Shown: in pieces, positions 1 to 64,000 of the stretch
Layout of the letters: every line of letters begins with the position of its first letter
How positions within the stretch are numbered: the stretch's first letter is position 1
Origin: a virus
Taxonomy: Duplodnaviria > Caudoviricetes
Virus record (IMG/VR): IMGVR_UViG_3300025889_000071
DNA length: 64,000 nt
Reading direction: 5' to 3' (one strand)
Position numbers and translations under genes: made by a program
Notes under the pieces: model-generated
What the model was told of the DNA's origin: nothing
What the model saw: the letters and a program-made list of their open reading frames with translations, nothing else
Databases searched by the model: none

Positions 1-1
1 A

Positions 2-52
2 GATAAGGGAATGGAAATTTTTGATCATGATGCGTCCATGATTAAGAATTGA
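2..52 (+). CDS. talC: Probable 3' end of transaldolase (TalC/FSA family), truncated by window start
   Basis: Frame from base 2 reads DKGMEIFDHDASMIKN*, resembling the TalC C-terminal helix (L-T-D-K-G-x-x-x-F-x-x-D); only 16 codons visible. Confidence 0.4.
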   Translation, partial: DKGMEIFDHDASMIKN

Positions 53-145
53 TAAGTAATTGTGTGTTGATACTAAAACACAATTGAAATTCTTAAAATC
101 CTGATTATAATAAGTAGTGATAAGACTCACTACGGAGAACTAAAA

Positions 146-298
146 ATGGATCAACACACCTATGATAATTGGGTGAAAGTAAAAGAAACATTTGAAGCAT
201 CGGGAAATACTAATAACTTCTTCTACAAAAGAGCTCTTCAAATTGTTGCTACAGGAAAAGATCCACTAAAAGATTATCTAGAGTGTAAACAAACATAA
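146..298 (+). CDS. Small conserved cyanophage hypothetical protein (50 aa)
   Basis: Manually read ORF MDQHTYDNWVKVKETFEASGNTNNFFYKRALQIVATGKDPLKDYLECKQT with GGAG RBS; TTGAAA-N16-TATAAT at 84-111. Confidence 0.7.
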   Translation: MDQHTYDNWVKVKETFEASGNTNNFFYKRALQIVATGKDPLKDYLECKQT

Positions 299-350
299 AT
301 TGACATTTACTTTTGTTTATGGGATAATTAATATGCGTAAAAAATAATTT

Positions 351-524
351 ATGGACATTTTTACGGTACATGAGTGGGAAAAAAATTTTGATGAACTCTT
401 TGCGAGAGTTGAAAATGGTGAGACTATAGGAATAATTAATGATAAAGGAGAGGCAGCTATAATGGCACCAGCAGATGACTTTCCTTTTCATCTATATACA
501 GAGAACAATAATGAAGCCCCTTGA
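351..524 (+). CDS. Phd/YefM-like (type II antitoxin N-terminal domain-like) small protein, 57 aa
   Basis: Manually read MDIFTVHEWEKNFDELFARVENGETIGIINDKGEAAIMAPADD...; matches the Phd pattern F-x-E-L-x-x-R-V-E-x-G-E-T-I-x-I. Confidence 0.55.
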   Translation: MDIFTVHEWEKNFDELFARVENGETIGIINDKGEAAIMAPADDFPFHLYTENNNEAP

Positions 525-550
525 CAAGTTGCTCCATTATCGTCTATACT
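521..550 (+). promoter_or_regulatory. sigma70-type promoter
   Basis: TTGACA (521-526), 18 nt, TATACT (545-550) upstream of ORF 573. Confidence 0.6.
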
Positions 551-572
551 AACATCAATAACACTCACAACA

Positions 573-788
573 ATGGCACTGACTGAAAAATTTAAGACCA
601 AAGATATCAGCGTTTTACGTGCTGCATCTAATGGAGATTTTTTTCTTGACGTAAAGAATCCAAAACTTTACAAAAAAGTCCGTCGATATTATGAATCTGA
701 AGGAGTAGTATTCTCTGGAGATCCTCTCGATGATTATGAGATCCTCATGGAATACATCTATCAAGATCTGCTTGTTGAGGTTGCCTGA
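573..788 (+). CDS. Conserved cyanophage hypothetical protein
   Basis: 71-aa ORF downstream of promoter; TGATG overlap with next gene. Confidence 0.75.
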   Translation: MALTEKFKTKDISVLRAASNGDFFLDVKNPKLYKKVRRYYESEGVVFSGDPLDDYEILMEYIYQDLLVEVA

Positions 789-1033
789 TGAAAATCATTC
801 TGGAACGTTTTCCATATCGATATATTGAATGTGGAATTTTAGAAAATGGATTTCCAGACTACAGAATTCAAAAAGCAGATTCTTGGACTAAACGATATCA
901 TGATATGTATCTTTTAGATAATCAAATGCAACTTCTGACAGCAATGGAAGATTTTGATTATACTCTCTGGTTAGATGGACAACCATGTTACAGAGAAATA
1001 AGGGGTGATAGAGTAGTATCTCGGTATAAATAA
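788..1033 (+). CDS. Conserved cyanophage hypothetical protein
   Basis: 81-aa ORF coupled to previous gene. Confidence 0.75.
   Translation: MKIILERFPYRYIECGILENGFPDYRIQKADSWTKRYHDMYLLDNQMQLLTAMEDFDYTLWLDGQPCYREIRGDRVVSRYK
1025..1032 (+). promoter_or_regulatory. T4-type late promoter
   Basis: Exact TATAAATA 21 nt upstream of the HNH gene. Confidence 0.65.
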
Positions 1034-1052
1034 CCAGAGATACTCCAATAAA

Positions 1053-1505
1053 ATGCCATATAAAAACAAAGAAGATGCTGCGGCTCAAAAGAGACGATGG
1101 AGATTGGTTAATCCTGAAAAAGTAGCTGAAACTCAACGAAGATATAGGGAAAACAACCCATACAAATATGCTGATAAAAGAACAAAAGAACAGCATAAAA
1201 TAAAAAATAATCTTCAAAGAGAATCTAGAAGAAAGTTTTTATATGAGCAAAAAGGAGAAAAATGTTGTCAGTGTGGTTCAACTGAAAATCTTGAGTTTGA
1301 CCATATCAATCCCTCTTTAAAGACATCTAGACAGTCATTTCTTTCAATGGGGCTTGAAACTATTAAAGAACAACTTGATAATATTCAAGTTCTTTGTCAT
1401 GATTGTCACAAGAGTAGAAGTACATTTCAAAAAAATGCTGCTTGGAAACTCTTCACTTCTCTTCCCCTTGAAGAACAGGAAAGACTTATATCGGAGCAGA
1501 TATAG
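1053..1505 (+). CDS. Free-standing HNH homing endonuclease
   Basis: CxxC (CCQCG), LEFDHINP, NIQVLCHDCHK zinc/HNH motif; basic N-terminal DNA-binding region. Confidence 0.85.
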   Translation: MPYKNKEDAAAQKRRWRLVNPEKVAETQRRYRENNPYKYADKRTKEQHKIKNNLQRESRRKFLYEQKGEKCCQCGSTENLEFDHINPSLKTSRQSFLSMGLETIKEQLDNIQVLCHDCHKSRSTFQKNAAWKLFTSLPLEEQERLISEQI

Positions 1506-1545
1506 ATTCTTGAATAAATAATAAAGGATTTCAATTATTAATAAT

Positions 1546-1749
1546 ATGGCAACAAGAGGAACAGCAGCAAAATCTGCAAGTGGTGCAGCAATGTCAAAGT
1601 ATGATGTAGAAGTTGAAGCAAGACTTAAAGCACTTGAGTCTAAAGCACATACACCTTGTGGTAGTGGTGGAGATTCTGAAAGAATTGCGGCACTTGAAGC
1701 AAAGGTTGATGATTTAATTTTTAAACTTTCTAAAAAAATGTCTCTCTGA
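1546..1749 (+). CDS. Small coiled-coil hypothetical protein
   Basis: 67-aa ORF with heptad-like RLKALE / RIAALE segments. Confidence 0.75.
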   Translation: MATRGTAAKSASGAAMSKYDVEVEARLKALESKAHTPCGSGGDSERIAALEAKVDDLIFKLSKKMSL

Positions 1750-1754
1750 TATTT

Positions 1755-1788
1755 GATGGGTTGCAATACCCATCTTTTTTTGTATAAT
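1755..1788 (+). terminator. Intrinsic terminator overlapping a sigma70-like promoter for the glycan island
   Basis: GATGGGT/ACCCATC stem + U-tract; TTGCAA (1761-1766) in the hairpin top, 16 nt, TATAAT (1783-1788). Confidence 0.65.
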
Positions 1789-1809
1789 ATATTATAAATC
1801 ATTGTTAAA

Positions 1810-2319
1810 ATGAAAATAGGATTTAATTGTAGTTCATTTGATTTGTTTCATGCTGGTCATGTGACAATGTTAAAGATGGAAAAGCGAATATGTGATTACT
1901 TAATCGTTGCACTTCAGGTTGATCCTACAGTAGATAGGCCTGGGATTAAAAATAAACCCATACAATCTGTATATGAACGGTATGTTCAATTGCAGAGTTG
2001 TAAATATGTCGATGAAATTCTTGTGTATGAAACGGAAGAAGACTTATTGAATCTCATTCAAACACAAAATATAGATGTTAGATTCCTTAGTGAAGAATAT
2101 AAGGATAGGGATTTCACTGGGAAGCAATATTGTATTGACAATGGCATAGAAATTCATTATCATTTGAGGAGGCACAAGTATGCTTCTTCTGAACTTCGTA
2201 ATCGAGTTTATTTTCTTGAAAAGAAAAAAAGAGAACAAACTGTACAAGGAGCAGAGACAAATATTGATGAGTTGGAACAATACTCTCCTAAACTTTTGGA
2301 AAAATATAATCAAAAATGA
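1810..2319 (+). CDS. Cytidylyltransferase (TagD / glycerol-3-phosphate cytidylyltransferase-like)
   Basis: FDLFHAGH (HxGH) motif, YERYVQLQSCKYVDEI, terminal ASSELRNR motif. Confidence 0.85.
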   Translation: MKIGFNCSSFDLFHAGHVTMLKMEKRICDYLIVALQVDPTVDRPGIKNKPIQSVYERYVQLQSCKYVDEILVYETEEDLLNLIQTQNIDVRFLSEEYKDRDFTGKQYCIDNGIEIHYHLRRHKYASSELRNRVYFLEKKKREQTVQGAETNIDELEQYSPKLLEKYNQK

Positions 2320-3242
2320 CAATTTTAGTTACAGGTGGTGCAGGATTTATTGGAAGTAATTTTCTTCATCATATAATTGAAAATACTGATGATGAAATTA
2401 TTTGCATTGATAAACTTACATATGCTGCAAATACTAACAATCTCCCTAAAAATATATCTTTGTATCCATGTGACATTGCAGAAGATGGATGGTATGATAA
2501 TGTCTTCACTAAACATGATGTCAAAACAATTTTTCATTTTGCAGCCGAAAGTCATGTAGATAATTCTATTGAAGATTGTTCAGAATTCATCAAGACAAAT
2601 ATCACTGGAACTGTAAATCTATTGAATGCATCTTTGAAGTACGATGTAGAAAAATTTATTCATGTCTCTACTGATGAGGTTTATGGTTCAATAGAAGAAG
2701 GTTCATTTACAGAACAATCTAATTACTCTCCTAAAAATCCATACTCTGCATCAAAAGCAGCAAGTGATCATTTTGTGATGGCATATCATAATACTTATGA
2801 TCTCCCTGCAATTATTACAAACTGTTCAAATAATTATGGCCCAAGACAATATAAAGAGAAATTAATTCCACAAACAATTTGTAATATTCTTGACAATAAA
2901 AAAATTCCAGTTTATGGTAATGGATTGCAAGTTCGTGATTGGTTGTATGTAAAGGATCATTGTGCAGCACTCACTCAAGTATGGAAGTATGGTGAAGTTG
3001 GTGAAAAATATAATATTGGTGGAGAGTGTGAGATTAGAAATATTGATCTTGTAAAGAAAATACTAAAGTATATGGGTAGAGACGAAAGTATGATAGAATA
3101 TGTCAAGGATAGGCCTGGTCATGACCGACGTTATTCCACTGACATTAAAAAGATCCAAAACCACATTGGATGGGAACCATTATATTCCCTTGACTATGGA
3201 CTTCAACAAACAATTGAATGGTATGAAAATCACAGAAACTAA
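2316..3242 (+). CDS. rmlB: dTDP-glucose 4,6-dehydratase
   Basis: VTGGAGFIGSNF, DKLTYA, HFAAESHVD, STDEVYG, YSASK, NCSNNYGP, DRPGHDRRY. Confidence 0.95.
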   Translation: MTILVTGGAGFIGSNFLHHIIENTDDEIICIDKLTYAANTNNLPKNISLYPCDIAEDGWYDNVFTKHDVKTIFHFAAESHVDNSIEDCSEFIKTNITGTVNLLNASLKYDVEKFIHVSTDEVYGSIEEGSFTEQSNYSPKNPYSASKAASDHFVMAYHNTYDLPAIITNCSNNYGPRQYKEKLIPQTICNILDNKKIPVYGNGLQVRDWLYVKDHCAALTQVWKYGEVGEKYNIGGECEIRNIDLVKKILKYMGRDESMIEYVKDRPGHDRRYSTDIKKIQNHIGWEPLYSLDYGLQQTIEWYENHRN

Positions 3243-3771
3243 TCTAAAAGATGCATTTGTAATCACCTCAAAAAAATATGAGGATGATAGAGGATTTTTT
3301 ATGGAGTCTTTTAATTCCAAAGAATTTAGAGAAAATGTAAGTAGAACAGAATTTTTTGTTCAAGATAATCATTCCAAATCTAGTAAAGGTGTATTGAGAG
3401 GACTGCATTATCAGATTGAACATCCTCAAGCAAAGTTGGTAAGATGCATTTCTGGTGTTGTGTATGATGTAATTGTAGATCTTCGTAAAACATCAGAAAC
3501 ATTTGGAAAATGGTTTGGAATTACACTTGATAGGCCTGAATTACAATTGTGGGTTCCGCCTGGATTTGCTCATGGTTTTTATGTAGTCAGTGATTTGGCA
3601 GAGATAGTATATAAAACTACTGATTATTATTACCCAGAACATGATAGAACTCTTTTATGGAATGATTCGGAACTGAATATTGATTGGGGATTTGAAGGAA
3701 ATCCAGTTCTTTCTCTAAAAGATTCGCAAGGAAAAACTTTTGAAGAGTGTGATAAGTACGAATATGAGTGA
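3223..3771 (+). CDS. rmlC: dTDP-4-dehydrorhamnose 3,5-epimerase
   Basis: DDRGFFMESF, VQDNHSKS, LRGLHYQ, PPGFAHGF; start moved to ATG 3223 (MKITETNL). Confidence 0.95.
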   Translation: MKITETNLKDAFVITSKKYEDDRGFFMESFNSKEFRENVSRTEFFVQDNHSKSSKGVLRGLHYQIEHPQAKLVRCISGVVYDVIVDLRKTSETFGKWFGITLDRPELQLWVPPGFAHGFYVVSDLAEIVYKTTDYYYPEHDRTLLWNDSELNIDWGFEGNPVLSLKDSQGKTFEECDKYEYE

Positions 3772-4585
3772 TAAGATTTCCGTTTATGGTTCCACCGGTT
3801 TTATTGGTGGAACTTTTTGTCGTCTTTTTCCTGACCAAATTACACAAATACCTAGGAATGAGAGAGAACCTCAATCAAATAACATATTGTATTTGATCAG
3901 TACAACAACAAATCACAATGTCTTTGATAATCTTCAGATTGATGTTGATACTAATCTTAAAATCTTGCTGGAAACATTAGAAAAATGTAAAAACGAAAAT
4001 ATTGTATTTAATTATGTGAGCACTGGTTTTGTTTATGGTTTGAATATAAATGATGCATTAGAAACTGATCCTTGTGATCCCAGAGGATTTTATTCGATTA
4101 CAAAGAGAGCTGCAGAGCAATTGATTATTTCATTCTGTCAAACATTTAATGTCAAGTATCGAATCATTCGTCTTGCTAATTTGTATGGGGATGATAAGAC
4201 AGTATCACCAAAGAAAAATGTTCTTGGGTTTCTTATTAATTTGATGAAAGAGGATAAGACAATTACTCTTCATGATGGTGGCAGTCATATTCGGGATTAT
4301 ACTCACGCTGATGATGTGTGTAGGGGTATAAAACTTGTTATGGACAAGGGAGAGATGAACTCTATTTACAATGTAGCTAGTGGAGAATCAATGCCTTTTA
4401 GAAACATTATGGAAAAGGCAAGAGAACTATTGAATAGTAAAAGTCAATTTGTTTCTGTTGAAACTCCAGATTTTAACAAGGCAGTGTTACCATCAAATTT
4501 TTACATCAATACTAATAAATTAAAAACTTTGGGGTTTGTTCCCAGTATTTCTCTTGAGCAAGGATTGAAAAATCTCTGTTCTTGA
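3764..4585 (+). CDS. NAD-dependent epimerase/dehydratase (extended SDR)
   Basis: GSTGFIGG, YSITK (YxxxK), RDYTHADD; start at ATG 3764. Confidence 0.85.
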   Translation: MSDKISVYGSTGFIGGTFCRLFPDQITQIPRNEREPQSNNILYLISTTTNHNVFDNLQIDVDTNLKILLETLEKCKNENIVFNYVSTGFVYGLNINDALETDPCDPRGFYSITKRAAEQLIISFCQTFNVKYRIIRLANLYGDDKTVSPKKNVLGFLINLMKEDKTITLHDGGSHIRDYTHADDVCRGIKLVMDKGEMNSIYNVASGESMPFRNIMEKARELLNSKSQFVSVETPDFNKAVLPSNFYINTNKLKTLGFVPSISLEQGLKNLCS

Positions 4586-4617
4586 TGTATGATATATAAT
4601 AGGAGTTTTATTGAATT

Positions 4618-5664
4618 ATGAGTGAATATAAGAAAACAGCACTGGTGCTTGGTGCTGGTGGCTTTATTGGAAGTCATATGGTAAAGCGTCTTCGTTCAGA
4701 AGGATACTGGGTAAGAGGTGTAGATCTTAAACGACCAGAGTTTTCTGAAACTGAAGCAAATGAATTTATTCAAGGCGATCTTCGTGATGTAGATTTTGTT
4801 CGTCGATGTATTCGTTTCTCTGGATATCTTGGAAACTTTTATCAGCAGATTGCTGAAAAGTTTGTACTACCATTTGATGAGATCTATCAGTTCGCTGCTG
4901 ATATGGGTGGTGCAGGTTTTGTTTTCACTGGTGAGAACGATGCAGACATCATGCATAATTCTGTTACAATTAATCTCAATGTTCTTGATGAACAACGTAA
5001 GTTCAATGAGACAGTAGGAAATAGAACTAAAATATTTTATTCTGGATCAGCATGTATGTATCCAGAGCACAATCAATTAGACCCTGATAATCCCGATTGT
5101 CGTGAAGAATCTGCATATCCCGCTAACCCCGACTCTGAATATGGATGGGAAAAACTTTTCTCGGAACGTTTATACTTTGCTTATAATCGCAATTACGGGA
5201 TCCCTGTTAGAGTTGCTCGCTATCACAATATTTTTGGGCCCGAAGGAACCTGGGAAGGTGGAAGAGAAAAAGCACCAGCTGCAATCTGCCGTAAAGTCGC
5301 TTACCTCCCAGAGGAAGGTGGAGCAATCGAAGTGTGGGGAGATGGCCTACAAACTCGTTCCTTCTTGTTCGTTGACGAATGCATTGAAGCAACTCGAAGA
5401 CTGATGGACAGTGACTTCATGGGTCCTGTGAATATTGGTTCCGAAGAGATGGTTACTATCAATCAACTTGTAGAAACTGCTGCTAGGGTTGCTAATAAAG
5501 AAGTAAGAAAGGTACACAAACTGGATGCTCCTCTTGGTGTTCGTGGACGCAACTCTAACAACGATGTCATTCGTAGGGAACTTGATTGGGACTATTCTCA
5601 AACTCTTGAAGAGGGCATTGCCAAAACTTACAATTGGATTTTGGAGCAGATTGATAAAAAATGA
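4618..5664 (+). CDS. GDP-mannose 3',5'-epimerase-like SDR
   Basis: GAGGFIGSH, FAADMGGAGF, YSGSACMYP, YGWEKL, REKAPAAICRK, VWGDGLQTRSF, GVRGRNSNN typical of GME. Confidence 0.85.
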   Translation: MSEYKKTALVLGAGGFIGSHMVKRLRSEGYWVRGVDLKRPEFSETEANEFIQGDLRDVDFVRRCIRFSGYLGNFYQQIAEKFVLPFDEIYQFAADMGGAGFVFTGENDADIMHNSVTINLNVLDEQRKFNETVGNRTKIFYSGSACMYPEHNQLDPDNPDCREESAYPANPDSEYGWEKLFSERLYFAYNRNYGIPVRVARYHNIFGPEGTWEGGREKAPAAICRKVAYLPEEGGAIEVWGDGLQTRSFLFVDECIEATRRLMDSDFMGPVNIGSEEMVTINQLVETAARVANKEVRKVHKLDAPLGVRGRNSNNDVIRRELDWDYSQTLEEGIAKTYNWILEQIDKK

Positions 5665-6512
5665 AAGTAACTATTTTAGGATCTTCAGGCCAAATCGGTG
5701 CATATCTCACAGAGTATCTTCGTGATAAAAATCATGAAGTTACGGAGTTTGATGTTGCCCGTCATCATGGTGAAGACCTTACCCAGATTCCAAATCATAA
5801 TCTAGATCGTGCAATCAAGAATGCTGACTTTGTATTCTTCCTTGCATTTGATGTTGGTGGGTCGAGATATCTGAAAAAGTATCAACATACTTTTGATTTT
5901 ATCAATAACAATACCCGTATAATGGCTCAAACTTTTGATTTACTCAAAAAGCACAATAAAAGGTTTGTGTTTGCATCATCTCAAATGAGTAATATGAGTT
6001 ACTCTCCTTATGGTGCTTGTAAGAAACTTGGAGAACTCTATACTACCGCACTCAAAGGACTGACTGTTAAGTTCTGGAATGTTTATGGTATAGAAAAAGA
6101 TCTAGACAAAGCTCATGTCATCACAGACTTCATTCGGAAAGGATTTGAAGAAAAAGAATTTGAGATGATGACTGATGGTACTGAAGAACGTCAGTTTTTG
6201 TATGCAGAGGATTGTTGTGAAGCTCTTGAAACCGTAATGGAAAACTTTACTGATTTCAAACCAGAAGATCCTCTTCACATTACCTCATTTCATTCCAATA
6301 CTATTAGAGAAGTTGCTAATATCATTCAAGGTTGCTTCTCAATTGAAGGAATGCATGATGTAAAAATTAAGTCTGGACTTGCTAAAGACAATGTTCAGAT
6401 GGATAAAAGGAACACCGCAGATACATTTATTCTTGATTGGTGGGTTCCTAAAACCACTATTGATGTGGGTATTCGAAAAGTATTCAACGAAATGAAAAAG
6501 GACTATATGTGA
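5661..6512 (+). CDS. NAD-dependent epimerase/dehydratase
   Basis: GSSGQIG, YGACK (YxxxK), DGTEERQFLYAED. Confidence 0.85.
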   Translation: MKVTILGSSGQIGAYLTEYLRDKNHEVTEFDVARHHGEDLTQIPNHNLDRAIKNADFVFFLAFDVGGSRYLKKYQHTFDFINNNTRIMAQTFDLLKKHNKRFVFASSQMSNMSYSPYGACKKLGELYTTALKGLTVKFWNVYGIEKDLDKAHVITDFIRKGFEEKEFEMMTDGTEERQFLYAEDCCEALETVMENFTDFKPEDPLHITSFHSNTIREVANIIQGCFSIEGMHDVKIKSGLAKDNVQMDKRNTADTFILDWWVPKTTIDVGIRKVFNEMKKDYM

Positions 6513-7327
6513 TGAGATATTCTGTATCACATTGGAGTGGTAGATTGGGAAATAATATTCAGCAAGTTGCCAACTCAATTATGGCTGCTGAATATTACTC
6601 ATCTTCTGTTAGCCAAAATTTAGATCATTCGATTATACAAAAATTTAATATTGTTTTTGGAGAAAATGATTTTGGAGGATCTGGAAGATTTTATTCTTGG
6701 GAACCTTTAGTTCATTGTGAAAAAGGTATATATGAAGGTGGTAATGAAATAGGTATACCTAAAGAATATGTGTATGGTAACATTAGAAGAATATGTAAAA
6801 GTATTGTATCTGATAAATTAGATCTTCCTAAAAAAGATGTTATAGGTGATGATACTATTGTTATGCATTTAAGAAGTGGAGATAATTATCATAGAATATT
6901 TGATCCGCCAACTAACTATATTCCAAATCCTCTTATTTTTTATTTAAATTTGATAGAATCTTTCGACAAATGTATTTTGATAACAGAGCCTGATACTGAA
7001 AATCCAATCATTCATGAACTAAAGAAAATAAATAAAGTTGAAATTCAATCATCAAGTGTTGCAGACGATTTTGCAACACTCATGTCAGCAAAAAATGTTG
7101 CATTATCTGGGGTAGGAACTTTTGCTATGGCAGCAGTTTTATGCTCTAAAAGTATAAAAAATTTATATACGACAGATCTTTTATTGACAGAACATTTAAA
7201 TTATAGTATGGTTTTCAATACAGATATAAATGTTCATTTGATGGAATTGGATAATTATCTTCCTGTTTTTCCATGTAGTTGGAAAAATACAGAAGAGCAA
7301 AGAAAATTTATTTTAGAGTATCGATGA
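6512..7327 (+). CDS. GT11-like (alpha-1,2-fucosyltransferase-like) glycosyltransferase
   Basis: GRLGNNIQQ, MHLRSGD, DDFATLMSAKNV...GTFA motifs. Confidence 0.7.
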   Translation: MRYSVSHWSGRLGNNIQQVANSIMAAEYYSSSVSQNLDHSIIQKFNIVFGENDFGGSGRFYSWEPLVHCEKGIYEGGNEIGIPKEYVYGNIRRICKSIVSDKLDLPKKDVIGDDTIVMHLRSGDNYHRIFDPPTNYIPNPLIFYLNLIESFDKCILITEPDTENPIIHELKKINKVEIQSSSVADDFATLMSAKNVALSGVGTFAMAAVLCSKSIKNLYTTDLLLTEHLNYSMVFNTDINVHLMELDNYLPVFPCSWKNTEEQRKFILEYR

Positions 7328-8316
7328 AAATATTTGTTACTGGATGTGCCGGATTATTAGGTGCAAATTATGCAAGACATCTTCTTACCAATGGTCATAC
7401 TGTTATTGGTATTGATGACTTATCTGGTGGACATAAAGCATTTCTTCCAAAGGGTGAGAACTTTCAGTTTGTGAAACTCAATCTGGAGAGGCGCAAGAAA
7501 GTAGAGGCACTCTTTGAGGAGCATCGTCCAGATGTCTTACTTCACTTTGCCGCATATGCTGCAGAGGGACTGTCTCCCTTTATTCGTAATTACAACTATC
7601 GGAATAATCTTATTTGCTCTGCTAACTTGATCAATCCTTGCATTACTTACAATACAAAGATGATCTTTACATCTAGTATGGCAGTCTATGGAGAACAGGA
7701 ACCCCCCTTCACTGAAGATAAGAAACCACAACCAATCGATCCCTATGGTATGGCAAAGTATGCTGTAGAGTGTGATTTAAAGATGGCTAATCAACAGTTT
7801 GGACTGCGATATAATATTGTCCGTCCTCATAATGTTCTGGGTATCTATCAGAATATCTGGGATCGTTATCGTAATGTGATTGGTATCTTTATTCGTAAGA
7901 CTCTGAATGGTCAACCCATTCTTGTCTATGGTGATGGAGAACAGACTCGTGCTTTCTCTGATATCAGATATTACATGGAACCGTTTGATATTCTCTTGTC
8001 AGAGTTTGATGGGGAGACCTTTAATATCGGTGCAGACAAATACTTTACTTTGAATCAAGTTGCTGAAACAGTTCAATCTATTGGTAAGAAGTATGGGTAT
8101 GATGTTCCCATTGAACATGGCCCACCACGACACGAAGCAAAGCACGCATATTGTAATCATGATAAGGCAAAAAACTTGCTTAAATTCAAAGATAATACTA
8201 AACTGGAAGAGTTAATTGAAGATATGTTTGTATGGGCAATGAAACAACCTAATAGAAAAGTGAAAAATATGGAATATGAAGTCACTGAAGGAATCTACGA
8301 TTATTGGAAGAACTGA
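7324..8316 (+). CDS. NAD-dependent epimerase (UDP-glucose 4-epimerase-like)
   Basis: VTGCAGLLG, DDLSGG, HFAAYAAEG, YGMAK, YGDGEQTRAFS; start at ATG 7324. Confidence 0.9.
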   Translation: MKIFVTGCAGLLGANYARHLLTNGHTVIGIDDLSGGHKAFLPKGENFQFVKLNLERRKKVEALFEEHRPDVLLHFAAYAAEGLSPFIRNYNYRNNLICSANLINPCITYNTKMIFTSSMAVYGEQEPPFTEDKKPQPIDPYGMAKYAVECDLKMANQQFGLRYNIVRPHNVLGIYQNIWDRYRNVIGIFIRKTLNGQPILVYGDGEQTRAFSDIRYYMEPFDILLSEFDGETFNIGADKYFTLNQVAETVQSIGKKYGYDVPIEHGPPRHEAKHAYCNHDKAKNLLKFKDNTKLEELIEDMFVWAMKQPNRKVKNMEYEVTEGIYDYWKN

Positions 8317-8318
8317 CT

Positions 8319-8999
8319 ATGCAAGAAGCTAATTGGCCTAAGTGTCCTAGGTATTTTAATTCTGACTTTGATAATCTCAAATATCAGTTTCCTGGATCCG
8401 AAAATATTACAAACAATTATGCACAATCGATGCAAGATATGTTTGTTCTTTCCATGCTTGATGGTAAAAAGAATGGAGTATATGTTGAGATCGGTGCAGA
8501 TCAACCACGAGTTATCAGCAATACCTATCTTCTAGAAACTGAGTTTGATTGGATGGGCGTGTCTTTTGAAGTGGATGGTGATAAAGTTCAGTTCTTCAAT
8601 ACGATGCGAAGGAATCAATGTATCTGTGCAGACGCAACAAAATTTGATTACAAGTTTTTATTTGAAGAGAGAAACTATCCTAAACAAATTGACTATCTTC
8701 AACTTGACATTGAACCTGCAGAGCAAACTCTAAATGCTCTTAAGGCACTCCCTTTAGATGAATATAGATACTCTGTCATCACATATGAAACTGATGTCTA
8801 TTGTGATGGGCCTGACAGTCAAGACGAACAAGCACGTATCCTAAAGTCGCATGGATATCAGTTGGTTGCTAAAAATGTGATGAACGAGGGAAATCCTTAT
8901 GAGGACTGGTGGGTTGATCCTGCAGTTGTCCCAGAGGAAAGATGGAAACCATGTAAGACTATGTTGGGTATTGATTGTAAGGAGGTTATTTGTAAATGA
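8319..8999 (+). CDS. FkbM-family SAM methyltransferase
   Basis: QSMQDMFV, YVEIGA, SNTYLLE, IDYLQLDIE, EDWW. Confidence 0.8.
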   Translation: MQEANWPKCPRYFNSDFDNLKYQFPGSENITNNYAQSMQDMFVLSMLDGKKNGVYVEIGADQPRVISNTYLLETEFDWMGVSFEVDGDKVQFFNTMRRNQCICADATKFDYKFLFEERNYPKQIDYLQLDIEPAEQTLNALKALPLDEYRYSVITYETDVYCDGPDSQDEQARILKSHGYQLVAKNVMNEGNPYEDWWVDPAVVPEERWKPCKTMLGIDCKEVICK

Positions 9000-9751
9000 G
9001 TTGGACTCTACAAGATTCTGCAGTGAAGCCATATCTGCAGGTGTGTCATTATGCAGCAGTTAATTCAGATTATTTCAACACTTTCAAGAGTATTGGAGCG
9101 TATCGTCATGTTCTAGAGCATGTTTCTCAAGAAGAGGGTCAACTCTATCTTGATGAGATTGAAATTGACTACAAAGACAAACTAGATGAAATCAAACAGA
9201 ATGACACGATTGGTAATCCAGTAATGTTTGATTATCCTGATGTAGGTATGATGTCACCTACAACCATTCGTTATATCAAGAATGTTTCTGATATTATTAA
9301 TGCATTTGGCACGGGAATGAAATCTATTGTCGAAGTTGGTGGTGGTTATGGTGGTTTGTGTAAAGTCATGAGTTCTTTCATTGACTTTGATAATTATCTT
9401 CTGATTGATCTTGAAGAATGTAATGAACTCTCTCGTAAATATCTTTCCGAGTTTGATCTACCCACTTTGTCCCATCGGGGAGAAGAGATTGAGATAGAGG
9501 AAAACTTTGATCTGTTCATTAGCAACTATGCTTTGTCTGAATGTGATCGGGAAACGCAGATGGAATATATTAATAAGTTTGTGAAAAAGTCGGACAGATT
9601 TTATCTGATGCACAATGACTTCCATGTTGATCATGGAAATATGTCTCACCAGGAGTTTGTAGAAATCATGTCAGATACTCATGAAGTTAATTTTTATGGA
9701 GAACATGGTGTAGAATCTAATCCAAAAGTAATGTATGGTACTATCAAATGA
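8996..9751 (+). CDS. Putative sugar O-methyltransferase
   Basis: SPTTIRY, IVEVGGGYGG SAM motif, DLFISNYALSEC. Confidence 0.75.
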   Translation: MSWTLQDSAVKPYLQVCHYAAVNSDYFNTFKSIGAYRHVLEHVSQEEGQLYLDEIEIDYKDKLDEIKQNDTIGNPVMFDYPDVGMMSPTTIRYIKNVSDIINAFGTGMKSIVEVGGGYGGLCKVMSSFIDFDNYLLIDLEECNELSRKYLSEFDLPTLSHRGEEIEIEENFDLFISNYALSECDRETQMEYINKFVKKSDRFYLMHNDFHVDHGNMSHQEFVEIMSDTHEVNFYGEHGVESNPKVMYGTIK

Positions 9752-10605
9752 AAGTTTTCGATTCCTTTATCTTCTTCAACGAACTAGAATTGTTGGAGAT
9801 GCGGTTGAATATTCTTAAGGATGTTGTTGATTATTTTGTTCTTACGGAATCTCCATTCACTGTAAGTGGTAATGAAAAACCTCTCTACTATCAAGAGAAC
9901 AAAGATCGTTTTGGTAAGTTGAACGATAAGATTATTCATCATGTGACTGAAGAGATTCCTAATGATTTTAGTCACATGCTTGAAAAGACCAAGTATCATG
10001 TGGCCTATAATGATAAAGATCCATATGGAACCAGGTTTATTGATATTCCTATTCGTTTCCAACGTGCTATCTACAACAGAAACAATAGTGCTTTTGGTAT
10101 TGAGAAAGCAGGAGTATCTGATGAGGACGTGGTGATCACTAGTGATGCTGATGAAATTATTAACCCATATGTCCTAGAAGACCTTTCCTGGTTTGATCCT
10201 AACAATCACTATGTGACTCTCTGCAATGCCTACTACTACAAACTGAACTTCCTGTATCAAGATGATTGGATGGGATCAAGAATTTGTACTTGGAAACATT
10301 TAAAATCAACAACAATTGATCAGCATCGTCAAGATCACAAAAATGCATATAGGATTGAGGATGGTGGTTGGCATTTTAGCTTTTTGGGCAATGCTGAAAA
10401 CTTTAAATTAAAATTAGCATCTTATGAGCATACTGAAAACAACACTGATGTTAATGTTTCTAATGCTGAAGAAAAAGTAGAACAAGGTCTCGATCCTTTG
10501 AATCGTGGCATGACATATAAAGCTGTACCGATTGATGATTCATACCCCGAATATATTGTAGAGAATCAGGACAAGTATGCAGAATTTATTAAACCATGGA
10601 ACTAA
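9748..10605 (+). CDS. GT17 (beta-1,4-N-acetylglucosaminyltransferase-like)
   Basis: DSFIFFNELELLEMRL, VDYFVLTES..T.SG..KP, SDADEI, GGWHFS. Confidence 0.85.
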   Translation: MKVFDSFIFFNELELLEMRLNILKDVVDYFVLTESPFTVSGNEKPLYYQENKDRFGKLNDKIIHHVTEEIPNDFSHMLEKTKYHVAYNDKDPYGTRFIDIPIRFQRAIYNRNNSAFGIEKAGVSDEDVVITSDADEIINPYVLEDLSWFDPNNHYVTLCNAYYYKLNFLYQDDWMGSRICTWKHLKSTTIDQHRQDHKNAYRIEDGGWHFSFLGNAENFKLKLASYEHTENNTDVNVSNAEEKVEQGLDPLNRGMTYKAVPIDDSYPEYIVENQDKYAEFIKPWN

Positions 10606-11525
10606 TTGAAGGTGTAGCATTATCTGAACTGTGTGATTATTCTTTTGGTGATCAGTCAGGACAATGGGGGAACATTTATACCTCTTTTATGAAAGATGCA
10701 AATCTTATGAATGTGGAGTTTGTGTCAAAGTTATTTGAAATAAAGAAGAGTCGTAATTATATGACTTTGTTTATTGACAATATACGACTGTATAAAAGAG
10801 ATATTGTTGAAGTCAAACCTGAAGACCGGCCATATATTGAATCTCTTCATAGAAGGAGTGATCTTCTTAAATTATGTGGCAATTTTCCTGATATGAGATT
10901 TGTCATTTTTACTAATCTGGAAGACACACCTACTGATGAATTTATATTTGGTTCTATTCCTGACAATGTGATTAGAATTGTTGCAGTCAATGCAGTATCT
11001 TTTGGTGAAAAGGTAATTCCTGCTCCTTATGGAGTTCAAAGAAGAATGTCTATGAGTGATAATAGAATTGAACTTCTTCAGGAGGAGATGGAAAAAAGTA
11101 ATCCAAACTCATACAAACTTCTTTATATTAATCATAATGAAAATAATCATTCAGAAAGATCTGGATTGAAAGAAAAGTTTCAAAATGAATCCTGGACCTT
11201 TGTTGAACAAAATCGAGTTGGTTATTCAACTTTTCTTGAGGGGATTAAATCGTGCAAATTTGTTCTTTGTCCTCGTGGTAATGCTATTGACTGTCACCGC
11301 AACTGGGAAGTTCTGTATATGAGAAGGGTTCCTATTATGAAAAGGCACTCTTATCTAGAGGAACTGTTTAAAGATTATCCAGTTCTTTTTGTTGATGAGT
11401 ATAGTGAAATAACAAAAGAACTTTTGGTACAAAATAACGACCTGTTCTTACAGGCACAGAAAATGGAATTATATAATTTAGATTTAAATAATTTTTTTCA
11501 AAAATATATTGAGGATGTAAAATGA
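10596..11525 (+). CDS. Exostosin-like (GT47) glycosyltransferase
   Basis: KFVLCPRGNAIDCHRNWEVLYMRRVPI. Confidence 0.75.
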   Translation: MELIEGVALSELCDYSFGDQSGQWGNIYTSFMKDANLMNVEFVSKLFEIKKSRNYMTLFIDNIRLYKRDIVEVKPEDRPYIESLHRRSDLLKLCGNFPDMRFVIFTNLEDTPTDEFIFGSIPDNVIRIVAVNAVSFGEKVIPAPYGVQRRMSMSDNRIELLQEEMEKSNPNSYKLLYINHNENNHSERSGLKEKFQNESWTFVEQNRVGYSTFLEGIKSCKFVLCPRGNAIDCHRNWEVLYMRRVPIMKRHSYLEELFKDYPVLFVDEYSEITKELLVQNNDLFLQAQKMELYNLDLNNFFQKYIEDVK

Positions 11526-12220
11526 CAACAAAAACATTAGTAGTATCAAATCATAATTCTGATCTTGAGTGGCTAAGCACTACTTATGATTATGGGTTTT
11601 CACCAGAAAATACCATCATTTATGATAGAAGTGATGTTGAAAAGGATTGGAGTCATCTTGGTGAAAGTATTCGTTCTCCCAATGTTGGTGAAAACATCTA
11701 TGATATAATGAGATATATTGTGGAACATTATGAGAAACTTCCCGATGTTTGTATTTTCATAAAAGGAAATATGTTTCAAAGACCTGAAGATAAAGGTGGG
11801 GCAGAGTATTATACAACTCGTGAAAGATTTTATCGTGCTTTGACTGCCGAGTATTTTCTTCCTATTGAAAGATTTCATGACAGTACGGCTTTTGTTTGTA
11901 ATGGTGGAGGATTTATTCAACCGACATGGGAAGCAGTGTCTAATCAAACAATCTATACAAGACACTTTTCAACTTTTCCACAAATGCTTGGTAAACTATT
12001 TCAAAATCCTCCTAATTTTCCTTTTAATAGATTTGCTCCTGGCGGAAACTATGTTGTTCCTAAAGCAAATATTTTAAAATTTAGTAAAGAGTTTTATGAA
12101 AAACTAAAGTTTTTTGTTTCATATGAACCACCTGAAGAATTTCAAAGCACTTCTGGTGAGTCATATTTGATAGAAAGATTGTTATATATGATGTGGACTG
12201 AAGACCTTCAGGAAATCTAA
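11522..12220 (+). CDS. DUF3431-like putative glycosyltransferase
   Basis: LVVSNHNSDLEWL, NVGEN..DIMRYIVEHYEKLPDVCIF, IERL..MW. Confidence 0.6.
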   Translation: MTTKTLVVSNHNSDLEWLSTTYDYGFSPENTIIYDRSDVEKDWSHLGESIRSPNVGENIYDIMRYIVEHYEKLPDVCIFIKGNMFQRPEDKGGAEYYTTRERFYRALTAEYFLPIERFHDSTAFVCNGGGFIQPTWEAVSNQTIYTRHFSTFPQMLGKLFQNPPNFPFNRFAPGGNYVVPKANILKFSKEFYEKLKFFVSYEPPEEFQSTSGESYLIERLLYMMWTEDLQEI

Positions 12221-12262
12221 TAAATATTGGAAATTGACAACTTAATGGGTGTCTTGTAGAAT
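12219..12262 (+). promoter_or_regulatory. Internal promoters: late-type ATAAATA followed by sigma70 promoter
   Basis: AATAAATA (12219-12226); TTGACA (12234-12239)-N17-TAGAAT (12257-12262). Confidence 0.65.
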
Positions 12263-12285
12263 ATGTATTGGTGGAGATAAAGAAT

Positions 12286-13575
12286 ATGTATCAGTTGATT
12301 GAAAATTTTATTGACTCTGCCAAAGAGATGGATGATGATATCTTTCCATTTATGGCAAATAAGAATTGGAAAGAAGGTAAACCTGTTTTTTATTCTGGTC
12401 CTTATTGGGATGACCTTGAAGCCAGAGAACTTATTTACTCTGTTATGAAAGGTAAGTGGTTATCATCTGGAGAAAAGGTTAATAAATTTGAGCATGAATT
12501 TTCACAAAAGTTTGGATTTAAACATTCTGTAATGGTAAATTCTGGGAGTTCTGCAAATCTTGTAATGTTTGCTGCTCTTAAAAAATATTTTGGATGGAAA
12601 GATGGTGACGAAATTATTGTCTGTGCATGTGGATTTGCGACTACTGTAGCTCCTATTGCACAATGTGGATTGAAACCAGTATTTGTTGATATTGTTTGGG
12701 AGGATTTGAATTGGAATCTTGATCAGGTTGCAGATAAAATCACACCAAATACAAGAGCAGTTATATCTTCACCTGTTCTTGGTAATGCATACGATATGGA
12801 TAAACTGGTTGATATATGCAAAACAAATGATGTACATTTAATCGCAGACAATTGTGATAGTCTTGGTAGCACTTGGAAGGGTGACTATTTGACAAAACAT
12901 GCTATTGCAGCATCTTGCTCATTTTATCCAGCACATCACATTTGCACAATTGAAGGTGGAATGGTTTCTTCAAATGAGAAGGCTATAGTAGATCTTGCTA
13001 GAAGTTTTGCATGGTGGGGACGAGGATGTTATTGTGTTGGACAGCAAAATCTTCTTTCGAATGGTGTTTGTGGGAGGAGATTTGACACTTGGTTGCAGGA
13101 TTATCCTGATATTGTTGATCACAAATATGTGTTTGGTAATATGGGATATAATCTTAAACCTTTAGATATGCAAGGTGCAGTTGGTTCAATTCAACTTCTC
13201 AAGTTTGAAGAGATACATAAGATTCGTAGAAGTAATAAGAAAAAAATACAAAAGATTATTGAGAGTATTCCTGGTACTGGAGTTGTAAATGAGCGAGAAG
13301 AATCTGAAACAAGTTGGTTTGGAGTTCCTATTGTTTGTGATGATAAAAATCTGAAAAGATCTTTAGTTTCGCATTTTGAAAAAAATAAAATTCAAACTCG
13401 CAATTATTTTGCTGGTAATATCTTATTGCATCCTGGATATAGTCATTTAGATGATGCTAGAAAATATCCAGAAGCAAATCAAGTTCTTGATAAAGTATTT
13501 TTCTTGGGATGCTCTCCTACAATTACACAAGATATGATTGATTACATTGCAAAAGTTGTTTCTGAATTCAAATGA
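12286..13575 (+). CDS. rfbH: CDP-4-keto-6-deoxy-D-glucose 3-dehydrase (E1/RfbH/DdhC; DegT/DnrJ family)
   Basis: NSGSSANL, SFYPAHHI..IEGG (His in place of Schiff-base Lys), WGRGCYC..C, HKY...GYNLKP, TRNYFAGN; ATG 12286 with GGAG RBS. Confidence 0.85.
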   Translation: MYQLIENFIDSAKEMDDDIFPFMANKNWKEGKPVFYSGPYWDDLEARELIYSVMKGKWLSSGEKVNKFEHEFSQKFGFKHSVMVNSGSSANLVMFAALKKYFGWKDGDEIIVCACGFATTVAPIAQCGLKPVFVDIVWEDLNWNLDQVADKITPNTRAVISSPVLGNAYDMDKLVDICKTNDVHLIADNCDSLGSTWKGDYLTKHAIAASCSFYPAHHICTIEGGMVSSNEKAIVDLARSFAWWGRGCYCVGQQNLLSNGVCGRRFDTWLQDYPDIVDHKYVFGNMGYNLKPLDMQGAVGSIQLLKFEEIHKIRRSNKKKIQKIIESIPGTGVVNEREESETSWFGVPIVCDDKNLKRSLVSHFEKNKIQTRNYFAGNILLHPGYSHLDDARKYPEANQVLDKVFFLGCSPTITQDMIDYIAKVVSEFK

Positions 13576-14507
13576 TTGTTTCTGAATTTTATTATGGTCA
13601 AGGTTTTGGTAACCAGTTATTTGTTTACGTAGCTACTAGAATGCTCGCCCGTAAGAGGGGATTTGATTATGGGTTCACTGGACTGGAAAATTTTGGCGAT
13701 AGAAGATTCAATGATAATGGAATTCATTTTATGGATCTTGATCTTGGTAAACCAGTTTATGGTGGTTCCAGTCCTCCTGGCGGCCCACCAGATAAACTTC
13801 CTGATGGGATAGAGAACTATTATGTAGAACATAGGCACGGGTTATATACTGACCCTATGCTAAAAACAGATATTAGACTCACTGATAAAAAACTTTTTGA
13901 AATAAAAGATAATACAAAGATTGATGGATCTTTTCAATCGGAAGATTATTTTTATGATGAAATGGATTTGGTTCGTAGTTGGTTAAAAGTAAAACCAGAA
14001 TTTGAACACAATGAAACTTGTGGTGATGATATTTGTGTCATCAATTTTCGTGGTAGTGATATGATTGGGAATGCTGGTTGTTGGTTTCCAAGATCATATT
14101 ATGACAATGCAATACAAAATATGTTGAAGTTTAATCCGAACATGAGATTTTGTATTGTTACTGAAGATGTTAAAACTGCAAATATAGTTTTACCAGAGTT
14201 TCCTGCTTATCATGATAGTGTTGCTTGGGATTTTGTTGCACTTAAAAATGCAAAAAATATTATTTGTGGAGCATCAACATTTGCTTGCTGGCCATTGTGG
14301 TTGAATAAAAACATACAAAATTGCATTGCTCCAAAGTATTGGTTTGATCACAATAGATCTCAAGGATGGTGGTCTCTTGGATGTAGCATATATAGTTACC
14401 CAACTTATTATATGGACAGAGTAGGTAAACTCTTTACACCTGATGAATGTAGGTTAGAATGGGAAGAGTATAAGCAAAGAACAAATATCTATAGAGATGA
14501 AGTATGA
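13572..14507 (+). CDS. GT11 alpha-1,2-fucosyltransferase-like
   Basis: GQGFGNQLF, GSFQSEDYF, NFRGSD, STFACW, IAPKYWF. Confidence 0.8.
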   Translation: MIVSEFYYGQGFGNQLFVYVATRMLARKRGFDYGFTGLENFGDRRFNDNGIHFMDLDLGKPVYGGSSPPGGPPDKLPDGIENYYVEHRHGLYTDPMLKTDIRLTDKKLFEIKDNTKIDGSFQSEDYFYDEMDLVRSWLKVKPEFEHNETCGDDICVINFRGSDMIGNAGCWFPRSYYDNAIQNMLKFNPNMRFCIVTEDVKTANIVLPEFPAYHDSVAWDFVALKNAKNIICGASTFACWPLWLNKNIQNCIAPKYWFDHNRSQGWWSLGCSIYSYPTYYMDRVGKLFTPDECRLEWEEYKQRTNIYRDEV

Positions 14508-15193
14508 TTGATCTATCTGATGTTACATTGGTCAGTATTGATACTACAGACCGAATAAATGAAACTCTAACTGCGGTTTATACCAGCATGAATGGTATAA
14601 AATATGGGTCCGTGAAATTAGTAACAGATAAGGATCCTCCAAATTTAGATTCAAATATCACCATAGAACGACCAGTAACTGATATTAAAAACTATAATGA
14701 TTATAATCATTATGTCGTGTACCATCTTCATAATCATATAGACACATCACACTGCTTACTTGTTCAGCAAGATGGTTTTGTTTTGTTCCCAGATAAATGG
14801 GATCCACAATGGTTGAATTATGATTATATTGGAGCTCCATGGGCAGTAGTTGAGGATGCATACATTGATCCTTTTGGTAATCACCATCGTGTTGGTAATG
14901 GTGGATTTTCTTTAAGGAGTAAAAAGTTTCTTGAGGTTCCGACTAAAGTTGAAGTTCCTTGGGAAACTAACAATAGTGACTTTTATTGGATGCCAGAAGG
15001 AGTTGTGAATTATCATGAGGATGGAAATGTTTGTGTTCATAATAGGCATATTTTTATAGAGCAGGGGTGTAAGTATGCACCTGTTGATGTTGCTGTAAGA
15101 TTTTCACAGGAAACAAGAGTTCCGGAATGTGAGGGGGTGACACCATTTGGATTTCATTATAGACTACCACCAGGAGTTAAATTAGAAAGATGA
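14504..15193 (+). CDS. DUF5672-family putative glycosyltransferase
   Basis: LLVQQDGFV, YDYIGAPW, VGNGGFSLRSK, HED, FGFH. Confidence 0.75.
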   Translation: MIDLSDVTLVSIDTTDRINETLTAVYTSMNGIKYGSVKLVTDKDPPNLDSNITIERPVTDIKNYNDYNHYVVYHLHNHIDTSHCLLVQQDGFVLFPDKWDPQWLNYDYIGAPWAVVEDAYIDPFGNHHRVGNGGFSLRSKKFLEVPTKVEVPWETNNSDFYWMPEGVVNYHEDGNVCVHNRHIFIEQGCKYAPVDVAVRFSQETRVPECEGVTPFGFHYRLPPGVKLER

Positions 15194-15999
15194 TAGGACA
15201 TAACCATCTAGGAAAGAATGGCCGATTTGGAAATCAAATGTTCCAATATGCAGCAACTAAAGGAATTGCAAAAGCAAGAGGATATGACTTTTGTATTCCG
15301 AATGGACCGAGGAATGATGATGAGTTTAATGATGAAGAAAATCAACATAAACTCTTCATGGCTTTTAAATTGCCATCACTTAATAATGTTGGTCTTTTAA
15401 ATGGACAATATAAACAGGAATCATCTTTTAGGTATGATAAAGAACTTGTAAAAACTTGTCCTGATAATGTAAATCTATATGGTTACTTTCAGTCTGAAAG
15501 ATATTTCTTTCATGTAGAAGAAGAACTTCGTAAAGACTTTGAGTTTCGTGATGATGTAAAGAAACTCTGTGATGAAATTTGGAAAGAAATTGTCATTGAT
15601 GAGGGACATACAGAAGCAATTTCTCTGCACGTTCGTCGCACAGATCATTTGATCAAACCAACATATCATCCTGTGCTTCCTATCAGTTACTATGAAGAAG
15701 CACTGTCTAAACTTCCCGAAGACATTCCAGTTTTTGTCTTTACTGATGACCCTCAATGGGCTTTTGGACATGAGTTTTTCTCTTCAGATAGATTCTTTAT
15801 CTCTGAAAGTGATAACATACATGATATGTGTTTGATGTCTATGTGTAATTACAACATCATTGCCAACTCTACCTTCTCATGGTGGGGAGCATGGTTGGCA
15901 GGACATAATAGGGTGATTGGTCCTAAACTGTGGTTTGGACCTGATGGGGAGGATCCTACGGATATTTACCAGAAGGAATGGGAGTATCTTGATGTCTGA
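15190..15999 (+). CDS. GT11 alpha-1,2-fucosyltransferase-like
   Basis: GRFGNQMFQYA, GYFQSERYF, SLHVRRTD, IIANSTFSWWGAWL. Confidence 0.9.
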   Translation: MIGHNHLGKNGRFGNQMFQYAATKGIAKARGYDFCIPNGPRNDDEFNDEENQHKLFMAFKLPSLNNVGLLNGQYKQESSFRYDKELVKTCPDNVNLYGYFQSERYFFHVEEELRKDFEFRDDVKKLCDEIWKEIVIDEGHTEAISLHVRRTDHLIKPTYHPVLPISYYEEALSKLPEDIPVFVFTDDPQWAFGHEFFSSDRFFISESDNIHDMCLMSMCNYNIIANSTFSWWGAWLAGHNRVIGPKLWFGPDGEDPTDIYQKEWEYLDV

Positions 16000-16747
16000 A
16001 ATCAGCATTGCTATCCCGTGCCATGATCGTGGTGAGAATGGCCCTAAGTGGTTGAGAGAACTCTTCGATTCAATTAAGAGTCAAACTTTTCAAGATATTG
16101 ATATTGTCATTTCTGATCAAAGTAAGAATGATGGTATCTTGGATGTCTGTAAGGAATATTCAGATGATTTTGAATTCACATATGTTAGATATGAGGGTGA
16201 TGTCCCTTGTGAAAATATAAACGTTGCTCTTGATAACTGTGAAGGTAGAATTATTAAAATCATGTTCTCTGATGATGTGTTTGTAGATAACACTGCTCTT
16301 CAAAACATATATGATCAGTATCAAGACCCTGAGTGTAAGTGGGTATTCAGTGGATTTTGTGAACTGAGAGATGGTAGATATGCAAGTGAAAAGATGCCTA
16401 TATGGTCAGACTACACTTTAGAAGGTAGAAATTTACTCAGCAGCCCTTCTGCAGTTTCTTTTCTAAATGATTGTAAGGTGAAATTTGATATTAATCTCAA
16501 ACTCTTGCTTGACACTGATTTTTATCATAGAATGAGATGGAATAATGGTATGCCTAAATTCATTCATAGTGTATTGATTGCAAATCGTGAGCATGATAAT
16601 AGAGTAAGCAGTCAGGCAACATCACAGTATGACTGTGTAATTGAACATCCAGAGGGAAACTGGATGATGAACAGAGGAGAGTATCGCTATGTTCAAGAAA
16701 AATATCCAGAGTTCATGAAAAACAGAAAGTATCCAGATGAGAATTGA
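15992..16747 (+). CDS. GT2 family glycosyltransferase
   Basis: ISIAIPCH, IVISDQS, KIMFSDD, LLLDTDFY; start at ATG 15992. Confidence 0.85.
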   Translation: MSEISIAIPCHDRGENGPKWLRELFDSIKSQTFQDIDIVISDQSKNDGILDVCKEYSDDFEFTYVRYEGDVPCENINVALDNCEGRIIKIMFSDDVFVDNTALQNIYDQYQDPECKWVFSGFCELRDGRYASEKMPIWSDYTLEGRNLLSSPSAVSFLNDCKVKFDINLKLLLDTDFYHRMRWNNGMPKFIHSVLIANREHDNRVSSQATSQYDCVIEHPEGNWMMNRGEYRYVQEKYPEFMKNRKYPDEN

Positions 16748-17558
16748 TTTAACGAAAGCTACATTCATAATTCCAATACGAATAGAGTCAGAAGATCGGC
16801 TTAGAAATATCATAACGGTAGTTGCATTTCTTTTAGAAACTTTTGATACTAATATTCTCATCAAAGAGGTAGATACTCATTCAGTGTTTGAAGAGAAGGC
16901 AATGCCAATTCTTCATAATATTGTGGATGTAGATATCAATATTAACCACATCTTTGAGAAAAGTGATGATAAGTTATTTCATCGACAAAGAATTATTAAT
17001 GAAATGTTGATGGAAGCAAAGACTGAAGTTATTTTCAATTATGATAGTGATGTAATTCTTCCTCTAGAATCTTATGTAAAATCATATCAAAGTATACTTG
17101 ATAAAACTTTTGATGTGGTCTATCCTTATGAGAGAGGAAACTTTCAAAAACGAGTGTATGCTGACGATGAGGTCGTCTCCAAGTTTTTAATGACAAAGGA
17201 CTATACCGATTTGGATAAGCATACAAATATTTCAACTGCTGATGCTGGATGGGTGCAAGTTTTCAATAGGGATGTTTATATAGAGGGAGGAATGGAGAAT
17301 GAAAACTTTAAAGCCTATGCTCCAGAAGATGTTGAGAGATTGCACAGATTCACCACTTTAGGATATAAGGTTGGTAGAATTGTTGATTTTGTTTATCATT
17401 TGGAGCATGGGAGAAGTGAAAATTCTTGGTTTTCCAATCCACACATGGCAAGTAATGTTGCTGAATGGGAAAAAATAAAAGTCTTAAATAAGAAACAATT
17501 AAAACATTATTATTCACGTCAAAAATATCTGAAAAAATATAATCACTTTCAAATTTGA
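16737..17558 (+). CDS. GT2/GT7-like glycosyltransferase
   Basis: FIIPIR..SEDRLRN, NYDSDV, GGMENENFKAYAPED, YHLEH. Confidence 0.8.
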   Translation: MRIDLTKATFIIPIRIESEDRLRNIITVVAFLLETFDTNILIKEVDTHSVFEEKAMPILHNIVDVDININHIFEKSDDKLFHRQRIINEMLMEAKTEVIFNYDSDVILPLESYVKSYQSILDKTFDVVYPYERGNFQKRVYADDEVVSKFLMTKDYTDLDKHTNISTADAGWVQVFNRDVYIEGGMENENFKAYAPEDVERLHRFTTLGYKVGRIVDFVYHLEHGRSENSWFSNPHMASNVAEWEKIKVLNKKQLKHYYSRQKYLKKYNHFQI

Positions 17559-17608
17559 TGTAGTGATTCAATCATGTGTAAACTGTAATTTTTTAAAGGA
17601 GAAATAAA

Positions 17609-18208
17609 ATGAATAAGTTAAAAATTGATTCTGAAGATCTTCTTGCAAACTATAATCAGTATGAATATCTTACTGATTATATGTGGGCCGGTCAAAAAGG
17701 TAACTGGAACAAACCAGGAGTGAGTGATTATCCACTATATGCATATCTTTCTACATTATTTAATGATATAACGATTCTTGAGATTGGAACATGCTTGGGT
17801 GGATCTGCACTTATGATGTCTCATAATGAATCTAATAATATTATCAGTTATGATATTGCCAAACATTCTAATGATGTTCCTGAAAAATTTAGAAACATTG
17901 AATTTAGAATTGGTAATTTTATGAATGATAATATTGATTACACTAATATTAGATTTTTAACAATTGATGCAGCACATACTGGTAGAGAAGAAGTTGAAAT
18001 GGTTAAACATTTGGAGAGTGTTTGGGAAGGTGGATTGTTATTTTTGGATGATATCCATAATAATGCCGGTGGAAGTATGCAAGAATTTTGGGATGGAATT
18101 GATCGTGATAGGCATGATTGTTATGACTTTTCTGAACTTGGTCATGGTTCCCGATTAGGTACGGGAATTGTTAACTTCAACAAATACTATGATTTAGAAA
18201 TTATTTGA
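17609..18208 (+). CDS. Class I SAM-dependent methyltransferase
   Basis: ILEIGTCLGGS, TIDAAH, GGLLFLDDI; AAGGAG RBS. Confidence 0.8.
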   Translation: MNKLKIDSEDLLANYNQYEYLTDYMWAGQKGNWNKPGVSDYPLYAYLSTLFNDITILEIGTCLGGSALMMSHNESNNIISYDIAKHSNDVPEKFRNIEFRIGNFMNDNIDYTNIRFLTIDAAHTGREEVEMVKHLESVWEGGLLFLDDIHNNAGGSMQEFWDGIDRDRHDCYDFSELGHGSRLGTGIVNFNKYYDLEII

Positions 18209-18212
18209 GATT

Positions 18213-19061
18213 ATGTTATTTTTTAATCACATAGGAAGTCTGGGGAGACTTGGAAATCAAATGTTCGAATATGCTGCTCTTCGTGGAATAGCAGCTAAAC
18301 ATGGTTATCAATTTTGTATTCCTCCATCACATATGAAAGGGATAGAAAATTATAGTCTTCATGATTGCTTTAAACTCTCATCAAATAGACATGAGGGAAT
18401 TGGTGAGGATGTTAAATACGTTCAGGAACCACACTTTCATTTCTCTCAAGAACTCTTTGACAAATGTCCAGACAATACAAGTCTCCATGGGTTCTTTCAA
18501 TCTGAAAAATACTTTCAACACATTTCAGATCAAATAAGAGAGGACTACACATTTCATGATGAACATCTTCTTCCGTGTAAGGAGATGATGTCTACAGTTG
18601 AAGGTGAACCTATTATGCTTCATGTTCGACGTGGAGATCCAAATCTCACTGACCCTCGTGGATTCAAATGGAGTTATACTCAATGTGGTGATCAACACCC
18701 TGTTCAACCACTTGAATATTATGAGCGAGCCCTTGCAGAGTTTGATGATGATCAACCAGTAATTGTATTTTCAGATTCTCCTGAATGGGTCAAAGAACAA
18801 GAATTTTTCTCTGGAGATAGATTTTTAATTTCTGAACCTCAACAGAAATATTCTGATGGTTCTTATACACCATATGCTGACTTGTGCTTGATGTCATTGT
18901 GTTCACATGCTATAATTGCTAACAGTAGTATGAGTTGGTGGGGAGCATGGTTGATTGCAAACCCTAACAAAAAAGTGATTGCACCAAAGATGTGGTTTGG
19001 TCCTGCTTATGCAGATAAAAACATCAAAGACCTTTATTGTTCCGATTGGATTGTGCTATGA
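18213..19061 (+). CDS. GT11 alpha-1,2-fucosyltransferase-like
   Basis: GRLGNQMFEYA, GFFQSEKYF, HVRRGD, IIANSSMSWWGAWL, VIAPKMWFG. Confidence 0.9.
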   Translation: MLFFNHIGSLGRLGNQMFEYAALRGIAAKHGYQFCIPPSHMKGIENYSLHDCFKLSSNRHEGIGEDVKYVQEPHFHFSQELFDKCPDNTSLHGFFQSEKYFQHISDQIREDYTFHDEHLLPCKEMMSTVEGEPIMLHVRRGDPNLTDPRGFKWSYTQCGDQHPVQPLEYYERALAEFDDDQPVIVFSDSPEWVKEQEFFSGDRFLISEPQQKYSDGSYTPYADLCLMSLCSHAIIANSSMSWWGAWLIANPNKKVIAPKMWFGPAYADKNIKDLYCSDWIVL

Positions 19062-19879
19062 ATAGAATTACAGACTATCAACATCTCAAAGAAAATATTG
19101 TTAAATGGTTAAATCAATATGTTTCAGATAATCCTAGTATCAAAGCATTTGTTGTAGGGGTATCTGGTGGAATCGATTCTGCTGTTACAGCTACTCTTTG
19201 TGCTGAAACTGGGTTTCCAACTTATGTTCTTTCAATGCCATTGTATTCTTCTCATGATAGTGATTCTCTTTCAAGAGATTATGTTAATGAGTTGGAAAAG
19301 AAATATGATAATGTGACTAAAGTTCGAGTTGAACTTTCTGGAGTTTATGATAAATTCTTGCAATCATTTGGATGGTGGACTGGTGATGAGTTTACTAAAA
19401 ATGAACTTGCAAATGCGAATACAAAATCACGACTTCGTATGGTAACTTTATATCAAGTTGCTGGTTCTAAAAATGGTATTGTTGTTGGAACTGGTAATAA
19501 GGTTGAGGATTATGGTGTTGGGTTTTATACTAAATATGGTGACGGTGGTGTTGATATTGCACCAATTGCAGATCTTTATAAAACAGAAGTATGGGAACTT
19601 GGAAAATATCTTGGTGTAGATCAACGTATTATTGATGCTCCTCCAACCGATGGGCTTTGGGGAGATAGTAGAACGGATGAGCAACAACTTGGTGTTTCCT
19701 ATGAACTTCTCGAATGGGTAATGGAAAGTGGAATAATGGATTGGAAAGATCCATCTTCACTTGATATGTGGAAAGGTAATCCTTTATCTGATGAACAGAA
19801 ACATGCAGTTAAGCAATATCAAAAGTTTAACACCCAGAATCAACATAAAATGTCATCAATTCCTACGTTTAAACTATGA
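19058..19879 (+). CDS. nadE: NH3-dependent NAD+ synthetase
   Basis: VGVSGGIDSA PP-loop, NTKSRLRM, GTGNKVE, GFYTKYGDG, DLYKTEV, PPTDGL, DEQQLG; no glutaminase domain. Confidence 0.95.
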   Translation: MNRITDYQHLKENIVKWLNQYVSDNPSIKAFVVGVSGGIDSAVTATLCAETGFPTYVLSMPLYSSHDSDSLSRDYVNELEKKYDNVTKVRVELSGVYDKFLQSFGWWTGDEFTKNELANANTKSRLRMVTLYQVAGSKNGIVVGTGNKVEDYGVGFYTKYGDGGVDIAPIADLYKTEVWELGKYLGVDQRIIDAPPTDGLWGDSRTDEQQLGVSYELLEWVMESGIMDWKDPSSLDMWKGNPLSDEQKHAVKQYQKFNTQNQHKMSSIPTFKL

Positions 19880-21012
19880 AAATTGGAGTTATCGGAGCTG
19901 GTAGATTAGGTATTTGCTTTGCTCTTCTTTGCGAACAAGCTGGATATGAAGTTATTGTTTCTGATTGCAGAGAAGACTATGTAAATGGTCTTCAAAACAA
20001 ATTTATTAATACCAATGAACCTGAAGTACAGAAGATGCTACTTGAGGCAACAAACTTTACTGCTACGATAAGTAATCAGAAAGTAATTGATGAGTGTGAT
20101 ATAATTTACACTCTTGTTGCAACACCTTCACGTTCGGATGGAAGTTATAACGTTGAAGCTGTATGGGAGGTAGTGGAAGATATTAAAAAATCTTCTAAAT
20201 CTGCTGGTAAATCTTTTGTTGTTGGGTGTACAACAAATCCTGGAGATTGTGCAGAGATTCAAGAAGAGTTGAAAGAATGCGGTGTAGAAGTATTTTACAA
20301 TCCAGAATTTATTGCTCAAGGATCCATTGTACGTGATTTGAGACGTGCAGATATGGTTCTCATTGGTGGTGATAATAGTTTAGTATATGCAGATCTTTGT
20401 GAACTTTATCACAAGATTCAGGAAACTGAACCAAAGATTCACTTTATGTCAACTACTTCTGCAGAACTTGTCAAACTTGCAGTTAATTGTTTTCTAACAA
20501 CAAAAATTAGTTATGCAAACATGGTTGGACAAGTGATGACTCTCTATGGTTTGGAGAATGAAATATCAACTGTTCTTGAAGCAATTGGTGATGATACGAG
20601 AGTTGGTCGTAAATATTTGAAGTATGGATATGGTTTTGGTGGCCCATGTCTTCCTAGAGATAATCGTTCTTTTGGAGCATTTGCAAAAAAACTTGGTCTC
20701 AAATTTGATCTAGGAAACACCACTGATAACTTTAATAATGAACATGCAAAATTCTTATGTGATTATTTTATTTCTAAAAATGTAAATAAACTTCCTTTTT
20801 ACTTTGATTATGTTTCTTATAAAAAAGGAACTGATATTCTCACAGAGAGTCAGCAGTATAGACTTTGTTTAGACCTTCTTTATGCTGGTTATACTGTTTA
20901 TATTGACGATATTGAAACTATTATGACACAGATTAGAGACGATCTTGATGGATATGGTGAACGGGTTAAGTTTGGCAAACCATCTGAAGAAGTTTATAAG
21001 ATTGACTTTTAA
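19876..21012 (+). CDS. ugd: UDP-glucose/GDP-mannose 6-dehydrogenase
   Basis: GAGRLG, VATPS, YNPEFIAQG, ELVKLAVNCFL, GYGFGGPCLPRD. Confidence 0.9.
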   Translation: MKIGVIGAGRLGICFALLCEQAGYEVIVSDCREDYVNGLQNKFINTNEPEVQKMLLEATNFTATISNQKVIDECDIIYTLVATPSRSDGSYNVEAVWEVVEDIKKSSKSAGKSFVVGCTTNPGDCAEIQEELKECGVEVFYNPEFIAQGSIVRDLRRADMVLIGGDNSLVYADLCELYHKIQETEPKIHFMSTTSAELVKLAVNCFLTTKISYANMVGQVMTLYGLENEISTVLEAIGDDTRVGRKYLKYGYGFGGPCLPRDNRSFGAFAKKLGLKFDLGNTTDNFNNEHAKFLCDYFISKNVNKLPFYFDYVSYKKGTDILTESQQYRLCLDLLYAGYTVYIDDIETIMTQIRDDLDGYGERVKFGKPSEEVYKIDF

Positions 21013-21015
21013 AAA

Positions 21016-21822
21016 ATGACAGAAGCACTTTTAGATAAAAATAAATCTGCCTTTAAACTTAAGGGTATGGGTCCGATATATTGTATCAATCTGGATGATC
21101 AACCAGAAAGATGGAAGTATATGGAAGATCAATTTAAGTATTGGGAAATTGAAAACTATACTCGCATCTCTGGATATGATGGCCGTGATGATGACTTGAG
21201 TGATATACTCACAGGAAAATATCCTGATAGAGTTTCTTCTGGAGAAATTGGATGTTCTACAAGTCATCTTAAAGCCATCAAGCATTGGTTAGAAACTTCT
21301 GATTCTCCTTATGCGATTATGATGGAAGATGACTGTAGTTTAGAAACGGTAAGGTTTTGGAATTTTACTTGGAATGACTTTTATGCACATGTTCCATATG
21401 ATTGGGATGTAGTTCAAATTGCTATTATCTGTACTGGGGATATTCATGTTCGTCTTCACAAAAGATTTGTAAATGATTTTTCAACAGCATGTTATATTAT
21501 CAATCGTCATCATGCAGAAAAACTTTTAAGATTTCATGTTCGTGGTGAAAAGTATAAATTGGACAATGGATGTAAACCAAGACCAGTTGCTGATGATTTG
21601 ATTTATAATTCCGGTAACACTTATTCCATGCCCCTATTAGTCTATAGAACAGAACTTGGGTCTTCTATACACCCAGAGCACGTTGACATCTATCACAAGG
21701 GCAATTACCAGGCTCTCACTAACTTTTGGCAACAGAATGGTGCTAATATTGATATTGTTGATTATATGAACTACGATCCATATCTTGGAAGAATTACGGA
21801 ACCAACACAAAGAGATGCTTGA
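21016..21822 (+). CDS. GT25 family glycosyltransferase
   Basis: YCINLDDQPER, GEIGCSTSHL, MEDD, FSTACYII. Confidence 0.85.
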   Translation: MTEALLDKNKSAFKLKGMGPIYCINLDDQPERWKYMEDQFKYWEIENYTRISGYDGRDDDLSDILTGKYPDRVSSGEIGCSTSHLKAIKHWLETSDSPYAIMMEDDCSLETVRFWNFTWNDFYAHVPYDWDVVQIAIICTGDIHVRLHKRFVNDFSTACYIINRHHAEKLLRFHVRGEKYKLDNGCKPRPVADDLIYNSGNTYSMPLLVYRTELGSSIHPEHVDIYHKGNYQALTNFWQQNGANIDIVDYMNYDPYLGRITEPTQRDA

Positions 21823-21868
21823 CAGAACTTTACATTTCCTATATAATTATGTAACAGTTCTTTACAAA
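21819..21868 (+). promoter_or_regulatory. Consensus sigma70 promoter of hli with HLR1-like repeats
   Basis: TTGACA (21819-24)-N17-TATAAT (21842-47); GTAACAGT-TC-TTTACAAA (21851-68). Confidence 0.75.
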
Positions 21869-21872
21869 GACA

Positions 21873-22091
21873 ATGACCGTAACAACTAATGAGCGTGGAC
21901 AACAGAATATGTGGGCAACTGAACCCACCATGTACATGACTAAAGAAGATCTTGATCGTTATGGTATCGAAACACATGCTGAAAAAGCAGAGAAACTGAA
22001 CGGTCGTGTTGCCATGCTGGGATTCGTCGCAGCAGTCGTTTCCTATGCAACTACTGGTAGCCTGTTCTTCTTCGGTGCATTCGGTATTTGA
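21873..22091 (+). CDS. hli: High-light-inducible protein
   Basis: AEKLNGRVAMLGF chlorophyll-binding motif; NMWATEP N-terminus. Confidence 0.95.
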   Translation: MTVTTNERGQQNMWATEPTMYMTKEDLDRYGIETHAEKAEKLNGRVAMLGFVAAVVSYATTGSLFFFGAFGI

Positions 22092-22093
22092 TT

Positions 22094-22285
22094 ATGGAAC
22101 ACAGCATCGTTGAACTTTTCACATATTATGTGATTGCTGGAGCACTCATCATCGGAGCACCTGCCGTCTTTTTCCTTGTTGCTTTCATGCCTGCTCTTCA
22201 GAATACGAAGGGTCGTATGGTAGGATATAAGGACCACAAGACTTATGGTGATTCATCTATTTACGAAGTAAACAGGAGCACTTGA
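22094..22285 (+). CDS. Small membrane hypothetical protein
   Basis: Hydrophobic segment, then FMPALQNTKGRMVGYKDH. Confidence 0.7.
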   Translation: MEHSIVELFTYYVIAGALIIGAPAVFFLVAFMPALQNTKGRMVGYKDHKTYGDSSIYEVNRST

Positions 22286-22287
22286 CA

Positions 22288-22671
<384 letters not shown>

Positions 22672-22672
<1 letters not shown>

Positions 22673-22965
22673 TGAACAAGTTTCTTCTTTTCTCCAAGGA
22701 CTCTTGTGGCCCTTGTATGTTGGTAGAAAAATACTTTCGTTCTATCAAAGATGAAAGAACCAGCATCATTGAAAAGGTAGATCTTGAAGATTTTGGGTCA
22801 ACTCCATCTCAAGAAGCACTAGATCTTGCTAAAAAGTATGGTGTGACTGCAACACCTGTTCTTGTTGTTACAGATTCTGAAGGAAACAAGTTAGAAGAAT
22901 ACATAGGTGGTATGGGAATTACCCAAAACATCAGAAAGTTATTTGATCAGTATGCCAAATCCTAA
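22672..22965 (+). CDS. Thioredoxin-like protein
   Basis: CGPC active site; YGVTATPVL cis-Pro loop. Confidence 0.85.
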
Positions 22966-23101
22966 TCAACTTCAAGAAGACATAGTTAAATTAAATGCCC
23001 TATACGAAGAACTCTGCTGGGGGCACGATGACGAATTAGTATTCAGTCACGAAAATGGCAGAGTCGTTATTTACAACAAAACTCAGGAGCAAAAACAATG
23101 A
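22952..23101 (+). CDS. Hypothetical protein
   Basis: MPNPNQLQEDIVKLNALYEELCW...; ATGA overlap with hli. Confidence 0.6.
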   Translation: MPNPNQLQEDIVKLNALYEELCWGHDDELVFSHENGRVVIYNKTQEQKQ

Positions 23102-23205
23102 ACGAAAAAGCAGAACGCATTAATGGTTGGGCAGCAATGATTGGAGTCATTGCCGCAATGGGATCTTATGCCGTTAGTGGCCAGATCATTCCAGGTGTAT
23201 GGTGA
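23098..23205 (+). CDS. hli: High-light-inducible protein (35 aa)
   Basis: Manually read MNEKAERINGWAAMIGVIAAMGSYAVSGQIIPGVW. Confidence 0.95.
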   Translation: MNEKAERINGWAAMIGVIAAMGSYAVSGQIIPGVW

Positions 23206-23210
23206 ATGAT

Positions 23211-23336
23211 ATGTTACTTCTAGGTTCTATAATGCTGGGCACATTTATTTTTTATGCCGCCCTGTTTAGTGAGGACGTAGATGATGATGATGACATGGAC
23301 GGCGGTATGATGGTTCCCGCATATAACCCAATTTAA
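23211..23336 (+). CDS. Small membrane peptide with acidic tail
   Basis: MLLLGSIMLGTFIFYAALFSEDVDDDDDMDGGMMVPAYNPI. Confidence 0.6.
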   Translation: MLLLGSIMLGTFIFYAALFSEDVDDDDDMDGGMMVPAYNPI

Positions 23337-23342
23337 TTCTCA

Positions 23343-23376
23343 AACTCTGTTCTAAATAAAGGACAGAGTTTTTTTT
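23343..23376 (+). terminator. Terminator with late-promoter motif in its loop
   Basis: AACTCTGT/ACAGAGTT stem, CTAAATA in loop, U-tract. Confidence 0.6.
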
Positions 23377-23381
23377 GTATT

Positions 23382-23543
23382 ATGTCACATAACCAATTGA
23401 CAAGAGATGAAATCAAGTGTCATGTTCTTAAGTTAAAACATCAAGTTGATCAAGAGCCAAAAACTGTATGGCAAGGAGAAAAGGATCTTGCTCATAAGTA
23501 TCTTAATTTGGTCTTGGACAAGATAGAGGAATATCGATTTTAG
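23382..23543 (+). CDS. Conserved cyanophage hypothetical protein (53 aa)
   Basis: Manually read MSHNQLTRDEIKCHVLKLKHQV...KYLNLVLDKIEEYRF. Confidence 0.7.
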   Translation: MSHNQLTRDEIKCHVLKLKHQVDQEPKTVWQGEKDLAHKYLNLVLDKIEEYRF

Positions 23544-23575
23544 GGGTTGACACCCCTTTTTTTGTGCCTTATAAT
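23542..23575 (+). terminator. Terminator whose loop is a -35 box; overlapping consensus promoter
   Basis: AGGGG-TTGACA-CCCCT-T7; TTGACA (23547-52)-N17-TATAAT (23570-75). Confidence 0.75.
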
Positions 23576-23635
23576 AGACAGGTCTTCGGGAGACACCGCT
23601 TCAACACCTCCAAATGGGTACTACCAAATGGGGAC

Positions 23636-23669
23636 TTGACAAGTAGTGGAGACCGTAGTATACTAAATA
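23636..23669 (+). promoter_or_regulatory. psbA promoter (sigma70 plus overlapping late motif)
   Basis: TTGACA (23636-41)-N17-TATACT (23659-64); CTAAATA (23663-69). Confidence 0.8.
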
Positions 23670-23715
23670 AATCAACGACAAAGAAGTTTACATTTCTTAA
23701 CCGTTGGAACACACC

Positions 23716-23815
23716 CCGCAAACCGAGACCTCTAGGGTGTCTAAATCACGTCTCTTATATCCCAAGGCGAGGGGTCTTGGGAAATAGTAACTCCACCATG
23801 TCCCTGATGGTCTTA
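23716..23815 (+). ncRNA. PhotoRC-II-like structured 5' UTR of psbA
   Basis: Stems GAGAC/GTCTC (23725/23750), CCCAAG/CTTGGG (23761/23776), CCAT/ATGG (23796/23807) directly upstream of psbA, as in the cyanophage PhotoRC-II motif; boundaries approximate. Confidence 0.75.
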
Positions 23816-23831
23816 CTTAAATTTCAAAACA

Positions 23832-24911
23832 ATGTCTTCTACAACACTTTCAAAACAACAATCGAATACTTGGGACCAGTTCACTGAGTGGGTCACTTCC
23901 ACCAACAATCGTCTTTATGTTGGTTGGTTCGGAACTCTTATGATTCCAACCCTGCTTGCTGCTACACTCTGCTTCATCGTTGCCTTCATCGCTGCTCCTC
24001 CTGTGGACATCGATGGCATCCGTGAACCAGTCGCTGGTTCTCTCCTTTATGGAAACAACATCATCTCTGGTGCTGTTGTTCCTTCTTCTAACGCAATTGG
24101 ACTCCACTTCTATCCCATCTGGGAAGCTGCATCACTTGATGAATGGCTTTACAACGGTGGTCCTTATCAATTGGTCGTCTTCCACTTCCTGATTGGCATC
24201 TTCTGCTACATGGGTCGTGAGTGGGAACTTTCTTATCGTCTGGGTATGCGTCCCTGGATCTGCGTTGCATATTCCGCACCTGTTGCTGCTGCATCTGCTG
24301 TATTCCTGGTCTATCCTTTCGGTCAAGGTTCTTTCTCTGATGGTATGCCCCTTGGTATTAGTGGCACGTTCAACTTCATGCTTGTCTTCCAAGCAGAGCA
24401 CAACATCCTGATGCACCCCTTCCACATGCTTGGTGTGGCTGGTGTCTTCGGTGGTTCACTGTTCTCCGCAATGCACGGTTCTCTGGTTACTTCTTCACTG
24501 GTTCGTGAAACCACAGAAAACGAGTCCCAGAACTATGGTTACAAGTTCGGTCAAGAAGAAGAGACCTACAACATTGTTGCTGCTCATGGATACTTTGGTC
24601 GTCTAATCTTCCAATATGCATCCTTCAACAACTCCCGTTCACTTCACTTTTTCCTTGCAGCATGGCCTGTCGTAGGAATCTGGTTCACTGCACTTGGTGT
24701 TAGCACCATGGCATTCAATCTCAACGGTTTCAACTTCAACCAGTCCATCATCGACGGTCAAGGTCGTGTGCTCAACACCTGGGCAGATGTGCTGAACCGT
24801 GCCAACCTCGGGATGGAAGTGATGCACGAGAGGAACGCACACAATTTCCCTCTGGATCTTGCTGCTGCTGAGTCCACTCCTGTTGCACTTACTGCTCCAA
24901 CCATCGGTTGA
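23832..24911 (+). CDS. psbA: Photosystem II D1 protein (intron-less)
   Basis: [51 protein letters not shown]; uninterrupted 359 aa. Confidence 0.99.
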
Positions 24912-24932
24912 GTTTCCTGAAAACTGAATAAT

Positions 24933-24972
24933 AAAAAGGGGGTCTCATTGAGATCCTTTTTTTGTATAAATA
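24933..24972 (+). terminator. psbA terminator followed by T4 late promoter
   Basis: AAAAGGGGGTCTC-ATT-GAGATCCTTTT hairpin, then TATAAATA (24965-72). Confidence 0.75.
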
Positions 24973-24997
24973 GGTATTGAGAATACGCATTACAATA

Positions 24998-25363
24998 ATG
25001 AAAACTTGTAGCATCTGTAAGCAAGAGTTGCCTCTTTCAAACTTTCATAAAAGAACTTATGCTTCTGGAAATATTGGATATCAAAATAAATGTAGAAAAT
25101 GCACCACTACTGTTAGGAGAGAGTATTATAAGCCCCACGAAAAAACTAGACAAAAACTAAAAATTAGTGAGGAGCAGTATAATGATCTAATGAAGAATGA
25201 GAACTGTCAAATATGTGATGCAGAACTAACCAAGAAGTGTATTGACCACTGCCACTCCACAAACAAGATACGGGGTGTCCTCTGCAACAACTGCAACACC
25301 GCACTGGGTCTTGTAGGAGACAACACCCATATCCTCCAAAAGATGATTGAGTATCTCGGTTGA
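24998..25363 (+). CDS. Endonuclease VII-motif homing endonuclease (F-CphI-like)
   Basis: N-terminal CxxC...CxxC; C-terminal CQICD...IDHCHSTNKIRGVLCNNCNTALG (EndoVII); directly downstream of psbA like F-CphI of S-PM2. Confidence 0.85.
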   Translation: MKTCSICKQELPLSNFHKRTYASGNIGYQNKCRKCTTTVRREYYKPHEKTRQKLKISEEQYNDLMKNENCQICDAELTKKCIDHCHSTNKIRGVLCNNCNTALGLVGDNTHILQKMIEYLG

Positions 25364-25389
25364 TATAAAAACTAAATACTGATATAATA

Positions 25390-25415
25390 AGAGGGTCACA
25401 CAGACCCTCTTTTTT
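25390..25415 (+). terminator. Intrinsic terminator
   Basis: AGAGGGTC-ACACA-GACCCTCT-TTTTT. Confidence 0.75.
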
Positions 25416-25416
25416 A

Positions 25417-25593
25417 ATGGCAAAAGTTAGAGACCCACTCAAGTATGGATACTATGGAGTTGATTATGTGCTCTGGGGTAAAGATAGAGTTGCTGTTTAC
25501 TTTGATATGATTACTGCACAACAATCAATGATGTCTATGCTGAAACGTGGAGTTGAAGTCAAAGGAATGAGAGAGATTAAAGTAAATGGGTAA
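25417..25593 (+). CDS. Hypothetical protein (58 aa)
   Basis: Manually read MAKVRDPLKYGYYGVDYVLWGKDRVAVYFD... Confidence 0.6.
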   Translation: MAKVRDPLKYGYYGVDYVLWGKDRVAVYFDMITAQQSMMSMLKRGVEVKGMREIKVNG

Positions 25594-25837
25594 GAGGAAA
25601 AGTGCCTGGAGAATTTGGGCAAAAGCATTAGGACAAAAAGATGGAAAAGATGATCGAGAGGCAGATATTATTGCTGGCATACGCACCCTTATTTTTATTT
25701 CTTACTTGGTTACCAATGTGGCTATCGTGGCCAATGCAGTAAGACACTGGAATGATGGGGTAAATAGAAATGTAGTCACGGGCACACAACCCACACAGAG
25801 GGTTTCCAATGTATCGGGAACCGCATCTCAACGATAA
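25586..25837 (+). CDS. Conserved cyanophage membrane hypothetical protein
   Basis: WRIWAKALG..G..DREAD..A.IRT..F..YLVTN..IVANAVRHW. Confidence 0.7.
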   Translation: MGKRKSAWRIWAKALGQKDGKDDREADIIAGIRTLIFISYLVTNVAIVANAVRHWNDGVNRNVVTGTQPTQRVSNVSGTASQR

Positions 25838-26018
25838 GTCAAAGGAATGTGCGGATATATGGAATGAATGGTATGAAATATTTCAAGATTCGGAAAAAAG
25901 AAACACGCCAAAACGTAAAGAATTGAGAGATGAATGGTGTAAGTGTTGTGATGAATTGAGTGAAATGGTTCGTCAAGAATATCTAACAAACCCTAGGTAC
26001 AATAATTTAAAAATGTAA
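25809..26018 (+). CDS. Hypothetical protein
   Basis: 69-aa ORF MYREPHL... Confidence 0.65.
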   Translation: MYREPHLNDKSKECADIWNEWYEIFQDSEKRNTPKRKELRDEWCKCCDELSEMVRQEYLTNPRYNNLKM

Positions 26019-26023
26019 TAAAG

Positions 26024-26122
26024 ATGATAACGACAGAAACTCCTGATAAGTTGAGGCAAATTATTATGGATACATGGCCTCAACTTTATCGAAGACAAAG
26101 AGTAGGTATTACTTCTTATTGA
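26024..26122 (+). CDS. Small hypothetical peptide (32 aa)
   Basis: Manually read MITTETPDKLRQIIMDTWPQLYRRQRVGITSY. Confidence 0.5.
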   Translation: MITTETPDKLRQIIMDTWPQLYRRQRVGITSY

Positions 26123-26152
26123 CTAATACTGTAAAGTTATGTAAACTAAATA
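26119..26152 (+). promoter_or_regulatory. psbD promoter with HLR1 (RpaB)-like direct repeat
   Basis: TTGACT (26119-24)-N17-TAAACT (26142-47); reverse strand reads TTTACATA-AC-TTTACAGT; CTAAATA at 26146. Confidence 0.65.
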
Positions 26153-26178
26153 TGAGAAGTAATTAAGAGGTAATTTTT

Positions 26179-27240
26179 TTGGCTTCATCTACTCTATCAA
26201 TTCCACAACAAAAAGGAGGTTGGTTCGATGTCCTCGATGATTGGCTTAAGCGTGATCGGTTTGTTTTTGTCGGTTGGTCTGGCATTCTCCTTTTCCCTAC
26301 AGCTTATCTCGCTCTTGGCGGTTGGCTTACAGGAACCACCTTTGCTACCAGTTGGTACACCCATGGCTTGGCGAGTTCATACCTTGAGGGTGCTAACTTT
26401 CTCACTGCTGCTGTTTCTACTCCTGCTGATGCTCTCGGACATAGCCTCCTTCTTCTTTGGGGTCCAGAAGCTCAGGGAGATTTCGTCCGCTGGGTCCAAC
26501 TTGGGGGACTCTGGCCTTTTGTGGCGCTCCACGGAGCTTTCGCTCTAATTGGTTTCATGCTTCGACAGTTTGAAATTGCACGTTTAGTGGGGATTAGACC
26601 GTACAATGCAATTGCTTTTTCGGGTCCTATTGCCGTATTCGTTAGCGTTTTTCTCATGTACCCACTTGGACAGTCCAGTTGGTTCTTTGCACCGTCCTTT
26701 GGCGTTGCGGCAATCTTCAGATTCTTACTTTTTCTACAAGGATTTCATAACTGGACACTCAACCCCTTCCATATGATGGGAGTTGCTGGTATACTGGGAG
26801 GAGCACTCTTATGTGCTATTCATGGTGCTACTGTAGAAAACACACTTTATGAAGATGGCGAACAATCAAATACTTTCAAGGCATTTGAGCCGACTCAAGA
26901 AGAAGAGACTTATTCAATGGTTACCGCTAATCGTTTTTGGTCGCAGATTTTCGGTATTGCGTTTAGCAATAAGCGTTGGTTGCATTTTTTCATGCTGTTT
27001 GTTCCTGTTATGGGTCTCTGGACATCTTCAATCGGGATCATCGGTCTTGCACTCAACCTTCGTGCATACGATTTTGTATCCCAAGAATTGAGAGCAGCAG
27101 AGGATCCAGAATTCGAAACATTTTACACAAAAAATATACTTTTGAATGAGGGGTTAAGGGCTTGGATGGCTCCAGTAGACCAGCCGCACGAGCAGTTTGT
27201 ATTTCCAGAGGAAGTGCTTCCCAGGGGAAATGCACTGTGA
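26179..27240 (+). CDS. psbD: Photosystem II D2 protein (TTG start)
   Basis: [58 protein letters not shown]. Confidence 0.99.
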
Positions 27241-27449
27241 ATCACTATCTGGTTCTTGTATATGGCATATGCTTTTCTCTTATCGCAGGAGGTGCTTTTG
27301 CTTTGATGTGGAGCAATGTTCAATCTATTAATAAGATAATGGATAAACCTCCTAAACCACGTCATCCAGAAGCACCTGAACCAGGAGAACAAGTAATGTA
27401 TGTTGATTTATCTAGAGAAAAACTAGAGAATTTATATGGTGACAAATGA
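27237..27449 (+). CDS. DUF2973-like small membrane protein
   Basis: GTG start overlapping psbD stop; [11 protein letters not shown] ... RHPEAPEPG. Confidence 0.6.
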
Positions 27450-27546
27450 ACCTATACCAAAGTGGGTATATTGGATGGGCATTGGACTAATGTTATTCAC
27501 AGTCTTTTGTTTTGGTATTATGCTTGCAGGTATGATCTATGTGTGA
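27439..27546 (+). CDS. 35-aa membrane peptide
   Basis: GTG-started [35 protein letters not shown]. Confidence 0.45.
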   Translation: MTNEPIPKWVYWMGIGLMLFTVFCFGIMLAGMIYV

Positions 27547-27577
27547 TATAGTAAGAGGGTTAATTCCCTCTTTTTTT

Positions 27578-27886
27578 ATGATCGGAAATCTTGATCCTGA
27601 AGAACGTATTATGGCTAAACCGACTGTGTATGAACAAGTTGCATCCCTAGTCCGAAAATATGGATGGGAAGAAGATGATGAGATTACTGTTGAAATGGCA
27701 GGAACTCAAGTCTCTGGTATTGATGTGGGTGAAGAGTACAATAAAAGGTGGCAATCTCCTATTGGCACTCGTAAGTATAACAAAGATGCCTTTATTGTTA
27801 TTAAGAATCAGTCTCGCAGGGACCTGACCAAATCTCAACCTTTCTCTGAAGGTGAATTTAATCCACGACATCCTCACGAAGGTTAA
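27578..27886 (+). CDS. Conserved cyanophage hypothetical protein
   Basis: VSGIDVGEEYNKRWQSPIGTRKYNKDAFIVIKN; follows terminator at ~27553-27577. Confidence 0.75.
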   Translation: MIGNLDPEERIMAKPTVYEQVASLVRKYGWEEDDEITVEMAGTQVSGIDVGEEYNKRWQSPIGTRKYNKDAFIVIKNQSRRDLTKSQPFSEGEFNPRHPHEG

Positions 27887-27945
27887 ACAACCTCTTGCTA
27901 GAGACCTTTTTTGATGGTATGATGACTTCAAACAAAACTAAATTC

Positions 27946-28269
27946 ATGACTAATAGAGACTGGGAAGCAATGAATAGTCTTGAAGAAGCATTCAATCAAA
28001 TTACTACATTTGAGTTTCTTCTTGAGCAACTACAAGAAGCAGTAAATACCAATAACACTCAACGCATCGTTGATACTACTGCTGCATTGACGGCTTTTTA
28101 TACTCCTTATTGTAATAACTGGGATGATAAATTTACATCTGCATGGAATAAAATAATTCGAAATGAACCTAATTCATCTCATGACACTTCTTCAGCAGAT
28201 GAAAATACAACTGATAGGGATTGGGAAGACTTTTGGAATAGTTTCTGTGAAGAAAAATGCCAACCATGA
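27946..28269 (+). CDS. Hypothetical protein
   Basis: Start placed downstream of TTGCTA-N17-TATGAT (27895-27923). Confidence 0.6.
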   Translation: MTNRDWEAMNSLEEAFNQITTFEFLLEQLQEAVNTNNTQRIVDTTAALTAFYTPYCNNWDDKFTSAWNKIIRNEPNSSHDTSSADENTTDRDWEDFWNSFCEEKCQP

Positions 28270-28305
28270 AATTTGGTAATTAAATATATACTATTAAATT
28301 ATAAA

Positions 28306-28566
28306 ATGACTATGAATTTTTTAATTTATTCAAAGTTTGGTTGTCCATTCTGTGTAAAACTTAAAAGAGCAATGGAAATTGCAAATCTTCAACATAAAGT
28401 TTATATGCTAGATGAAAATTTTGACCGAAATGAATTCTATGCTAAATTTGGCCATGGTTCAACATTTCCACAAGTTGTATTGAATGTTGAAGGTCCTGAT
28501 GATGGAACTCGTTTAGGTGGATGTACAGAAACTATTCAGTATTTGAGAGAAAATAAACTAGTTTAA
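28306..28566 (+). CDS. Glutaredoxin (NrdC-like)
   Basis: CPFC active site, TFPQV, IGG-like LGGCTE. Confidence 0.9.
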   Translation: MTMNFLIYSKFGCPFCVKLKRAMEIANLQHKVYMLDENFDRNEFYAKFGHGSTFPQVVLNVEGPDDGTRLGGCTETIQYLRENKLV

Positions 28567-28571
28567 GATCA

Positions 28572-28919
28572 ATGGAAGAAGTTTACGATATCGTAGAAAA
28601 AGCAATTGATCATGCATTTAATGGTAAATTCTTACTTAAATTTTACGAGTATCTTAAAGAGAGAAAAACCAAAAGAGTGGAGGTAGTTGAATTTATTCAC
28701 AGTTCTACCGCACAAGAAATTACATCTCTTATATGTGAACTTGAAGAATATCTTGAAGGTGGTAGTGATTATAATCATAAATTCCTTCGTGAAGCATATG
28801 GACACATTCCAAAACCACAAGCAAGAAAGATAAAAGTTTATTTAAATGATATTATTGATGATGCAAAGAGGTATGACTATGATAGAAAGCCAGGAAGGAG
28901 AAAAAAGCAATCTAAATAA
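28572..28919 (+). CDS. Conserved cyanophage hypothetical protein
   Basis: REAYGHIPKPQARKIK..L..I..DA..Y. Confidence 0.75.
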   Translation: MEEVYDIVEKAIDHAFNGKFLLKFYEYLKERKTKRVEVVEFIHSSTAQEITSLICELEEYLEGGSDYNHKFLREAYGHIPKPQARKIKVYLNDIIDDAKRYDYDRKPGRRKKQSK

Positions 28920-29106
28920 TGATGAACTCGGGATTAACCGAGGAGTTGAGCTACTATTAAGAAAAAGGAGAAGAAAGGAATCTGAACCCAAAACTTTTGA
29001 AGTAAAGTTTGGTAAAATGATTGCTCTCTTCCGCAGAGAGTTTCATTTTTATTTTGAATTCAGTTTTGATTATAAGAAAAAATTCTCTGGAGAAAGGCAA
29101 TGTTAG
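28879..29106 (+). CDS. Hypothetical protein
   Basis: INRGVELLLRKRRR...KFGK...LFRREF; start uncertain. Confidence 0.6.
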   Translation: MIESQEGEKSNLNNDELGINRGVELLLRKRRRKESEPKTFEVKFGKMIALFRREFHFYFEFSFDYKKKFSGERQC

Positions 29107-29318
29107 CAGTAACTCTTACCATTAGTACTCTTGTTAGTATAATGTTCTTTTTTGTTGGTGGTATGCTAGGATGGCTAGCAAGAGAACATTTCTATCAGAC
29201 TCAACCAATTGTCACTCATCCAGAAATGTTTGATGAAAATGGCAATGTATTACCAGATGAAATTTTAGCAGTACGATTTGAAAACAGTTATGACAACTAC
29301 GAAGAAGAAGACGAGTAA
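29100..29318 (+). CDS. Conserved membrane-anchored hypothetical protein
   Basis: N-terminal TM helix, HPEMFDENGNVLPDEILAVRFEN. Confidence 0.75.
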   Translation: MLAVTLTISTLVSIMFFFVGGMLGWLAREHFYQTQPIVTHPEMFDENGNVLPDEILAVRFENSYDNYEEEDE

Positions 29319-29862
29319 GACAACTCAACCAATTGGAGCAATATTGCCTCCCAATCCATTTGTATATGAAGTTTTAGAACTGGCATCTAAACAAAGGTCA
29401 AGTGCTAAAAAAGTGGAGGTTCTTAAAACATATGAACACATTTCATTAAAGTCTATTTTTATTTGGAATTTTGATGAGACTGTAATTTCTGAACTTCCTG
29501 AAGGCGATGTTCCTTATGGTGATGCAGAAGACCAATCAGTGTATTCTGGATCTCTCTCTGAAAATTTGGCAAGAGAGGCCCGTGGTGGTGAATCTGCCAC
29601 TGGTCAAGACCTTGATGGAAGAGGTAAAACATCTCTTCGTAGAGAGTATCGAAATCTCTATCACTTTGTCAAAGGTGGTAATGGTGGGTTGAATCATATT
29701 CGTAGAGAGATGATGTTCATCAATCTTCTTCGTGGTCTTCATCCTAAAGAGGCTGAAGTTTTGATTTTGACCAAAGATAAAAGACTCTCCACAAAGTATA
29801 AAATTACAAAGGACATTGTTTCACAAGCATATCCTGATATTCAATGGGGAAACCGTTCTTGA
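29290..29862 (+). CDS. Conserved T4-like cyanophage hypothetical protein
   Basis: LPEGDVPY, SLRREYRNLYHF, RREMMFINLL.GLHP.EA. Confidence 0.8.
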   Translation: MTTTKKKTSKTTQPIGAILPPNPFVYEVLELASKQRSSAKKVEVLKTYEHISLKSIFIWNFDETVISELPEGDVPYGDAEDQSVYSGSLSENLAREARGGESATGQDLDGRGKTSLRREYRNLYHFVKGGNGGLNHIRREMMFINLLRGLHPKEAEVLILTKDKRLSTKYKITKDIVSQAYPDIQWGNRS

Positions 29863-29869
29863 TAATATT

Positions 29870-30220
29870 ATGACTGAACAAGTTGCAGAAAAGACAGAAG
29901 TTACTCAAGAATCTAAAATGGAGTCATGGACATCATCTGAAAAGGAAAATTCTAAAAAAGTATATGGTTGTGAAATTATGATTGAAAATGGAACTTGGGA
30001 ACAAGTTACCACTAAAGAATGTCCTAATGATGCCCATATTATAAAGTATGAAGTTGATGGTGAGACTCGATATGATTTAACTCGTAGTCAAAAAGTAGTC
30101 AATATCTTTAACATGTATTGGGATAAATTCCGTGATGGATTAAAGAGTATTGAATATGGTAAGGGTGCATATAACCCTAAACTATGGGGAGCCAAACCTC
30201 CCAAGGAGAAAAAGAAATGA
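29870..30220 (+). CDS. Conserved hypothetical protein
   Basis: YDLTRSQK.VNIF.MYWD...SIEYG.G..NPKLWG. Confidence 0.75.
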   Translation: MTEQVAEKTEVTQESKMESWTSSEKENSKKVYGCEIMIENGTWEQVTTKECPNDAHIIKYEVDGETRYDLTRSQKVVNIFNMYWDKFRDGLKSIEYGKGAYNPKLWGAKPPKEKKK

Positions 30221-30429
30221 GTGCTGGATTTGGTGGAAACCCTGGAGAGGGTAGAACAGGAAAGGATGCAAAAATTACAATTGATTTAGATGCAATTGAT
30301 GGTGTGGTTAAGAAGTATAAGAAAGTTAAAAAATACATGAAGTCAAATATGTATGCCGTGATGTCAATGGATGGAACTGAACAGATTGTTAAAGAGTTGA
30401 TTGAAGAAGCAGAGCAAAACGAAATTTAG
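30217..30429 (+). CDS. Hypothetical protein
   Basis: ATGA-coupled MSAGFGG... Confidence 0.7.
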   Translation: MSAGFGGNPGEGRTGKDAKITIDLDAIDGVVKKYKKVKKYMKSNMYAVMSMDGTEQIVKELIEEAEQNEI

Positions 30430-30495
30430 CTTTTAAATCCATTTTAGGGGGCAAAAAAATCTGGGGCTTTTTTGCTCCTATAAGGTTTTTAAACA

Positions 30496-30509
30496 GTATC
30501 AAATGATAC
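30496..30509. promoter_or_regulatory. NtcA-binding-site-like palindrome
   Basis: GTATCAAATGATAC = GTA-N8-TAC with extended GTATC/GATAC symmetry. Confidence 0.6.
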
Positions 30510-30522
30510 ACAACAAAAGTAC

Positions 30523-30551
30523 TTGACTAAATAAGGTATAAGGTCTATAAT
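30523..30551 (+). promoter_or_regulatory. Near-consensus sigma70 promoter for riboswitch transcript
   Basis: TTGACT (30523-28)-N17-TATAAT (30546-51); predicted TSS ~30558, 2 nt before the aptamer. Confidence 0.8.
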
Positions 30552-30559
30552 AGACCTGT

Positions 30560-30842
30560 CGTTCATCCAAGAGGCAGTCGCTGTGCACATAGCATAGAAA
30601 GACACATCTGGACGCAAGTAAGTCGCGGAACGGAGCGTTCATCCTATGATTGAGTTACTACTATTAGCTAATTTACATAGTCCTCCAAACATGACTTGTC
30701 AGCAAGTTAGAGAGGTGGCAGAAACCGTACTGGATTCTGATATGTCTCAACAAGATAAGCAAAGATTCTTATCTCGTTTGTTTGGACAGCATATGATGCT
30801 AAAGTGTCTTAAGAAATAGGACGCACACGACTGAAGGAACGG
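30560..30842 (+). ncRNA. Glutamine riboswitch (glnA-type aptamer) with greatly expanded P2 and P3
   Basis: P1 CGTTC (30560)/GAACG (30837); P2 TCC..GGA closing 41 nt; GCAAGTA junction; loop-E AGTA/GAA; P3 AGTCG (30621)/CGACT (30828); upstream of a YRG-motif peptide gene. Confidence 0.75.
30646..30819 (+). CDS. 57-aa ORF nested inside the riboswitch P3 loop
   Basis: MIELLLLANLHSPPNMTCQQVREVAETVLDSDMSQQDKQRFLSRLFGQHMMLKCLKK; GGAG at 30632-35; hydrophobic N-terminus. Confidence 0.6.
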   Translation: MIELLLLANLHSPPNMTCQQVREVAETVLDSDMSQQDKQRFLSRLFGQHMMLKCLKK

Positions 30843-30879
30843 GAGATTAAATTCACCCTAGTATTTCAGGAGAAACACA

Positions 30880-31047
30880 ATGAATACACTTCTCATGATC
30901 AAGAAGCAGATCGACAAAGCATCTGCACTTCACGACGCTCAAATTGCTCATACTGCATATCGTGGTGTTGAGTATAACGTATGTGGTCATGAACCACATG
31001 AGACTCACGGTACATTCTGCTATCGTGGTCATACTTATAACAAGTGA
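30880..31047 (+). CDS. DUF4278 / downstream-peptide-like protein (55 aa)
   Basis: MNTLLMIKKQIDKASALHDAQIAHTAYRGVEYNVCGHEPHETHGTFCYRGHTYNK, two YRGxxY motifs; AGGAG RBS. Confidence 0.8.
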   Translation: MNTLLMIKKQIDKASALHDAQIAHTAYRGVEYNVCGHEPHETHGTFCYRGHTYNK

Positions 31048-31070
31048 ATTACTTGTATTAGAATGCATAG

Positions 31071-31105
31071 GAGAGGTTGACTACCTCTCTTTTTTTGTCT
31101 ATAAT
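31071..31105 (+). terminator. Terminator whose top is a -35 box; overlapping promoter
   Basis: GAGAGGT-TGACT-ACCTCTC-T-tract; TTGACT (31077-82)-N17-TATAAT (31100-05). Confidence 0.75.
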
Positions 31106-31126
31106 TGTAGTAGTTGACTCCATTTC

Positions 31127-31300
31127 ATGGATAGAGATAAATTAAAACTCATCATCAAAAACATGGAACTCCTTCTCGATTCTTTGAAAGCAGAAGTGCT
31201 TTCTGAACCTGAATCGTACTTACAGGGAGAATACTTAAATTATCCACAAATTACTGACTATGATGAGGTATTTGATGATGACGATGGATACCCCGATTAA
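31127..31300 (+). CDS. Conserved hypothetical protein (57 aa)
   Basis: Manually read MDRDKLKLIIKNMELLLDSLKAEVLSEPESY...DYDEVFDDDDGYPD. Confidence 0.7.
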   Translation: MDRDKLKLIIKNMELLLDSLKAEVLSEPESYLQGEYLNYPQITDYDEVFDDDDGYPD

Positions 31301-31304
31301 AAGT

Positions 31305-31484
31305 ATGTACGAAGAATTAAATTGCTTCGAAGAAGCCCTTAAACATTTCGGAACTAGAGTAGAGTTTGCTATTGCTATGGAGATGGGTAGAAAACTGACT
31401 CCAGAAGAAGCATATCAAATTATCAAAACTGAACTAAAAGCATTAAAATCCTGTCGTAAGAAATTTAAAAAAGATGAATGTTAG
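31305..31484 (+). CDS. Conserved hypothetical protein
   Basis: MYEELNCFEEALKHFGTRVEFAIAMEMGRKL.PEEAYQ.IK. Confidence 0.7.
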   Translation: MYEELNCFEEALKHFGTRVEFAIAMEMGRKLTPEEAYQIIKTELKALKSCRKKFKKDEC

Positions 31485-32109
31485 ATTGATTAGTGTGACT
31501 CCTGATGCGGAGAAAACAATGGGTTATGTTGCTCGTGTGAGCAATCCCTCTAACCAAGAGAATCCTAAAGTTGCAGGACTTCTCAAATATTGTGTGAATC
31601 ACCAACACTGGTCTGTGTTTGAGCAGGCATTCATGACGCTTGAAATTGAGACTACCAGGGGACTGGCGGCCCAAATTTTGAGGCATCGTAGTTTCACATA
31701 TCAAGAGTTTTCCCAACGATATGCTGATTCTTCTCTGTTAGGTGGTACAATTCCTCTCCCAGAACTCCGTCGTCAAGACACCAAGAATCGTCAGAATTCT
31801 ATTGATGATGTTGACCCATTTATCGTGCAAAAATATGAGATGTTGATGCAAGACCATTTTAAAGAAGCAATGGACTTGTATCAAAAAATGCTTGATGAAG
31901 GTATTGCAAAGGAATGTGCTCGTTTCGTGTTACCCCTCGCAGTGCCCACAAAACTCTACATGTCAGGTTCATGCAGGTCATGGATCCATTATATCTCTTT
32001 GAGGTCGGCCAACGGCACACAGAAGGAGCACATGGACATTGCAGAGGCATGTAAAAAAATTTTTGTGGAGCAATTCCCGACTGTTGCTGAAGCACTAGAA
32101 TGGGTCTAA
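31474..32109 (+). CDS. thyX: FAD-dependent thymidylate synthase
   Basis: HWSVFEQA, ILRHRSFTYQEFSQRY (RHRxxSxxxxSxRY), ECARFVLP. Confidence 0.95.
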   Translation: MNVRLISVTPDAEKTMGYVARVSNPSNQENPKVAGLLKYCVNHQHWSVFEQAFMTLEIETTRGLAAQILRHRSFTYQEFSQRYADSSLLGGTIPLPELRRQDTKNRQNSIDDVDPFIVQKYEMLMQDHFKEAMDLYQKMLDEGIAKECARFVLPLAVPTKLYMSGSCRSWIHYISLRSANGTQKEHMDIAEACKKIFVEQFPTVAEALEWV

Positions 32110-32134
32110 ATATCTTTATCTTGAATTTATAACT

Positions 32135-32380
32135 ATGGCAACATATCCTGTTAAACACAAAGAAACTGGTGAAACCAAAGATGTAAAAATGAGCGTTCAT
32201 GATTGGGATCAGTGGCGTAAAGATAACCCAGATTGGGAAAGATACTATACTCCAGAAAATGCTCCCAACTTTGGTGAAGTTGGTGAAGTATATGATAAAC
32301 TCAAAAAATCTCATCCTGGTTGGAATGATGTTCTTCATAAAGCATCAAAAGTTCCAGGTTCAAAAGTAAAACCAGTCTAA
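32135..32380 (+). CDS. Conserved T4-like hypothetical protein
   Basis: MATYPVKHKETGE..., GWNDVL.KASKVPGS; late motif CTAAATA at 32106. Confidence 0.8.
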   Translation: MATYPVKHKETGETKDVKMSVHDWDQWRKDNPDWERYYTPENAPNFGEVGEVYDKLKKSHPGWNDVLHKASKVPGSKVKPV

Positions 32381-32385
32381 AGTTT

Positions 32386-33141
32386 ATGCCAAGAAGAAAA
32401 AAAGCATCTGATCAACCAATTGGTGTTGGGCTAACCGCAAAACAAATGAAGAGGAAAAAACCAATTAATCTCGATTTAATGCGAGATATTGAACCTCTCA
32501 CAGAAAATCAAAAAATTCTATTTGATTCATATGATGACGAAAAAAATATCGTAGCCTATGGTGCTGCTGGAACAGGAAAAACATTCATTACACTTTATAA
32601 TGCACTTCAAGATGTTCTAGATGAAACAACACCCTACGAAAAAATTTATATTGTAAGATCACTTGTTTCTACCCGTGAAATTGGGTTCCTTCCTGGAGAT
32701 CATGAAGACAAGTCCTCTCTGTATCAGATTCCATATAAAAACATGGCAAAGTACATGTTTGAAATGCCTACAGATGCTGACTTTGAGATGCTTTATGGTA
32801 ATCTCAAAACTCAAGGAACAATTAGTTTTTGGAGTACTTCATTCATTCGTGGAACCACATTGGATAGATGTATTGTAATCGTTGATGAATTTCAAAACTT
32901 GAATTTTCACGAACTTGATAGTATTATTACAAGAGTTGGTGAAAACACCAAAATTATGTTCTGTGGAGATGCCACTCAAAGTGATTTGATCAAACAAAAT
33001 GAAAGAAATGGTGTGGTCGATTTTATGAAAATTTTGAGAGCTATGCCATCTTTCAATGTTATTGAATTTGGTGTTGAGGACATTGTAAGGTCTGGTCTCT
33101 GTAAGGAATATCTACTAACAAAACTGCAAATGAATCTATGA
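32386..33141 (+). CDS. phoH: PhoH-like ATPase
   Basis: GAAGTGKT, IGFLPG, FIRGTTL, IVDEFQN, GDATQSD, IVRSGL. Confidence 0.95.
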   Translation: MPRRKKASDQPIGVGLTAKQMKRKKPINLDLMRDIEPLTENQKILFDSYDDEKNIVAYGAAGTGKTFITLYNALQDVLDETTPYEKIYIVRSLVSTREIGFLPGDHEDKSSLYQIPYKNMAKYMFEMPTDADFEMLYGNLKTQGTISFWSTSFIRGTTLDRCIVIVDEFQNLNFHELDSIITRVGENTKIMFCGDATQSDLIKQNERNGVVDFMKILRAMPSFNVIEFGVEDIVRSGLCKEYLLTKLQMNL

Positions 33142-33818
33142 ATTTTATTCATCATAATTATCTCGGTGAAATTGAACTTGAAAAAAAAGAAACTAATGGA
33201 ATGCGCCTATACCATCTTCCTGATGGTCAATGGGTGCCTTCTATTACATCAGTAACCTCTTTTTATAATCGACAAATTTTCGTAGAGTGGAGAAAACGAA
33301 TTGGTGTTGAAAAAGCAAATGCGATTACAAAAAAAGCAACTGCAAGAGGAACAGATTTTCACGAAGCAGCTCAGGCATATTTGATGAATTTGGAAATGGA
33401 CTGGAATGAGTTCATGCCAATGACTAAAATTATGTTCACTCATGCAAGACCCTATCTTGATAAGATAAATAATATACATGCCATTGAAAGAACGCTGTAT
33501 TCTAAATATCTTGGATTGGCAGGAAGAGTTGATTGTATTGCAGAATATGAGGGAGAACTTGCAGTAATCGACTTTAAGACATCTGATAAAATTAAACCAG
33601 AAAAGTGGATTGAAAACTATTTCGTGCAAGAAATGTTTTATGCATCTGCTTATTATGAGATGACTGGTATTCCTGTTAAAAAGTTAATTACTTTGATGGT
33701 CACTCCTGGTGGAGACGTAAAAGTATTTGACAAAAGAAACAAAGAGGATTATATTAGAATGCTAGTTCGGTATATTAAAGAATTTGTACATCACAATACT
33801 GGGTCAGATGGAGAATGA
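33138..33818 (+). CDS. PD-(D/E)xK exonuclease (RecB/Cas4-like; cyanophage exonuclease A)
   Basis: PSITSV, RGTDFHE, LAGRVDCIAEYEGELAVIDFKTS. Confidence 0.9.
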   Translation: MNFIHHNYLGEIELEKKETNGMRLYHLPDGQWVPSITSVTSFYNRQIFVEWRKRIGVEKANAITKKATARGTDFHEAAQAYLMNLEMDWNEFMPMTKIMFTHARPYLDKINNIHAIERTLYSKYLGLAGRVDCIAEYEGELAVIDFKTSDKIKPEKWIENYFVQEMFYASAYYEMTGIPVKKLITLMVTPGGDVKVFDKRNKEDYIRMLVRYIKEFVHHNTGSDGE

Positions 33819-34065
33819 ATTAGAAAAGGTTTTAGAGCAAAAGTTTTTTTGCCCATCCCGCTTTGCACAAGAAATAGAAAAAATTGTTCTTGAGCAGGAG
33901 AATGTGAGTTATATTGATGCAATTATTTATTTTTGTGATCAGAATAAAATAGAATTAGAATCAGTACCAAAACTAATTTCAAAACCACTTAAAGAAAAAA
34001 TTAAGTGTGAAGCAATCGAATTGAATTTCATGAAAAAAAATTCCAAAGCAAAACTTCCTCTTTAA
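33808..34065 (+). CDS. g33: Late-transcription coactivator gp33
   Basis: FAQEIEKIV, YIDAII.FCDQN.IE.ESVPKLISKPLKEKIK.EA..LNF. Confidence 0.85.
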   Translation: MENELEKVLEQKFFCPSRFAQEIEKIVLEQENVSYIDAIIYFCDQNKIELESVPKLISKPLKEKIKCEAIELNFMKKNSKAKLPL

Positions 34066-34066
34066 T

Positions 34067-34669
34067 ATGAAAGTGACTCCTTTCGAAACTTATAAGACGT
34101 ATTTGGCACTCAAAAATCATTTTTCGAAAGATAAGTATGATTATCATAAGTACTGTAAGAAAACGAGAGCTACCGTCCAATCGTTTTATAAGAGAAAAGA
34201 TAGATTCTGGTTTGAAAAAATATCCAGACAAAAAAGTGATAAAGAAATAGAACAATTTTTTGTTTCAAATTTTGTTGCTACCGACACCCCAGAAAATTTA
34301 TGGATTGGAGAGATTATCAATTCTGGCGAAAGAAATTACGTCGAATGGACAAAACGACATCAGAGTTTGACGTACTTGTTCAAAGAACAAAGCAGCGAAT
34401 TGTTCTTGGAAAACGAATTAGAGAGTGTTTTCGATTGTTCGAAAGGCCATCCTCCCATTCTAAAAAAGTTTTTAAGTGGAGAAATTTCAATCGAAACTCT
34501 GGTGATTTATGATAAAATATTTTCTTTCAAAAGCAAATTTGACAAGCAACTTTCAGACCCAGTGTGGGAAACCGTAAGTATGAAGATAAAAAAATATTCT
34601 TCTTTCATACATATAGATGTATTTCGTTATAAGAAAATTTTAAAACAAATTGTACTTGGAGAGGTATGA
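34067..34669 (+). CDS. g59: Helicase loader gp59
   Basis: YKTYLALKNHF..DKYDY.KY, F.KRKDRFWFEK, ISIETLVI.D. Confidence 0.9.
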   Translation: MKVTPFETYKTYLALKNHFSKDKYDYHKYCKKTRATVQSFYKRKDRFWFEKISRQKSDKEIEQFFVSNFVATDTPENLWIGEIINSGERNYVEWTKRHQSLTYLFKEQSSELFLENELESVFDCSKGHPPILKKFLSGEISIETLVIYDKIFSFKSKFDKQLSDPVWETVSMKIKKYSSFIHIDVFRYKKILKQIVLGEV

Positions 34670-35010
34670 GTTTTTTCGAGTCTAAAATGGTTCAAGATGA
34701 ATTAAAAAGCATCAATGACCTACAAGAAATTGTGTATGCAGGGATTTTTAAATTTCCTGCTATGGATCGTTCTGAAAAATTGAATCATATTAAAATGCTG
34801 GAAGAACTTTTAGAAAAACAAAAAGTTCTTTATATGAGATTGTCATTATCCGATGATCCTGATGCTAAATTGATGAAAGAAAGAATTCAAGAATCAGCCG
34901 CTCTTATGGGTATAACAAAAGGTGATGACATTGCAAGTCATCTGAATGGGATGTCCGAAGTTCTAGAAAAATTCAAGCAAACGCTTGACATTTCAGAGTC
35001 TGACGACTAA
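34666..35010 (+). CDS. DUF1825-like protein
   Basis: MSFFES..VQDEL..I..LQ, HI..LEELLEKQ...Y.RLSLSDDP.A. Confidence 0.65.
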   Translation: MSFFESKMVQDELKSINDLQEIVYAGIFKFPAMDRSEKLNHIKMLEELLEKQKVLYMRLSLSDDPDAKLMKERIQESAALMGITKGDDIASHLNGMSEVLEKFKQTLDISESDD

Positions 35011-35059
35011 AATAACGAAGTACACAAAAGCCAAATCTAAACAATCCGAGGTAATCCGA

Positions 35060-35995
35060 ATGTCATTCGCAAATCTTAAGAAGCAATCTTCTCTTGGTTC
35101 TCTCACTTCTAAACTTGTCAAAGAAGTTGAGAAAATGAACACTACTTCAGGTGGCGCTGATGAGCGTCTCTGGAAACCAGAAATGGATAAAAGTGGTAAT
35201 GGTTATGCAGTTATCCGTTTTCTTCCTGCACCTGATGGAGAAGAACTTCCTTGGGCAAAGATGTACTCTCATGCCTTTCAAGGCCCTGGTGGTTGGTACA
35301 TTGAGAACTCCCTGACCACTCTGGGTCAAAAAGATCCTGTTTCCGAGCACAATCGTGAACTCTGGAATAGTGGTAACGAAGCAGATAAAGATACTGTACG
35401 TAAGCAAAAGCGTAAACTTTCTTACTATGCTAACATCTATGTTGTAAAGGATGCTGCAAATCCTCACAATGAGGGTCAGGTCTTCCTTTATAAGTTTGGT
35501 AAGAAAATCTTCGACAAAATCATGGAAGCAATGCAACCTGAATTTGAAGATGAAACTCCTATCAATCCTTTCGACTTCTGGCAAGGTGCAAACTTCAAAC
35601 TGAAACTGAAGAAAGTTCAAGGTTACTGGAACTATGATTCTTCAGAGTTTGATCGTCCTGCTCCTCTGTTGGATGATGATGATGCACTTGAAGCTGTCTG
35701 GAAGAAGCAATATTCTCTGACTGCACTGACTGCTGCTGATCAGTTTAAGGACTATGATCAACTTGCAAAACGTCTTGCAATGGTTCTTGGTCAGAAGTCT
35801 CCTTCACGTCGTTATGATGAAGAAACTGATAATGAAGATACTGGTCGTGGTTCTTTCACTCCAGAATTTTCTTCTCGTCAGCAAAAGAGTGAACTTCCTG
35901 AAGAATTGAGCAATCAACTCAATAATATCTCATCTTCAAAAGATGAAGATGAGGATGATGCACTGTCTTATTTCCAAAAACTGGCAGAAAGTTAA
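35060..35995 (+). CDS. g32: Single-stranded DNA-binding protein gp32
   Basis: DERLWKP, GYAVIRFLP, HAFQGPGGWYIENSLTT, NPFDFWQGANFKLK, acidic tail ending LSYFQKLAES. Confidence 0.97.
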   Translation: MSFANLKKQSSLGSLTSKLVKEVEKMNTTSGGADERLWKPEMDKSGNGYAVIRFLPAPDGEELPWAKMYSHAFQGPGGWYIENSLTTLGQKDPVSEHNRELWNSGNEADKDTVRKQKRKLSYYANIYVVKDAANPHNEGQVFLYKFGKKIFDKIMEAMQPEFEDETPINPFDFWQGANFKLKLKKVQGYWNYDSSEFDRPAPLLDDDDALEAVWKKQYSLTALTAADQFKDYDQLAKRLAMVLGQKSPSRRYDEETDNEDTGRGSFTPEFSSRQQKSELPEELSNQLNNISSSKDEDEDDALSYFQKLAES

Positions 35996-36666
35996 GTATA
36001 AAGTCTGATATTATCAGCTCTTTGAAGGGTTTCACTCACATACTGGGTGGAACCCTCTTTATATTTCATAAGTTCTTCCATATCATCAAGAACAACAGGA
36101 AGATACCTGTCTTTCAAAAGAAAAATTACTCTTTTATCATTATTCAATTTTTCTTCATATTCATAGTTTGTGACTGGTGATGATATATTTGCTAACTCAA
36201 CTTGAGCAGGAACACCTGAATCATAGAAACTTAAACTTTGAGTTTCATCAACTTTTATTCCTTTCGGAAAAATAATTCTTCCCTCACTATCTTTTACTTC
36301 AACTGATTCGTAATGATGTACTCCATTATATAATTCGTTATAATTTCCATATTTTCCAAGGAGATATTTTTCAAAATCATCGTTTCTTAAAGGCCATTCA
36401 TCATAGATATTTAAAATATTATTGCAAGTCAAAACAACCCAATCCAGAAAAGGATTTCCATATACTTTATCTGCAACAATGTCTGGACGATCATCACCTT
36501 CAATAATATATTTGTCAAAAAATACTAGATTTTCAAAAATATCATCTCTTATTTTTCCTTTTTTAAATAAATTTTTTACTCTTGTAAAATCACTAAGTGC
36601 TGATTTGTCACTTTTGCGATCAATGTATTCAATATCTGGAAGTTTGCGGAAGTATGAGTTTGACAT
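35992..36666 (-). CDS. g53: Baseplate wedge protein gp53
   Basis: YFRKLPDIEY, GDDRPDIVA..VYG...LDWVVL..NNI, HHYES. Confidence 0.85.
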   Translation of the reverse strand: MSNSYFRKLPDIEYIDRKSDKSALSDFTRVKNLFKKGKIRDDIFENLVFFDKYIIEGDDRPDIVADKVYGNPFLDWVVLTCNNILNIYDEWPLRNDDFEKYLLGKYGNYNELYNGVHHYESVEVKDSEGRIIFPKGIKVDETQSLSFYDSGVPAQVELANISSPVTNYEYEEKLNNDKRVIFLLKDRYLPVVLDDMEELMKYKEGSTQYVSETLQRADNIRLYT

Positions 36667-36667
36667 T

Positions 36668-38170
36668 TTAGTATCCTATACTGTAATCTGGTGAAGTTTC
36701 GTCATTACCTAGTTCTGTATAATCATCATTAAAGATTGGTTCTAATTCTTGGAATTCGAAAGAAAGTTCGTAAGAAACCATAGAACTATCCCAGTGTGTA
36801 GCATATGTTCCATCAGGAGTATAATTTACATTGAAAGAAAGTAAAGCACACTCTTTTATTCGTGGAAGATATTTGTGTGGGTTATCACCTCCTTTATCAG
36901 CATTTGTATTTCGTCTTCCATCAACAAATGTTAATCTGTATAGATTGGGAGATTGGAGGAATAGGTTGGTTGTTGTTCGTTGAACTGCCATAGATTGCTT
37001 AAACATTCTGATTATCATCAGAGCTCTTTTAGCTTCTTCAGGACTCCTTGGACTTAATTTATATGTAAAATTAAATGGTCTCAATGTGGGACCTTGAAAC
37101 AAAAGTTCTAAATTTGGATTTAATACTCCACCACCAGTTCTTGCTAAAAGACCACTAACTCCTGTTGCTTGCTCTGAAAAATATATAGAAGCTGCAGTTT
37201 GTAAATCTTTACCGGCGGCCATAAGGTTATTTTTTATAGTACTAATTGCATCAGCAGCACCTGATCCACCAGAAATGTAATTTTTTGTTGCGTTTGCTAT
37301 CTGTAATGCAATGGCATTGTCCTCTTTTCCTCCCCAATTGACCCTATTATTATCTCTGATTGCCCCTGGTGCAGGTAAAATAACTCCACCAAGTTCTTGA
37401 TCGATTCTGATTCTATCTCTACTACGGGTATCATATAACCTTGTTACATTTGTTGTTGAGGTATTAATGTCTCTTGGTTGTGATTTGTATATTTTTATTT
37501 TGAGTTGATCCTGACTATTTGAGAGATTCTCTGGATATCTTACGAGACTAGCACCTGGAATCGCGTAAGTTCCTATTTCATTTCTACTTCCATCAACTGC
37601 TTTTCCTGCGTCCAATCCGGTTAGTTGTAAATTCTTAACAGTCGGATCTGTCGGATCTGGATTGCCATCCGGATTTTGCCCGTTTGGAGGAGGAACCGAT
37701 CCTCGCTTAAAGTTTTTAGCAAATATGGCGTTTACTTGGGCATTACTTAAATTGTTTCCCGCTCTGTTTAATAAAGTTCTATATGTTTTTTTAGCATTAT
37801 TAACTGCCATTACATTTAGAGAACTTGGTCCTGAATCACGTAGATCTTTCAATATATTATCACTTAAAACATTTCCCGAAAGACCTGAAGCATTTACAAA
37901 CTTTTTGTCAGAGTTATCATAGTATTGAGAGTCCTCATATGTAATTGGGGCCCATCGTCCATCAGGATTTAATTGTGCTGCTTTGTAAAATTGATTTGAT
38001 GATCTTTCATACAATAACCATGTTGTCAGGGTTTTAGTGTCTGTGTTCAGTTCAGTATAGGTTGAAAAATAAAGTTTATTTCCATTTGGATCGCGATTCC
38101 CATTGCTGTCATATTTAAGATCAAACACTCCCTCTCTTTGAAGAACACCATTAATTCCTATTATTGCCAT
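36668..38170 (-). CDS. g48: Baseplate tail-tube cap gp48 with long N-terminal extension
   Basis: NPNLELLFQGPTLRPFNFTYKLSPRS..EA, IKECALLSFNVNYTPDG, FQELEPI. Confidence 0.85.
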   Translation of the reverse strand: MAIIGINGVLQREGVFDLKYDSNGNRDPNGNKLYFSTYTELNTDTKTLTTWLLYERSSNQFYKAAQLNPDGRWAPITYEDSQYYDNSDKKFVNASGLSGNVLSDNILKDLRDSGPSSLNVMAVNNAKKTYRTLLNRAGNNLSNAQVNAIFAKNFKRGSVPPPNGQNPDGNPDPTDPTVKNLQLTGLDAGKAVDGSRNEIGTYAIPGASLVRYPENLSNSQDQLKIKIYKSQPRDINTSTTNVTRLYDTRSRDRIRIDQELGGVILPAPGAIRDNNRVNWGGKEDNAIALQIANATKNYISGGSGAADAISTIKNNLMAAGKDLQTAASIYFSEQATGVSGLLARTGGGVLNPNLELLFQGPTLRPFNFTYKLSPRSPEEAKRALMIIRMFKQSMAVQRTTTNLFLQSPNLYRLTFVDGRRNTNADKGGDNPHKYLPRIKECALLSFNVNYTPDGTYATHWDSSMVSYELSFEFQELEPIFNDDYTELGNDETSPDYSIGY

Positions 38171-38184
38171 TACATTTATGGTTT

Positions 38185-38556
38185 TTATTTATTTAGTTTA
38201 AATTTTGCATAAGGTATTGTTAGAAGTTCATCAAGTTCATCCCATTGAACCTCATACAATTGGCCTGCAAGTTCTTCCCATGTATAATTTCTGATTGGAG
38301 ACTCTGATTCCATCTGATATTCTCTCCAATGAAAGTTGAATGCTTTAAATCCCCATCTTTGCAATTCAATACAAGCAATCAAAGGATGTTGATCATAATT
38401 AATATTTGGTGTTTTTGGATTATAGACAAAGGTATAATATTTTCCTGGTTCTGGAATAGGTTCAACTGTATCATTCAATAATTGCATAATTTCCAACATC
38501 ATATCTTCTGGATCGTTTGTTCTAAGATTGATGTCGTTTCCTTGCAATCTGCTCAT
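38185..38556 (-). CDS. gp2 (DNA end protector)-like small protein
   Basis: PGKYYTFVYNPKT...YDQHPLI, FNFHW; located between g48 and g4. Confidence 0.45.
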   Translation of the reverse strand: MSRLQGNDINLRTNDPEDMMLEIMQLLNDTVEPIPEPGKYYTFVYNPKTPNINYDQHPLIACIELQRWGFKAFNFHWREYQMESESPIRNYTWEELAGQLYEVQWDELDELLTIPYAKFKLNK

Positions 38557-38996
38557 TTGATTCCTAGTTCGTTTTCGGTGATGATTTTAAATTCTATTTT
38601 TCGATCAGCACACCATTCTCTTGCAGCTTTCCATTTTGCCTGATTTATAGAATAGGTAACACATTCATAAAGATATGATTTAGTTTGTCGTTTTGGTTGT
38701 TTTGGTGGAACAGTTTGTTTCTTTGGTTTTACTTCAACAACATATGTTTTTATTGATCCGTTTGTTTCTTTTACTTTAACCAAGTAATCTGGAAAATAAC
38801 GATGAATTCTATTATCTGCAGGAGATACATATGGAATACAAAATTCTTCTGAAGCCCAAGAAATTATATTTTCATTTGTATCACACCACTTACAGAATCT
38901 TCTTTCCCAAGAACTTCTACAGATAATGTTTTTCCAATCTCCTTTATATTTTTGTGGATTTGAAGGAATATATTTGCTTTTAATACTTTCTGCCAT
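38553..38996 (-). CDS. g4: Head completion nuclease gp4 (TnsA-like fold)
   Basis: NPQKYKGD, RSSWERRFC.WCD, HRYFPD, VEVKPKKQT, NQAKWKAA; TATAAATA on minus strand at 39030-37. Confidence 0.9.
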   Translation of the reverse strand: MAESIKSKYIPSNPQKYKGDWKNIICRSSWERRFCKWCDTNENIISWASEEFCIPYVSPADNRIHRYFPDYLVKVKETNGSIKTYVVEVKPKKQTVPPKQPKRQTKSYLYECVTYSINQAKWKAAREWCADRKIEFKIITENELGIK

Positions 38997-39038
38997 TATC
39001 TTGCCTACATAATATACAAGATCAAAAAGTATTTATAG

Positions 39039-40139
39039 ATGTCTTTAACGGGACCACAATCAATTAGTAAGATCAAATCAACCCTGTTGTCACCAGCAAC
39101 AACTTCTCATTTTGTGGTATCTATACAGAAACCAAATGAACTCAATTCAGATAAAGAAACGGTGGTAGAAACGGGAACTGGTTCAATAGCTAGAGATTTT
39201 GCAAGTTATTTGGCTCAACAAGGAATTACTAGAGATATTAATTCTATAGAATATTTAAATTTAGCTTGTTCTGATGCTTCTTTACCAGGTTCTAGTCTTG
39301 CGACTAGTGAAATAACCGGAGATTATCACGGAGTTACTGAAAGACATGCATATCGTAGAATTTATGATGATAGAATTGACTTAACTTTTTATGTTGATGC
39401 AAAAAAATACTATGCAATTCGCTTTTTTGAAGCATGGATAAGATATATTATGTCCGAAACATATACGGGGACTGCAGATCAACAAGGAAGAAGTGATGAT
39501 GAGAAGAATTTATTTTATAGGTCTAGATATCCCAGTCAGTATACAACAAATCTAGAAATTACGAAATTTGAGAAGGATAATATTTCAGGCAATAAACCAA
39601 GTTTAAAGTATAGACTTTACAATACATATCCCGTGTCTATTGCATCAATGCCAGTTTCTTATGATGCAAGTTCTCTTTTAAAATGTACAGTTTCAATGAA
39701 CTACAGTCGGTATTCTCTTATTCCTACTAACAGTAGTTTTGGAACATTTGGAGGAAATGCCAAATCAGCAAACGAAAATCCCAATTCCCCAGAAGGAACT
39801 GGGGATAATAGTAATCAGTCTGAATTTAGGACTGTACCTAATAATATAGATTTTGGAAGAACAATACCTGCTGATCGGATTAGTGCAACTAATGCATTTA
39901 ATGCATCATTACCTGCTTACGATTTCAATCAATCATTGAACACTACTCCATTAAATATTACTAATACCAGAACTTTCGATCTCAATAAAGATTTTTACAC
40001 TGGAGGATATGGTAATCCAGAAGACGGTCCACCAGAACGACAATCAATTCAGAGTCAAATTGGTGAATTACAGGAAATGGCGGAAAGATCTCAACAACGC
40101 CAAGCTGCCAATTCTAGAGGTGGTGCATCTGCAGAATAA
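39039..40139 (+). CDS. g54: Baseplate tail-tube initiator (gp54/gp19-like)
   Basis: LACSDASLPGSSLAT, YRRIYDDRIDLTFYVD, FFEAW..YI, TYPVSIASMPVSYD. Confidence 0.7.
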   Translation: MSLTGPQSISKIKSTLLSPATTSHFVVSIQKPNELNSDKETVVETGTGSIARDFASYLAQQGITRDINSIEYLNLACSDASLPGSSLATSEITGDYHGVTERHAYRRIYDDRIDLTFYVDAKKYYAIRFFEAWIRYIMSETYTGTADQQGRSDDEKNLFYRSRYPSQYTTNLEITKFEKDNISGNKPSLKYRLYNTYPVSIASMPVSYDASSLLKCTVSMNYSRYSLIPTNSSFGTFGGNAKSANENPNSPEGTGDNSNQSEFRTVPNNIDFGRTIPADRISATNAFNASLPAYDFNQSLNTTPLNITNTRTFDLNKDFYTGGYGNPEDGPPERQSIQSQIGELQEMAERSQQRQAANSRGGASAE

Positions 40140-40223
40140 TATCAGAACAGCACTACTCTTCTAATAATAACTTCAAATCACTCAACTAAATAATATCAAC
40201 TGATTTTTTCATATTAGGACATT

Positions 40224-40943
40224 ATGCCTTTACCAAAAATTTCTACACCAACTTATGAACTTGAGTTGCCATCTACAGGTCAAACAATTGAATACAGACC
40301 CTTTCTAGTCAAGGAAGAGAAGGTATTAGTGATTGCTCTGGAAAGTGAAGATACTAAACAGATTACAAATTCAATTAAAACAGTTATTAGAAATTGTATT
40401 CTTACGAAAGGAATTAAAGTAGAGTCTTTACCAACTTTTGATATTGAATACTTGTTTCTGAATATTAGAGGTAAATCTGTTGGGGAAGATGTTGAAGTCA
40501 ATGTTATTTGTCCCGATGACCGTGAAACAAAGGTTATGGTAAACATCAATCTTGATGATATTAAGGTTCAAAAGGATGAAAATCATACAAATAGAATTAA
40601 ACTTGATAATTCTATTATGATGGAAATGAAATACCCATCTCTTGATGAGTTTATCAAAAACAATTTTGATTTCTCTAATGAATCTTCTATGGACCAATCA
40701 TTTACACTGATTTCTTCCTGTATTGATAAAATTTATACTGAAGAGGAAGTTTGGGCTGCAGGAGATTTTACAAAGAAAGAAGTTAATGAGTTTCTTGAGT
40801 CTATGAATTCTTCGCAATTCAAAGAAATTGAAAAGTTCTTTGAAACTATGCCCAAGTTATTACATAAAATTGAAGTTACAAATCCAAAAACGAAAGTAAA
40901 AAGTGAAGTTGTTTTAGAAGGGTTATCATCTTTTTTCTCATAA
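40224..40943 (+). CDS. g26: Baseplate hub subunit gp26
   Basis: MPLPKISTPTYELELPS, YRPFLVKEEK, FDIEYLFLNIRGKSVGE, FFETMPKL, LEGLSSFF. Confidence 0.9.
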   Translation: MPLPKISTPTYELELPSTGQTIEYRPFLVKEEKVLVIALESEDTKQITNSIKTVIRNCILTKGIKVESLPTFDIEYLFLNIRGKSVGEDVEVNVICPDDRETKVMVNINLDDIKVQKDENHTNRIKLDNSIMMEMKYPSLDEFIKNNFDFSNESSMDQSFTLISSCIDKIYTEEEVWAAGDFTKKEVNEFLESMNSSQFKEIEKFFETMPKLLHKIEVTNPKTKVKSEVVLEGLSSFFS

Positions 40944-40945
40944 GT

Positions 40946-41134
40946 ATGATTCATATGAATTTGGAGTCTTACTTCAAATTAAATTTTTCTTTGATGCAGT
41001 ATCATAAATATTCTTTGACTGAAATTGAAAATATGATTCCGTGGGAGAGAGACGTTTATGTTGGTCTTCTACAACAACACTTGGAAGAAGAACAGTTGAA
41101 ACAACAACAGCAGCAAAGAAATGCCAGGTTCTAA
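40946..41134 (+). CDS. g51: Baseplate hub assembly protein gp51
   Basis: YFKLNFSLMQYHKYSLTEIENMIPWERDVYV.LL. Confidence 0.85.
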   Translation: MIHMNLESYFKLNFSLMQYHKYSLTEIENMIPWERDVYVGLLQQHLEEEQLKQQQQQRNARF

Positions 41135-43532
41135 AGCAGAAAAGTTAAGAAAGGCATATGAGTTTAAACTCGGAAAGAGCTTAGTATCTAAACTTTCCGA
41201 CGATCAAATTAACTTACTTTCTAAATTTTATAATTCTTTAAGTGAATCTGAACAGAGTGATATTGATAATAAAATTTTCAAGGGGCATACTGATACTGAT
41301 CTCCATGAAATGGCAGAGGCATTTTATCAGGAACAGGTAGAAAATAAGGAATCAAAAGAAACTCCAAAAGAAACTCCAAAAGAGACTCCAACAAAATCAT
41401 CTGCGATTGTTCCATCAAATTTTTTCGGAAAAGGTAGATATGAAAAATATCTTGAGGAGATTAATGCTCAAGGGACAATAGAGGGGCATCAATTAACATC
41501 ACAAGAAAGAAAAGAAGCATTTAAGAGTAGAAAAAATAAAATTAATTTTGAAACTTTTGTCGATAAAGTATTAGAAAAAAAAGTTGCAGCTGCATCAGTT
41601 TCAAACACAAATGTATCAAAGTCGTTGATGGGTGGAGGAACTCTTGCGACTGTTGAAAACATAAAAAATACTGTAAATCAGAGCGTATCTACGGGTGAAG
41701 ATTATACTGAAATTTTAGGGAAGATAGATGAAATAATAGATGTTCTTAAGAAAGAGCAGAAACTTAAAGAAAAGATTGAAAATACTAAAAGGAAAGAAAA
41801 AGAAAAACGCAAGAGAAAAGGTGCTGAATCTAATTTAGAAAAAGGATTTAAAGCAGCAAGGAAAGCAGTTGAAAAAGTTGTTGCTCCAGTAAAAGGTATT
41901 TTAGATAGAATTATAAATTTCTTCTTAACTGTTCTGATGGGAAGAGCAGTTGTTAAGTTGATTGATTGGTTCTCTGATGAAAAAAATAAATCAAAAGTAG
42001 ATTCTATTTTTAGATTTTTAGGTGAAAATTGGCCTAAACTTTTAGCTCTCTTTCTTGTCTTTAAAACTGGACTTGGAAAATTTGCAAGAAGTTTAATTAG
42101 ACTTGTAATTAAAGGAACTGCAAGATTAGTTGCTGCAACTGCAGCATTACTAGCAAAAGCAGTTGGTGGTAAAATTGGAGGAAAATTTGGGAAATTTAGC
42201 AAATTCCTTGGAGGAAGGAAAGGAAAACTTTTAACTGCTGGTCTTGAAGTTGCTGCTGTTACTGGTGGCACAATGTTACTAGGTAATCAAATTGAAAATG
42301 TATTTAAAGTTGACTCCCCACCAGAAGAAGGTGAAGAAACTAAAACTCAAAATTATAAAGGTGGGGGAATGGTTTTCCCACAATTTAAAATGCCATCATT
42401 TTTACATTTATTCAAAGGTTCAGAATATGATGGTGATGAAGAAAAACAAAGTTCAGAAAAACCTCAAGGTTATGTGAGTGGAGAGAAGGGCGTAGATAAA
42501 GTTCCTGCCATGCTTTCTGATGGCGAATTTGTGATGTCAACAGGTGCTGTTGAAAGATATGGAATTGATACTCTCGAATCAATGAATGCAGCTGGCGGTG
42601 GTGACAATAATCCAAAAATAAAAAGTGGAAAAATATTTGCTTCTGGTGGTGGTTTTATTAATTCTGCATTACATCATTTAAAGAAAGACGAAGCATTATC
42701 ATCGCTGACAAGGGGGAAAAATGACCATATTAAACCGGGAGGAATGAGTGTTGTTTCCAATACTAACTGGTCATCAATAACACCATCAACTCCAATATAC
42801 GCATATCATACTGGAATTTCTGGAGACCGTCCTACAATAGGATGGGGTTCTACATTCTATGATAGTATATTGAATGGAAAAAAACCAGTAAGGCCTGGGG
42901 ATCAAATTACAAAATCAAAAGCAGATGAAATTTTAAAGGAAAATATAACAGACCTTTATAATACATACAATAAAATAATTCCACTATTTAAACATTTTAG
43001 TGATAATCAAAAAGCAGGTCTTTTAGTATTAGGATACAATGCACCTTATGCTCCTATTGGTGGTTATCCAAATCTAACAAAGGCATTGTTAGACGGTAAT
43101 ATGGCGGCTGCTGCAAATAATATATACCGAGAAGGTCCGAATGCTGAAAGGATTGCATTAGAAAAAGGACTAATATTAAGTGGACCTCCAGTAGTAAAAG
43201 GTCCAAAAATAGTCGGTCCAAAAATAGTCGGTGAAAAAAAAGTTGGTTCTGGAATTCCATTTTTTCCAGATCTTACCATTCAAAATATGTTTAAACCAAA
43301 ACCTTATTTTAGTGGAGGATTAATTACTGGTGCGGGGTCTCAAAAAGGCCTCCCATCAATTCCACCACCAATGAGTTCAAATGTTCAGGTCGAATACGTT
43401 CCTATAGATGCAATGAAAGGAAATTCACCTCCAGTAGTAGCAAGTAGTTATGGTGGTTCTGATATTCCATCATTCTCTGCTTCAGCACCTGGACCTGATT
43501 ATAAGAGACAAACATTAGGTATTACTGCATAG
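41121..43532 (+). CDS. Tail tape-measure/hub-like protein with GH24-like lysozyme domain
   Basis: Lys/Glu coiled-coil and Ala/Gly helices; DKVPAMLSDGEFV; EALSSL...PTIGWGST...ITKSKADEIL...NQKAGLLVLGYN. Confidence 0.65.
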   Translation: MPGSKAEKLRKAYEFKLGKSLVSKLSDDQINLLSKFYNSLSESEQSDIDNKIFKGHTDTDLHEMAEAFYQEQVENKESKETPKETPKETPTKSSAIVPSNFFGKGRYEKYLEEINAQGTIEGHQLTSQERKEAFKSRKNKINFETFVDKVLEKKVAAASVSNTNVSKSLMGGGTLATVENIKNTVNQSVSTGEDYTEILGKIDEIIDVLKKEQKLKEKIENTKRKEKEKRKRKGAESNLEKGFKAARKAVEKVVAPVKGILDRIINFFLTVLMGRAVVKLIDWFSDEKNKSKVDSIFRFLGENWPKLLALFLVFKTGLGKFARSLIRLVIKGTARLVAATAALLAKAVGGKIGGKFGKFSKFLGGRKGKLLTAGLEVAAVTGGTMLLGNQIENVFKVDSPPEEGEETKTQNYKGGGMVFPQFKMPSFLHLFKGSEYDGDEEKQSSEKPQGYVSGEKGVDKVPAMLSDGEFVMSTGAVERYGIDTLESMNAAGGGDNNPKIKSGKIFASGGGFINSALHHLKKDEALSSLTRGKNDHIKPGGMSVVSNTNWSSITPSTPIYAYHTGISGDRPTIGWGSTFYDSILNGKKPVRPGDQITKSKADEILKENITDLYNTYNKIIPLFKHFSDNQKAGLLVLGYNAPYAPIGGYPNLTKALLDGNMAAAANNIYREGPNAERIALEKGLILSGPPVVKGPKIVGPKIVGEKKVGSGIPFFPDLTIQNMFKPKPYFSGGLITGAGSQKGLPSIPPPMSSNVQVEYVPIDAMKGNSPPVVASSYGGSDIPSFSASAPGPDYKRQTLGITA

Positions 43533-43536
43533 GACA

Positions 43537-46482
43537 ATGATTAATACTAAAAAACTCTTACCATCTAGTACAAGTTCTCTTGCAAAAATTTCCAATTCTG
43601 GTAATAGATATTCTAATTTTAACGTTGGTCCTGAAAAAAAATCTAATGGAGTATCAGAAGTTAGTGATAAATTAACCAATATTCATAAATTTTTAAAAGG
43701 TTCTGTTGCTTTTGATAAAAAAGTAGAAGATGATAGGAAAAAAGAAGATGAAGCAGGCAAAAGACAAAAAGAAGAAGAAAAACTAGAGAAGAAAGAAGAT
43801 AAACAAAAATCTAAAAAGAAAGTTAATCTACCAAAAATTGGATTTTTGGATAGAATTAAAAATTTCATTACCAATGTTCTTTTAGGATTTTTTGTTGTTC
43901 GTTTAATTGATCATCTTCCAGCAATACTAGAGTTTTCTAAAAATTTATTCTCAATTGGGGAGTTTGTTCTTGATTTTAGTGGAAAAATACTTGATGGATT
44001 AGTTTCATTTATTGATTGGGGATATAAAGCTAGCGATGGTACTGAAAAGTTTTTAAAGAGTTGGGGTGGTGATAATGCTGTAGAAGTATTTGAAGCATTT
44101 AATGGAGCAATAGGAAAACTGATTGATGTTGCCATCATTGCAGGTTTTGCGATGGCAGATCAAGGACAAGGTGGTGTTCTCGATATTGCTGGAGACATGA
44201 TCTCCGACAAACTTACACAAAGGGCAGGACAACAGGTTGCTGGTAAAGCAGTAGCAAAAGGTGCTGGTATTGGTGCAGGAACAGCAGCTGCTATTGTTGG
44301 TGGTGTTGGATTACTTGCTTCTGCATTAGGTGAAGGTGCTTTTCAACTCAGAGGAACTGGAAAAAATATTGAGAAAGCAGCAAAAAGTGAGTATGATAAA
44401 CATAAAGACAAATGGGCAGTAGATCCAAGAAGAATTGCTTCTTGGGGTATGTATAAATTGGCTCAATTTGGTAATATGTCACTTAGTACAGTTGGATTTT
44501 TACTTGATGTTGTTGGTGCTCCATTTAGATATGCAATAGAATTAATTCGTTATCCATTTTTAAGTGAGCAAGATAAAGAAAAACAAGCACATAATCTTGC
44601 AAAATTTGATGCAAGAATTCGTGAAGATGTGAGAGAAGCATTGAATATGGTGACTCTGGGCATGGCCTTTAAAGAGAAAGGTTCCTTCGGTAATATGTTT
44701 GGTAATGATGCAGCCCAGAAGGAAATGATGGGTAAAATGCAAGGAGGTGGTTCTTTAACTAGAAAAGGTAATAGGGTTACAAGAAAAATACCAAAAGCAA
44801 AACAAAAACAAATTGCAAGAAGACCTGCAAAGATTCAAGTTCCAAAAACACCTGGTGGAGACATTGGTGGCAAAGAAAAATATGCAACACATTTTCCAAA
44901 GTATGATCCAGAAAAACCAAGTGCAACCACAATAGTTACAAAAGCAAATGAAGGATTTAATAATGTAGATTATTTTGGACCTATTTTGAGCATTGCGTCT
45001 AAAATTATTCTTGGAGAGAGACCAAAAGCTGAAGATTATCGAAATGTTGGTCTAGGGATCAATAGAATGTTTGTTATGGGTATGAATGACGGTATTATCA
45101 ATATTACTCAAGTGAAAAAATTTGCTGGTGGAGGAGCAGTTAATAATTCTGGAATACCGATGGATCTTTCGAAATGGACTGAAAGAACGATTGAAAAATC
45201 TTTAACTAAAGAACTTTCAAGAACTTTTCAGAAAATGAATATTGCTGCTGGTCAATCTCCCTCTACGCCCCCAAGAAATCTTGATCCATCAGCGAGAGCG
45301 GGCGGATTGTATGGAGGATATCAAGTAAATCAGGGAATTCAAAAAGAAATATATGAGTATTTGATTAATGAGAAGAAATTGAATGACTATCAGGCTCTTG
45401 GTTTGATGGCAAATATCAGTAGGGAGAGTAGTTTTAATCCAGCGGTAAATACGGGAGATGGTGGAAATTCATGGGGATTATTTCAGTGGAATCATGGTGC
45501 TGGAAGAAGAGATCCATTTGTTGCCGCAGTACCTGATTGGCAAACGAATTGGAAAGCACAAATTGATTATGCTTTGGATGGTGAAGCAGCATATAGAAAC
45601 GTACAATTGAAATTTAAAACCACTCAATGGTCTAGTGCTTATGCTGCAGCAGAATATTGGATGAGAGAATTTGAAAATCCTGCAGACAAGGCAGGTGCTA
45701 ATGCATATCATCAACGTTATTTAGCTAGCGTTCCTAAAGGACCGACCGGATCTGCACAATTCAGAGCAAAAACTACAACTGGAGGTTCGGGCAGTTTTAA
45801 TGTTATTCAATATTTAACGGGTGATACCACATATAGGGCAGGTCCTGGGGTTGATTCAAATCAGTTTTACTATGATCCGGGTCATGGTGGTAATAATTAT
45901 CATGAACATTTTGGATTCAATAATGTTGACGATAAAATTATGGCAATGGAACACTTGGAAAACCAAGGTTTTGAAATTGGCAGTCAAAATCGAAGAAATG
46001 ATCCTGGTCTACATGGAAGCAATCTTGCTTTTGATGTTCCATTTTATAAACCAAGTGGTGGAACACAAAAAGGATTTTCTGATGACACTGCAGGAGAACA
46101 AGCATTTAGTGCAGCAGTTAGAGCATCTATGGGTATGTTTCATGGAGGATCAACAGGAAAAGGTGGTATTATATTCACCCATCCAGGTGAATACATAATA
46201 GATAAGGACAGTGTAGATTTACTTGGAACAGATTTTTTTGATATTATAAATCAAATTGAAAATGAAAGTCACCTTAAACAAAAGTCTGGTTTATTGATTT
46301 CACGATTGTCTCAATATGCTTCATATGACCAAAGAACAAAGAAAACCGTTGTAGTTCCAATACCGCAACCTCAACAACCAATTCCATATCCAGTTACTGG
46401 AAATTCATCTTCAGCAATGTCTGGTGTCTTACCAGTAGGAGGAACTGAAGATGCATTCAAGCAATTATACATGGGTAACTAA
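43537..46482 (+). CDS. Large tape-measure/hub-like protein with phage tail lysozyme-like domain
   Basis: ALGLMANISRESSFNP...WGLFQWN...YWMREFENP; second His-rich domain (HGGNNYHEHFGF...LHGSNLAFDV). Confidence 0.65.
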   Translation: MINTKKLLPSSTSSLAKISNSGNRYSNFNVGPEKKSNGVSEVSDKLTNIHKFLKGSVAFDKKVEDDRKKEDEAGKRQKEEEKLEKKEDKQKSKKKVNLPKIGFLDRIKNFITNVLLGFFVVRLIDHLPAILEFSKNLFSIGEFVLDFSGKILDGLVSFIDWGYKASDGTEKFLKSWGGDNAVEVFEAFNGAIGKLIDVAIIAGFAMADQGQGGVLDIAGDMISDKLTQRAGQQVAGKAVAKGAGIGAGTAAAIVGGVGLLASALGEGAFQLRGTGKNIEKAAKSEYDKHKDKWAVDPRRIASWGMYKLAQFGNMSLSTVGFLLDVVGAPFRYAIELIRYPFLSEQDKEKQAHNLAKFDARIREDVREALNMVTLGMAFKEKGSFGNMFGNDAAQKEMMGKMQGGGSLTRKGNRVTRKIPKAKQKQIARRPAKIQVPKTPGGDIGGKEKYATHFPKYDPEKPSATTIVTKANEGFNNVDYFGPILSIASKIILGERPKAEDYRNVGLGINRMFVMGMNDGIINITQVKKFAGGGAVNNSGIPMDLSKWTERTIEKSLTKELSRTFQKMNIAAGQSPSTPPRNLDPSARAGGLYGGYQVNQGIQKEIYEYLINEKKLNDYQALGLMANISRESSFNPAVNTGDGGNSWGLFQWNHGAGRRDPFVAAVPDWQTNWKAQIDYALDGEAAYRNVQLKFKTTQWSSAYAAAEYWMREFENPADKAGANAYHQRYLASVPKGPTGSAQFRAKTTTGGSGSFNVIQYLTGDTTYRAGPGVDSNQFYYDPGHGGNNYHEHFGFNNVDDKIMAMEHLENQGFEIGSQNRRNDPGLHGSNLAFDVPFYKPSGGTQKGFSDDTAGEQAFSAAVRASMGMFHGGSTGKGGIIFTHPGEYIIDKDSVDLLGTDFFDIINQIENESHLKQKSGLLISRLSQYASYDQRTKKTVVVPIPQPQQPIPYPVTGNSSSAMSGVLPVGGTEDAFKQLYMGN

Positions 46483-47804
46483 TGTCACAAACACCTATTA
46501 CATCTAGTTTATCACAACCAACCGCAGTTAAAAAACTTGATATTGTTTCAAACAAGGATGCAACATCAACTTCCTTATTAGGAGGTCTTTCTAGACTTGA
46601 ATATTTTGAAAGTATTCTTCAAGATACAATAAGAGCAGAGGTTTTTTATGCAGATACTGGAAATGCTGTAAACGGAAGATCTGTTCTTGAGGCATTACCT
46701 CTAGTTGGAACTGAAGAAGTTAAGTTAAAATTAAGTGATAATTTAAATAATAATATAGATTTAACTTTATATGTCAATAAAGTTACTCCATTTTATGAAG
46801 ATACTACCAAATCATTAGTTAATTTGAGTTTGGTTTCTGAAGAATTTATTACAAACGAAATGGGCAGATCTCGCTTGAATATTCGTTTTGATGGAAAAAT
46901 ATCTGATACAATAGAGAAAATTTTAACTCAATTTCTAAAGACAACCAAGAAAAGAGATATTGAAACTACATCAAACAATTATAATTTTATTGGAAACAAT
47001 AAAAAACCATTTTATACTATTAATTGGCTTTCTAAAAAATCGGTATCAACCACAAACAGTGCAATGGGTATGAGTGCTGGATATTTCTTGTTTGAAACAA
47101 CAGAAGGATATAAATTTAAATCTATTGATACATTATTTGCACAGAAACAAAAGAAATCATTTATTTTTACAAATACTTCAGATAGAGGCGGAAAAATTCC
47201 TGCAGGTTATGATGGAAAAATATTGAGTCATAGACAAGACAATAGAATTCAAGCACAAGAAAAATATCAGATTGGTGCATTTGGAACTCGTCTTGTTACT
47301 TTTGACCCCTTTAATTGTTTTTATGATGTAAAAGTGCAGACATCGGAGGAGGCAAAATCTGGAGTAAAATTGGCTGGAAAAGAACTGCCAAAGTTTAATG
47401 ATAAGTTTTCTACGGAAGAGTTATTTACGAGAACAACATATATGCTTATTGATAAAGGCACTTTACCAACAGGGGACACCAATCAACAAATTGAAAAGTC
47501 ACAATTGCAGAATTTTGACGTTCAAAATATATTAAATCAATCAATACGTCGATATAATCAAGTCTTTAGTAATATGGAAACAATTACTATTGCTGCAGAT
47601 TTTAGTTTACATGCAGGAGATGCAATTTACATAGATATACCAAGTGTTCAGCAAGATAAAGGTTCTGATGTAAATCGACAGACTGGTGGTCTATATATTA
47701 TAGCTGAATTATGTCATTACATATCTCCACGAAATACTTTCACTAAATTAAATTTAATACGGGATTCTTTCGGTAGAAAAGGTAATCACACAACAACGTT
47801 ATAA
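46482..47804 (+). CDS. Baseplate hub protein (gp27-like)
   Basis: YFESIL, KPFY.INWL.KKS, GYFLFET.EGYKFKSID, LHAGD.I.IDIP, GGLYII.ELCH; position before gp5. Confidence 0.6.
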   Translation: MSQTPITSSLSQPTAVKKLDIVSNKDATSTSLLGGLSRLEYFESILQDTIRAEVFYADTGNAVNGRSVLEALPLVGTEEVKLKLSDNLNNNIDLTLYVNKVTPFYEDTTKSLVNLSLVSEEFITNEMGRSRLNIRFDGKISDTIEKILTQFLKTTKKRDIETTSNNYNFIGNNKKPFYTINWLSKKSVSTTNSAMGMSAGYFLFETTEGYKFKSIDTLFAQKQKKSFIFTNTSDRGGKIPAGYDGKILSHRQDNRIQAQEKYQIGAFGTRLVTFDPFNCFYDVKVQTSEEAKSGVKLAGKELPKFNDKFSTEELFTRTTYMLIDKGTLPTGDTNQQIEKSQLQNFDVQNILNQSIRRYNQVFSNMETITIAADFSLHAGDAIYIDIPSVQQDKGSDVNRQTGGLYIIAELCHYISPRNTFTKLNLIRDSFGRKGNHTTTL

Positions 47805-47806
47805 AA

Positions 47807-48025
47807 ATGGAAAAAAAATCTTTACAGCAACATATCAATGACGACAAAGATATGTTGGATGATTCAACTTTGTCACCACAAATGCGTCGTCATGTAGAAG
47901 ATGAGTTAGATCATCTGGAACTTTATCAAGCAAATCATCCTGATGATGATCATGACCCAACTCCTCTTGAAATATATTGTGATGAAAATCCAGATGCTGA
48001 TGAATGTAGAATATATGAGGATTGA
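47807..48025 (+). CDS. cp12: Calvin-cycle inhibitor CP12
   Basis: SPQMRRHVEDEL and C-terminal PLEIYCDENPDADECRIYED (CP12 Cys pair). Confidence 0.9.
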   Translation: MEKKSLQQHINDDKDMLDDSTLSPQMRRHVEDELDHLELYQANHPDDDHDPTPLEIYCDENPDADECRIYED

Positions 48026-48029
48026 TTAG

Positions 48030-50693
48030 ATGGAAGGAGGTGCATTATTTAATCCTGGATTTTTAGGTGGCAATTTTTTATGGTGGGTAGGCCAAGTTGC
48101 TGATGATAGAACTTGGAGAGAAAACGTAAAATCAGAAAAATATGAGAATCCAAAAGATAATAAAGGATGGGGATACCGGTATAAAGTAAGAATTATTGGT
48201 CTTCATGACAAACAAGAAACTTTAATACCATCAGACCAATTGCCTTGGGCTCAGGTCATGTATCCCATTACTGCTGGTGGTGGTCAAGGTGGTTCATTTC
48301 AAACACCTGGAATTAAGCAAGGAATGTTTGTGTTTGGATTTTTCTTGGATGGTCAGGATCAGCAGGTTCCTGTTATTATGGGTGTTCTTGGAAATAATGC
48401 ACAAACACCTTTAAGTTTAACGACATCACTGTCTGGTTCTGAAAATTTCACTGCTCAAAGTGGCCATGCAAATTCTTATGATGATCAAACAAAACTTACA
48501 GCAGACAAAAATCTTGCAGTAACACCTCCAGAAGAAGAAAAGGCACCAACTAAAGAAAGCACTGATCCACATCAAAAAACTGTAGCAGATGAAAAAAAAG
48601 ATAGACAATTAAAGAAGAAAAAACCCTTAAAATGTCCTGATAAGAAACAAAAGAGTGGATTAAAATCCATTCAAACTATTCTTGAAGAACTTACAAAAGA
48701 TATACAAGAAGCACAAAAAGCATTTAAAAACTTTAAGGATGCTGCTTCTTTGAGATTGAAAAAAGGATATGTACAAGTACAAAAATGGATAAAATTAAAG
48801 ATGCAAGAAGCATCTAGGGAAATTGCAAAACATGCAAAGGAAATATACATCAATGTTCAGAATTGGATATCTGATCAGTATAATAAAACATTAAAACCAC
48901 TTCTAAAAAATCTTCCAGGTTCTTCTTTAATAGAAGCCTTTAAATTAAAGATGAAAGGTTTAGAAGCAATTGCATGTAAATTTAATGCATTAATGAAAGG
49001 TCTTGGACCATTGATTAATCAATTTTTAAATGATAAAAATTCTCAAGCACATTCTAATTCTAAAAATTCAGCAAGTTCTGGGGGTACTGGAGGTTCTGAT
49101 TCACCATATTTACAATATCAACAAGCACTTCGTGATGCTGGAGGAAATCAAAACTTAACTGGAGGAAATCAAAATTTACCTGACGCAAGAATTATTAGTG
49201 CGCCAACAGAAGAGTTAATTCGTAGTGGATTGATAGAAGATGAAGATGCAAGAACACCTTTAGATGATATAGTTGCACCAGCTCTTCCCATAGATGGATA
49301 TGGAACACCAACTCCAATATGCACCACTGAAGAATTAATGGCATTTCTTTTGGGACAGCATCTTAATGATATAATGACCACTTTTAATGAAGCAGTTAGA
49401 CCAATTGCAGATCAAGTTAGAACTACAGTTGATCAGGCAGATACTACAGAAGCCAATACATTGGCACAATCTAGTGGAAAGACAACTATTAATGATTTTG
49501 CATATACCGTAACATCTGAAAATGTTGATAGAGCACGAAAATCTGGAGATCTTGTAGATGCTTTAGCACGAACTCTTGCATCAAATGGTCTTGGGATGAG
49601 TCAAACACACCCAATTGAACAGGCAAAGGATTATTTTCAATCTAAAAATTATTATGGTGGATTAGTTACATTAAAGGCAAATCAAATAGTAGGACCACAA
49701 CGTTCTAGTGATAATTCTGGTACAATTTCTTCTTTAGTTGGTTCGAAAGGCGATCTTCGATCAACTTTTGTAGATACTGTTGGAGTTTATTTATTAGGAC
49801 AAAATCTTACTAGTCCGCTGATTCAAGAAGGAAAACAACTTTTAGATGAAGTTATTTCATATCTCATACAAAATGACCCAGGAATCACTACAACTTCTGA
49901 GCCAGGAAGGGAGGGACAAACTACTAGCACTACAACGCCAACCCCATTACCTACAATTTTTAATAAAGCATTAAAAGTATTATCTGGTGCACTAACTTTA
50001 GGGGCAGCGGTATCGCCACCCACTGCAGTTGTTGGTGGCATTGTCAATCTTGCCAATACTCTTATTTCTACTGGTTTTAACCTTAATAATATTCCTGGCA
50101 CATTAAAATCTGCTTTTGGAGCTTCTTTTCCTGCAATAGGAATTGCTTCTGATTTTGTTAGTGTAGCAGCCAATTTGGCAAGCGGAAATATGGCAGCAGC
50201 TATCAATTCAATTACTGGAATGCTACCTGGTGTTGGAAATCAGGTGGCAAATGTATTTAATGCTTTAAAAGATGGAAACCTTGGAAAGTTAACTTATGAA
50301 GTTGGTCTTCTTTCGAGAGTGAATCCTAGAATTTTAGATGCAATCATAAAGAATGTAATTCAAGTTGATATGATTAATCCAGAAAATGTACAAAATGTGC
50401 TAAATTCTCTTGGAGTTAATTTTGATATTGGTGCGGCATTAGGATTTATTAGTTCCATTAGTGAATTTTTTGCATGTGATCCAAAACCAAAGTGTTCTCC
50501 AAATACTGATCATACTCTTCAAGAGGGTGGAAATGCAAGACCAGGAAAAGAACAACCAAATCTATCACAAATTGCAAATTTAGCATCTCAAACTGCAACT
50601 GCGTTGGGAAGTGAAGGTGTTTCCGATGCTATTCAAACTGCAAGTGATGTAACAGGAGTTGTTACGAAGTTCCGAACACCATCAACAACTTAA
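48030..50693 (+). CDS. g5: Baseplate hub/spike gp5 N-terminal (OB-fold) protein with long central region
   Basis: WWVGQV, RYKVRIIGLH, LPWAQVMYP, G.FVFGFFLDGQDQQVPVIMG. Confidence 0.8.
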   Translation: MEGGALFNPGFLGGNFLWWVGQVADDRTWRENVKSEKYENPKDNKGWGYRYKVRIIGLHDKQETLIPSDQLPWAQVMYPITAGGGQGGSFQTPGIKQGMFVFGFFLDGQDQQVPVIMGVLGNNAQTPLSLTTSLSGSENFTAQSGHANSYDDQTKLTADKNLAVTPPEEEKAPTKESTDPHQKTVADEKKDRQLKKKKPLKCPDKKQKSGLKSIQTILEELTKDIQEAQKAFKNFKDAASLRLKKGYVQVQKWIKLKMQEASREIAKHAKEIYINVQNWISDQYNKTLKPLLKNLPGSSLIEAFKLKMKGLEAIACKFNALMKGLGPLINQFLNDKNSQAHSNSKNSASSGGTGGSDSPYLQYQQALRDAGGNQNLTGGNQNLPDARIISAPTEELIRSGLIEDEDARTPLDDIVAPALPIDGYGTPTPICTTEELMAFLLGQHLNDIMTTFNEAVRPIADQVRTTVDQADTTEANTLAQSSGKTTINDFAYTVTSENVDRARKSGDLVDALARTLASNGLGMSQTHPIEQAKDYFQSKNYYGGLVTLKANQIVGPQRSSDNSGTISSLVGSKGDLRSTFVDTVGVYLLGQNLTSPLIQEGKQLLDEVISYLIQNDPGITTTSEPGREGQTTSTTTPTPLPTIFNKALKVLSGALTLGAAVSPPTAVVGGIVNLANTLISTGFNLNNIPGTLKSAFGASFPAIGIASDFVSVAANLASGNMAAAINSITGMLPGVGNQVANVFNALKDGNLGKLTYEVGLLSRVNPRILDAIIKNVIQVDMINPENVQNVLNSLGVNFDIGAALGFISSISEFFACDPKPKCSPNTDHTLQEGGNARPGKEQPNLSQIANLASQTATALGSEGVSDAIQTASDVTGVVTKFRTPSTT

Positions 50694-50704
50694 GGTATCA
50701 TAAA

Positions 50705-51925
50705 ATGCCCATAGCACCTACTCCACGCGAACGTATTACAGTTAATTATATTAGTCCTACTATGGGATTAGTAACTGATATTACTATAGAAGAAGCGAAT
50801 GCATATGAAAAAAATAATCCAGGAACAATTTTTATTTTTGTTGATGGTGAGGGAGATATTAACTATTTGGGAATAGAACAGGTTAATCTTCTTACGGTCA
50901 ATAGTTTACTTCGTGTGAGTCCTTGTGATGTGACTCCCAGAAAATGTGGACCTCCAGTGGTTAATATTTACGGAGGTGGAGGAATTGGTGCAATAGCAAA
51001 CCCAATTATTGATCCAAATGGTGTTTTAATTGCAGTTGATCTGGTTTCTGGTGGGTTTGGTTATACTTCTGCTCCAAGAGTTGCAATTATTGATGAATGT
51101 GATCTTGGAAGTGGAGCTGTTGTAAATGCAGAAATTGACGATGGAGGTTCAGTATCTAATATCATTATTTTTGATGGAGGAACTGGATATGTACCAGGAA
51201 CTATATCAGTTGATGCAACACCACAAATAAATCCATCGGATCCAGATTATCCAGTTGTTTTACAATTAGATGATGTAATAGTTGAAAAACCAGGTATTAA
51301 CTACAATTGTTCTGAAGATAATATCGTAATTACCCCCAGTAATGGAACTGAATTAGCATATACATGTGATCCATTTGGAAGAATCAACGGAGTAACTGTA
51401 AAAACTGGAGGTTATTTCACTGAAATTCCTACAATTGGAATTGAAAGTAATACTGGGGTAAATGCAAAATTTATTCCTACGTTCAAAATTATTAGAGAAG
51501 TTGAAGAAATTGTAGAAAGAGGTGCTGTAAAGGTTGTTTATGTAAAGGATTTGGTTGGCCTTACTATAAATGGTTATTTGGATGGAAAACCATTTTATGG
51601 AAAAGTATTTTTTGAAGATGGTATTAAATATGCGGGAGTTTCTGGCCAAGGTGGTGCAAAAATAAGAGTTTATGATACTAGGATTGAAAGTATCAATAAG
51701 GAAAATATAGTGAGAGTAGATGAGGTTGTTCTTTCTAGAGGACAAACAGAAGGAACAGTTGCTTTTATTCAGGAACAAGCATCTACGGAAACTTCCACCA
51801 ATCAAGTTAATTATGGTTATATAACAGAATCACCTTCTCCTTCTCCAGCACCTTCTCCAGCACCTTCTCCAGCACCTTCACCTTCACCACCACCATCTGG
51901 AGGAGATTATGGTGGCGGTTACTAA
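50705..51925 (+). CDS. Virion structural protein with Pro/Ser/Ala-rich C-terminal tail
   Basis: GGGIGAIA, GFGYTSAP, GGTGY beta-repeats; PSPSPAPSPAPSPAPSPSPPPSGGDYGGGY. Confidence 0.75.
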   Translation: MPIAPTPRERITVNYISPTMGLVTDITIEEANAYEKNNPGTIFIFVDGEGDINYLGIEQVNLLTVNSLLRVSPCDVTPRKCGPPVVNIYGGGGIGAIANPIIDPNGVLIAVDLVSGGFGYTSAPRVAIIDECDLGSGAVVNAEIDDGGSVSNIIIFDGGTGYVPGTISVDATPQINPSDPDYPVVLQLDDVIVEKPGINYNCSEDNIVITPSNGTELAYTCDPFGRINGVTVKTGGYFTEIPTIGIESNTGVNAKFIPTFKIIREVEEIVERGAVKVVYVKDLVGLTINGYLDGKPFYGKVFFEDGIKYAGVSGQGGAKIRVYDTRIESINKENIVRVDEVVLSRGQTEGTVAFIQEQASTETSTNQVNYGYITESPSPSPAPSPAPSPAPSPSPPPSGGDYGGGY

Positions 51926-51952
51926 TAAATATTAAAAAGTAATTCTCATTAT

Positions 51953-52480
51953 ATGTCAAAAAAAGAAAATTTTTGGACACAAGTGATTGCTGCAATGAAT
52001 GGTGCAATGACTTTTGGTGGCCTTAGTCCATCAGGAGATGTGCGTTCTAGCATTGAACTTCAAGGTGCTGATGGAAGACATTTTATAGATTTGTCTGAAG
52101 ATGGTGTTCGTGAAGGATGGACCACTATAAATGCTCCAGGTGCAATTCAAATTAATGCAGGAGAAGATTTAGAGAAGGACCAACATGGTATTTTTATTAA
52201 TACTGAAAATGGTGATATTATTCTTCGAGCAAAAGATGGAAGAATAAGAATTGAAGGAACTGATGTTGAAATTGTAGCATCTAATAATTTTTTGGTAAAT
52301 GCAGTTGAAGCTGTCAAGATAGATTCAAAAAATATTACAATTGATGCAGTACAATCACTTAAACTTTTGACAACAGGTGCATTAACAATTGATGGTAAAT
52401 TAGCTACACAAATTTTATCACCAATAGTTCATGCAATAACATGTGCTACAGACCCAGAGAAAAAACCAGGAGAAATTTGA
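51953..52480 (+). CDS. gp5 C-terminal beta-helix/spike-like protein
   Basis: Alternating beta pattern (IILRAKDGRIRIEG.DVEIVA); late motif ATAAATA at ~51926. Confidence 0.55.
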   Translation: MSKKENFWTQVIAAMNGAMTFGGLSPSGDVRSSIELQGADGRHFIDLSEDGVREGWTTINAPGAIQINAGEDLEKDQHGIFINTENGDIILRAKDGRIRIEGTDVEIVASNNFLVNAVEAVKIDSKNITIDAVQSLKLLTTGALTIDGKLATQILSPIVHAITCATDPEKKPGEI

Positions 52481-52492
52481 GGAGAAAATAAA

Positions 52493-53311
52493 ATGGCATT
52501 TCAAGCAGATGAATTTTGGGCTTATGGTGGACAACTTCTTTGTTCAGAACCAAATAAAATACCAATTGCTCTTGGTGTAGGACCAAGTAAAATTATTGGT
52601 TCTTCTTACATTCAGGGTCCAGCAATGGTAGGAAGTCCAGATAGATTTCCTAATGTGTATGCAACGATGATGATTGGACCACCAGCACATTCTGGTCCTC
52701 AACCTGTTATTCCAGGTGCATTATGTTATGGAGTTAATAATCCATATTCACTAGCAGTTTCAGGACCCTCTGCACTTATGGGTCCGGTAGATGCGAATGG
52801 TAATATAAGTGCTCAAGGTAATGTTCAGGCACAGTCTGATGTATTGGCTAAGTGTGGAACAGTATCTTTAACAGAGACATATGCAATTGCAAAGTCCAAA
52901 AAAAGTTTTGATATTCCTCATCCATCAAAAGAAGGATGGAGATTGAGGCATGTTTGTCCGGAAGGTCCATCTAGTGATGTATATTTTAGAGGAAGAGTTA
53001 CAAATAAAAAAGAAATTCAACTTCCATTATATTGGGAAGAACTTGTTGATCCAACAACAATAACGGTCAATTTAACACCAATTGGAGCTCATCAGAATGT
53101 AATTGTAAAAAGAATTGCTGATAATAAAATTTATCTACAAGCAAATGGTGGGATGCCAATCAATTGCTTCTTTCATGTTTATGCAACTCGTATTGATGGC
53201 GAGAGATTAATTCCCGAATATGAAGGAACTTCACCTGCAGATTATCCAGGTGATAATAGTGGATATTCTATTGCTAGTTACACTTACGACATTCCATCTG
53301 GAGAACAATAA
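52493..53311 (+). CDS. Baseplate/spike-associated protein with C-terminal chaperone-like domain
   Basis: KSFDIPHPSKEGWRLRHVCPEGP..DVYFRGR, ITVNLTPIG. Confidence 0.6.
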   Translation: MAFQADEFWAYGGQLLCSEPNKIPIALGVGPSKIIGSSYIQGPAMVGSPDRFPNVYATMMIGPPAHSGPQPVIPGALCYGVNNPYSLAVSGPSALMGPVDANGNISAQGNVQAQSDVLAKCGTVSLTETYAIAKSKKSFDIPHPSKEGWRLRHVCPEGPSSDVYFRGRVTNKKEIQLPLYWEELVDPTTITVNLTPIGAHQNVIVKRIADNKIYLQANGGMPINCFFHVYATRIDGERLIPEYEGTSPADYPGDNSGYSIASYTYDIPSGEQ

Positions 53312-54949
53312 ATGGCAGATCCTAATTTAGAGTTTATTAAACTAGATGTATCACCATTACCAGTGATAGAAGATGGTGCTCCTGGTGTTGATATTGACTC
53401 ATCTGGAATAGCTGTTGTTGGAATTATCACTGCAACAACTTTTGTTGGTGATGATATTACAATTGGAACTGGTGTTACTATTAATGACTCTGGAATACAT
53501 GTAACAGGAGTCATCACTGCAACATCTTTTGTTGGTGATGGTTCTAATGTAACAGGTATTTCAACACTTAACATCACAGGTTATAGTGGTGGTGGAGGAG
53601 GAGCATTTTCGTATGATAACACCACAAATGTCTTTACAACAAATCTAACATCATTACCAGATAGAGATACTGGTTCTAATAATTTCTTTGTAGGGGCAAA
53701 TGCGGGAAATCGTATTACAACGGGTTCTCATAATATAGGAATAGGAACCTCTGCCGGAAATCAACTTACTACTGGAAGTTGTAATAACTTCTTTGGTAAT
53801 TGTGCAGGAAGATGCAACACCACTGGATGCAACAATAACTTCTTTGGTAATCAGGCAGGATACAATAACACCTGTGGATGTCATAATAACTTCTTTGGTT
53901 GTTGTGCAGGACACTGCAACACCACTGGATGCAACAATAACTTCTTTGGTCGTTATGCAGGATGTCTCAACACCTCTGGAAGTCATAATAACTTCTTTGG
54001 TTGTTGTGCAGGAAGATGCACTACCGTTGGAAGTTCAAATAACTTCTTTGGTTATCAGGCAGGATATAGAAACTGTAGTGGAGTATTTAATAACTTCTTT
54101 GGATATTGTGCAGGATACAACAGCACCACTGGATGTGGTAATAACTACCTTGGTTATTGGGCAGGAAGATTAAACAGTTGTGGAAAATTTAATAACTTCT
54201 TTGGATATCTTGCAGGATGCAGGAACAGCACTGGATGTTGTAATAACTTCTTTGGATATCAGGCAGGATACAACAACACCACTGGATTTGAAAACAACTT
54301 TATTGGTGCTCATGCGGGATGTAATAATACCTTTGGGGATTATAATAACTTCCTTGGTACATGTGCAGGAAGATGTAATACCAGTGGAAACCATAATACT
54401 GCCATTGGTTGTAATTCAGGATACAACAACAGCACTGGAAACAATAATGTTTCAATAGGCCAAAGTGCAGGATGTTTAGTAACCGGTTCCAATAATATTA
54501 TGATTGGTTGTGGAACTGGTATTGGTGTGAATGGAATGGGAGACCATACTGGTAGTGATACAATCTATATGGGTAATACTAGTCATACAAAGGCTTGTAT
54601 TCAAATTGCATGGACAACAAACTCTGATGTTCGTAACAAGTGTATTTGGGGTAATGTTTCACATGGAAGAGATTTCTTGAGAAACGTAAATCCAATTAAG
54701 TATTCATTTAAGAGTAGAGATACAGATGAACTTATTGATGAAAAAATGAGATATGGTTTCTGTGCTCAAGAAATTTTATCTCTTGAACTTCCAGAAAATC
54801 CAGTTATTACTAATGTAGATAATGCAGATAATTATGGTGTCACCCATGAGTATTTGATTCCTATCTTGGTAAATGCTATTAAAGAACTTGATGCAGAAAA
54901 CAAAGCAATTCTTGCTCGCTTGGAGGCCCTAGAGAAAGAAAGCCCTTGA
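53312..54949 (+). CDS. Tail fibre/spike with 17-aa Cys-rich repeats and S74-type intramolecular chaperone
   Basis: ~15 repeats of xTTGxxNNFFGxxAGxx; NSDVRNK, GFCAQE, LVNAIKEL coiled-coil end. Confidence 0.75.
   Translation: MADPNLEFIKLDVSPLPVIEDGAPGVDIDSSGIAVVGIITATTFVGDDITIGTGVTINDSGIHVTGVITATSFVGDGSNVTGISTLNITGYSGGGGGAFSYDNTTNVFTTNLTSLPDRDTGSNNFFVGANAGNRITTGSHNIGIGTSAGNQLTTGSCNNFFGNCAGRCNTTGCNNNFFGNQAGYNNTCGCHNNFFGCCAGHCNTTGCNNNFFGRYAGCLNTSGSHNNFFGCCAGRCTTVGSSNNFFGYQAGYRNCSGVFNNFFGYCAGYNSTTGCGNNYLGYWAGRLNSCGKFNNFFGYLAGCRNSTGCCNNFFGYQAGYNNTTGFENNFIGAHAGCNNTFGDYNNFLGTCAGRCNTSGNHNTAIGCNSGYNNSTGNNNVSIGQSAGCLVTGSNNIMIGCGTGIGVNGMGDHTGSDTIYMGNTSHTKACIQIAWTTNSDVRNKCIWGNVSHGRDFLRNVNPIKYSFKSRDTDELIDEKMRYGFCAQEILSLELPENPVITNVDNADNYGVTHEYLIPILVNAIKELDAENKAILARLEALEKESP
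53760..54520 (+). repeat. 51-nt tandem coding repeats
   Basis: AATAACTTCTTTGG.. and GCAGGA recur every 51 nt. Confidence 0.85.
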
Positions 54950-55001
54950 CGACCCCATCGCTCTCTGTTATACTATATGAGTAATCAAGGAAACCCACCG
55001 A

Positions 55002-55184
55002 ATGCAAGACGAGTTTCTCACCCGTTGTGTTGTTGATCCTACTAAAAGGAAGTTCTATTTGTTTTCAAACGAAGGTGACGAGAAAGTGATTGATTGTGAA
55101 ACAATGGAACAATTCATGAGCGTTCTTCAATTTGTTCGTGCTACTTGTAGTGAAGATGTTCTTGCATATTCCAATCCTCTTTGA
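55002..55184 (+). CDS. Conserved hypothetical protein
   Basis: MQDEFLTRCVVDP..RKFYLFSNEGDEKVIDC; TTGACG...TATACT promoter-like at ~54947-54974. Confidence 0.75.
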   Translation: MQDEFLTRCVVDPTKRKFYLFSNEGDEKVIDCETMEQFMSVLQFVRATCSEDVLAYSNPL

Positions 55185-55240
55185 TAAGATGAATGCATAT
55201 TCTCCAGAGCTTTACAAAGATATCCTAGAATGCTATAATT

Positions 55241-55396
55241 ATGAGACCAGAAACCCGACAGTCTATGGAAATGTTATTTGCAGCAAAATGGAATTTACCA
55301 AAAGCAGCGAAAAACGCAGGACTGACCAACAAGGAGATGAAAATTACATTTAACGAGTATTGTACTTTTCATCCACCAACATATAAACCTGAATAA
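55241..55396 (+). CDS. Conserved cyanophage hypothetical protein (51 aa)
   Basis: Manually read MRPETRQSMEMLFAAKWNLPKAAKNAGLTNKEMKITFNEYCTFHPPTYKPE. Confidence 0.6.
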   Translation: MRPETRQSMEMLFAAKWNLPKAAKNAGLTNKEMKITFNEYCTFHPPTYKPE

Positions 55397-55406
55397 GGTT
55401 TTTCTT

Positions 55407-55478
55407 GGGAGTGTCGCATATTGGTTAATGCCCATGCCTTATAAGCGTGTGAACCGAGTTCAATTCTCGGCATTCCCA
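55407..55478 (+). tRNA. trnI: tRNA-Ile(UAU)
   Basis: Acceptor GGGAGTG/CATTCCC; anticodon stem CATGC/GCGTG, loop CTTATAA; T-arm CCGAG-TTCAATT-CTCGG; no CCA. Confidence 0.9.
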
Positions 55479-55481
55479 CTT

Positions 55482-55554
55482 GCTCCTTTAGCTCTCTGGT
55501 GAAAGCTCTCTGCTCATAACAGAAGAAAGGTCAGTTCGATCCTGACAAGGAGCA
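55482..55554 (+). tRNA. trnM: tRNA-Met(CAU), elongator or Ile2-type
   Basis: Acceptor GCTCCTT/AAGGAGC; loop CTCATAA; T-arm GTCAG-TTCGATC-CTGAC. Confidence 0.9.
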
Positions 55555-55557
55555 CTC

Positions 55558-55629
55558 GGGTGATTGGCGCAGAGGTAGCGCAGTAGATTTACATTCTATT
55601 GGTCACTGGTTCGAATCCAGTATCACCCA
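55558..55629 (+). tRNA. trnV: tRNA-Val(UAC)
   Basis: Acceptor GGGTGAT/ATCACCC; stem GTAGA/TCTAT, loop TTTACAT; T-arm CTGG-TTCGAAT-CCAG. Confidence 0.9.
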
Positions 55630-55633
55630 CCTT

Positions 55634-55916
55634 GCGAGTATGGTGGAATCGGTAGACACACCAGACTTATGAAAATTGAGCCTCATTTGAGAAATCTTAT
55701 GAGTGTAACTCCTCAAATTCGGGGAAACCTGTAAAATGGCAATCCCGAGCCAAGCATCGCAAGATGAAGGTGTAGAGACTAGACGGGGAGCACCTAAACC
55801 GAAAGGTATGGTGAAGGGATAGTCCAGACCACAAACCGTAAGGGCAAGGAAACTTGTAGTGGTAAGAAAATCTGTTGACCATTGCGGTCGTGGGAGTTCA
55901 AGTCTCCCTACTCGCA
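55634..55916 (+). tRNA. trnL: tRNA-Leu(UAA), split by group I intron (exons 55634-55668, 55867-55916)
   Basis: Joined exons give an 85-nt type II tRNA with anticodon loop CTT|AAAA, variable arm GACC..GGTC, T-loop GTTCAAGT. Confidence 0.92.
55669..55866 (+). mobile_element. Group I self-splicing intron (trnL-type, 198 nt, no ORF)
   Basis: Inserted U^AA; P1 CTT/GAG with U.G; P AAATTCGGGGAA, Q AATCCCGAGC, R GTGTAGAGACTAGACG, S GGATAGTCCA; GNRA loops in P6, P8, P9; ends in G. Confidence 0.93.
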
Positions 55917-55946
55917 TTAAAATAAATAAGACAAAACGGTAAGTAT

Positions 55947-56258
55947 ATGTCTTATCAATACAAAATCACCAGTTCATATTGTTGGTATAATAATGGCAGT
56001 ATGATTGTGAAAATGTATTTCATAAATGGCCTTCCATTTACTTTTGATGAACTTCCAGATGGACATTTACGCGATAAAGAATTAATTAAAGAAGCAAATA
56101 AATCAATATCTTATGAACCAGATGAAATGTATCGATATTCATTTTATCTGATTGATGAAGAAATGCATCCGATGCTTTTTCCTGTTGATTTGGAAAATCC
56201 GGAAGATATGCCAGACCAAGAAATAGAACTTTGTGATGAGCAAGATTTTATGCGATAA
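55947..56258 (+). CDS. Conserved hypothetical protein
   Basis: YCWYNNGSMIVKMYFINGLPFTFDELP...YLIDEE.HP. Confidence 0.75.
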   Translation: MSYQYKITSSYCWYNNGSMIVKMYFINGLPFTFDELPDGHLRDKELIKEANKSISYEPDEMYRYSFYLIDEEMHPMLFPVDLENPEDMPDQEIELCDEQDFMR

Positions 56259-56291
56259 ATAAAATATAAGGAATTACTTGCAGAAAATAAA

Positions 56292-59200
56292 ATGGGTCTC
56301 TCAAGATTAGAGAATTTTATCAAGAATGTTCGTGGCAATATTTTGTATGTGAGTCCCAATGATTTGGACTCTACTGATAGTATTGAAAATAGTGGAAATT
56401 CACTCACTCGACCATTCAAAACAATACAAAGAGCACTGGTTGAAGCATCTAGATTTTCATATCAAAAAGGATTGAATAATGATAGATTCAATCAAACAAC
56501 TATTTTAGTATATCCTGGTGAGCATACTATTGATAATAGGCCTGGATATATTCCTGATGGTTTGGGTACATTTAAAACTAGAAGTGGATTTAACGCTGAA
56601 GATTTTACAGCATGGGATGGAAACACTGTATATGATTTAAATACCGAGAACAATGCACTATACAAATTAAATAGTGTTCATGGTGGTGTTATTGTTCCTC
56701 GTGGTGTATCAATTATTGGTATTGATTTAAGAAAAACGAAAATAAGACCAAAATATATTCCAAATCCAACTGATAGTAATATTCCAAGTTCTGCCGTGTT
56801 CAGATTAACCGGTGGTTCTTATGTACAAAATTTTACTATTTTAGATGGTGATCCAAATAGCACATCATATAGAGATTATTTGAACAGTGACTTTATTCCT
56901 AATTTTTCTCACCATAAATTAACCTGTTTTGAATATGTTGATGGTACAAATAATGTAAAAATAAGTGATACTTTCTTAACATATGAATCAACCAGAACAG
57001 ACCTTGATATGTATTATGAAAAGGTCGGATTGGTCTATGGTACTGCAAGCGGAAGAGAAATTCAACCAGATTATCCGTCCACTGGTTTAGACATTGAACC
57101 TAAAGTTGATGAGTATCGTCTTGTTGGTCCTACTGGCCAATCTGTAGAAATTTCTGCCATACAAGCAGGTAATGGTGTTGTTGCCACAACAACTATCACA
57201 GTTACAACGGCAACTGCAATTGATGGTTTAGATGTAGATAATGTTATAGTTATTGATGGATTAGCAGATACAGAATATAATGGAAGATATACTGTTACTG
57301 AAAAAATTAATTCAACACAATTTAAATATATTACAAATAATCCTCCTGTAGACCCAAATCCATCATCAACTGCAACTGCAACAGCATCTATTGTCGTTGA
57401 TAATATAACATCAGCATCTCCGTATATCAATACAATCACATTGAAATCTGTTTATGGAATGTGTGGTGTTCTTGCAGATGGATCAAAATCTTCAGGATTT
57501 AAATCAATTGTTATTTCGGAATTTTCAGGTATCTCTCTTCAGAAAGATGAAAATGCCTTTGTAAAATTTAATAAGACCAGTGGTGTATACGAAGATACTA
57601 CAATTCCTGGTAATGAGAACTTAAGTTCTGATATAGATGCAGTTTATAAACCAGCATATTCAAATTTCCATATTAAAGGAACTGGAGATACTTATATTCA
57701 AGCAGTATCTTGTTTTGCTATCGGTTTTTCAGAGCAATTTGTTTCTATTGATGGAGCAAATTTATCGTTAAGTAATTGTAATTCAAATTTTGGAGCTAAA
57801 TCATTATCTTCATCTGGTTTCAAAAATACTGCAACAAGTACTGAAGATTTAGGATACATTTCTCATATTCTTCCACCAAGAGAAGTGGATGAAGATGAAA
57901 TTAGTGTATCTTTTGCTCCAATTGATATTAAAACCACTATTGGAATTGGTACAACTAATGAAAGATTATATTTGTATGATCAAAAAAATGTAGACTCTAT
58001 ACCATCAAGTGAGTTCAATGGATATAAAATTGGTGCAAAAGCATCTGATAAACTTTATATTTTAACCTCAAATGGTGAGCAAAAGGTAGAGCATTTTTCA
58101 AGAATTGTAATGTCTAATTCTCAGTCTAGTTCTGAAAAAGTATTTAATGTTCTCAAAACAAATGTTGGTATCAATAGTATTGTTTCTAATACCATTACAT
58201 TAACAGAAAATCATACTTTCCAGAATGCAGAATCGGTGAGAGTTATCAGTGAAGATGGTTCTCTTCCAGATGGAATAGAATCAAACACCGTATATTATGC
58301 AATTACCTCTGGAGTAGATCCTGACGAGATTAAACTTGCGAGTAGTGAAGCTAATGCAAGAACTTTAAGTGCGATTTCATTTAATAATTTTGGAGGTTCT
58401 TTAAAGATTGTCAGTAGGGTATCTGATAAAAAATCTGGTGATGTTGGCCACCCAATCCAATATGATACTGGTTCTAGTCAATGGTATATTAAGGTAGCAA
58501 CTGCTAATACAGAGAACTTAATTTATTCAAATGTAATTGTTGGTTTAGGAACAACTGCATTTAATAATGACGCATCACCTAAAACATATGTGAAGAGAAC
58601 ACCTGATAATAGGCAATTAAAGGATTCAATTTATCGTCTTCGTTATGTTATACCTGAAGTTGATTCAACAGTGGCAAAACCACCATCTATTGGAGCAGTT
58701 ATTCAAGAATCAAGTACTTCAATTGGTAGCACAGCAATAGAAGTAGGAAAATATTTTGGTTCCGGCACACTGACTAATTCAAATCAATTAAGAAATTTTA
58801 AAATTATATCTGATGTTTCATGGGATACTGAATTAGCATATTTCACAACAGAAGTTCCACACAAGTTGAATGTGGGATCACAAGTTCAAATTAATAATGT
58901 AAAGAGCACCTTGAATGTTGCTGGAGTAGGAAATTCAGGATTTAATAGAACTTATTCTGTTGTTGGGGTAGGAAGTGCTAAACAATTTAGTGTAGGATTA
59001 TCAACAGATCCAGGATCTTTTACGAGTGATATTACAGTAAGAGATACAAATCTTCCAAACTTCTCAAGAAAAAGATATAGAAATACTTATTATGTGCAAA
59101 ATGTTGAAGAAGTTCAAGAATATATTAGTGGAGTTCAACCTGGAGTTTATTATCTAACAGTTTTGAATTCTACTAATTCTCCATCAATATCACCATTCAC

Positions 59201-62117
59201 TGGAGAAAGTTTCTCTCAACCAATACAGAATCTTTATCCAGAAATTGATAGAGATAATTTATTGTCTGACATAAATGCTACAATTTCTGTAGCTTCACCA
59301 TCTCCAATTGGAAAAGTTACTGTTGATGATTCGAAAAATAGCATTACAAGAGAAACATCTGATAAATTTATATCCGATATCAATATTGGTGTGGGATTAA
59401 CTGATATTTTAACAAATGTTGTCGGTACTGGTGGAACTATTCATGAATTACGTACAAAAATTGACCATGGACTTAATGGTGCAATAAAAGTTAGCATTGC
59501 TTCCAGTGGTGCAAATTATGGTACGGGTTCTGCTTCTGAAGTCATTTATTATGGCGCAAAACTAGTTGCATCTGCATCATCAACTGGACCAACAGGAAAA
59601 CATGCATCTGCTAGAGTTACTGTAGATGCAAATGATGGCGGAATTACTGAAGTATTAATAACTGATGGTGGAAGTGGATATTTCCCAGGAAATCAATGCA
59701 AAATTGTTAGTGTAGCAACTACAACAGGACATAGTGCGGCAGAAGTAGTAATTGAAAAAGTCAATGATAATGTTGGAGATGTTGTTAAGATTGTAGGAGT
59801 TTCTTCCGATACTTATGAACCATATAATACATTATACAGAATTACTTCTGTTGGTATTGGTTCCGAAAAAGATTTTAGAGCCGAGTCTATTTCTGAAATT
59901 AGTGGGGTTACAACCACCGGAATTGGTGCAACTGTTCTATCAAATGCAGTTTTATATAATGTTGGAAAATCTGTTGGCATTTCAAGTATCAATTATTTTT
60001 CAAGCACTGGTATTGCAACAGTCACAACAAATTCTAATCATGGATTTGGCGTAAACAATAAAGTTAGAATTGTTACTGGTATTGCAACAATGCCAGAATT
60101 TGATGGTGAATTTATCATCAAAAAAGATGAAAGTCTTACATCATTCTCATTTAATTTGGGTATTGGTGTCACAGACCAACCTGTTGCTATGGGTTCATCT
60201 ATGTTTGTACTTCCAACAGGATGGACATCAAATGCAGGGACACTTGGTGAAAAGGATAGTAGTGTTAATGCTAGAATGGTTTCAAATTATGCTGGAATTA
60301 CAACAACACTTTCATCTGGTATTGCCAATGCCACAACCGATGAAGTATCATTAACAAACGTTGGTGATTTAAATCTTGCCGCAGGTGATTATCTATCCAT
60401 TGATAATGAAATAGTAAGAATCAAAACAAATCCATCAAATCCGTTAAGCAATCCACTTTTAGTCTTTAGAGGGGTTCTTGGATCAAAAGCAACATCTCAT
60501 GATTCTGGATCAATTGTTCGTAAAATACAACCACTTCCAATTGAATTTAGAACACCATCTAAAAATGTAGCTCAAAGTCATGTTTGGGAACATGTTGGTT
60601 TTGGACCAGGAAATTATTCTACAGGTCTTCCTAGTAATCAAACTCGTGGAAAAACACCTGAAGAAGAAATATTATCACAGTCATATAAGAAGGATGGTGG
60701 TCTTAATTTCTTTGATGGAATTGATAATGAAGGATCTAGTTACTTTGGAAATAAGAAAATTAATAATATTTCTGGAGAAGAGGAAGTATTTGATGGACCA
60801 AATCTTAATAGTGAAACTGTAATCAATACAAAATCAACTACATTTGAAGGAAAATTAACTTCAACTTCAGATGAAGGTGTTGAGGCAAAAAATATACTAT
60901 TAAAAGGAAATGTAGACCTTGCCAAAAAACATACTGTAGAAAAAGAAGCACCATCATATACAGGAAATCCTGGCGACATTGTTTATTCGGATCTTCCAAT
61001 TGAGGGTCAAAATTCTGCCTGGATATATGCAAATGATAAGAGTTGGAAGAGAACAGGACCAATAGCATTGTCAGCTGACACCGATTCTTACCTATTCAGT
61101 AGTGTAGGTATTGGAACTACAACGTTATCTCTAAAAGATCATATTGTGCAAATTGGTTCTGGTTCAAGTATTGTTACCATTGGACCAAATGGAAGTGTTG
61201 GTGTTGGATCAACAGGGCATATATTTAAGTTCAGAGTAGAAGGTACATCACATTTCTCCGGTAGTGTTTCTGCAGGTGATGCTATTACTGCGAGTAGCTT
61301 TATTGGTGATGGCTCTGGTCTAACAAATCTGAACGTATCGGCAACTGGATGGGCACAAGTTGAAGCTGGACTTGGAACTGGTATTTACAATACTCAACTA
61401 AACAGAGTTGGTATTAATACTGCTGCTCCACAAGTTGTTCTTGATGTTGGTAGTCCCACATCTGGTGTTGGTGGAACAGATTTAAGAGTACGTAACATTG
61501 CAAAATTTGATAGTTCAGTAGTTGCACAAAATATTAGTGTAGGTGGTATTCTTACGTCAACAAATTATCGTCTTGATAGTACGTTATCTAGAATTAGATC
61601 AGGGATTGTAACTACATCCACATTAGTTGTTGGTACTGCTGGAACTGTTATTACAACAAACTCTTCCCAGAATATTGGTATTGGAACACTTGCAGCAAGA
61701 ACTAAATTGGATGTTGAAGGAAGATTGAGAACTAAATCTCATTCCGAAAATATTGAAGTCGTATCTGTTTCTGCTGGAAACGTTAATATTGATTTGAACA
61801 AAGCAACAATATTTGATTTAGATCTTTCAACTTCTGGCACTGATGTTACCCAATTTACCCTTCTTGGAACTCCAGATTCTGCAGCTTCTTCGGAGTTTGT
61901 TATTAGAATTAAATCAAATGGTTCTAATTCTGTTGGTATCAATACATTCAAGAATCAATCTGGAACTAATTTGAGAGTATATTGGCCATCATCTGTTCCC
62001 AATGTTTCAATATCTACAGATAAGTATGATTTCTATAGATTTAGAACTTTCTCAAGGTCTGGAGCGATTGACGTATTTGGTTTTGTTGATGGACAAAACA
62101 TGGGATATCAATACTGA
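56292..62117 (+). CDS. Large virion structural protein (baseplate wedge/fibre-associated, 1941 aa)
   Basis: MGLSRLENF..N.RGNILYV...GNSLTRPFKTIQRAL; many VGIGT beta-motifs; late motif ATAAATA at ~56256. Confidence 0.8.
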   Translation: MGLSRLENFIKNVRGNILYVSPNDLDSTDSIENSGNSLTRPFKTIQRALVEASRFSYQKGLNNDRFNQTTILVYPGEHTIDNRPGYIPDGLGTFKTRSGFNAEDFTAWDGNTVYDLNTENNALYKLNSVHGGVIVPRGVSIIGIDLRKTKIRPKYIPNPTDSNIPSSAVFRLTGGSYVQNFTILDGDPNSTSYRDYLNSDFIPNFSHHKLTCFEYVDGTNNVKISDTFLTYESTRTDLDMYYEKVGLVYGTASGREIQPDYPSTGLDIEPKVDEYRLVGPTGQSVEISAIQAGNGVVATTTITVTTATAIDGLDVDNVIVIDGLADTEYNGRYTVTEKINSTQFKYITNNPPVDPNPSSTATATASIVVDNITSASPYINTITLKSVYGMCGVLADGSKSSGFKSIVISEFSGISLQKDENAFVKFNKTSGVYEDTTIPGNENLSSDIDAVYKPAYSNFHIKGTGDTYIQAVSCFAIGFSEQFVSIDGANLSLSNCNSNFGAKSLSSSGFKNTATSTEDLGYISHILPPREVDEDEISVSFAPIDIKTTIGIGTTNERLYLYDQKNVDSIPSSEFNGYKIGAKASDKLYILTSNGEQKVEHFSRIVMSNSQSSSEKVFNVLKTNVGINSIVSNTITLTENHTFQNAESVRVISEDGSLPDGIESNTVYYAITSGVDPDEIKLASSEANARTLSAISFNNFGGSLKIVSRVSDKKSGDVGHPIQYDTGSSQWYIKVATANTENLIYSNVIVGLGTTAFNNDASPKTYVKRTPDNRQLKDSIYRLRYVIPEVDSTVAKPPSIGAVIQESSTSIGSTAIEVGKYFGSGTLTNSNQLRNFKIISDVSWDTELAYFTTEVPHKLNVGSQVQINNVKSTLNVAGVGNSGFNRTYSVVGVGSAKQFSVGLSTDPGSFTSDITVRDTNLPNFSRKRYRNTYYVQNVEEVQEYISGVQPGVYYLTVLNSTNSPSISPFTGESFSQPIQNLYPEIDRDNLLSDINATISVASPSPIGKVTVDDSKNSITRETSDKFISDINIGVGLTDILTNVVGTGGTIHELRTKIDHGLNGAIKVSIASSGANYGTGSASEVIYYGAKLVASASSTGPTGKHASARVTVDANDGGITEVLITDGGSGYFPGNQCKIVSVATTTGHSAAEVVIEKVNDNVGDVVKIVGVSSDTYEPYNTLYRITSVGIGSEKDFRAESISEISGVTTTGIGATVLSNAVLYNVGKSVGISSINYFSSTGIATVTTNSNHGFGVNNKVRIVTGIATMPEFDGEFIIKKDESLTSFSFNLGIGVTDQPVAMGSSMFVLPTGWTSNAGTLGEKDSSVNARMVSNYAGITTTLSSGIANATTDEVSLTNVGDLNLAAGDYLSIDNEIVRIKTNPSNPLSNPLLVFRGVLGSKATSHDSGSIVRKIQPLPIEFRTPSKNVAQSHVWEHVGFGPGNYSTGLPSNQTRGKTPEEEILSQSYKKDGGLNFFDGIDNEGSSYFGNKKINNISGEEEVFDGPNLNSETVINTKSTTFEGKLTSTSDEGVEAKNILLKGNVDLAKKHTVEKEAPSYTGNPGDIVYSDLPIEGQNSAWIYANDKSWKRTGPIALSADTDSYLFSSVGIGTTTLSLKDHIVQIGSGSSIVTIGPNGSVGVGSTGHIFKFRVEGTSHFSGSVSAGDAITASSFIGDGSGLTNLNVSATGWAQVEAGLGTGIYNTQLNRVGINTAAPQVVLDVGSPTSGVGGTDLRVRNIAKFDSSVVAQNISVGGILTSTNYRLDSTLSRIRSGIVTTSTLVVGTAGTVITTNSSQNIGIGTLAARTKLDVEGRLRTKSHSENIEVVSVSAGNVNIDLNKATIFDLDLSTSGTDVTQFTLLGTPDSAASSEFVIRIKSNGSNSVGINTFKNQSGTNLRVYWPSSVPNVSISTDKYDFYRFRTFSRSGAIDVFGFVDGQNMGYQY

Positions 62118-62160
62118 TAAATAATAAAAAAAGTAGTATTCTGGGGGAGAGTGAACCCAA

Positions 62161-64000
62161 ATGGCAGGAATTAATAAGAATTTTGTTATTAAGAATGGCA
62201 TTGAGGTCAACACTAATTTAATTGTAGGTAATACTGAATTAGGTCGAGTTGGTATTGGAACCACTCAACCTCTTCAAAATTTACATGTTGTCGGTGGTAT
62301 TGGTGCAACATCCATCGATGTTACTGGGGTTGCAACCATTCGAACATTGAATGTCCTTGGAGTTACAACTCTCCCACAATTGGTTCTTGGTGCTGGAGAT
62401 CCTGTCATAACAGGAACACCAAATCAGATATTAGCTGTTTATGATGGTGTACATATTGAGGGAAATACTGGTATTGGTATCACCTTACCAAATGCCAGAT
62501 TAGATGTTGTTCCACCATCAGATAAAAGTGCAGGTATATTTTCAGGATCATCTTCTGAAGGGATGGTTCATATTGTTCAGAAAGGTGAGGGGGATGCATT
62601 AAGAGTTGAGAGTATTCCTGCAGGTATCAACACAACTGCTTTTGTCGTAACAGGAGTCGGAACAGTTGGTGTAGGAACCACTAATCCAGATGTTAAACTT
62701 ACTGTTTGGACATCAGTATCTACAGGAACCACTGCAATTTATGCAAGAGGTGATGTTGTTGGCACTGGTATTGGTTCCTTTATTAGTTTGCAATCAGAGA
62801 CTGCAAATGTTGCTATTGGAACGATTGGTAAATTAGTAGGTCAGTCTTTAAATTATAGTGGAATTAATACATTAACAAGCATTGAATCTACAGAACTAAC
62901 AGTAAGTGGATTCTCTACGTTAGGTAGTGCCAAGTTATCAAATACAATTCTTGCTGGTGTTAATACTGGATTGTATGCTCCAGGTATTTCTACATTAACT
63001 TATCTAACAGGTCAATCTGCAAACTATAGTGGAATTTCTACATTAACTTCTCTTGATGGAGTATCATTAAATTATACTGGTATTTCTACTATTAGTCATG
63101 TAAGTGGAACAACTTTGGTTGTTTCTGGATTCTCTACATTAGGTAGTGCCAAGTTATCAAATACAATTCTTGCTGGTGTTAATACTGGCCTCTATGCTCC
63201 AGGTATTTCTACATTAACTTATCTAACAGGTCAATCTGCAAACTATAGCGGTATCAATACTCTTGGTTTTGTCGAGTCAATAACCTTAAATGTTTCTGGA
63301 TTTAGTACTCTTGGTGCTACTTCTGCATCATTATTAAGTGTTTCTGGTGTCTCTACACTTACTGGAGGTGTTAATGCTGATGCAGGTATTAAGGCCGCAA
63401 GATTAAGTGTTGCTGGAATTTCTACATTAGGACAAACCACAACTGCAGGTCTCAAGAACACTGGAATTTCTACATTAGGTAATGCAACAGCAGACACATT
63501 AGTTGTTTCTGGATTTAGTACTCTTGGTGCTACTTCTGCATCATTATTAAGTGTTTCTGGTGTTTCTACACTTACTGGTGGAGTAAATGCTGATGAAGGT
63601 ATTAAGGCCGCAAGATTAAGTGTTACTGGAATTTCAACATTAAGTGATGCAACATCAACTAACCTTGTTGTATCTGGATTTAGTACTCTTGGTGGTTCAT
63701 CTGCAACATTATTGAGTGTTTCTGGTGTCTCTACACTCACTGGTGGAGTAAACGCCGATGAAGGTATTAAGGCCGCAAGATTAAGTGTTACCGGTATTAC
63801 TACATTAGGTCAAACTACAGCAACAGGATTAAAAGTTACTGGAATTTCTACATTAGATCAAACTACCACAACTGGTCTTAAGAACACTGGAATTTCTACA
63901 TTAGGGAATGCAACAGCAGACACTTTAGTTGTTTCTGGATTTAGTACTCTTGGTGGTTCATCTGCAACATTATTAAATGTATCTGGATTTAGTACTTTTG
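62161..64000 (+). CDS. Tail fibre-like protein, 3' truncated by window end
   Basis: Open frame from ATG 62161 (MAGINKNFVIKNGIEV...GRVGIGTT) to the window end; repeated SG(I/F/V)STL motifs. Confidence 0.8.
   Translation, partial: MAGINKNFVIKNGIEVNTNLIVGNTELGRVGIGTTQPLQNLHVVGGIGATSIDVTGVATIRTLNVLGVTTLPQLVLGAGDPVITGTPNQILAVYDGVHIEGNTGIGITLPNARLDVVPPSDKSAGIFSGSSSEGMVHIVQKGEGDALRVESIPAGINTTAFVVTGVGTVGVGTTNPDVKLTVWTSVSTGTTAIYARGDVVGTGIGSFISLQSETANVAIGTIGKLVGQSLNYSGINTLTSIESTELTVSGFSTLGSAKLSNTILAGVNTGLYAPGISTLTYLTGQSANYSGISTLTSLDGVSLNYTGISTISHVSGTTLVVSGFSTLGSAKLSNTILAGVNTGLYAPGISTLTYLTGQSANYSGINTLGFVESITLNVSGFSTLGATSASLLSVSGVSTLTGGVNADAGIKAARLSVAGISTLGQTTTAGLKNTGISTLGNATADTLVVSGFSTLGATSASLLSVSGVSTLTGGVNADEGIKAARLSVTGISTLSDATSTNLVVSGFSTLGGSSATLLSVSGVSTLTGGVNADEGIKAARLSVTGITTLGQTTATGLKVTGISTLDQTTTTGLKNTGISTLGNATADTLVVSGFSTLGGSSATLLNVSGFSTF
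62907..63995 (+). repeat. Near-identical intragenic direct repeats in fibre gene
   Basis: ~125-nt block at 62907 and 63126; ~135-nt block at 63292, 63505, 63670 and partial at 63931. Confidence 0.85.

What the first reader, a model, noticed from the sequence alone, without database searches (positions are those of the whole stretch)
24790..25363. Intron-less psbA appears synonymously recoded at the target of its neighbouring F-CphI-like endonuclease
Seen: psbA has no intron, yet an EndoVII-motif endonuclease follows it. All 10 other Arg codons in psbA are CGT, but the HERN Arg is AGG (24831). The gene's only GGG codon is at 24810, with GCA CAC AAT nearby. Known (from memory): S-PM2 F-CphI cuts intron-less psbA near the intron site around codon 334 and the intron gives immunity. 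Inference: here immunity comes from silent mutation, i.e. intron-less homing that spreads a recoded psbA 3' end.
Basis: partly seen in the sequence, partly recalled or inferred. Interest (0 to 1): 0.7.

Follow-up and report, generated by a model that had tools for sequence, protein, structure and literature searches.

The report
Nuclease-proofed psbA beside homing endonuclease
A cyanophage carries a selfish DNA-cutting enzyme gene just after its photosystem II gene psbA, and comparison with about 130 related loci indicates that the phage avoids cutting itself not with the known protective intron but with silent codon changes in a 45-base patch of psbA; no cleavage was tested.

Summary
psbA (23832-24911) has no intron. 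Ten of its Arg codons are CGT and one is AGG (codon 334, 24831). Its only GGG is codon 327 (24810). A 121-aa EndoVII/DHHRN endonuclease follows at 24998-25363 and is 32% identical to F-CphI.

The pattern holds across the family. Beside close homologues of this endonuclease I found 50 distinct intron-less psbA sites:
- 46 have AGR at codon 334, while 0 of 173 other Arg codons in 18 of these genes read in full are AGR.
- Only 5 keep GCT at codon 336.
- Endonuclease-free phage psbA has AGR in 12 of 56, and cellular cyanobacteria in 5 of 80.

A scan of codons 20-341 puts the peak of differentiation at codons 327-341 (0 of 200 permutations reach it). Related endonuclease-linked psbA genes instead carry group I introns at four positions in or next to this stretch. 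Alleles with the intron after codon 334 or 336 keep the canonical codons. Empty-site alleles and insertions in both orientations show the gene is mobile.

The best reading is intron-less homing with self-immunity by target recoding (about 70%). Cleavage is untested. The same codons also occur in some endonuclease-free phages, and phylogenetically independent contrasts are few. The scan found this before on other DNA (e1-5377585).

The parts
23698..23795 (+). PhotoRC-II RNA motif in the psbA leader (context only)
   Evidence: Rfam RF01717, 73.7 bits, E 1.1e-10
23832..24911 (+). psbA (photosystem II D1), intron-less, 359 aa
   Evidence: Single ORF. 85-89% DNA identity to cyanophage psbA genes. 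No Intron_gpI hit inside it.
24810..24854 (+). Variant patch, codons 327-341: the inferred target region of the endonuclease. The window departs from the consensus of endonuclease-free alleles at GGG327, AGG334, AAC335, GCA336, AAT338 and CTG341, all silent.
   Evidence: This is the most differentiated 15-codon stretch of codons 20-341 between endonuclease-linked and endonuclease-free alleles: 2.66 against a median of 0.19, reached by 0 of 200 label permutations. Codon table; consensus.
24828..24840 (+). Position of the 13-base palindrome GAGCGTAACGCTC of canonical psbA. Here it reads GAGAGGAACGCAC, with 3 of 6 symmetric pairs broken.
   Evidence: Mean Hamming distance to the palindrome is 2.0 in endonuclease-free alleles and 3.96 in endonuclease-linked alleles. 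It is perfect or one base off in 64 of 80 cellular psbA genes. That it is the core of the target is my inference.
24940..24963 (+). Terminator-like hairpin and T-run after psbA
   Evidence: Read from the sequence. The hairpin is imperfect and the scan did not call it. A comparable hairpin precedes the endonuclease in relatives.
24965..24972 (+). TATAAATA, the consensus of T4-type late promoters, 26 bases before the endonuclease ATG
   Evidence: Present at the same place in 21 of 23 relatives; the other two read CATAAATA. Promoter activity is inferred from T4 knowledge, not shown.
24998..25363 (+). Free-standing EndoVII-motif (DHHRN) endonuclease, 121 aa, a relative of F-CphI
   Evidence: Pfam PF02945, E 6.6e-17. 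32% identity to F-CphI over the full length, E 2e-17. CxxC, DHCH, R and CNNCN are invariant in 24 aligned homologues, and 83 distinct homologues have no stop codon. The best solved relative is Hpy99I (3fc3), E 3.7e-6.
24912..25363 (+). Approximate extent of the inserted cassette (hairpin, promoter, endonuclease)
   Evidence: Endonuclease-free loci L095, L046 and L115 join the psbA stop directly to the sequence that follows the endonuclease here. The endonuclease ORF ends in GGT TGA plus the same 3' UTR that follows psbA's GGT TGA in those loci.
25389..25417 (+). Intrinsic terminator after the endonuclease, which is the psbA terminator of empty-site alleles
   Evidence: 9-pair stem plus T-run. 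Homologous to the terminator right after psbA in L095 and L046.

Best explanation
A mobile cassette, consisting of a late promoter and a 121-aa sequence-specific DHHRN/EndoVII-type endonuclease, sits between psbA and its terminator.

By analogy with F-CphI and the T4 Seg/Mob enzymes, the enzyme is made during infection. In mixed infections it cuts psbA alleles that carry the canonical sequence around codons 327-341. Repair from the endonuclease-bearing genome then copies the cassette, and some flanking psbA, into the cut genome.

The carrier's own psbA escapes because this stretch is rewritten. In this phage the changes are silent only (GGG327, AGG334, GCA336, AAT338). In relatives they also include M328L and replacements of M331. 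Other relatives protect the same stretch with a group I intron.

Shown: the anatomy, the mobility of the cassette, the family-wide and localised association, and the conserved catalytic motif. Inferred: that the enzyme cuts here, and that the variant codons block it.
For: 1. The enzyme is intact and of the right kind. Its catalytic motif is C-terminal, as in the endonuclease clade of PMC6083498.

2. It is mobile. Empty-site alleles exist, insertions occur in both orientations, and carriers are scattered over the tree of the psbA 5' part, needing at least 11 changes on well-supported branches.

3. It is always beside psbA. All 42 IMG/VR homologues lie next to psbA or, on cut contigs, next to psbD.

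4. Site statistics. AGR334 occurs in 46 of 50 distinct sites and GCT336 in only 5 of 50. In 18 such genes read in full, 0 of 173 other Arg codons are AGR. In endonuclease-free phage psbA, AGR334 is 12 of 56 (Fisher p 4e-7 against 16 of 18). In cellular cyanobacteria it is 5 of 80, with no M328L or M331 replacement.

5. Differentiation peaks at codons 327-341 and nowhere else. In pairs matched on 5' identity, patch identity is 0.769 against 0.878 (p 1.6e-5), and the flanks are affected only weakly.

6. Independent contrasts on the tree go the expected way: AGR334 5.3 against 0.1, and not-GCT336 6.8 against 0.0 with median p 0.016.

7. Endonuclease-linked relatives have confirmed group I introns in codon 331 and after codons 334, 336 and 337. 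Alleles with the intron after 334 or 336 keep CGY and mostly GCT. Alleles whose intron lies outside the 13-base palindrome are recoded within it.

8. Self-protection by target polymorphism is established for T4 MobE (PMC2790892).
Against: - No cleavage data exist for this enzyme. It shares only 32% identity with F-CphI, so its target may differ.
- AGR334 is not exclusive to carriers. In a pattern-based sample, only 8 of 19 CGN-biased genes with AGR334 had any EndoVII-type gene downstream, against 5 of 39 with CGN334 (p 0.019).
- Four endonuclease-linked sites keep CGN at codon 334 (L128, L178, L066, L033).
- Independent contrasts are few (12), and for AGR334 alone the median p is 0.06.
- CGT at codon 334 in the alleles with an intron after codon 334 may be required for splicing: by general knowledge of group I introns (not checked here) the 5' exon ends in U. 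Only the three distinct alleles with the intron after codon 336 are a free test.
Confidence: 0.7

Rival explanations
1. Linked marker only. The endonuclease first landed beside a psbA allele that happened to carry AGR334 and GCA336. Those codons travel with it by co-conversion or shared descent and have no effect on cleavage.
For: Flanks on both sides of the patch are also slightly more diverged in carrier/non-carrier pairs (codons 300-326 p 0.0045, tail p 0.06). The same patch occurs without the endonuclease, for example in L095 and L106.
Against: The 17 codons between the patch and the endonuclease should be at least as differentiated as the patch, and they are not. The patch is reached by many different codon and amino-acid solutions (AGA or AGG; GCA or GCC; L, F or M at 328; S, I, V or Q at 331), not by one haplotype. 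Alleles with an intron after codon 334 or 336 keep the canonical codons.
Confidence: 0.15
2. Resistance to other phages' nucleases rather than self-immunity. The patch is a population-wide escape from any psbA-targeting DHHRN endonuclease or intron invasion, selected whether or not the genome carries the gene.
For: About a fifth of endonuclease-free alleles carry AGR334 with no AGR elsewhere. Two other EndoVII subfamilies also sit after psbA, some beside AGR334 alleles. By general knowledge of group I introns, an exon ending in A or G at codon 334 could not host an intron there.
Against: It does not explain why carriers have the patch far more often than non-carriers (92% against 21%). It complements the best explanation rather than excluding it.
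Confidence: 0.1
3. Chance or compositional drift. The phage genome is AT-rich (35% G+C), and a stray AGG and GGG in a host-like gene mean nothing.
For: The window has 35.4% G+C. AGR334 is ordinary in AT-rich psbA genes, where 37% of other Arg codons are AGR.
Against: 0 of 173 other Arg codons are AGR in the 18 carriers read in full, against 16 of 18 at codon 334. No label permutation reaches the localised peak.
Confidence: 0.03
4. The protein is a Holliday-junction resolvase like T4 gp49, with no sequence-specific target.
For: It has the same catalytic motif and the same Pfam family.
Against: The motif is C-terminal behind a CxxC...CxxC region. The full length aligns with F-CphI and with the sequence-specific Hpy99I. 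Its distribution is sporadic, with empty sites and both orientations, and it is always beside psbA.
Confidence: 0.02

Closest known systems
F-CphI of Synechococcus phage S-PM2 with the psbA group I intron ('collaborative homing'; Zeng, Bonocora & Shub 2009, as summarised in PMC6083498)
   Same: Same enzyme family and architecture (DHHRN motif at the C-terminus, CxxC region at the N-terminus). Same position directly after psbA. The inferred target lies around the S-PM2 intron insertion site (codon 334|335).
   Different: Only 32% identity. This psbA has no intron, so immunity would come from silent substitutions. The gene has its own TATAAATA promoter after a psbA terminator-like hairpin. A 2012 paper states that all such cyanophage endonucleases lie beside intron-containing psbA (PMC3428280). 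I could not read Zeng 2009 or Millard 2010 to check whether intron-less cases were noted there.
Intron-less homing by free-standing T4 endonucleases (SegF, SegG, MobE)
   Same: An optional gene lies between conserved genes, the target lies in the neighbouring conserved gene about 100-200 bases away, and the carrier is protected by nucleotide polymorphisms in its own target (MobE: PMC2790892; review PMC2988022).
   Different: The nuclease family differs (GIY-YIG or HNH against DHHRN). Here the protection is seen as a family-wide statistical signature, not shown by crosses or cleavage.
Endonuclease VII-like gp28 of Synechococcus phage S-SKS1 (NC_020851)
   Same: The closest isolate: 69% identical protein, directly after an intron-less psbA with AGG334 and GCC336. 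It is listed among EndoVII-motif proteins with a C-terminal motif in PMC6083498 Table S1.
   Different: S-SKS1 also has M328L and M331I, and an HNH endonuclease follows. The paper's Table S1 lists it as a siphovirus.
Hpy99I restriction endonuclease (PDB 3fc3)
   Same: The best solved relative over the whole length, E 3.7e-6. It is a sequence-specific DHHRN nuclease.
   Different: It belongs to a restriction-modification system, and its short target is protected by methylation (PMC6083498).

Membership tests
DHHRN (EndoVII-motif) homing endonucleases, F-CphI type | EndoVII catalytic domain with CX2-4C, D-H-x-H, R, CX2C and N | tested here: met
   Pfam PF02945, E 6.6e-17. C70/C73, D83, H84, H86, R92, C96/C99 and N100 are invariant in 24 homologues. 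Residue roles are from PMC6083498.
DHHRN (EndoVII-motif) homing endonucleases, F-CphI type | Motif at the C-terminus, with full-length alignment to F-CphI (endonuclease clade, not resolvase clade) | tested here: met
   The domain covers the C-terminal two thirds of the protein. BLASTP against F-CphI spans the full length, 32% identity, E 2e-17. I built no tree with the published set.
DHHRN (EndoVII-motif) homing endonucleases, F-CphI type | Site-specific cleavage of psbA near codon 334 | not testable with these tools
   Inferred only, from the localised variant patch and the intron positions.
Collaborative homing (free-standing endonuclease plus ORF-less intron) | An intron interrupts the endonuclease target in the carrier genome | tested here: not met
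   psbA is one ORF of 359 aa and has no Intron_gpI hit. Relatives such as L010, L023, L026 and L041 do meet this feature.
Intron-less homing (SegF/SegG/MobE type) | An optional free-standing endonuclease gene between conserved genes, with empty-site alleles in relatives | tested here: met
   L095, L046 and L115 lack the cassette at the same junction. Carriers are scattered on the psbA tree.
Intron-less homing (SegF/SegG/MobE type) | The carrier's own target differs from that of non-carriers | tested here: met
   The association is shown; its effect on cleavage is not.
Intron-less homing (SegF/SegG/MobE type) | High-frequency, one-way inheritance with co-conversion in mixed infection | not testable with these tools
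   There is only indirect support: weak extra divergence of the flanks in carrier/non-carrier pairs.
T4 gp49-type Holliday junction resolvase | N-terminal catalytic domain, with alignment over the whole length of EndoVII | tested here: not met
   Only residues 57-106 match residues 11-68 of EndoVII, E 0.0035. The motif is C-terminal.

The most novel reading that the evidence does not exclude
One roughly 45-base stretch of phage psbA, centred on a 13-base palindrome (GAGCGTAACGCTC) that a dimeric DHHRN nuclease may read, is under attack across a whole family of cyanophages. It is defended in three interchangeable ways: group I introns at four positions, silent recoding as in this window, and replacement of the otherwise near-invariant D1 residues M328 and M331, next to the manganese-cluster ligands H332 and E333. 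If so, a selfish nuclease is shaping the protein sequence of a photosystem II core subunit. Host psbA genes, which keep the canonical site, would also be cuttable.
Probability: 0.35. Interest if true: 0.7.

Novelty: new variant of a known kind. Interest (0 to 1): 0.55.

Why it matters
F-CphI is the textbook case of 'collaborative homing', in which an intron shields the carrier. This window, with about 50 sister alleles, shows the same nuclease family living beside intron-less psbA, with the shield apparently written into the codons.

That has three uses:
- It provides the intermediate that models of mobile-intron origin assume: a free-standing nuclease pre-adapted to a conserved site.
- It offers a natural mutational map of which target bases matter for a poorly characterised nuclease family.
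- It warns that odd codons, and even amino-acid changes, in phage psbA can reflect conflict with selfish DNA rather than photosynthetic adaptation. This matters because psbA is widely used as a marker of cyanophage diversity.

Tried and rejected
- AGR334 alone as a diagnostic: rejected. A pattern scan of IMG/VR shows it is common in AT-rich psbA with no endonuclease (0 of 51 genes with 3 or more AGR elsewhere carry one).
- Symmetry score of the 13-mer as a clean discriminator: the groups differ only in their means and overlap.
- First MEVMHE regex: it missed most carriers because many have M328L or M331 replacements. It was replaced by a looser pattern.
- My first endonuclease coordinates (25007) started three codons late. 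Corrected to 24998.
- The genome search 'own': no genome is held.
- Zeng 2009, Bonocora & Shub 2009 and Belle 2002 could not be read. The exact F-CphI cut positions, and whether intron-less F-CphI neighbours were already noted, therefore remain unchecked.
- No second EndoVII-type gene was found in the 64-kb window.

Full report
**What is there.** The window is part of an AT-rich (35% G+C) cyanophage genome with petF, psbA and psbD.
- psbA is a single 359-codon ORF at 23832-24911. A PhotoRC-II leader precedes it, and it contains no group I intron.
- After its stop come an imperfect hairpin with a T-run (about 24940-24963), the octamer TATAAATA (24965-24972), a 121-codon ORF (24998-25363) and a clean intrinsic terminator (25389-25417).
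- The ORF matches Pfam Endonuclease_7 (E 6.6e-17). It aligns over its whole length with F-CphI of S-PM2 (32% identity, E 2e-17) and with the restriction enzyme Hpy99I (E 3.7e-6).
- The residues that PMC6083498 names as essential (D, H, H, R, N and the two Cys pairs) are invariant in 24 aligned homologues. None of 83 distinct homologues has a stop codon.

**The observation.** Arg is 10 CGT and one AGG (codon 334). The only GGG is codon 327. GCA CAC AAT follow at codons 336-338. In the S-PM2 record the intron lies between CGT(334) and codon 335.

**Is it more than chance?** I gathered homologues of the endonuclease from IMG/VR (42 loci) and from metagenomes (80 loci), plus phage S-SKS1. Wherever upstream DNA is present, psbA lies directly beside the gene.
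- Among 50 distinct intron-less sites (78 loci) beside a homologue of at least 55% identity, codon 334 is AGA or AGG in 46, and codon 336 is GCT in only 5. Residue 328 is Leu in 26, and residue 331 is replaced in 10. Sixteen, like the window, differ only silently.
- In 18 such genes read in full, none of 173 other Arg codons is AGR.
- In a psbA-based IMG/VR sample without an endonuclease, AGR334 is 12 of 56 and GCT336 is 41 of 56.
- In 80 cellular cyanobacterial psbA genes, AGR334 is 5 and GCT336 is 68. None has M328L or an M331 replacement.

**Localisation.** I scanned codons 20-341 for excess between-group mismatch, comparing 26 carriers with 54 non-carriers.
- Codons 334, 336 and 328 rank first to third. 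Codons 337, 341, 338, 339, 330 and 327 are all within the top 11.
- The best 15-codon window starts at codon 327 (2.66; median 0.19; 95th percentile 0.61). No label permutation reaches it; the highest of 200 was 0.72.
- In nearest-neighbour pairs matched on 5' identity, patch identity is 0.769 for carrier/non-carrier pairs and 0.878 for non-carrier pairs (p 1.6e-5). Codons 300-326 (p 0.0045) and the last 17 codons (p 0.06) are affected only weakly.
- This is the pattern expected of a selected site with some co-converted flank, not of a simple lineage marker.

**Phylogenetic control.** On a tree of the 5' part of psbA, carriers are scattered, with at least 11 changes forced by well-supported branches. 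With 205 alleles there are 12 independent contrasts:
- AGR334 goes with the endonuclease in 5.3 and against it in 0.1 (median p 0.06).
- Not-GCT336 goes 6.8 against 0.0 (p 0.016).
- M328L goes 6.1 against 0.2 (p 0.03).

The direction is consistent, but power is modest.

**The alternative shield.** Other carriers have Rfam-confirmed group I introns at four sites within about 20 bases: inside codon 331, and after codons 334, 336 and 337.
- Alleles with the intron after 334 or 336 keep CGT or CGC, and mostly GCT.
- Alleles whose intron lies in codon 331 are recoded downstream of it (AGA or AGG at codon 334, or GCC at codon 336).
- The canonical sequence of codons 333-337 contains a perfect 13-base palindrome, GAGCGTAACGCTC. 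The S-PM2-type intron splits it one base 5' of its centre.
- Mean distance to this palindrome is 2.0 in non-carriers and 3.96 in carriers.
- That it is the core of the target, read by a dimer, is my inference. The dimer prediction could not be run.

**Mobility.** Loci L095, L046 and L115 join psbA's GGT TGA directly to the 3' UTR and terminator that, in the window, follow the endonuclease's own GGT TGA. The cassette therefore spans about 24912-25363. In L013, L014, L066, L077 and L358 it is inverted. TATAAATA, the T4 late-promoter consensus, precedes the gene in 21 of 23 relatives.

**Caveats.**
- AGR334 is not exclusive to carriers. A pattern scan shows it is ordinary in AT-rich psbA genes, none of which has the endonuclease. 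In CGN-biased genes an EndoVII-type gene follows 8 of 19 AGR334 alleles against 5 of 39 CGN334 alleles (p 0.019).
- L106 carries the window's codons at 334-338 without the gene, and L095 does so at an empty site. This is as expected for resistant alleles in a homing cycle, but it also fits descent.
- Four carriers keep CGN at codon 334.
- No cleavage has been tested, and the enzyme is far from F-CphI.

**Comparison and novelty.**
- The enzyme belongs to the DHHRN family. The system fails the defining feature of collaborative homing, because there is no intron. It fits intron-less homing as known for T4 SegF, SegG and MobE, where polymorphisms in the carrier's own target are thought to prevent self-nicking (PMC2790892).
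- A 2012 paper states that all such cyanophage endonucleases lie beside intron-containing psbA. The intron-less, recoded state therefore seems undescribed in the literature I could read.
- I could not read the two primary papers.
- An earlier agent of this scan reached the same reading on another genome (e1-5377585). My analysis supports it independently.

Noticed in passing
window 55632-55926 (+): Directly after tRNA-Ile, tRNA-Met and tRNA-Val lies what looks like a tRNA-Leu(UAA)-type gene. Its acceptor and T-arm halves are readable, and a group I intron interrupts it (Rfam RF00028, 55659-55848, 63 bits). ARAGORN does not call it.
   Followed up: partly
window 25358-25417 vs 24909-24963; L095:2425-2500, L046:2565-2640: The endonuclease ORF ends in GGT TGA followed by the same 3' UTR and terminator that follow psbA's GGT TGA in empty-site loci. 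The psbA end and UTR are therefore partly duplicated on both sides of the cassette. The enzyme's last Gly and its stop may derive from psbA.
   Followed up: partly
L048, L049, L074, L113, L338, L431; and L119/L207, L223, L233, L255, L289, L402, L100/L387: Two further EndoVII-type subfamilies sit right after intron-less psbA. One is 46-49% identical to F-CphI, and its psbA keeps CGT or CGA at codon 334 but has GTT, CAT, GAA, AAT and TTT nearby. The other is 31-40% identical to both enzymes, with AGR334 in 5 of 7 distinct alleles.
   Followed up: partly
L002 (IMGVR_UViG_3300042987_001812), 165-2817: Six Rfam group I intron hits fall in and just before one phage psbA. Two of them flank a mini-exon of about 19 bases at codons 331-337.
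   Followed up: no
L043 (S-SKS1) 4043-4552 and 5819-6525: In S-SKS1 an HNH endonuclease gene follows the EndoVII-type gene. A transaldolase gene comes next, then a gene annotated as a second 'photosystem II D1', which matches the window's D1 at only 32% and is probably psbD.
   Followed up: no
window 23698-23795 (+): A PhotoRC-II RNA motif lies in the psbA leader. It is also present before psbA in L010, L023, L026 and L041.
   Followed up: no

Follow-up and report, generated by a model that had tools for sequence, protein, structure and literature searches.

Riboswitch aptamers are usually treated as compact non-coding domains that lie upstream of the genes they control. The locus described here, in a 64,000-nt stretch of viral DNA from the IMG/VR collection (hereafter the window), raises the question of whether that picture fits a phage leader in which glutamine-aptamer motifs, a promoter, an NtcA-type box and two short open reading frames lie close together. 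A sequence-only reading had proposed a phage module that reads host nitrogen status, and every element that it named is present between 30496 and 31099, where it had been placed. The proposal is reasonable because the RNA is of a riboswitch family, the box is conserved in relatives and the downstream peptide is related to DUF4278; the nitrogen-sensing idea thus holds, and the leader RNA is much more elaborate than that reading saw. In our reading, drawn from the sequence and its relatives and given a probability of roughly 0.6, a T4-like cyanomyovirus transcribes 30496-31099 early, as an independent unit whose mRNA bears a composite glutamine-riboswitch RNA. The features are as follows.

30496-30509, plus strand: NtcA-type box GTA-N8-TAC (GTATCAAATGATAC), from sequence, 13 nt 5' of the -35 hexamer
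30523-30551, plus strand: sigma-70-type promoter TTGACT-N17-TATAAT, 11/12 match
30542-30556, plus strand: perfect inverted repeat GGTCTAT-A-ATAGACC astride the -10 hexamer, from sequence
30560-30564, plus strand: P1 5' strand CGUUC of the outer aptamer, with its partner at 30837-30841 (nested) or 30628-30632 (alternative)
30566-30612, plus strand: outer P2 hairpin (hp1), stem UCCA/UGGA, with a 39-nt extension replacing the short loop, from covariation
30613-30620, plus strand: CGC third-strand segment and 5' half of the E-loop (CGCAAGUA), invariant and fitting the Rfam Glutamine consensus CG(G/C)AAGUA
30621-30625, plus strand: P3 5' strand AGUCG, pairing with 30828-30832 over 202 nt, from compensatory changes
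30627-30640, plus strand: inner core G-GAACG, GAG loop, CGUUC; P1-like hairpin of a putative permuted second aptamer, from invariant P1 sequences
30642-30647, plus strand: 5' strand UCCUAU of hp2 (inner P2), pairing with 30816-30821 and including the A and U of the ORF1 start codon
30646-30819, plus strand: ORF1, 57 aa, nested in the hp2 loop, from its open frame and dN/dS
30816-30827, plus strand: hp2 3' strand AUAGGA (containing the ORF1 stop codon UAG), then the second CGC segment CGCACA, from covariation and sequence
30828-30842, plus strand: P3 3' strand CGACU, E-loop 3' half GAAG, outer P1 3' strand GAACG and the G of a long-range pair, fitting the Rfam consensus ..GAAGGAACG
30831-30869, plus strand: alternative anti-Shine-Dalgarno hairpin, CUGAAG (30831-30836) with UUUCAG (30864-30869), from covariation
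30880-31047, plus strand: ORF2, 55 aa, with YRGVEY and YRGHTY; phrog_545, E = 1.3e-32
31069-31099, plus strand: intrinsic-terminator-like hairpin and T-run closing the unit, from a sequence scan

In this marine cyanophage unit the NtcA-type box and promoter are followed by the RNA leader around ORF1, then by ORF2 and the terminator-like hairpin. The layout of the leader recurs in approximately 150 IMG/VR loci, as well as in six isolate genomes that belong to different genera, and 419 phage records gave a BLAST match. The closing terminator of the earlier proposal is indeed there as a hairpin with a T-run, and its loop and 3' arm contain the -35 hexamer of the next promoter (31077-31105). We found no published description of a riboswitch nested around a gene in this way in the literature searched. 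A degenerate pattern scan of a prokaryote genome collection gave matches nearly all of which were due to chance, and the exact core occurred there in 5 contigs, of which 2 (194 and 188 kb) are of cyanomyovirus-genome size and 3 are short or mis-binned; this narrow search, by degenerate pattern and exact core, therefore gave no evidence for the layout in host chromosomes.

The sequence supports placing the leader RNA in the glutamine-riboswitch family. Rfam at gathering threshold gave no riboswitch match in the window: 30558-30636 scores 15 bits against the Glutamine model (RF01739, cut-off 35), and the segment scores 13.7 bits against Glutamine-II (RF01704, cut-off 33). The low score results from the 39-nt and 202-nt insertions, so standard scans miss the element, and compact relatives that lack ORF1 reach 38-44 bits with the Glutamine model, above its cut-off of 35. 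The RNA has the covarying P2 and P3 with a flanking E-loop AAGUA/GAAG (30616-30620 and 30833-30836) that characterize RF01739, and has no local P2 helix around GGAACGG of the kind found in RF01704, the partner strand being at 30828-30832 instead. The type-1 motifs (P1 CGUUC/GAACG, the CG(C/G) strand, and a G before and after GAACG) are present twice and are invariant in 65 loci; the CGUUC at 30560-30564, for one, is unchanged in 65/65 aligned loci. Our assignment of roles to the CGC strands and to the G after GAACG follows PMC6698751. The "aptamer" that had been called at 30558-30636 is thus of the glutamine-riboswitch family, but it is not one simple aptamer: a larger, composite RNA at 30560-30842 includes it as its 5' portion.

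Comparison with the known classes places the RNA nearest in plan to type 1 in some respects and to type 2 in others. With type-1 glutamine riboswitches (glnA RNA motif, RF01739; Synechocystis gifB leader, PMC6212724) it shares the P1 CGUUC/GAACG followed by an A and the P2 hairpin, the CG(C/G) third strand, the G after GAACG, the E-loop AAGUA/GAAG beside P3, a position upstream of a small DUF4278-type ORF and a platform, predicted here to be of the ON type, where the aptamer forms at the expense of base pairing at the ribosome-binding site. It departs from type 1 in that P3 closes over 202 nt bearing a second aptamer-like core, the inner hairpin encloses a 57-codon gene with its start and stop codons in the stem, and hp1 is 39 nt longer; unlike the gifB leader, moreover, it belongs to a phage and follows a consensus sigma-70 promoter. 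The type-2 class (Downstream-peptide motif, RF01704; PMC6698751) has the same pocket nucleotides CGUUC, CGC and GGAACGG, likewise has CGCA and not CGGA, and also goes with short YRG-motif peptides, in its case in marine picocyanobacteria; if the RNA is read as a tandem, its first half also has the type-2 strand order. In contrast to type 2, there is no local P2 after GGAACGG, the partner lying 200 nt away, and the window has E-loop halves, which type 2 lacks.

The long-range helices of the RNA are supported by compensatory change: P3, the hp2 stem and the anti-Shine-Dalgarno helix all covary over approximately 150 cyanophage loci. The P3 pair AGUCG/CGACU is replaced by AAUCG/CGAUU in 28 loci (all of those with a readable partner) and by AUUCG/CGAAU in 3, such that one base pair occurs as G-C, A-U and U-A, and P3 is 100% paired in alignment A1. 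In hp2, position 3 appears as C-G, U-A, U-G or A-U, the first pair changes from U-A to C-G in 4 loci, and the entire stem is swapped to GAUUAUG/CAUAAUC in 2; in hp1, 4/4 basal pairs are changed on both sides among aligned loci. A helix test on 65 aligned loci found 96.9% of cells paired and 9 pairs changed on both sides, counts that ignore shared ancestry; 0/500 shuffles reached this level and slid controls gave at most 52%.

We infer that the most economical fold is a nested one. Its outer part would be a canonical type-1 glutamine aptamer, with P1 formed by 30560-30564 and 30837-30841, hp1 as P2, and the AAGUA/GAAG E-loop; its P3 would be capped, in place of a loop, by a second, circularly permuted aptamer-like core made up of GAACG-GAG-CGUUC, hp2 and the second CGC strand, with ORF1 in the hp2 loop. 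The AAGUA and GAAG halves of the E-loop sit on opposite sides of P3, one in each half of the RNA, and the loop of the inner-core hairpin (predicted at -3.9 kcal/mol) is always 3-5 nt long and starts with G. In fold prediction, which includes no ligand term, the nested fold comes out no more than 8 kcal/mol above the unconstrained minimum.

The same strands can be drawn as two side-by-side aptamers, 30560-30632 and 30636-30841, each with its own P1 and bridged by AGUCG/CGACU as a pseudoknot resembling the type-2 P2. Because both P1 helices are invariant, covariation does not distinguish this arrangement from the nested one. The two halves share the spacing CGCA, 10 nt, GGAACGG; the strand order of the first is that of the Glutamine-II model, to which the halves give sub-threshold matches; the first 91 nt by themselves are predicted to fold as a side-by-side aptamer 1; and tandem glnA RNAs have been spoken of in the literature (PMC2864571). 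Each half would nevertheless lack one E-loop strand, the constant 3-5 nt between them fits a hairpin loop, and the nested fold is favoured by approximately 6 kcal/mol over a tandem fold lacking the pseudoknot. In compact relatives, only the nested reading, for which the Rfam model takes the first CGUUC and the last GAACG, passes the Glutamine cut-off, whereas half-aptamer readings give 22-34 bits, all sub-threshold with one exception (34 bits against the Glutamine-II cut-off of 33). We regard side-by-side aptamers as unlikely and continue with the nested fold. As in tandem aptamers, two sets of glutamine-aptamer core motifs occur in a single leader, which makes it plausible that sensing is cooperative or more digital; in place of independent neighbours, however, the cores here share one helix and appear to be nested, with one circularly permuted. 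Also unlike tandem aptamers, the hairpin loops can hold genes, namely ORF1 here and, in the hp1 loop of about 30 relatives, a separate ORF of 65-68 aa.

ORF1 (57 aa, 30646-30819), inside the RNA, had been passed over by the sequence-only reading and not linked to the switch. Its frame is uninterrupted in 131/131 loci that have a long hp2, and its median dN/dS is 0.40; we judge from these sequence comparisons that ORF1 is a real gene. Those loci encode 119 distinct proteins of 49-66 aa, the lengths of the ORF1-bearing inserts vary mainly by multiples of 3, and the ORF1 AUG lies within the hp2 stem at a fixed place in 131 loci. No family for ORF1 was found in Pfam or PHROGs, and a homologue search returned just 4 near-identical proteins. 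The protein has two conserved cysteines and is small, with three helices in an AlphaFold2 model (pLDDT 79.8); apart from hypothetical proteins of viruses, a fold search with this model yielded nothing but non-specific matches to helical structures. We also considered ORF1 as a glutamine-codon leader peptide; glutamine codons are not conserved across the ORF1 family, and this interpretation was therefore dropped.

The peptide with two YRG motifs that had been reported downstream is ORF2, in which a phage-specific N-terminal helix of 21 aa is followed by a DUF4278-like core containing YRGVEY and YRGHTY. Sequence profiles indicate that it is a divergent DUF4278-like peptide (dN/dS 0.28). The earlier assignment to DUF4278 is borne out as to relationship, but the Pfam match itself is sub-threshold: ORF2 scores 20.6 bits (E = 5.9e-4) against PF14105, below the gathering value of 25.3, and other long-type orthologues score 14.6-21.3 bits. 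Short forms at the ORF2 position do pass, with up to 31.5 bits and 24/26 matching at E <= 0.001, and hhalign aligned the long-type with the short-type profile over residues 22-55 (probability 95.7%, E = 1e-8), which supports homology of the two-YRG core to bona fide DUF4278 members. A fold search with the ORF2 model gave a match, too weak to be decisive, to a cyanobacterial DUF4278 cluster at a TM of 0.47; no solved relative of ORF2 was found.

The proposed effect of the peptide on glutamine synthetase fared less well. Like IF17/gifB and the Prochlorococcus IF17-like peptides (PMC6212724), ORF2 has a DUF4278-type core with two YRG motifs and lies directly 3' of a glutamine riboswitch with an NtcA-type site nearby. 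However, IF17 needs its C-terminal part to bind glutamine synthetase (PMC6212724), and ORF2, a 55-aa protein that carries the phage-specific helix and is sub-threshold in Pfam, ends two residues past the second YRG motif. The protein is too short to accommodate the C-terminal part required of an IF17-type inactivating factor as described in that work, so inhibition of glutamine synthetase by ORF2 is unsupported. We consider it highly improbable that the locus is simply an ordinary aptamer at 30558-30636, with ORF1 as a passenger and an IF17-like inactivator of glutamine synthetase behind it. Such a picture can appeal to the weak Rfam matches at 30557-30639, to DUF4278 being the N-terminal domain of IF17, and to the glutamine riboswitches that precede gifB (PMC6212724); its RNA part is already contradicted by the compensatory changes that pair P3 and hp2 across ORF1 and by the fixed stem position of the AUG.

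How glutamine might control ORF2 is suggested by the alternative hairpin at 30831-30869. It overlaps the ORF2 Shine-Dalgarno sequence AGGAG (30868-30872), and because P3 and the E-loop also use 30831-30836, it is in competition with them. The helix, of 5-9 bp, is present in the local minimum-energy fold (-12.1 kcal/mol), and its central pair in 101 unique loci is G:C in 48, A:U in 32, G:U in 21 and A:C in 0 (Fisher p = 2.6e-12, relatedness ignored). A local UCC/GGA hairpin that would also hide the ORF2 Shine-Dalgarno sequence was dropped because it has only 3 bp, and the covarying CUGAAG/UUUCAG helix was preferred. Without glutamine, 30831-30836 would pair with 30864-30869 and partly hide the Shine-Dalgarno sequence; glutamine would fix 30831-30836 into P3 and the E-loop, freeing that sequence so that ORF2 would be made at high glutamine. 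Covariation supports this candidate ON-switch mechanism, as does the analogy to gifB and yfr6; the two glutamine riboswitches that have been tested are ON switches (PMC6212724).

The position of ORF1 suggests a second, opposite output. The only Shine-Dalgarno-like GGAG for ORF1 is inside the inner-core hairpin (30627-30640) and the AUG is in the hp2 stem, such that, from the geometry, the whole initiation region of ORF1 would coincide with the aptamer core. A folded sensor would therefore exclude ribosomes, and ribosomes on ORF1 would prevent folding, with ORF1 and ORF2 expressed reciprocally according to host nitrogen status. We tentatively propose, at somewhat less than even odds, that the two glutamine cores, one permuted and nested in the P3 of the other, act as a toggle giving ORF1 at low glutamine and ORF2 at high glutamine.

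The two ORFs might instead be coupled. ORF1 ends, in 122/131 relatives, with a UGA or UAA stop codon at the centre of the 5' strand of the anti-Shine-Dalgarno helix, and the middle base of this codon is the covarying one; a terminating ribosome could thus open ORF2, coupling the ORFs instead of opposing them. ORF1 would then be read from nascent, unfolded RNA, its start region being free until the 3' half is transcribed, the terminating ribosome would melt the helix and turn ORF2 on, and the aptamer would mainly limit re-initiation at ORF1. Against this, ORF1 stops 12 nt earlier in the window (UAG, 30817-30819) and in 8 relatives, compact relatives keep the platform and ORF2 without ORF1, and ORF2 starts 45-60 nt beyond the end of ORF1. 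We consider such coupling distinctly unlikely, and retain reciprocal expression as the working proposal.

Upstream of the RNA, the promoter TTGACT-N17-TATAAT of the earlier description is present at 30523-30551, and its -35, spacing and -10 are conserved among relatives. Transcription is predicted to start near 30557-30559, 1-3 nt 5' of the aptamer. The earlier estimate that the NtcA-like box is centred near -55 agrees with our value of about -55.5, taking a predicted start near 30558. As a single motif in the window the box is not significant: GTA-N8-TAC occurs 11 times in the 64,000 nt against 9.1 expected, which is not above chance, so only its conservation in relatives gives it weight. At the equivalent place, 5' of the promoter, 74/136 unique upstream regions have the box, whereas shuffles give about 4.5. 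As an observation separate from the box, the inverted repeat over the -10 hexamer has arms of at least 6 nt in 61/114 unique relatives (about 7 in shuffles), and its arm sequences covary between phages.

The window has features both for and against the activating NtcA arrangement, and lacks the repressing one. Class II NtcA promoters carry no -35 hexamer; the centre of their GTA-N8-TAC is at -41.5, and TAN3T follows some 22 nt further on. In the window, TAAGGT (30532-30537) lies exactly 22 nt after the box, as in class II geometry, and is overlapped by the consensus -35/-10 pair; TAN3T at 21-23 nt after the box is kept in only 5/60 relatives. Host gifB-type genes have their NtcA site across the -10 or the start of transcription (PMC6212724), whereas the phage box lies upstream of the -35, ending 13 nt before it (2-9 nt in relatives), and so differs from the repressed gifA/gifB type. 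The gap between box and -35 is 8-9 nt in 39 loci and 2-4 nt in 14, the 13-nt gap of the window being unique among the 54 box-bearing relatives with an identified -35. The box centre is near -50 in most relatives, and its position relative to the promoter shifts by half a helical turn between lineages, a variation that is difficult to reconcile with activation from a single fixed position.

These observations bear on whether NtcA uses the box at all. The box might otherwise serve the promoter as an upstream element, bind a phage factor or a different member of the CRP family, or, in this window, match the motif by chance. The chance-level count, promoter hexamers that are already near consensus, box centres that are neither at the activating -41.5 nor at the repressing position over the -10 or start site (PMC6212724), and the absence of the exact box from 62/136 relatives all favour these alternatives. 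On the other side, the enrichment is 16-fold and tightly positioned, often as a full TGTA-N8-TACA with the inner 8 nt variable, and the window has the class II spacing of TAAGGT. We judge these alternatives to NtcA somewhat unlikely. Cyanomyoviruses commonly have NtcA sites (PMC3037559), and through its conserved NtcA-type box the unit probably responds to 2-oxoglutarate as well, at the level of DNA.

The covariation indicates that aptamer helices close around a gene predicted to be translated, so sensing and translation would compete for the same nucleotides. If the toggle is real, one ligand would give two opposite protein outputs, and a gene would lie within the ligand-binding domain of its own riboswitch. 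The element is common, occurring in hundreds of cyanophage genomes from marine and freshwater sources, and it escapes Rfam-based annotation, having no annotation in the isolate genomes examined. It points to two small phage protein families tied to host nitrogen status, and offers a testable case of a virus that may read host glutamine, and probably also 2-oxoglutarate, early in infection.

The window derives from a T4-like cyanomyovirus. Among sequenced phages it is closest to Synechococcus phages S-SM2 and SynMITS9220M01, with ~76-79% identity across parts of 10 kb. No record reached 80% coverage of the searched 10-kb stretch, within which thymidylate synthase is annotated in the best-matching relatives. 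The box, promoter, aptamer-like stretch, 55-aa ORF and terminator noted in a sequence-only reading were all located. The features are given below; PhotoRC-II is a known motif of the cyanophage photosynthesis region.

Features of the window
23698-23795: PhotoRC-II RNA (73.7 bits)
~30446-30480: terminator-like hairpin upstream of the module
30496-30509: NtcA-type box, GTATCAAATGATAC
30523-30551: promoter, TTGACT-N17-TATAAT
from 30560: aptamer-like stretch
30880-31047: ORF2, 55 aa, with YRGVEY and YRGHTY
31069-31099: terminator closing the module
55407-55629: three tRNA genes
55659-55848: group I intron match (63.3 bits), at most 30 nt after the tRNA genes

Because the module lies between the terminator-like hairpin and the closing terminator, we consider it a transcription unit of its own. 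Within the terminator hairpin lies the -35 element (TTGACT, 31077) belonging to the following sigma-70-type promoter, whose TATAAT ends at 31105; terminator and promoter are thus fused in one compact cassette, and this promoter drives a 57-aa ORF (31127-31300, phrog_878). A 74-aa ORF with a DUF7219 match (31260-31484; 73.9 bits) overlaps at its 3' end the start of ORF 31474-32109, a possible counterpart of the thymidylate synthase annotated in the best-matching relatives. The genes flanking the module (transaldolase, ThyX or the RNR small subunit) vary from phage to phage, which indicates that the module moves as a cassette. An HNH endonuclease gene is found beside or within the module neighbourhood in some relatives (Sf-FS3, RN05-S, RB11-B), as at 796-1203 of the cyanophage locus L006.

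The aptamer-like segment is present as proposed, but taken by itself it scores only 15 and 13.7 bits, where the Rfam cut-offs are 35 and 33. The window RNA carries two copies each of CGUUCA, GACGCA and GGAACG, and a 57-codon ORF (ORF1, 30646-30819) separates the second CGUUCAUCCUAUG (30636) from the second AUAGGACGCACACGACUGAAGGAACGG (30816-30842). This motif order is conserved in six isolate genomes from different Kyanoviridae genera and in ~150 IMG/VR loci, collected with a 19-nt core or a single variant of that core; by BLAST, the region matches 419 phage records, all cyanophage.

Comparison of these relatives demonstrates the predicted long-range helices of the leader RNA. The P3 strands AGUCG (30621-25) and CGACU (30828-32) covary: among loci picked because their second position differs, 28 of 28 AAUCG loci with a readable partner have CGAUU and 3 of 3 AUUCG loci have CGAAU, and the rare 3' variants CGGCU and CGAUU retain wobble pairs. 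The stem closing around ORF1 (hp2), UCCUAU (30642-47) with AUAGGA (30816-21), covaries as well; its third position occurs as C-G, U-A, U-G and A-U, in 4 loci its first pair is C-G instead of U-A, and in 2 the stem is wholly swapped for GAUUAUG/CAUAAUC. When 65 sequences are aligned, pairing holds in 96.9% of cells and 9 pairs are changed on both sides; none of 500 shuffles gets this far, and slid controls attain 52% at most.

The pattern of variation likewise shows ORF1 to be a coding gene. It is open in all 131 loci having a long hp2, where it encodes 119 different proteins, 49-66 aa long, and differences in insert length are mostly multiples of three; dN/dS has a median of 0.40, with variation highest at third codon positions. 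The AUG is fixed at CGUUCAUCC(C/U)AUG. In 122 loci the frame continues via GAC-GCA-(A/C)AC-GAC to UGA or UAA within the E-loop strand, whereas the window and 8 relatives end at UAG within the hp2 stem. The predicted model (pLDDT 79.8) has three helices, the protein carries two conserved cysteines, and Pfam, PHROG and fold searches returned no family or functional match. In ~30 relatives the first hairpin (hp1, the outer P2) holds a similar ORF of 65-68 aa (e.g. L006:1265-1497; others in L014, L019, L022 and L033), with start and stop likewise at the stem: it begins at CGUUCAUC(C/U)nAUG, after a predicted mRNA leader of only ~12 nt, and stops 3-4 nt ahead of GACGCA. Since both proteins have a hydrophobic N-terminus and two Cys, they are probably paralogues. 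The window hp1 has a 39-nt hairpin only, in place of the ORF.

We favour, with a probability of roughly 0.6, a fold in which a second core is nested within the outer aptamer. In relatives with a short second hairpin, the Rfam Glutamine model scores above cut-off (38-44 bits), with P1 formed by the first CGUUC and last GAACG, the E-loop by CGCAAGUA and GAAGG, and the middle part as a P3 insertion. The inner part reads GGAACG, a 3-5-nt loop always beginning with G, CGUUC-A, hp2 and GACGCA; all pocket nucleotides keep the same cyclic order while P1 is closed and P3 open, so it would be a circular permutation. A less likely alternative is two aptamers side by side, pseudoknotted. The first 91 nt alone do fold as aptamer 1, and covariation gives no verdict against this arrangement because both P1 helices are invariant; however, each half has one E-loop strand only, and separate half-aptamer readings (22-34 bits) fall below their cut-offs apart from a single one, which at 34 bits exceeds the 33 of Glutamine-II. 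As PMC6698751 describes the solved type-1 structure, P3 is connected with P1 and P2 through the E-loop, so only nesting gives a canonical outer aptamer. Earlier papers describe glutamine riboswitches from T4-like cyanophages (PMC9964418), connect such riboswitches with DUF4278 (PMC6212724) and report NtcA sites in cyanophages (PMC3037559); in the literature searched, whose coverage was incomplete, we found no description of a gene inside the aptamer or of a nested permuted second core.

ORF2 is a phrog_545 member (E = 1.3e-32), predicted as a 21-aa helix followed by a core with two YRG motifs. This core is related to DUF4278, but the match to Pfam DUF4278 itself, at 20.6 bits, is short of the 25.3-bit cut-off; the core aligns (hhalign 95.7%) to the short peptides that other phages have at this position, 24 of 26 of which match DUF4278. 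The suggestion that the peptide modulates glutamine synthetase fared worse: IF17 requires its C-terminal part to bind the enzyme (PMC6212724), whereas ORF2 has no room for one, and inhibition by ORF2 would be a guess.

Upstream of the -35, GTA-N8-TAC, often as full TGTA-N8-TACA, occurs in 74 of 136 unique relatives against ~4.5 expected. The NtcA-like box thus gains support from its conserved place but not from motif abundance in the window (11 against 9.1 expected). Between box and -35 lie 8-9 nt in 39 loci and 2-4 nt in 14; a gap of 13 nt is unique to the window. A TAAGGT 22 nt past the window's box gives textbook class II geometry, an arrangement retained in only 5 of 60 relatives. NtcA sites are common in cyanomyoviruses (PMC3037559). 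Host IF17-like genes carry theirs over the transcription start, a repressive arrangement (PMC6212724), unlike the phage module. A perfect inverted repeat, GGTCTAT-A-ATAGACC (30542-30556), encloses the -10 hexamer. In relatives it is kept at the same place (arms of at least 6 nt in 61 of 114, against ~7 in shuffles) while its arms differ and covary, which points less to a fixed operator than to a hairpin, in DNA or in read-through RNA.

Downstream, CU(G/A)AAG (30831-36) and (C/U)UU(C/U)AG (30864-69) are able to form an anti-Shine-Dalgarno helix that overlaps the Shine-Dalgarno AGGAG (30868-72) of ORF2. The central pair of this helix is G:C in 48, A:U in 32, G:U in 21 and A:C in none of 101 unique loci (Fisher p = 2.6e-12, uncorrected for shared ancestry), and the helix is present in the local minimum-energy fold. 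Positions 30831-36 are also the end of P3 and E-loop nucleotides, and the alignments show that the two predicted structures compete for them. The main rival account of the logic is translational coupling of ORF1 and ORF2, for which the ORF1 stop codon lies suitably, within the anti-Shine-Dalgarno helix in most relatives. Under glutamine control, the shared nucleotides mean that a folded sensor with glutamine bound should release the ORF2 Shine-Dalgarno, in agreement with the ON behaviour demonstrated for the gifB and yfr6 riboswitches (PMC6212724). ORF2 is thus probably switched on by glutamine; more tentatively, the folded sensor may block ORF1 initiation, so that ORF1 and ORF2 would alternate.

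Follow-up and report, generated by a model that had tools for sequence, protein, structure and literature searches.

The type-1 glutamine riboswitch (glnA, RF01739; Synechocystis gifB leader, PMC6212724) is a compact aptamer of ~55-60 nt. DUF4278/IF17 genes are typical partners of glutamine aptamers, which act as ON switches (PMC6212724). 'Tandem', and even 'triple', glnA RNAs were noted by Weinberg et al. 2010 (PMC2864571), as well as, according to PMC10265488, by Ames & Breaker 2011. Glutamine-II RNAs (the Downstream-peptide motif, RF01704) lack an E-loop, place GGAACG in a 3' hairpin loop that forms a pseudoknot with CGUUC, and precede short YRG peptides. The tandem glycine riboswitch consists of two adjacent aptamers that dock through tertiary contacts. 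Group I introns, which are ribozymes, carry ORFs for mobile homing endonucleases in their peripheral loops.

The 64,000-nt stretch of phage DNA analysed here (hereafter the window; IMG/VR record IMGVR_UViG_3300025889_000071) contains a leader RNA that can be set against each of these systems. With RF01739 and the gifB leader it shares a core of CGUUCA, P2, ACG(G/C)A, an AGUA/GAA E-loop, P3, GGAACG and a candidate long-range pair at the linchpin positions, as well as a DUF4278/IF17-like gene and a proposed translational ON logic via an inhibitory RBS duplex. Its P1 is 5 bp long, and a P2 of the YCC/GGR type follows directly after CGUUCA. It differs from RF01739 in its length (~283 nt), in a P3 'loop' that consists of a second, circularly permuted core, in a P2 that encloses a protein gene, in a candidate linchpin C-G rather than G-C, in being phage-encoded and in its sub-threshold score. 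CGUUCA, P2, CGCA, GGAACGG and C...G at the linchpin positions are shared with glutamine-II, which resembles the inner core of the leader in having no E-loop; the 3' hairpin of glutamine-II is absent from the leader. As in the tandem glycine riboswitch, two homologous cores, here putative amino-acid sensors, would form one folded unit, but in this leader one core lies inside the other, P3 is common to both and their P1 strands are swapped. As in group I introns, a terminal loop of a structured RNA accommodates a whole gene, with the closing stem formed across the gene, whereas here the RNA is a putative sensor and the start and stop codons of the ORF lie inside the closing stem.

We consider it probable that the region from the promoter to the terminator (Table 1) is a small cyanomyovirus operon and that the riboswitch-like RNA is its leader, a type-1 glutamine riboswitch of two aptamer cores, one nested in the other, whose mechanism we infer from sequence. 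The outer core pairs the first CGUUC with the last GAACG and has its own P2 (P2A), AGUA/GAA E-loop and P3. The inner core would lie at the far end of P3 in circularly permuted form, with GAACG-GAG-CGUUC as its P1 and a P2 (P2B) that closes around a gene. Both cores are supported by covariation in relatives. The layout is common to many cyanophages, and no description of it was found in the accessible literature.

Table 1. Features of the nested leader and the surrounding operon (positions in the window)
Feature	Position	Strand	Remarks
NtcA-like box GTA-N8-TAC	30496..30509	+	Upstream of promoter; context, outside the RNA; assigned from sequence
Sigma-70-type promoter TTGACT-17-TATAAT	30523..30551	+	11/12 matches
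Outer P1, 5' strand CGTTC	30560..30564	+	Pairs with 30837-30841
P2A (outer-core P2)	30566..30612	+	Closing strands TCC(A) 30566-69 / (T)GGA 30609-12; internal hairpin CTGTGC 30581-86 / GCATAG 30592-97; RNAfold agrees
Outer junction ACGCA and E-loop 5' strand AGTA	30612..30620	+	Junction 30612-16, C30615 at linchpin position; E-loop strand 30617-20
P3, 5' strand AGTCG	30621..30625	+	Pairs with 30828-30832
Inner P1 hairpin GAACG-GAG-CGTTC	30628..30640	+	RNAfold MFE and RNAalifold
Inner P1 loop			G30633, inner linchpin candidate; part of nested ORF SD, GGAG 30632-35
P2B (inner-core P2), 5' strand TCCTAT	30642..30647	+	Includes AT of start codon; pairs with 30816-30821
Nested gene, 57 aa	30646..30819	+	Hydrophobic N-terminus, predicted helical hairpin
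P2B, 3' strand ATAGGA	30816..30821	+	Includes stop codon TAG 30817-19
Inner junction ACGCACA	30821..30827	+	C30824, inner linchpin candidate
P3, 3' strand CGACT	30828..30832	+	
Anti-SD segment X, CTGAAG	30831..30836	+	Pairs within aptamer or with 30864-30869
E-loop 3' strand GAA, G30836, outer P1 3' strand GAACG, linchpin G30842	30833..30842	+	E-loop strand 30833-35; P1 strand 30837-41
Segment Z, TTTCAG	30864..30872	+	TTTCAG at 30864-69, overlapping downstream gene's SD AGGAG (30868-72)
Downstream gene, 55 aa, DUF4278/IF17-like	30880..31047	+	Two YRG motifs; putative regulated gene
Intrinsic terminator	31069..31100	+	Closes small operon

The comparisons cover ~320 related cyanophage loci. The region matches 419 phage records, and >300 metagenomic viral contigs were retrieved. 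Most loci were found by RNA-sequence patterns, which inflates the apparent conservation of the pattern itself; a sample chosen by the downstream protein partly corrects this bias. A preliminary description of the leader had proposed a split glutamine aptamer, and the P1, P2, junction, E-loop, P3 and ORF that it listed are all present where it placed them. Its long-range pairing of P1 and P3 across ~200-280 nt also stands, supported by covariation. A formal count over 15 ORF-less relatives finds pairing in 96.5% of cells and double changes at 13 pairs, a result reached by 0/500 shuffles. P3, whose strands AGUCG and CGACU are 202 nt apart in the window, occurs in relatives in 22 distinct strand combinations with compensatory changes, such as GAGCATA/TATGCTC (RNA GAGCAUA/UAUGCUC) in L125 and L129, and shows double changes at 5/8 pairs in the ORF-less set. 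Outer P1 pairing is predicted de novo from the relatives by RNAalifold, and compensatory CGTTT/AAACG is found in L325, L333, L364, L374 and L387. The closing pairs of P2A show double changes at 5/5 positions in ORF-less relatives, and P2A of 36/122 relatives holds a 61-75 aa ORF in place of the hairpin. Positions 30612-20 fit the RF01739 consensus GaCGGAAGUA except for G-to-C at 30615, and GAAGGAACG at 30833-41 fits it as well. C30615 and G30842 occupy the linchpin positions, as first described, and could pair as C-G in place of the canonical G-C pair, which we take to be G23-C60 of the S. elongatus structure. The corresponding columns hold C-G in 14 of the 15 ORF-less relatives (alignment A1) and G-C in one (L099), a single event.

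The ORF had been described as lying in a P3 loop of ~200 nt. P3 does enclose it, but the loop is itself structured, because aptamer motifs are duplicated inside: further copies of CGTTCATCC and GGACGCA lie at 30636 and 30819, respectively, and GGAACGG also occurs proximally, at 30627. The window has 2 copies of CGTTCATCC in 64 kb against 0.19 expected, and 2 of GGACGCA-N10-GGAACGG against 0.00 expected. The ORF sits instead within P2B, a 6-bp stem in which the start codon is paired with the stop codon. Pairs 1-3 of P2B are complementary in 97/97 relatives, and pair 4 is C-G in 68, U-A in 23 and U-G in 5; in one class (L150, L153, L159, L161, L167 and L170) all three closing pairs are swapped, to GATTATGG/CCATAATC (RNA GAUUAUGG/CCAUAAUC), with a longer ORF inside. 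A short hairpin replaces the nested ORF in P2B of 24/122 relatives. Inner P1 carries compensatory CAACG/CGTTG in 75/78 distinct sequences of the class defined by this variant. In most relatives the last codons of the nested ORF are the conserved aptamer junction, which is kept whether it is coding (...WDAND*) or, as in this window, non-coding.

No Rfam model scores above its gathering threshold (GA) here, and the only matches are two below it. The RF01739 match is compact (30558-30636, 15 bits; GA 35), and that of RF01704 (13.7 bits; GA 33) aligns a hairpin with non-canonical pairs. Relatives with a short inner P2 served as natural 'deletions' for these models: RF01739 aligns ORF-less L042 in the nested form, with 46 nt inserted in P3, and the score of 40.3 bits exceeds GA. 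The comparison with Rfam suggested in the preliminary description thus succeeds for a natural ORF-less relative and falls short for the window, a shortfall due to insert length and not to missing motifs. A covariance model of the nested fold built from the 15 ORF-less relatives (R1) misaligns to a compact form (30558-30673, 16.8 bits, E 0.05) and cannot span the 283-nt form, probably owing to the hit-length limit of Infernal.

The absence of an above-threshold Rfam match would suit the idea that the motif resemblance is chance, or a decayed relic without RNA function, and that two small genes have ordinary leaders. This has a negligible probability: the matching phage records and viral contigs are numerous, motif counts are far above chance, and compensatory changes in five helices refute it. 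Two independent tandem riboswitches, with the AGUCG/CGACU complementarity incidental, are also very improbable. Module A (30560-30633) would then fold alone and control the nested ORF, and module B (30636-30842), whose P2 would contain the ORF, would be equally self-sufficient and control the DUF4278 gene. Such an arrangement agrees with the SD and ORF that follow each module, with the compact module A as the best sub-threshold Rfam match in the window, and with the original glnA alignment, which handles the modules as separate units. Module B by itself scores 36.8 bits in L066, above the RF01739 GA, and occurs alone at one locus, L139; the second module may thus fold independently in some contexts. 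However, neither module is complete from contiguous sequence, A lacking the P3 3' strand and GAA, and B lacking AGUA and the P3 5' strand. An abundant class of relatives has four different P1 strands (CGUUU, CAACG, CGUUG and AAACG), among which pairing is Watson-Crick only for first with last and second with third; the nested P1s are perfect, whereas each tandem P1 would contain a junction-pair mismatch. Seven of the CAACG/CGUUG sequences also carry outer CGUUU with AAACG. The nested topology emerges de novo in RNAalifold, and for the window's own sequence it is favoured over the tandem fold by 5.4 kcal/mol. Both P1 strand pairs of the window are CGUUC/GAACG, and because these are identical, the nested pairing here rests on homologues. 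Independent tandem aptamers are disfavoured because covariation in P1, and strongly in the inter-module P3, links the modules. Triple-module leaders were not found among the sampled loci.

The nested ORF, judged by its conservation, is a real gene, as the preliminary description had proposed. It is intact in 97/98 ORF-bearing relatives, with dN/dS of 0.19-0.30 and differences by codon position in the order 3>1>2, and its protein has two invariant Cys (C18 and C54; alignment A2). A PDB comparison of the AF2 model of the protein (pLDDT 80.6) gave no match (best E 2.4), its sequence fits neither a Pfam nor a PHROG family, and Atlas matches (0.80-0.82) are viral hypotheticals that serve as a lead only. 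The ORFs of the two P2 hairpins are paralogous to each other (hhalign 97%, E 4.5e-11). The GenBank records of S-T4 and S-CAM9 leave the nested gene without annotation, and that of Sf-FS3 does so for the first-P2 ORF. A lipoprotein or signal-peptide reading of the hydrophobic N-terminus was considered: one subfamily (for example, L033) looks signal-like, and the protein of the window is without a basic N-region.

Upstream of the leader, a GTA-N8-TAC box lies <=45 nt from the -35 element in 53/102 distinct related leaders, against roughly 1% expected (an estimate from six fixed bases). The same promoter stands directly 5' of the first CGTTC in most relatives, and transcription presumably starts a few bases before 30560. 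The downstream protein matches PF14105 at E 5.9e-4 and 20.6 bits, below GA (25.3), and phrog_545 at 1.3e-32; among its positional homologues, 3/7 tested pass the PF14105 GA and 111/112 have two YRG motifs. Together, the conserved NtcA-like box, the IF17-like gene and the RNA layout suggest that the phage uses this module to read the nitrogen status of its host. In the RNAfold MFE structure, segment X pairs with segment Z at 30864-69. Relatives show R:Y covariation in this anti-SD helix (A:U 30, A:C 0, G:C 47, G:U 23), with no A:C at all (Fisher 3e-11, not corrected for phylogeny), in a helix of just 6 bp with one covarying position. A local post-aptamer hairpin (CCUAAA/UUUAGG), present in some relatives, was rejected as a general SD mask; it shows no covariation and is absent from the window.

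In the mechanism that we propose, glutamine would stabilise outer P1, the E-loop and the linchpin pair, and CUGAAG (30831-36) would thereby be withdrawn from its helix with UUUCAG (30864-69). The SD thus freed would turn on the DUF4278/IF17-like gene, the same ON logic as shown for the Synechocystis gifB leader (PMC6212724). In the folded state, the inner P1 hairpin would also hide the SD of the nested gene, and inner P2 its AUG. A ribosome engaged in translation of the nested gene, or in termination on it, would open inner P2 and mask the P3 3' strand; the two small proteins would therefore probably be expressed reciprocally or in sequence. An aptamer hairpin can evidently hold a whole gene, putatively translated, with its start and stop codons in the closing stem. 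Because the gene lies within the hairpin, the geometry implies that its translation must compete with sensor folding, and hence with ligand sensing, on one RNA. The layout probably ties host-nitrogen sensing to translation of the two proteins.

More tentatively, the leader may be a two-site glutamine sensor whose cores share P3, exchange P1 strands and bind cooperatively. High glutamine would then turn the nested two-Cys protein off and the IF17-like protein on, low glutamine would do the reverse, and the ribosome on the nested gene would be the unfolding agent. A phage with such a toggle would read the nitrogen state of its host and retune host glutamine synthetase during infection. It is also conceivable, if somewhat doubtful, that the outer aptamer alone senses glutamine and that the inner 'core' is a relic of module duplication, now only a scaffold whose hairpin hides the nested RBS and whose stem draws both parts of the outer aptamer together. 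This reading keeps the picture of the preliminary description and reinterprets the inner part. An E-loop is missing from the inner core, whose linchpin G is confined to a hairpin loop of 3-5 nt, which may be too tight. Its junction C is changed to A in a few relatives (L086, L302) and the junction is divergent in L125 (UGCGUUC), and P3, outer P1 and the anti-SD helix would suffice for a working switch. A mere scaffold hairpin should drift, however, and the inner arms and junction (GAAC/GUUC, CGUUCA, ACGCA) are nearly invariant where the P2 and P3 stems drift with compensation, which argues against a scaffold. The first base of the inner loop is G in every loop variant seen (~12), including those without an SD; the sole varying inner P1 pair (C-G to G-C) also varies in host aptamers of the original glnA alignment; and retention of the inner junction where it is non-coding, as in the window, likewise speaks against a scaffold role. 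Control by SD occlusion cannot be general, since the nested ORF SD is missing in the GUUC and GAAC loop variants. Within the preferred two-core reading, glutamine binding by the inner core as well has roughly even odds.

The junction GGAACGGA-N-CGUUCAUCC also occurs in metagenomic sequences of the original alignment (glnA.sto), one of which has the enclosed ORF in its flank, and the 'tandem' glnA RNAs of the literature are probably the same objects as the nested phage leaders. That alignment sets the modules side by side as separate aptamers, whereas the window leader is nested. The accessible glnA literature speaks of 'tandem' only and makes no mention of an inter-module helix, swapped P1 strands or genes inside P2; no description of a gene-in-closing-stem regulatory layout was found there for any riboswitch. 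What passes for a 'tandem' glnA RNA in phages and marine sequences thus appears to be a single double aptamer, nested and with swapped strands, instead of two successive switches. Such an arrangement would be a new design for a multi-core riboswitch and would include a naturally occurring, circularly permuted aptamer. Standard scans miss this layout, and because the window has no Rfam match and nested genes go unannotated in GenBank records, counts are too low for the RNA and for a widespread family of small phage proteins with two Cys. A junction scan of bacterial genomes returned 120 rows, nearly all of them chance (~70 expected, an estimate); the 5 real matches all look like phage contigs binned into MAGs.

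The aptamer elements and nested ORF listed by a preliminary description all lie at their reported positions (table), on the plus strand, but that description underplayed the duplication of the conserved motifs, each of which occurs in two copies, above chance: CGTTCATCC at 30560 and 30636 (expectation 0.19) and GGACGCA-N10-GGAACGG at 30610 and 30819 (expectation 0.00). An Rfam search of the window gave no riboswitch match above threshold at the locus. The type-1 glutamine riboswitch model (RF01739) made a sub-threshold match to the first copy only, as a compact fold (30558-30636; 15 bits versus a gathering threshold of 35), and the glutamine-II model (RF01704) scored 13.7 bits versus 33 over the same interval. 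The outer core, formed by the first CGUUC with the last GAACG, fits RF01739 in sequence and pairing features but scores below its threshold in the window.

Features of the proposed nested glutamine riboswitch in the window and in related loci
Feature	Location	Sequence or content
P1	30560-64 / 30837-41	CGTTC / GAACG
P2	30566-69 / 30609-12	TCC(A) / (T)GGA; inner hairpin CTGTGC/GCATAG
Junction	30612-16	ACGCA
E-loop	30617-20 / 30833-35	AGTA / GAA
P3	30621-25 / 30828-32	AGTCG / CGACT
Linchpin positions	30615, 30842	C, G
Inner P2 (P2B)	30642-47 / 30816-21	TCCTAT / ATAGGA
Nested ORF	30646-30819	57 codons
Downstream ORF	30880-31047	two YRG motifs
Module A, in order	related loci	CGUUCA, P2A, ACGCAAGUA, P3 5' strand, GGAACGG
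Inter-module linker	related loci	2-5 nt
Module B, in order	related loci	CGUUCA, P2B, ACGCAAA, P3 3' strand, (G/A)AAGGAACGG
3' of module B	related loci	~35-70 nt, then SD and small ORF
Extra hairpin between aptamer and SD	L001 610-650; L002 620-660; L004 905-945	absent from window

The P3 strands are 202 nt apart, separated by a hairpin, GAACG-GAG-CGUUC (30628-40), an A, a stem and a second ACGCA junction. Together these parts carry the conserved letters of a glutamine aptamer, circularly permuted, and both cores use P3 as their third helix. The aptamer is split and encloses a gene, as the preliminary description proposed, but the gene lies in P2 of the second, nested core (P2B) rather than in a bare P3 loop, and P2B joins the gene's two ends by pairing AU of the start codon to UA of the stop codon.

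Related loci comprised 4 annotated phage loci and 120, 80 and 120 viral contigs retrieved by junction pattern, by downstream protein (a selection blind to the RNA) and by variant junction, respectively. Leader layout is constant across these loci and begins with a consensus sigma-70 promoter. By strict motif count, two modules are present in 61 of the 67 protein-selected loci whose upstream sequence is long enough, and the remaining 6 are mostly double-module leaders with variant inner strands. Single-module loci are rare (L139, module B alone; L347, L366 and L415, module A with unrelated sequence after it); they apparently arose by rearrangement and could be natural tests of how one module performs by itself. 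Among 'bacterial' assemblies, a true double-module junction was found only in L230, L237, L279, L299 and L302, whose contigs have phage-type promoters and belong to MAGs labelled Synechococcus, Rhodospirillaceae and others; binning of phage contigs into these MAGs is the probable explanation. One viral contig (L066) carries a manA RNA (176 bits, 1697-1889) alongside a double-module glutamine leader. The extra hairpin of some relatives covaries (CUGC-UACG-GCAG, CAUC-GAAA-GGUG, CAGC-GAAA-GCUG) and is framed by conserved ACGGAUCC...AGAAGGUUAA.

The strands can be paired with the first 5' half joined to the last 3' half, or as modules A and B folding side by side in tandem, and the window alone cannot decide because it has CGUUC in each 5' strand and GAACG in each 3' strand. 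Covariation supports nesting. Where the proximal 3' strand is CAACG, the second 5' strand becomes CGUUG in 75 of the 78 distinct sequences of that class; this pairing spans about ten different loop sequences in the abundant class, and the outer strands are still CGUUC and GAACG in 56 of them. A further change, to CGUUU in the first strand and AAACG in the last, is found in 7/78, and these four differing strands are fully Watson-Crick only as first-with-last and second-with-third, whereas a tandem arrangement would leave a terminal mismatch in each P1. For the window, nearest-neighbour energies are -88.1 kcal/mol nested versus -82.7 kcal/mol tandem, and the RF01739 model itself aligns the ORF-less relative L042 nested, at 40.3 bits (above its gathering threshold) with a 46-nt insert in P3. 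The tandem fold is disfavoured by both P1 strand covariation and energies.

P3 of the nested fold was examined by comparing the segment 3' of AAGUA in module A with the segment 5' of (G/A)AAGG in module B. Complementarity is kept by double changes across 22 distinct combinations (for example, AGUCA/UGACU, AAUCG/CGAUU, AAACGAC/GUUGUUU, AGCCAAC/GUUUGCU and GGACGG/CCGCCC), and two relatives (L125 and L129) have an entirely different 7-bp P3, GAGCAUA/UAUGCUC. On comparative sequence evidence, the P3 pairing between modules is real. In an alignment of 15 distinct relatives without the ORF, RNAalifold predicted outer P1, P2A (P2 of the first module), the inner hairpin and P2B de novo. The full nested structure pairs 96.5% of cells in this alignment with 13 pairs changed on both sides, a count approached by 0/500 shuffles and by no slid control; 5/8 P3 pairs show compensatory changes, and at the linchpin columns 14 sequences have C-G and one (L099) has G-C. 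The long-range P1 and P3 pairing first proposed from the window is matched by compensatory changes across cyanophage relatives.

P2B closing pairs 1-3 are complementary in all 97 distinct ORF-bearing relatives, in which the P2B 3' side was not imposed by the search pattern, and the fourth is C-G in 68, U-A in 23, U-G in 5 and mismatched in 1. One class in the protein-selected sample has different bases at all three closing pairs (GAUUAUGG/CCAUAAUC, 8 bp) with a longer ORF inside. In 24/122 loci P2B lacks an ORF and forms a short hairpin, and P2A carries an ORF in 36/122. The inner core may also bind glutamine. Consistent with binding, drift seen in other stems is almost absent from the inner arms and junction, every loop begins with G (loops without an SD included), and the sole varying inner-P1 pair does so in host aptamers too (the original glnA alignment has CGUUG/CAACG). 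Against it, the E-loop is absent, the loop is a tight one and the junction diverges in a few cases.

By its coding signature the nested ORF is a gene, in line with the original proposal: its frame is intact, at 49-66 codons, in 97/98 ORF-length inserts, insert lengths cluster at multiples of three, differences by codon position follow 3>1>2, and four subfamilies have median dN/dS values of 0.19-0.30. Two cysteines (C18 and C54 in the window protein) are invariant in 92 aligned sequences. An AlphaFold model of the window protein (pLDDT 80.6) predicts a hydrophobic N-terminal helix followed by a helical hairpin; it had no match in a PDB search, and Pfam and PHROG searches returned no family. The ORF families of P2A and P2B are homologues (hhalign 97%, E 4.5e-11), and the gene was probably duplicated along with its module. 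Most relatives have an ORF that runs through the aptamer junction and ends ...WDAND*, with the E-loop strand supplying the stop codon, U(G/A)A. The ORF of the window's subfamily stops at a UAG inside P2B, and the downstream junction is conserved nonetheless, so it is the RNA that is constrained. Nested ORFs are unannotated, though intact and conserved, in the GenBank records of S-T4 (L001, ~437-607), S-CAM9 (L002, ~438-611) and Sf-FS3 (L004, 466-675); the unannotated first-P2 ORF of Sf-FS3 matches phrog_6471 (1.4e-38).

Both classes of glutamine aptamer usually target DUF4278/IF17-like genes (PMC6212724). The downstream ORF matches phrog_545 strongly and DUF4278 weakly (20.6 bits, gathering threshold 25.3); 3/7 tested positional homologues exceed the DUF4278 threshold, and 111/112 have two YRG motifs. 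The unconstrained minimum free energy fold of 30556-30883 (-93.3 kcal/mol) pairs CUGAAG (30831-36), part of P3, the E-loop and outer P1, with UUUCAG (30864-69), which overlaps the SD AGGAG. A G/A in the first segment covaries with a C/U in the second across loci (A:U 30, A:C 0, G:C 47, G:U 23; Fisher's test 3e-11, relatedness of loci ignored). This helix is a plausible OFF state, one that ligand binding to the outer aptamer would dissolve.

Covariation supports an architecture of two nested cores, a gene in the inner P2 and a competing anti-SD helix. By analogy with the Synechocystis gifB leader, which is ON with glutamine (PMC6212724), glutamine would stabilize the outer core and turn the DUF4278 gene on. 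Geometry suggests that the folded state would hide both initiation signals of the nested gene, the SD (GGAG, 30632-35) within the inner hairpin and the AUG within P2B, and that a ribosome on this gene would unfold P2B and, while terminating, cover the inner junction and P3 3' strand. Sensing and nested-gene translation would then be mutually exclusive, with the two proteins made reciprocally or in sequence.

Known glnA RNAs 'occur in tandem', 'even triple' (PMC2864571; PMC10265488), and glutamine riboswitches have been noted in T4-like cyanophages (PMC9964418). The original glnA.sto alignment already includes metagenomic sequences with an identical junction, but aligns modules separately, leaving the other module or ORF in the flank. 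No description of an inter-module helix, swapped P1 strands or genes inside P2 was found in the accessible literature (excluding Ames & Breaker 2011 and Ren et al. 2015). As judged from sequence, the nested double-core form is a variant of a known riboswitch class; this variant is widespread in cyanomyoviruses and missed by standard scans.

The window comes from a T4-like cyanophage; it carries PhotoRC-II RNA and tRNAs, and a thyX-like ORF adjoins the riboswitch locus. The riboswitch region matches 419 records from Synechococcus, Prochlorococcus and other cyanophages, none reaching 80% query coverage. In 55407-55848, three tRNA genes are directly followed by a 63.3-bit match to a group I intron (55659-55848). 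An NtcA-type palindromic box, GTATCAAATGATAC (GTA-N8-TAC), lies at 30496-30509, 13 nt 5' of the -35 element. This pattern is found within 45 nt of the -35 in 53/102 distinct related leaders, most commonly at a spacing of 8 nt, versus roughly 1% of leaders expected from six fixed bases, and host NtcA may regulate the phage operon in addition to the riboswitch. A second promoter, TTGACT-17-TATAAT (11/12 consensus, 31077-31105), overlaps the riboswitch operon's terminator hairpin (31069-31091) and precedes the next small ORF, at 31127.
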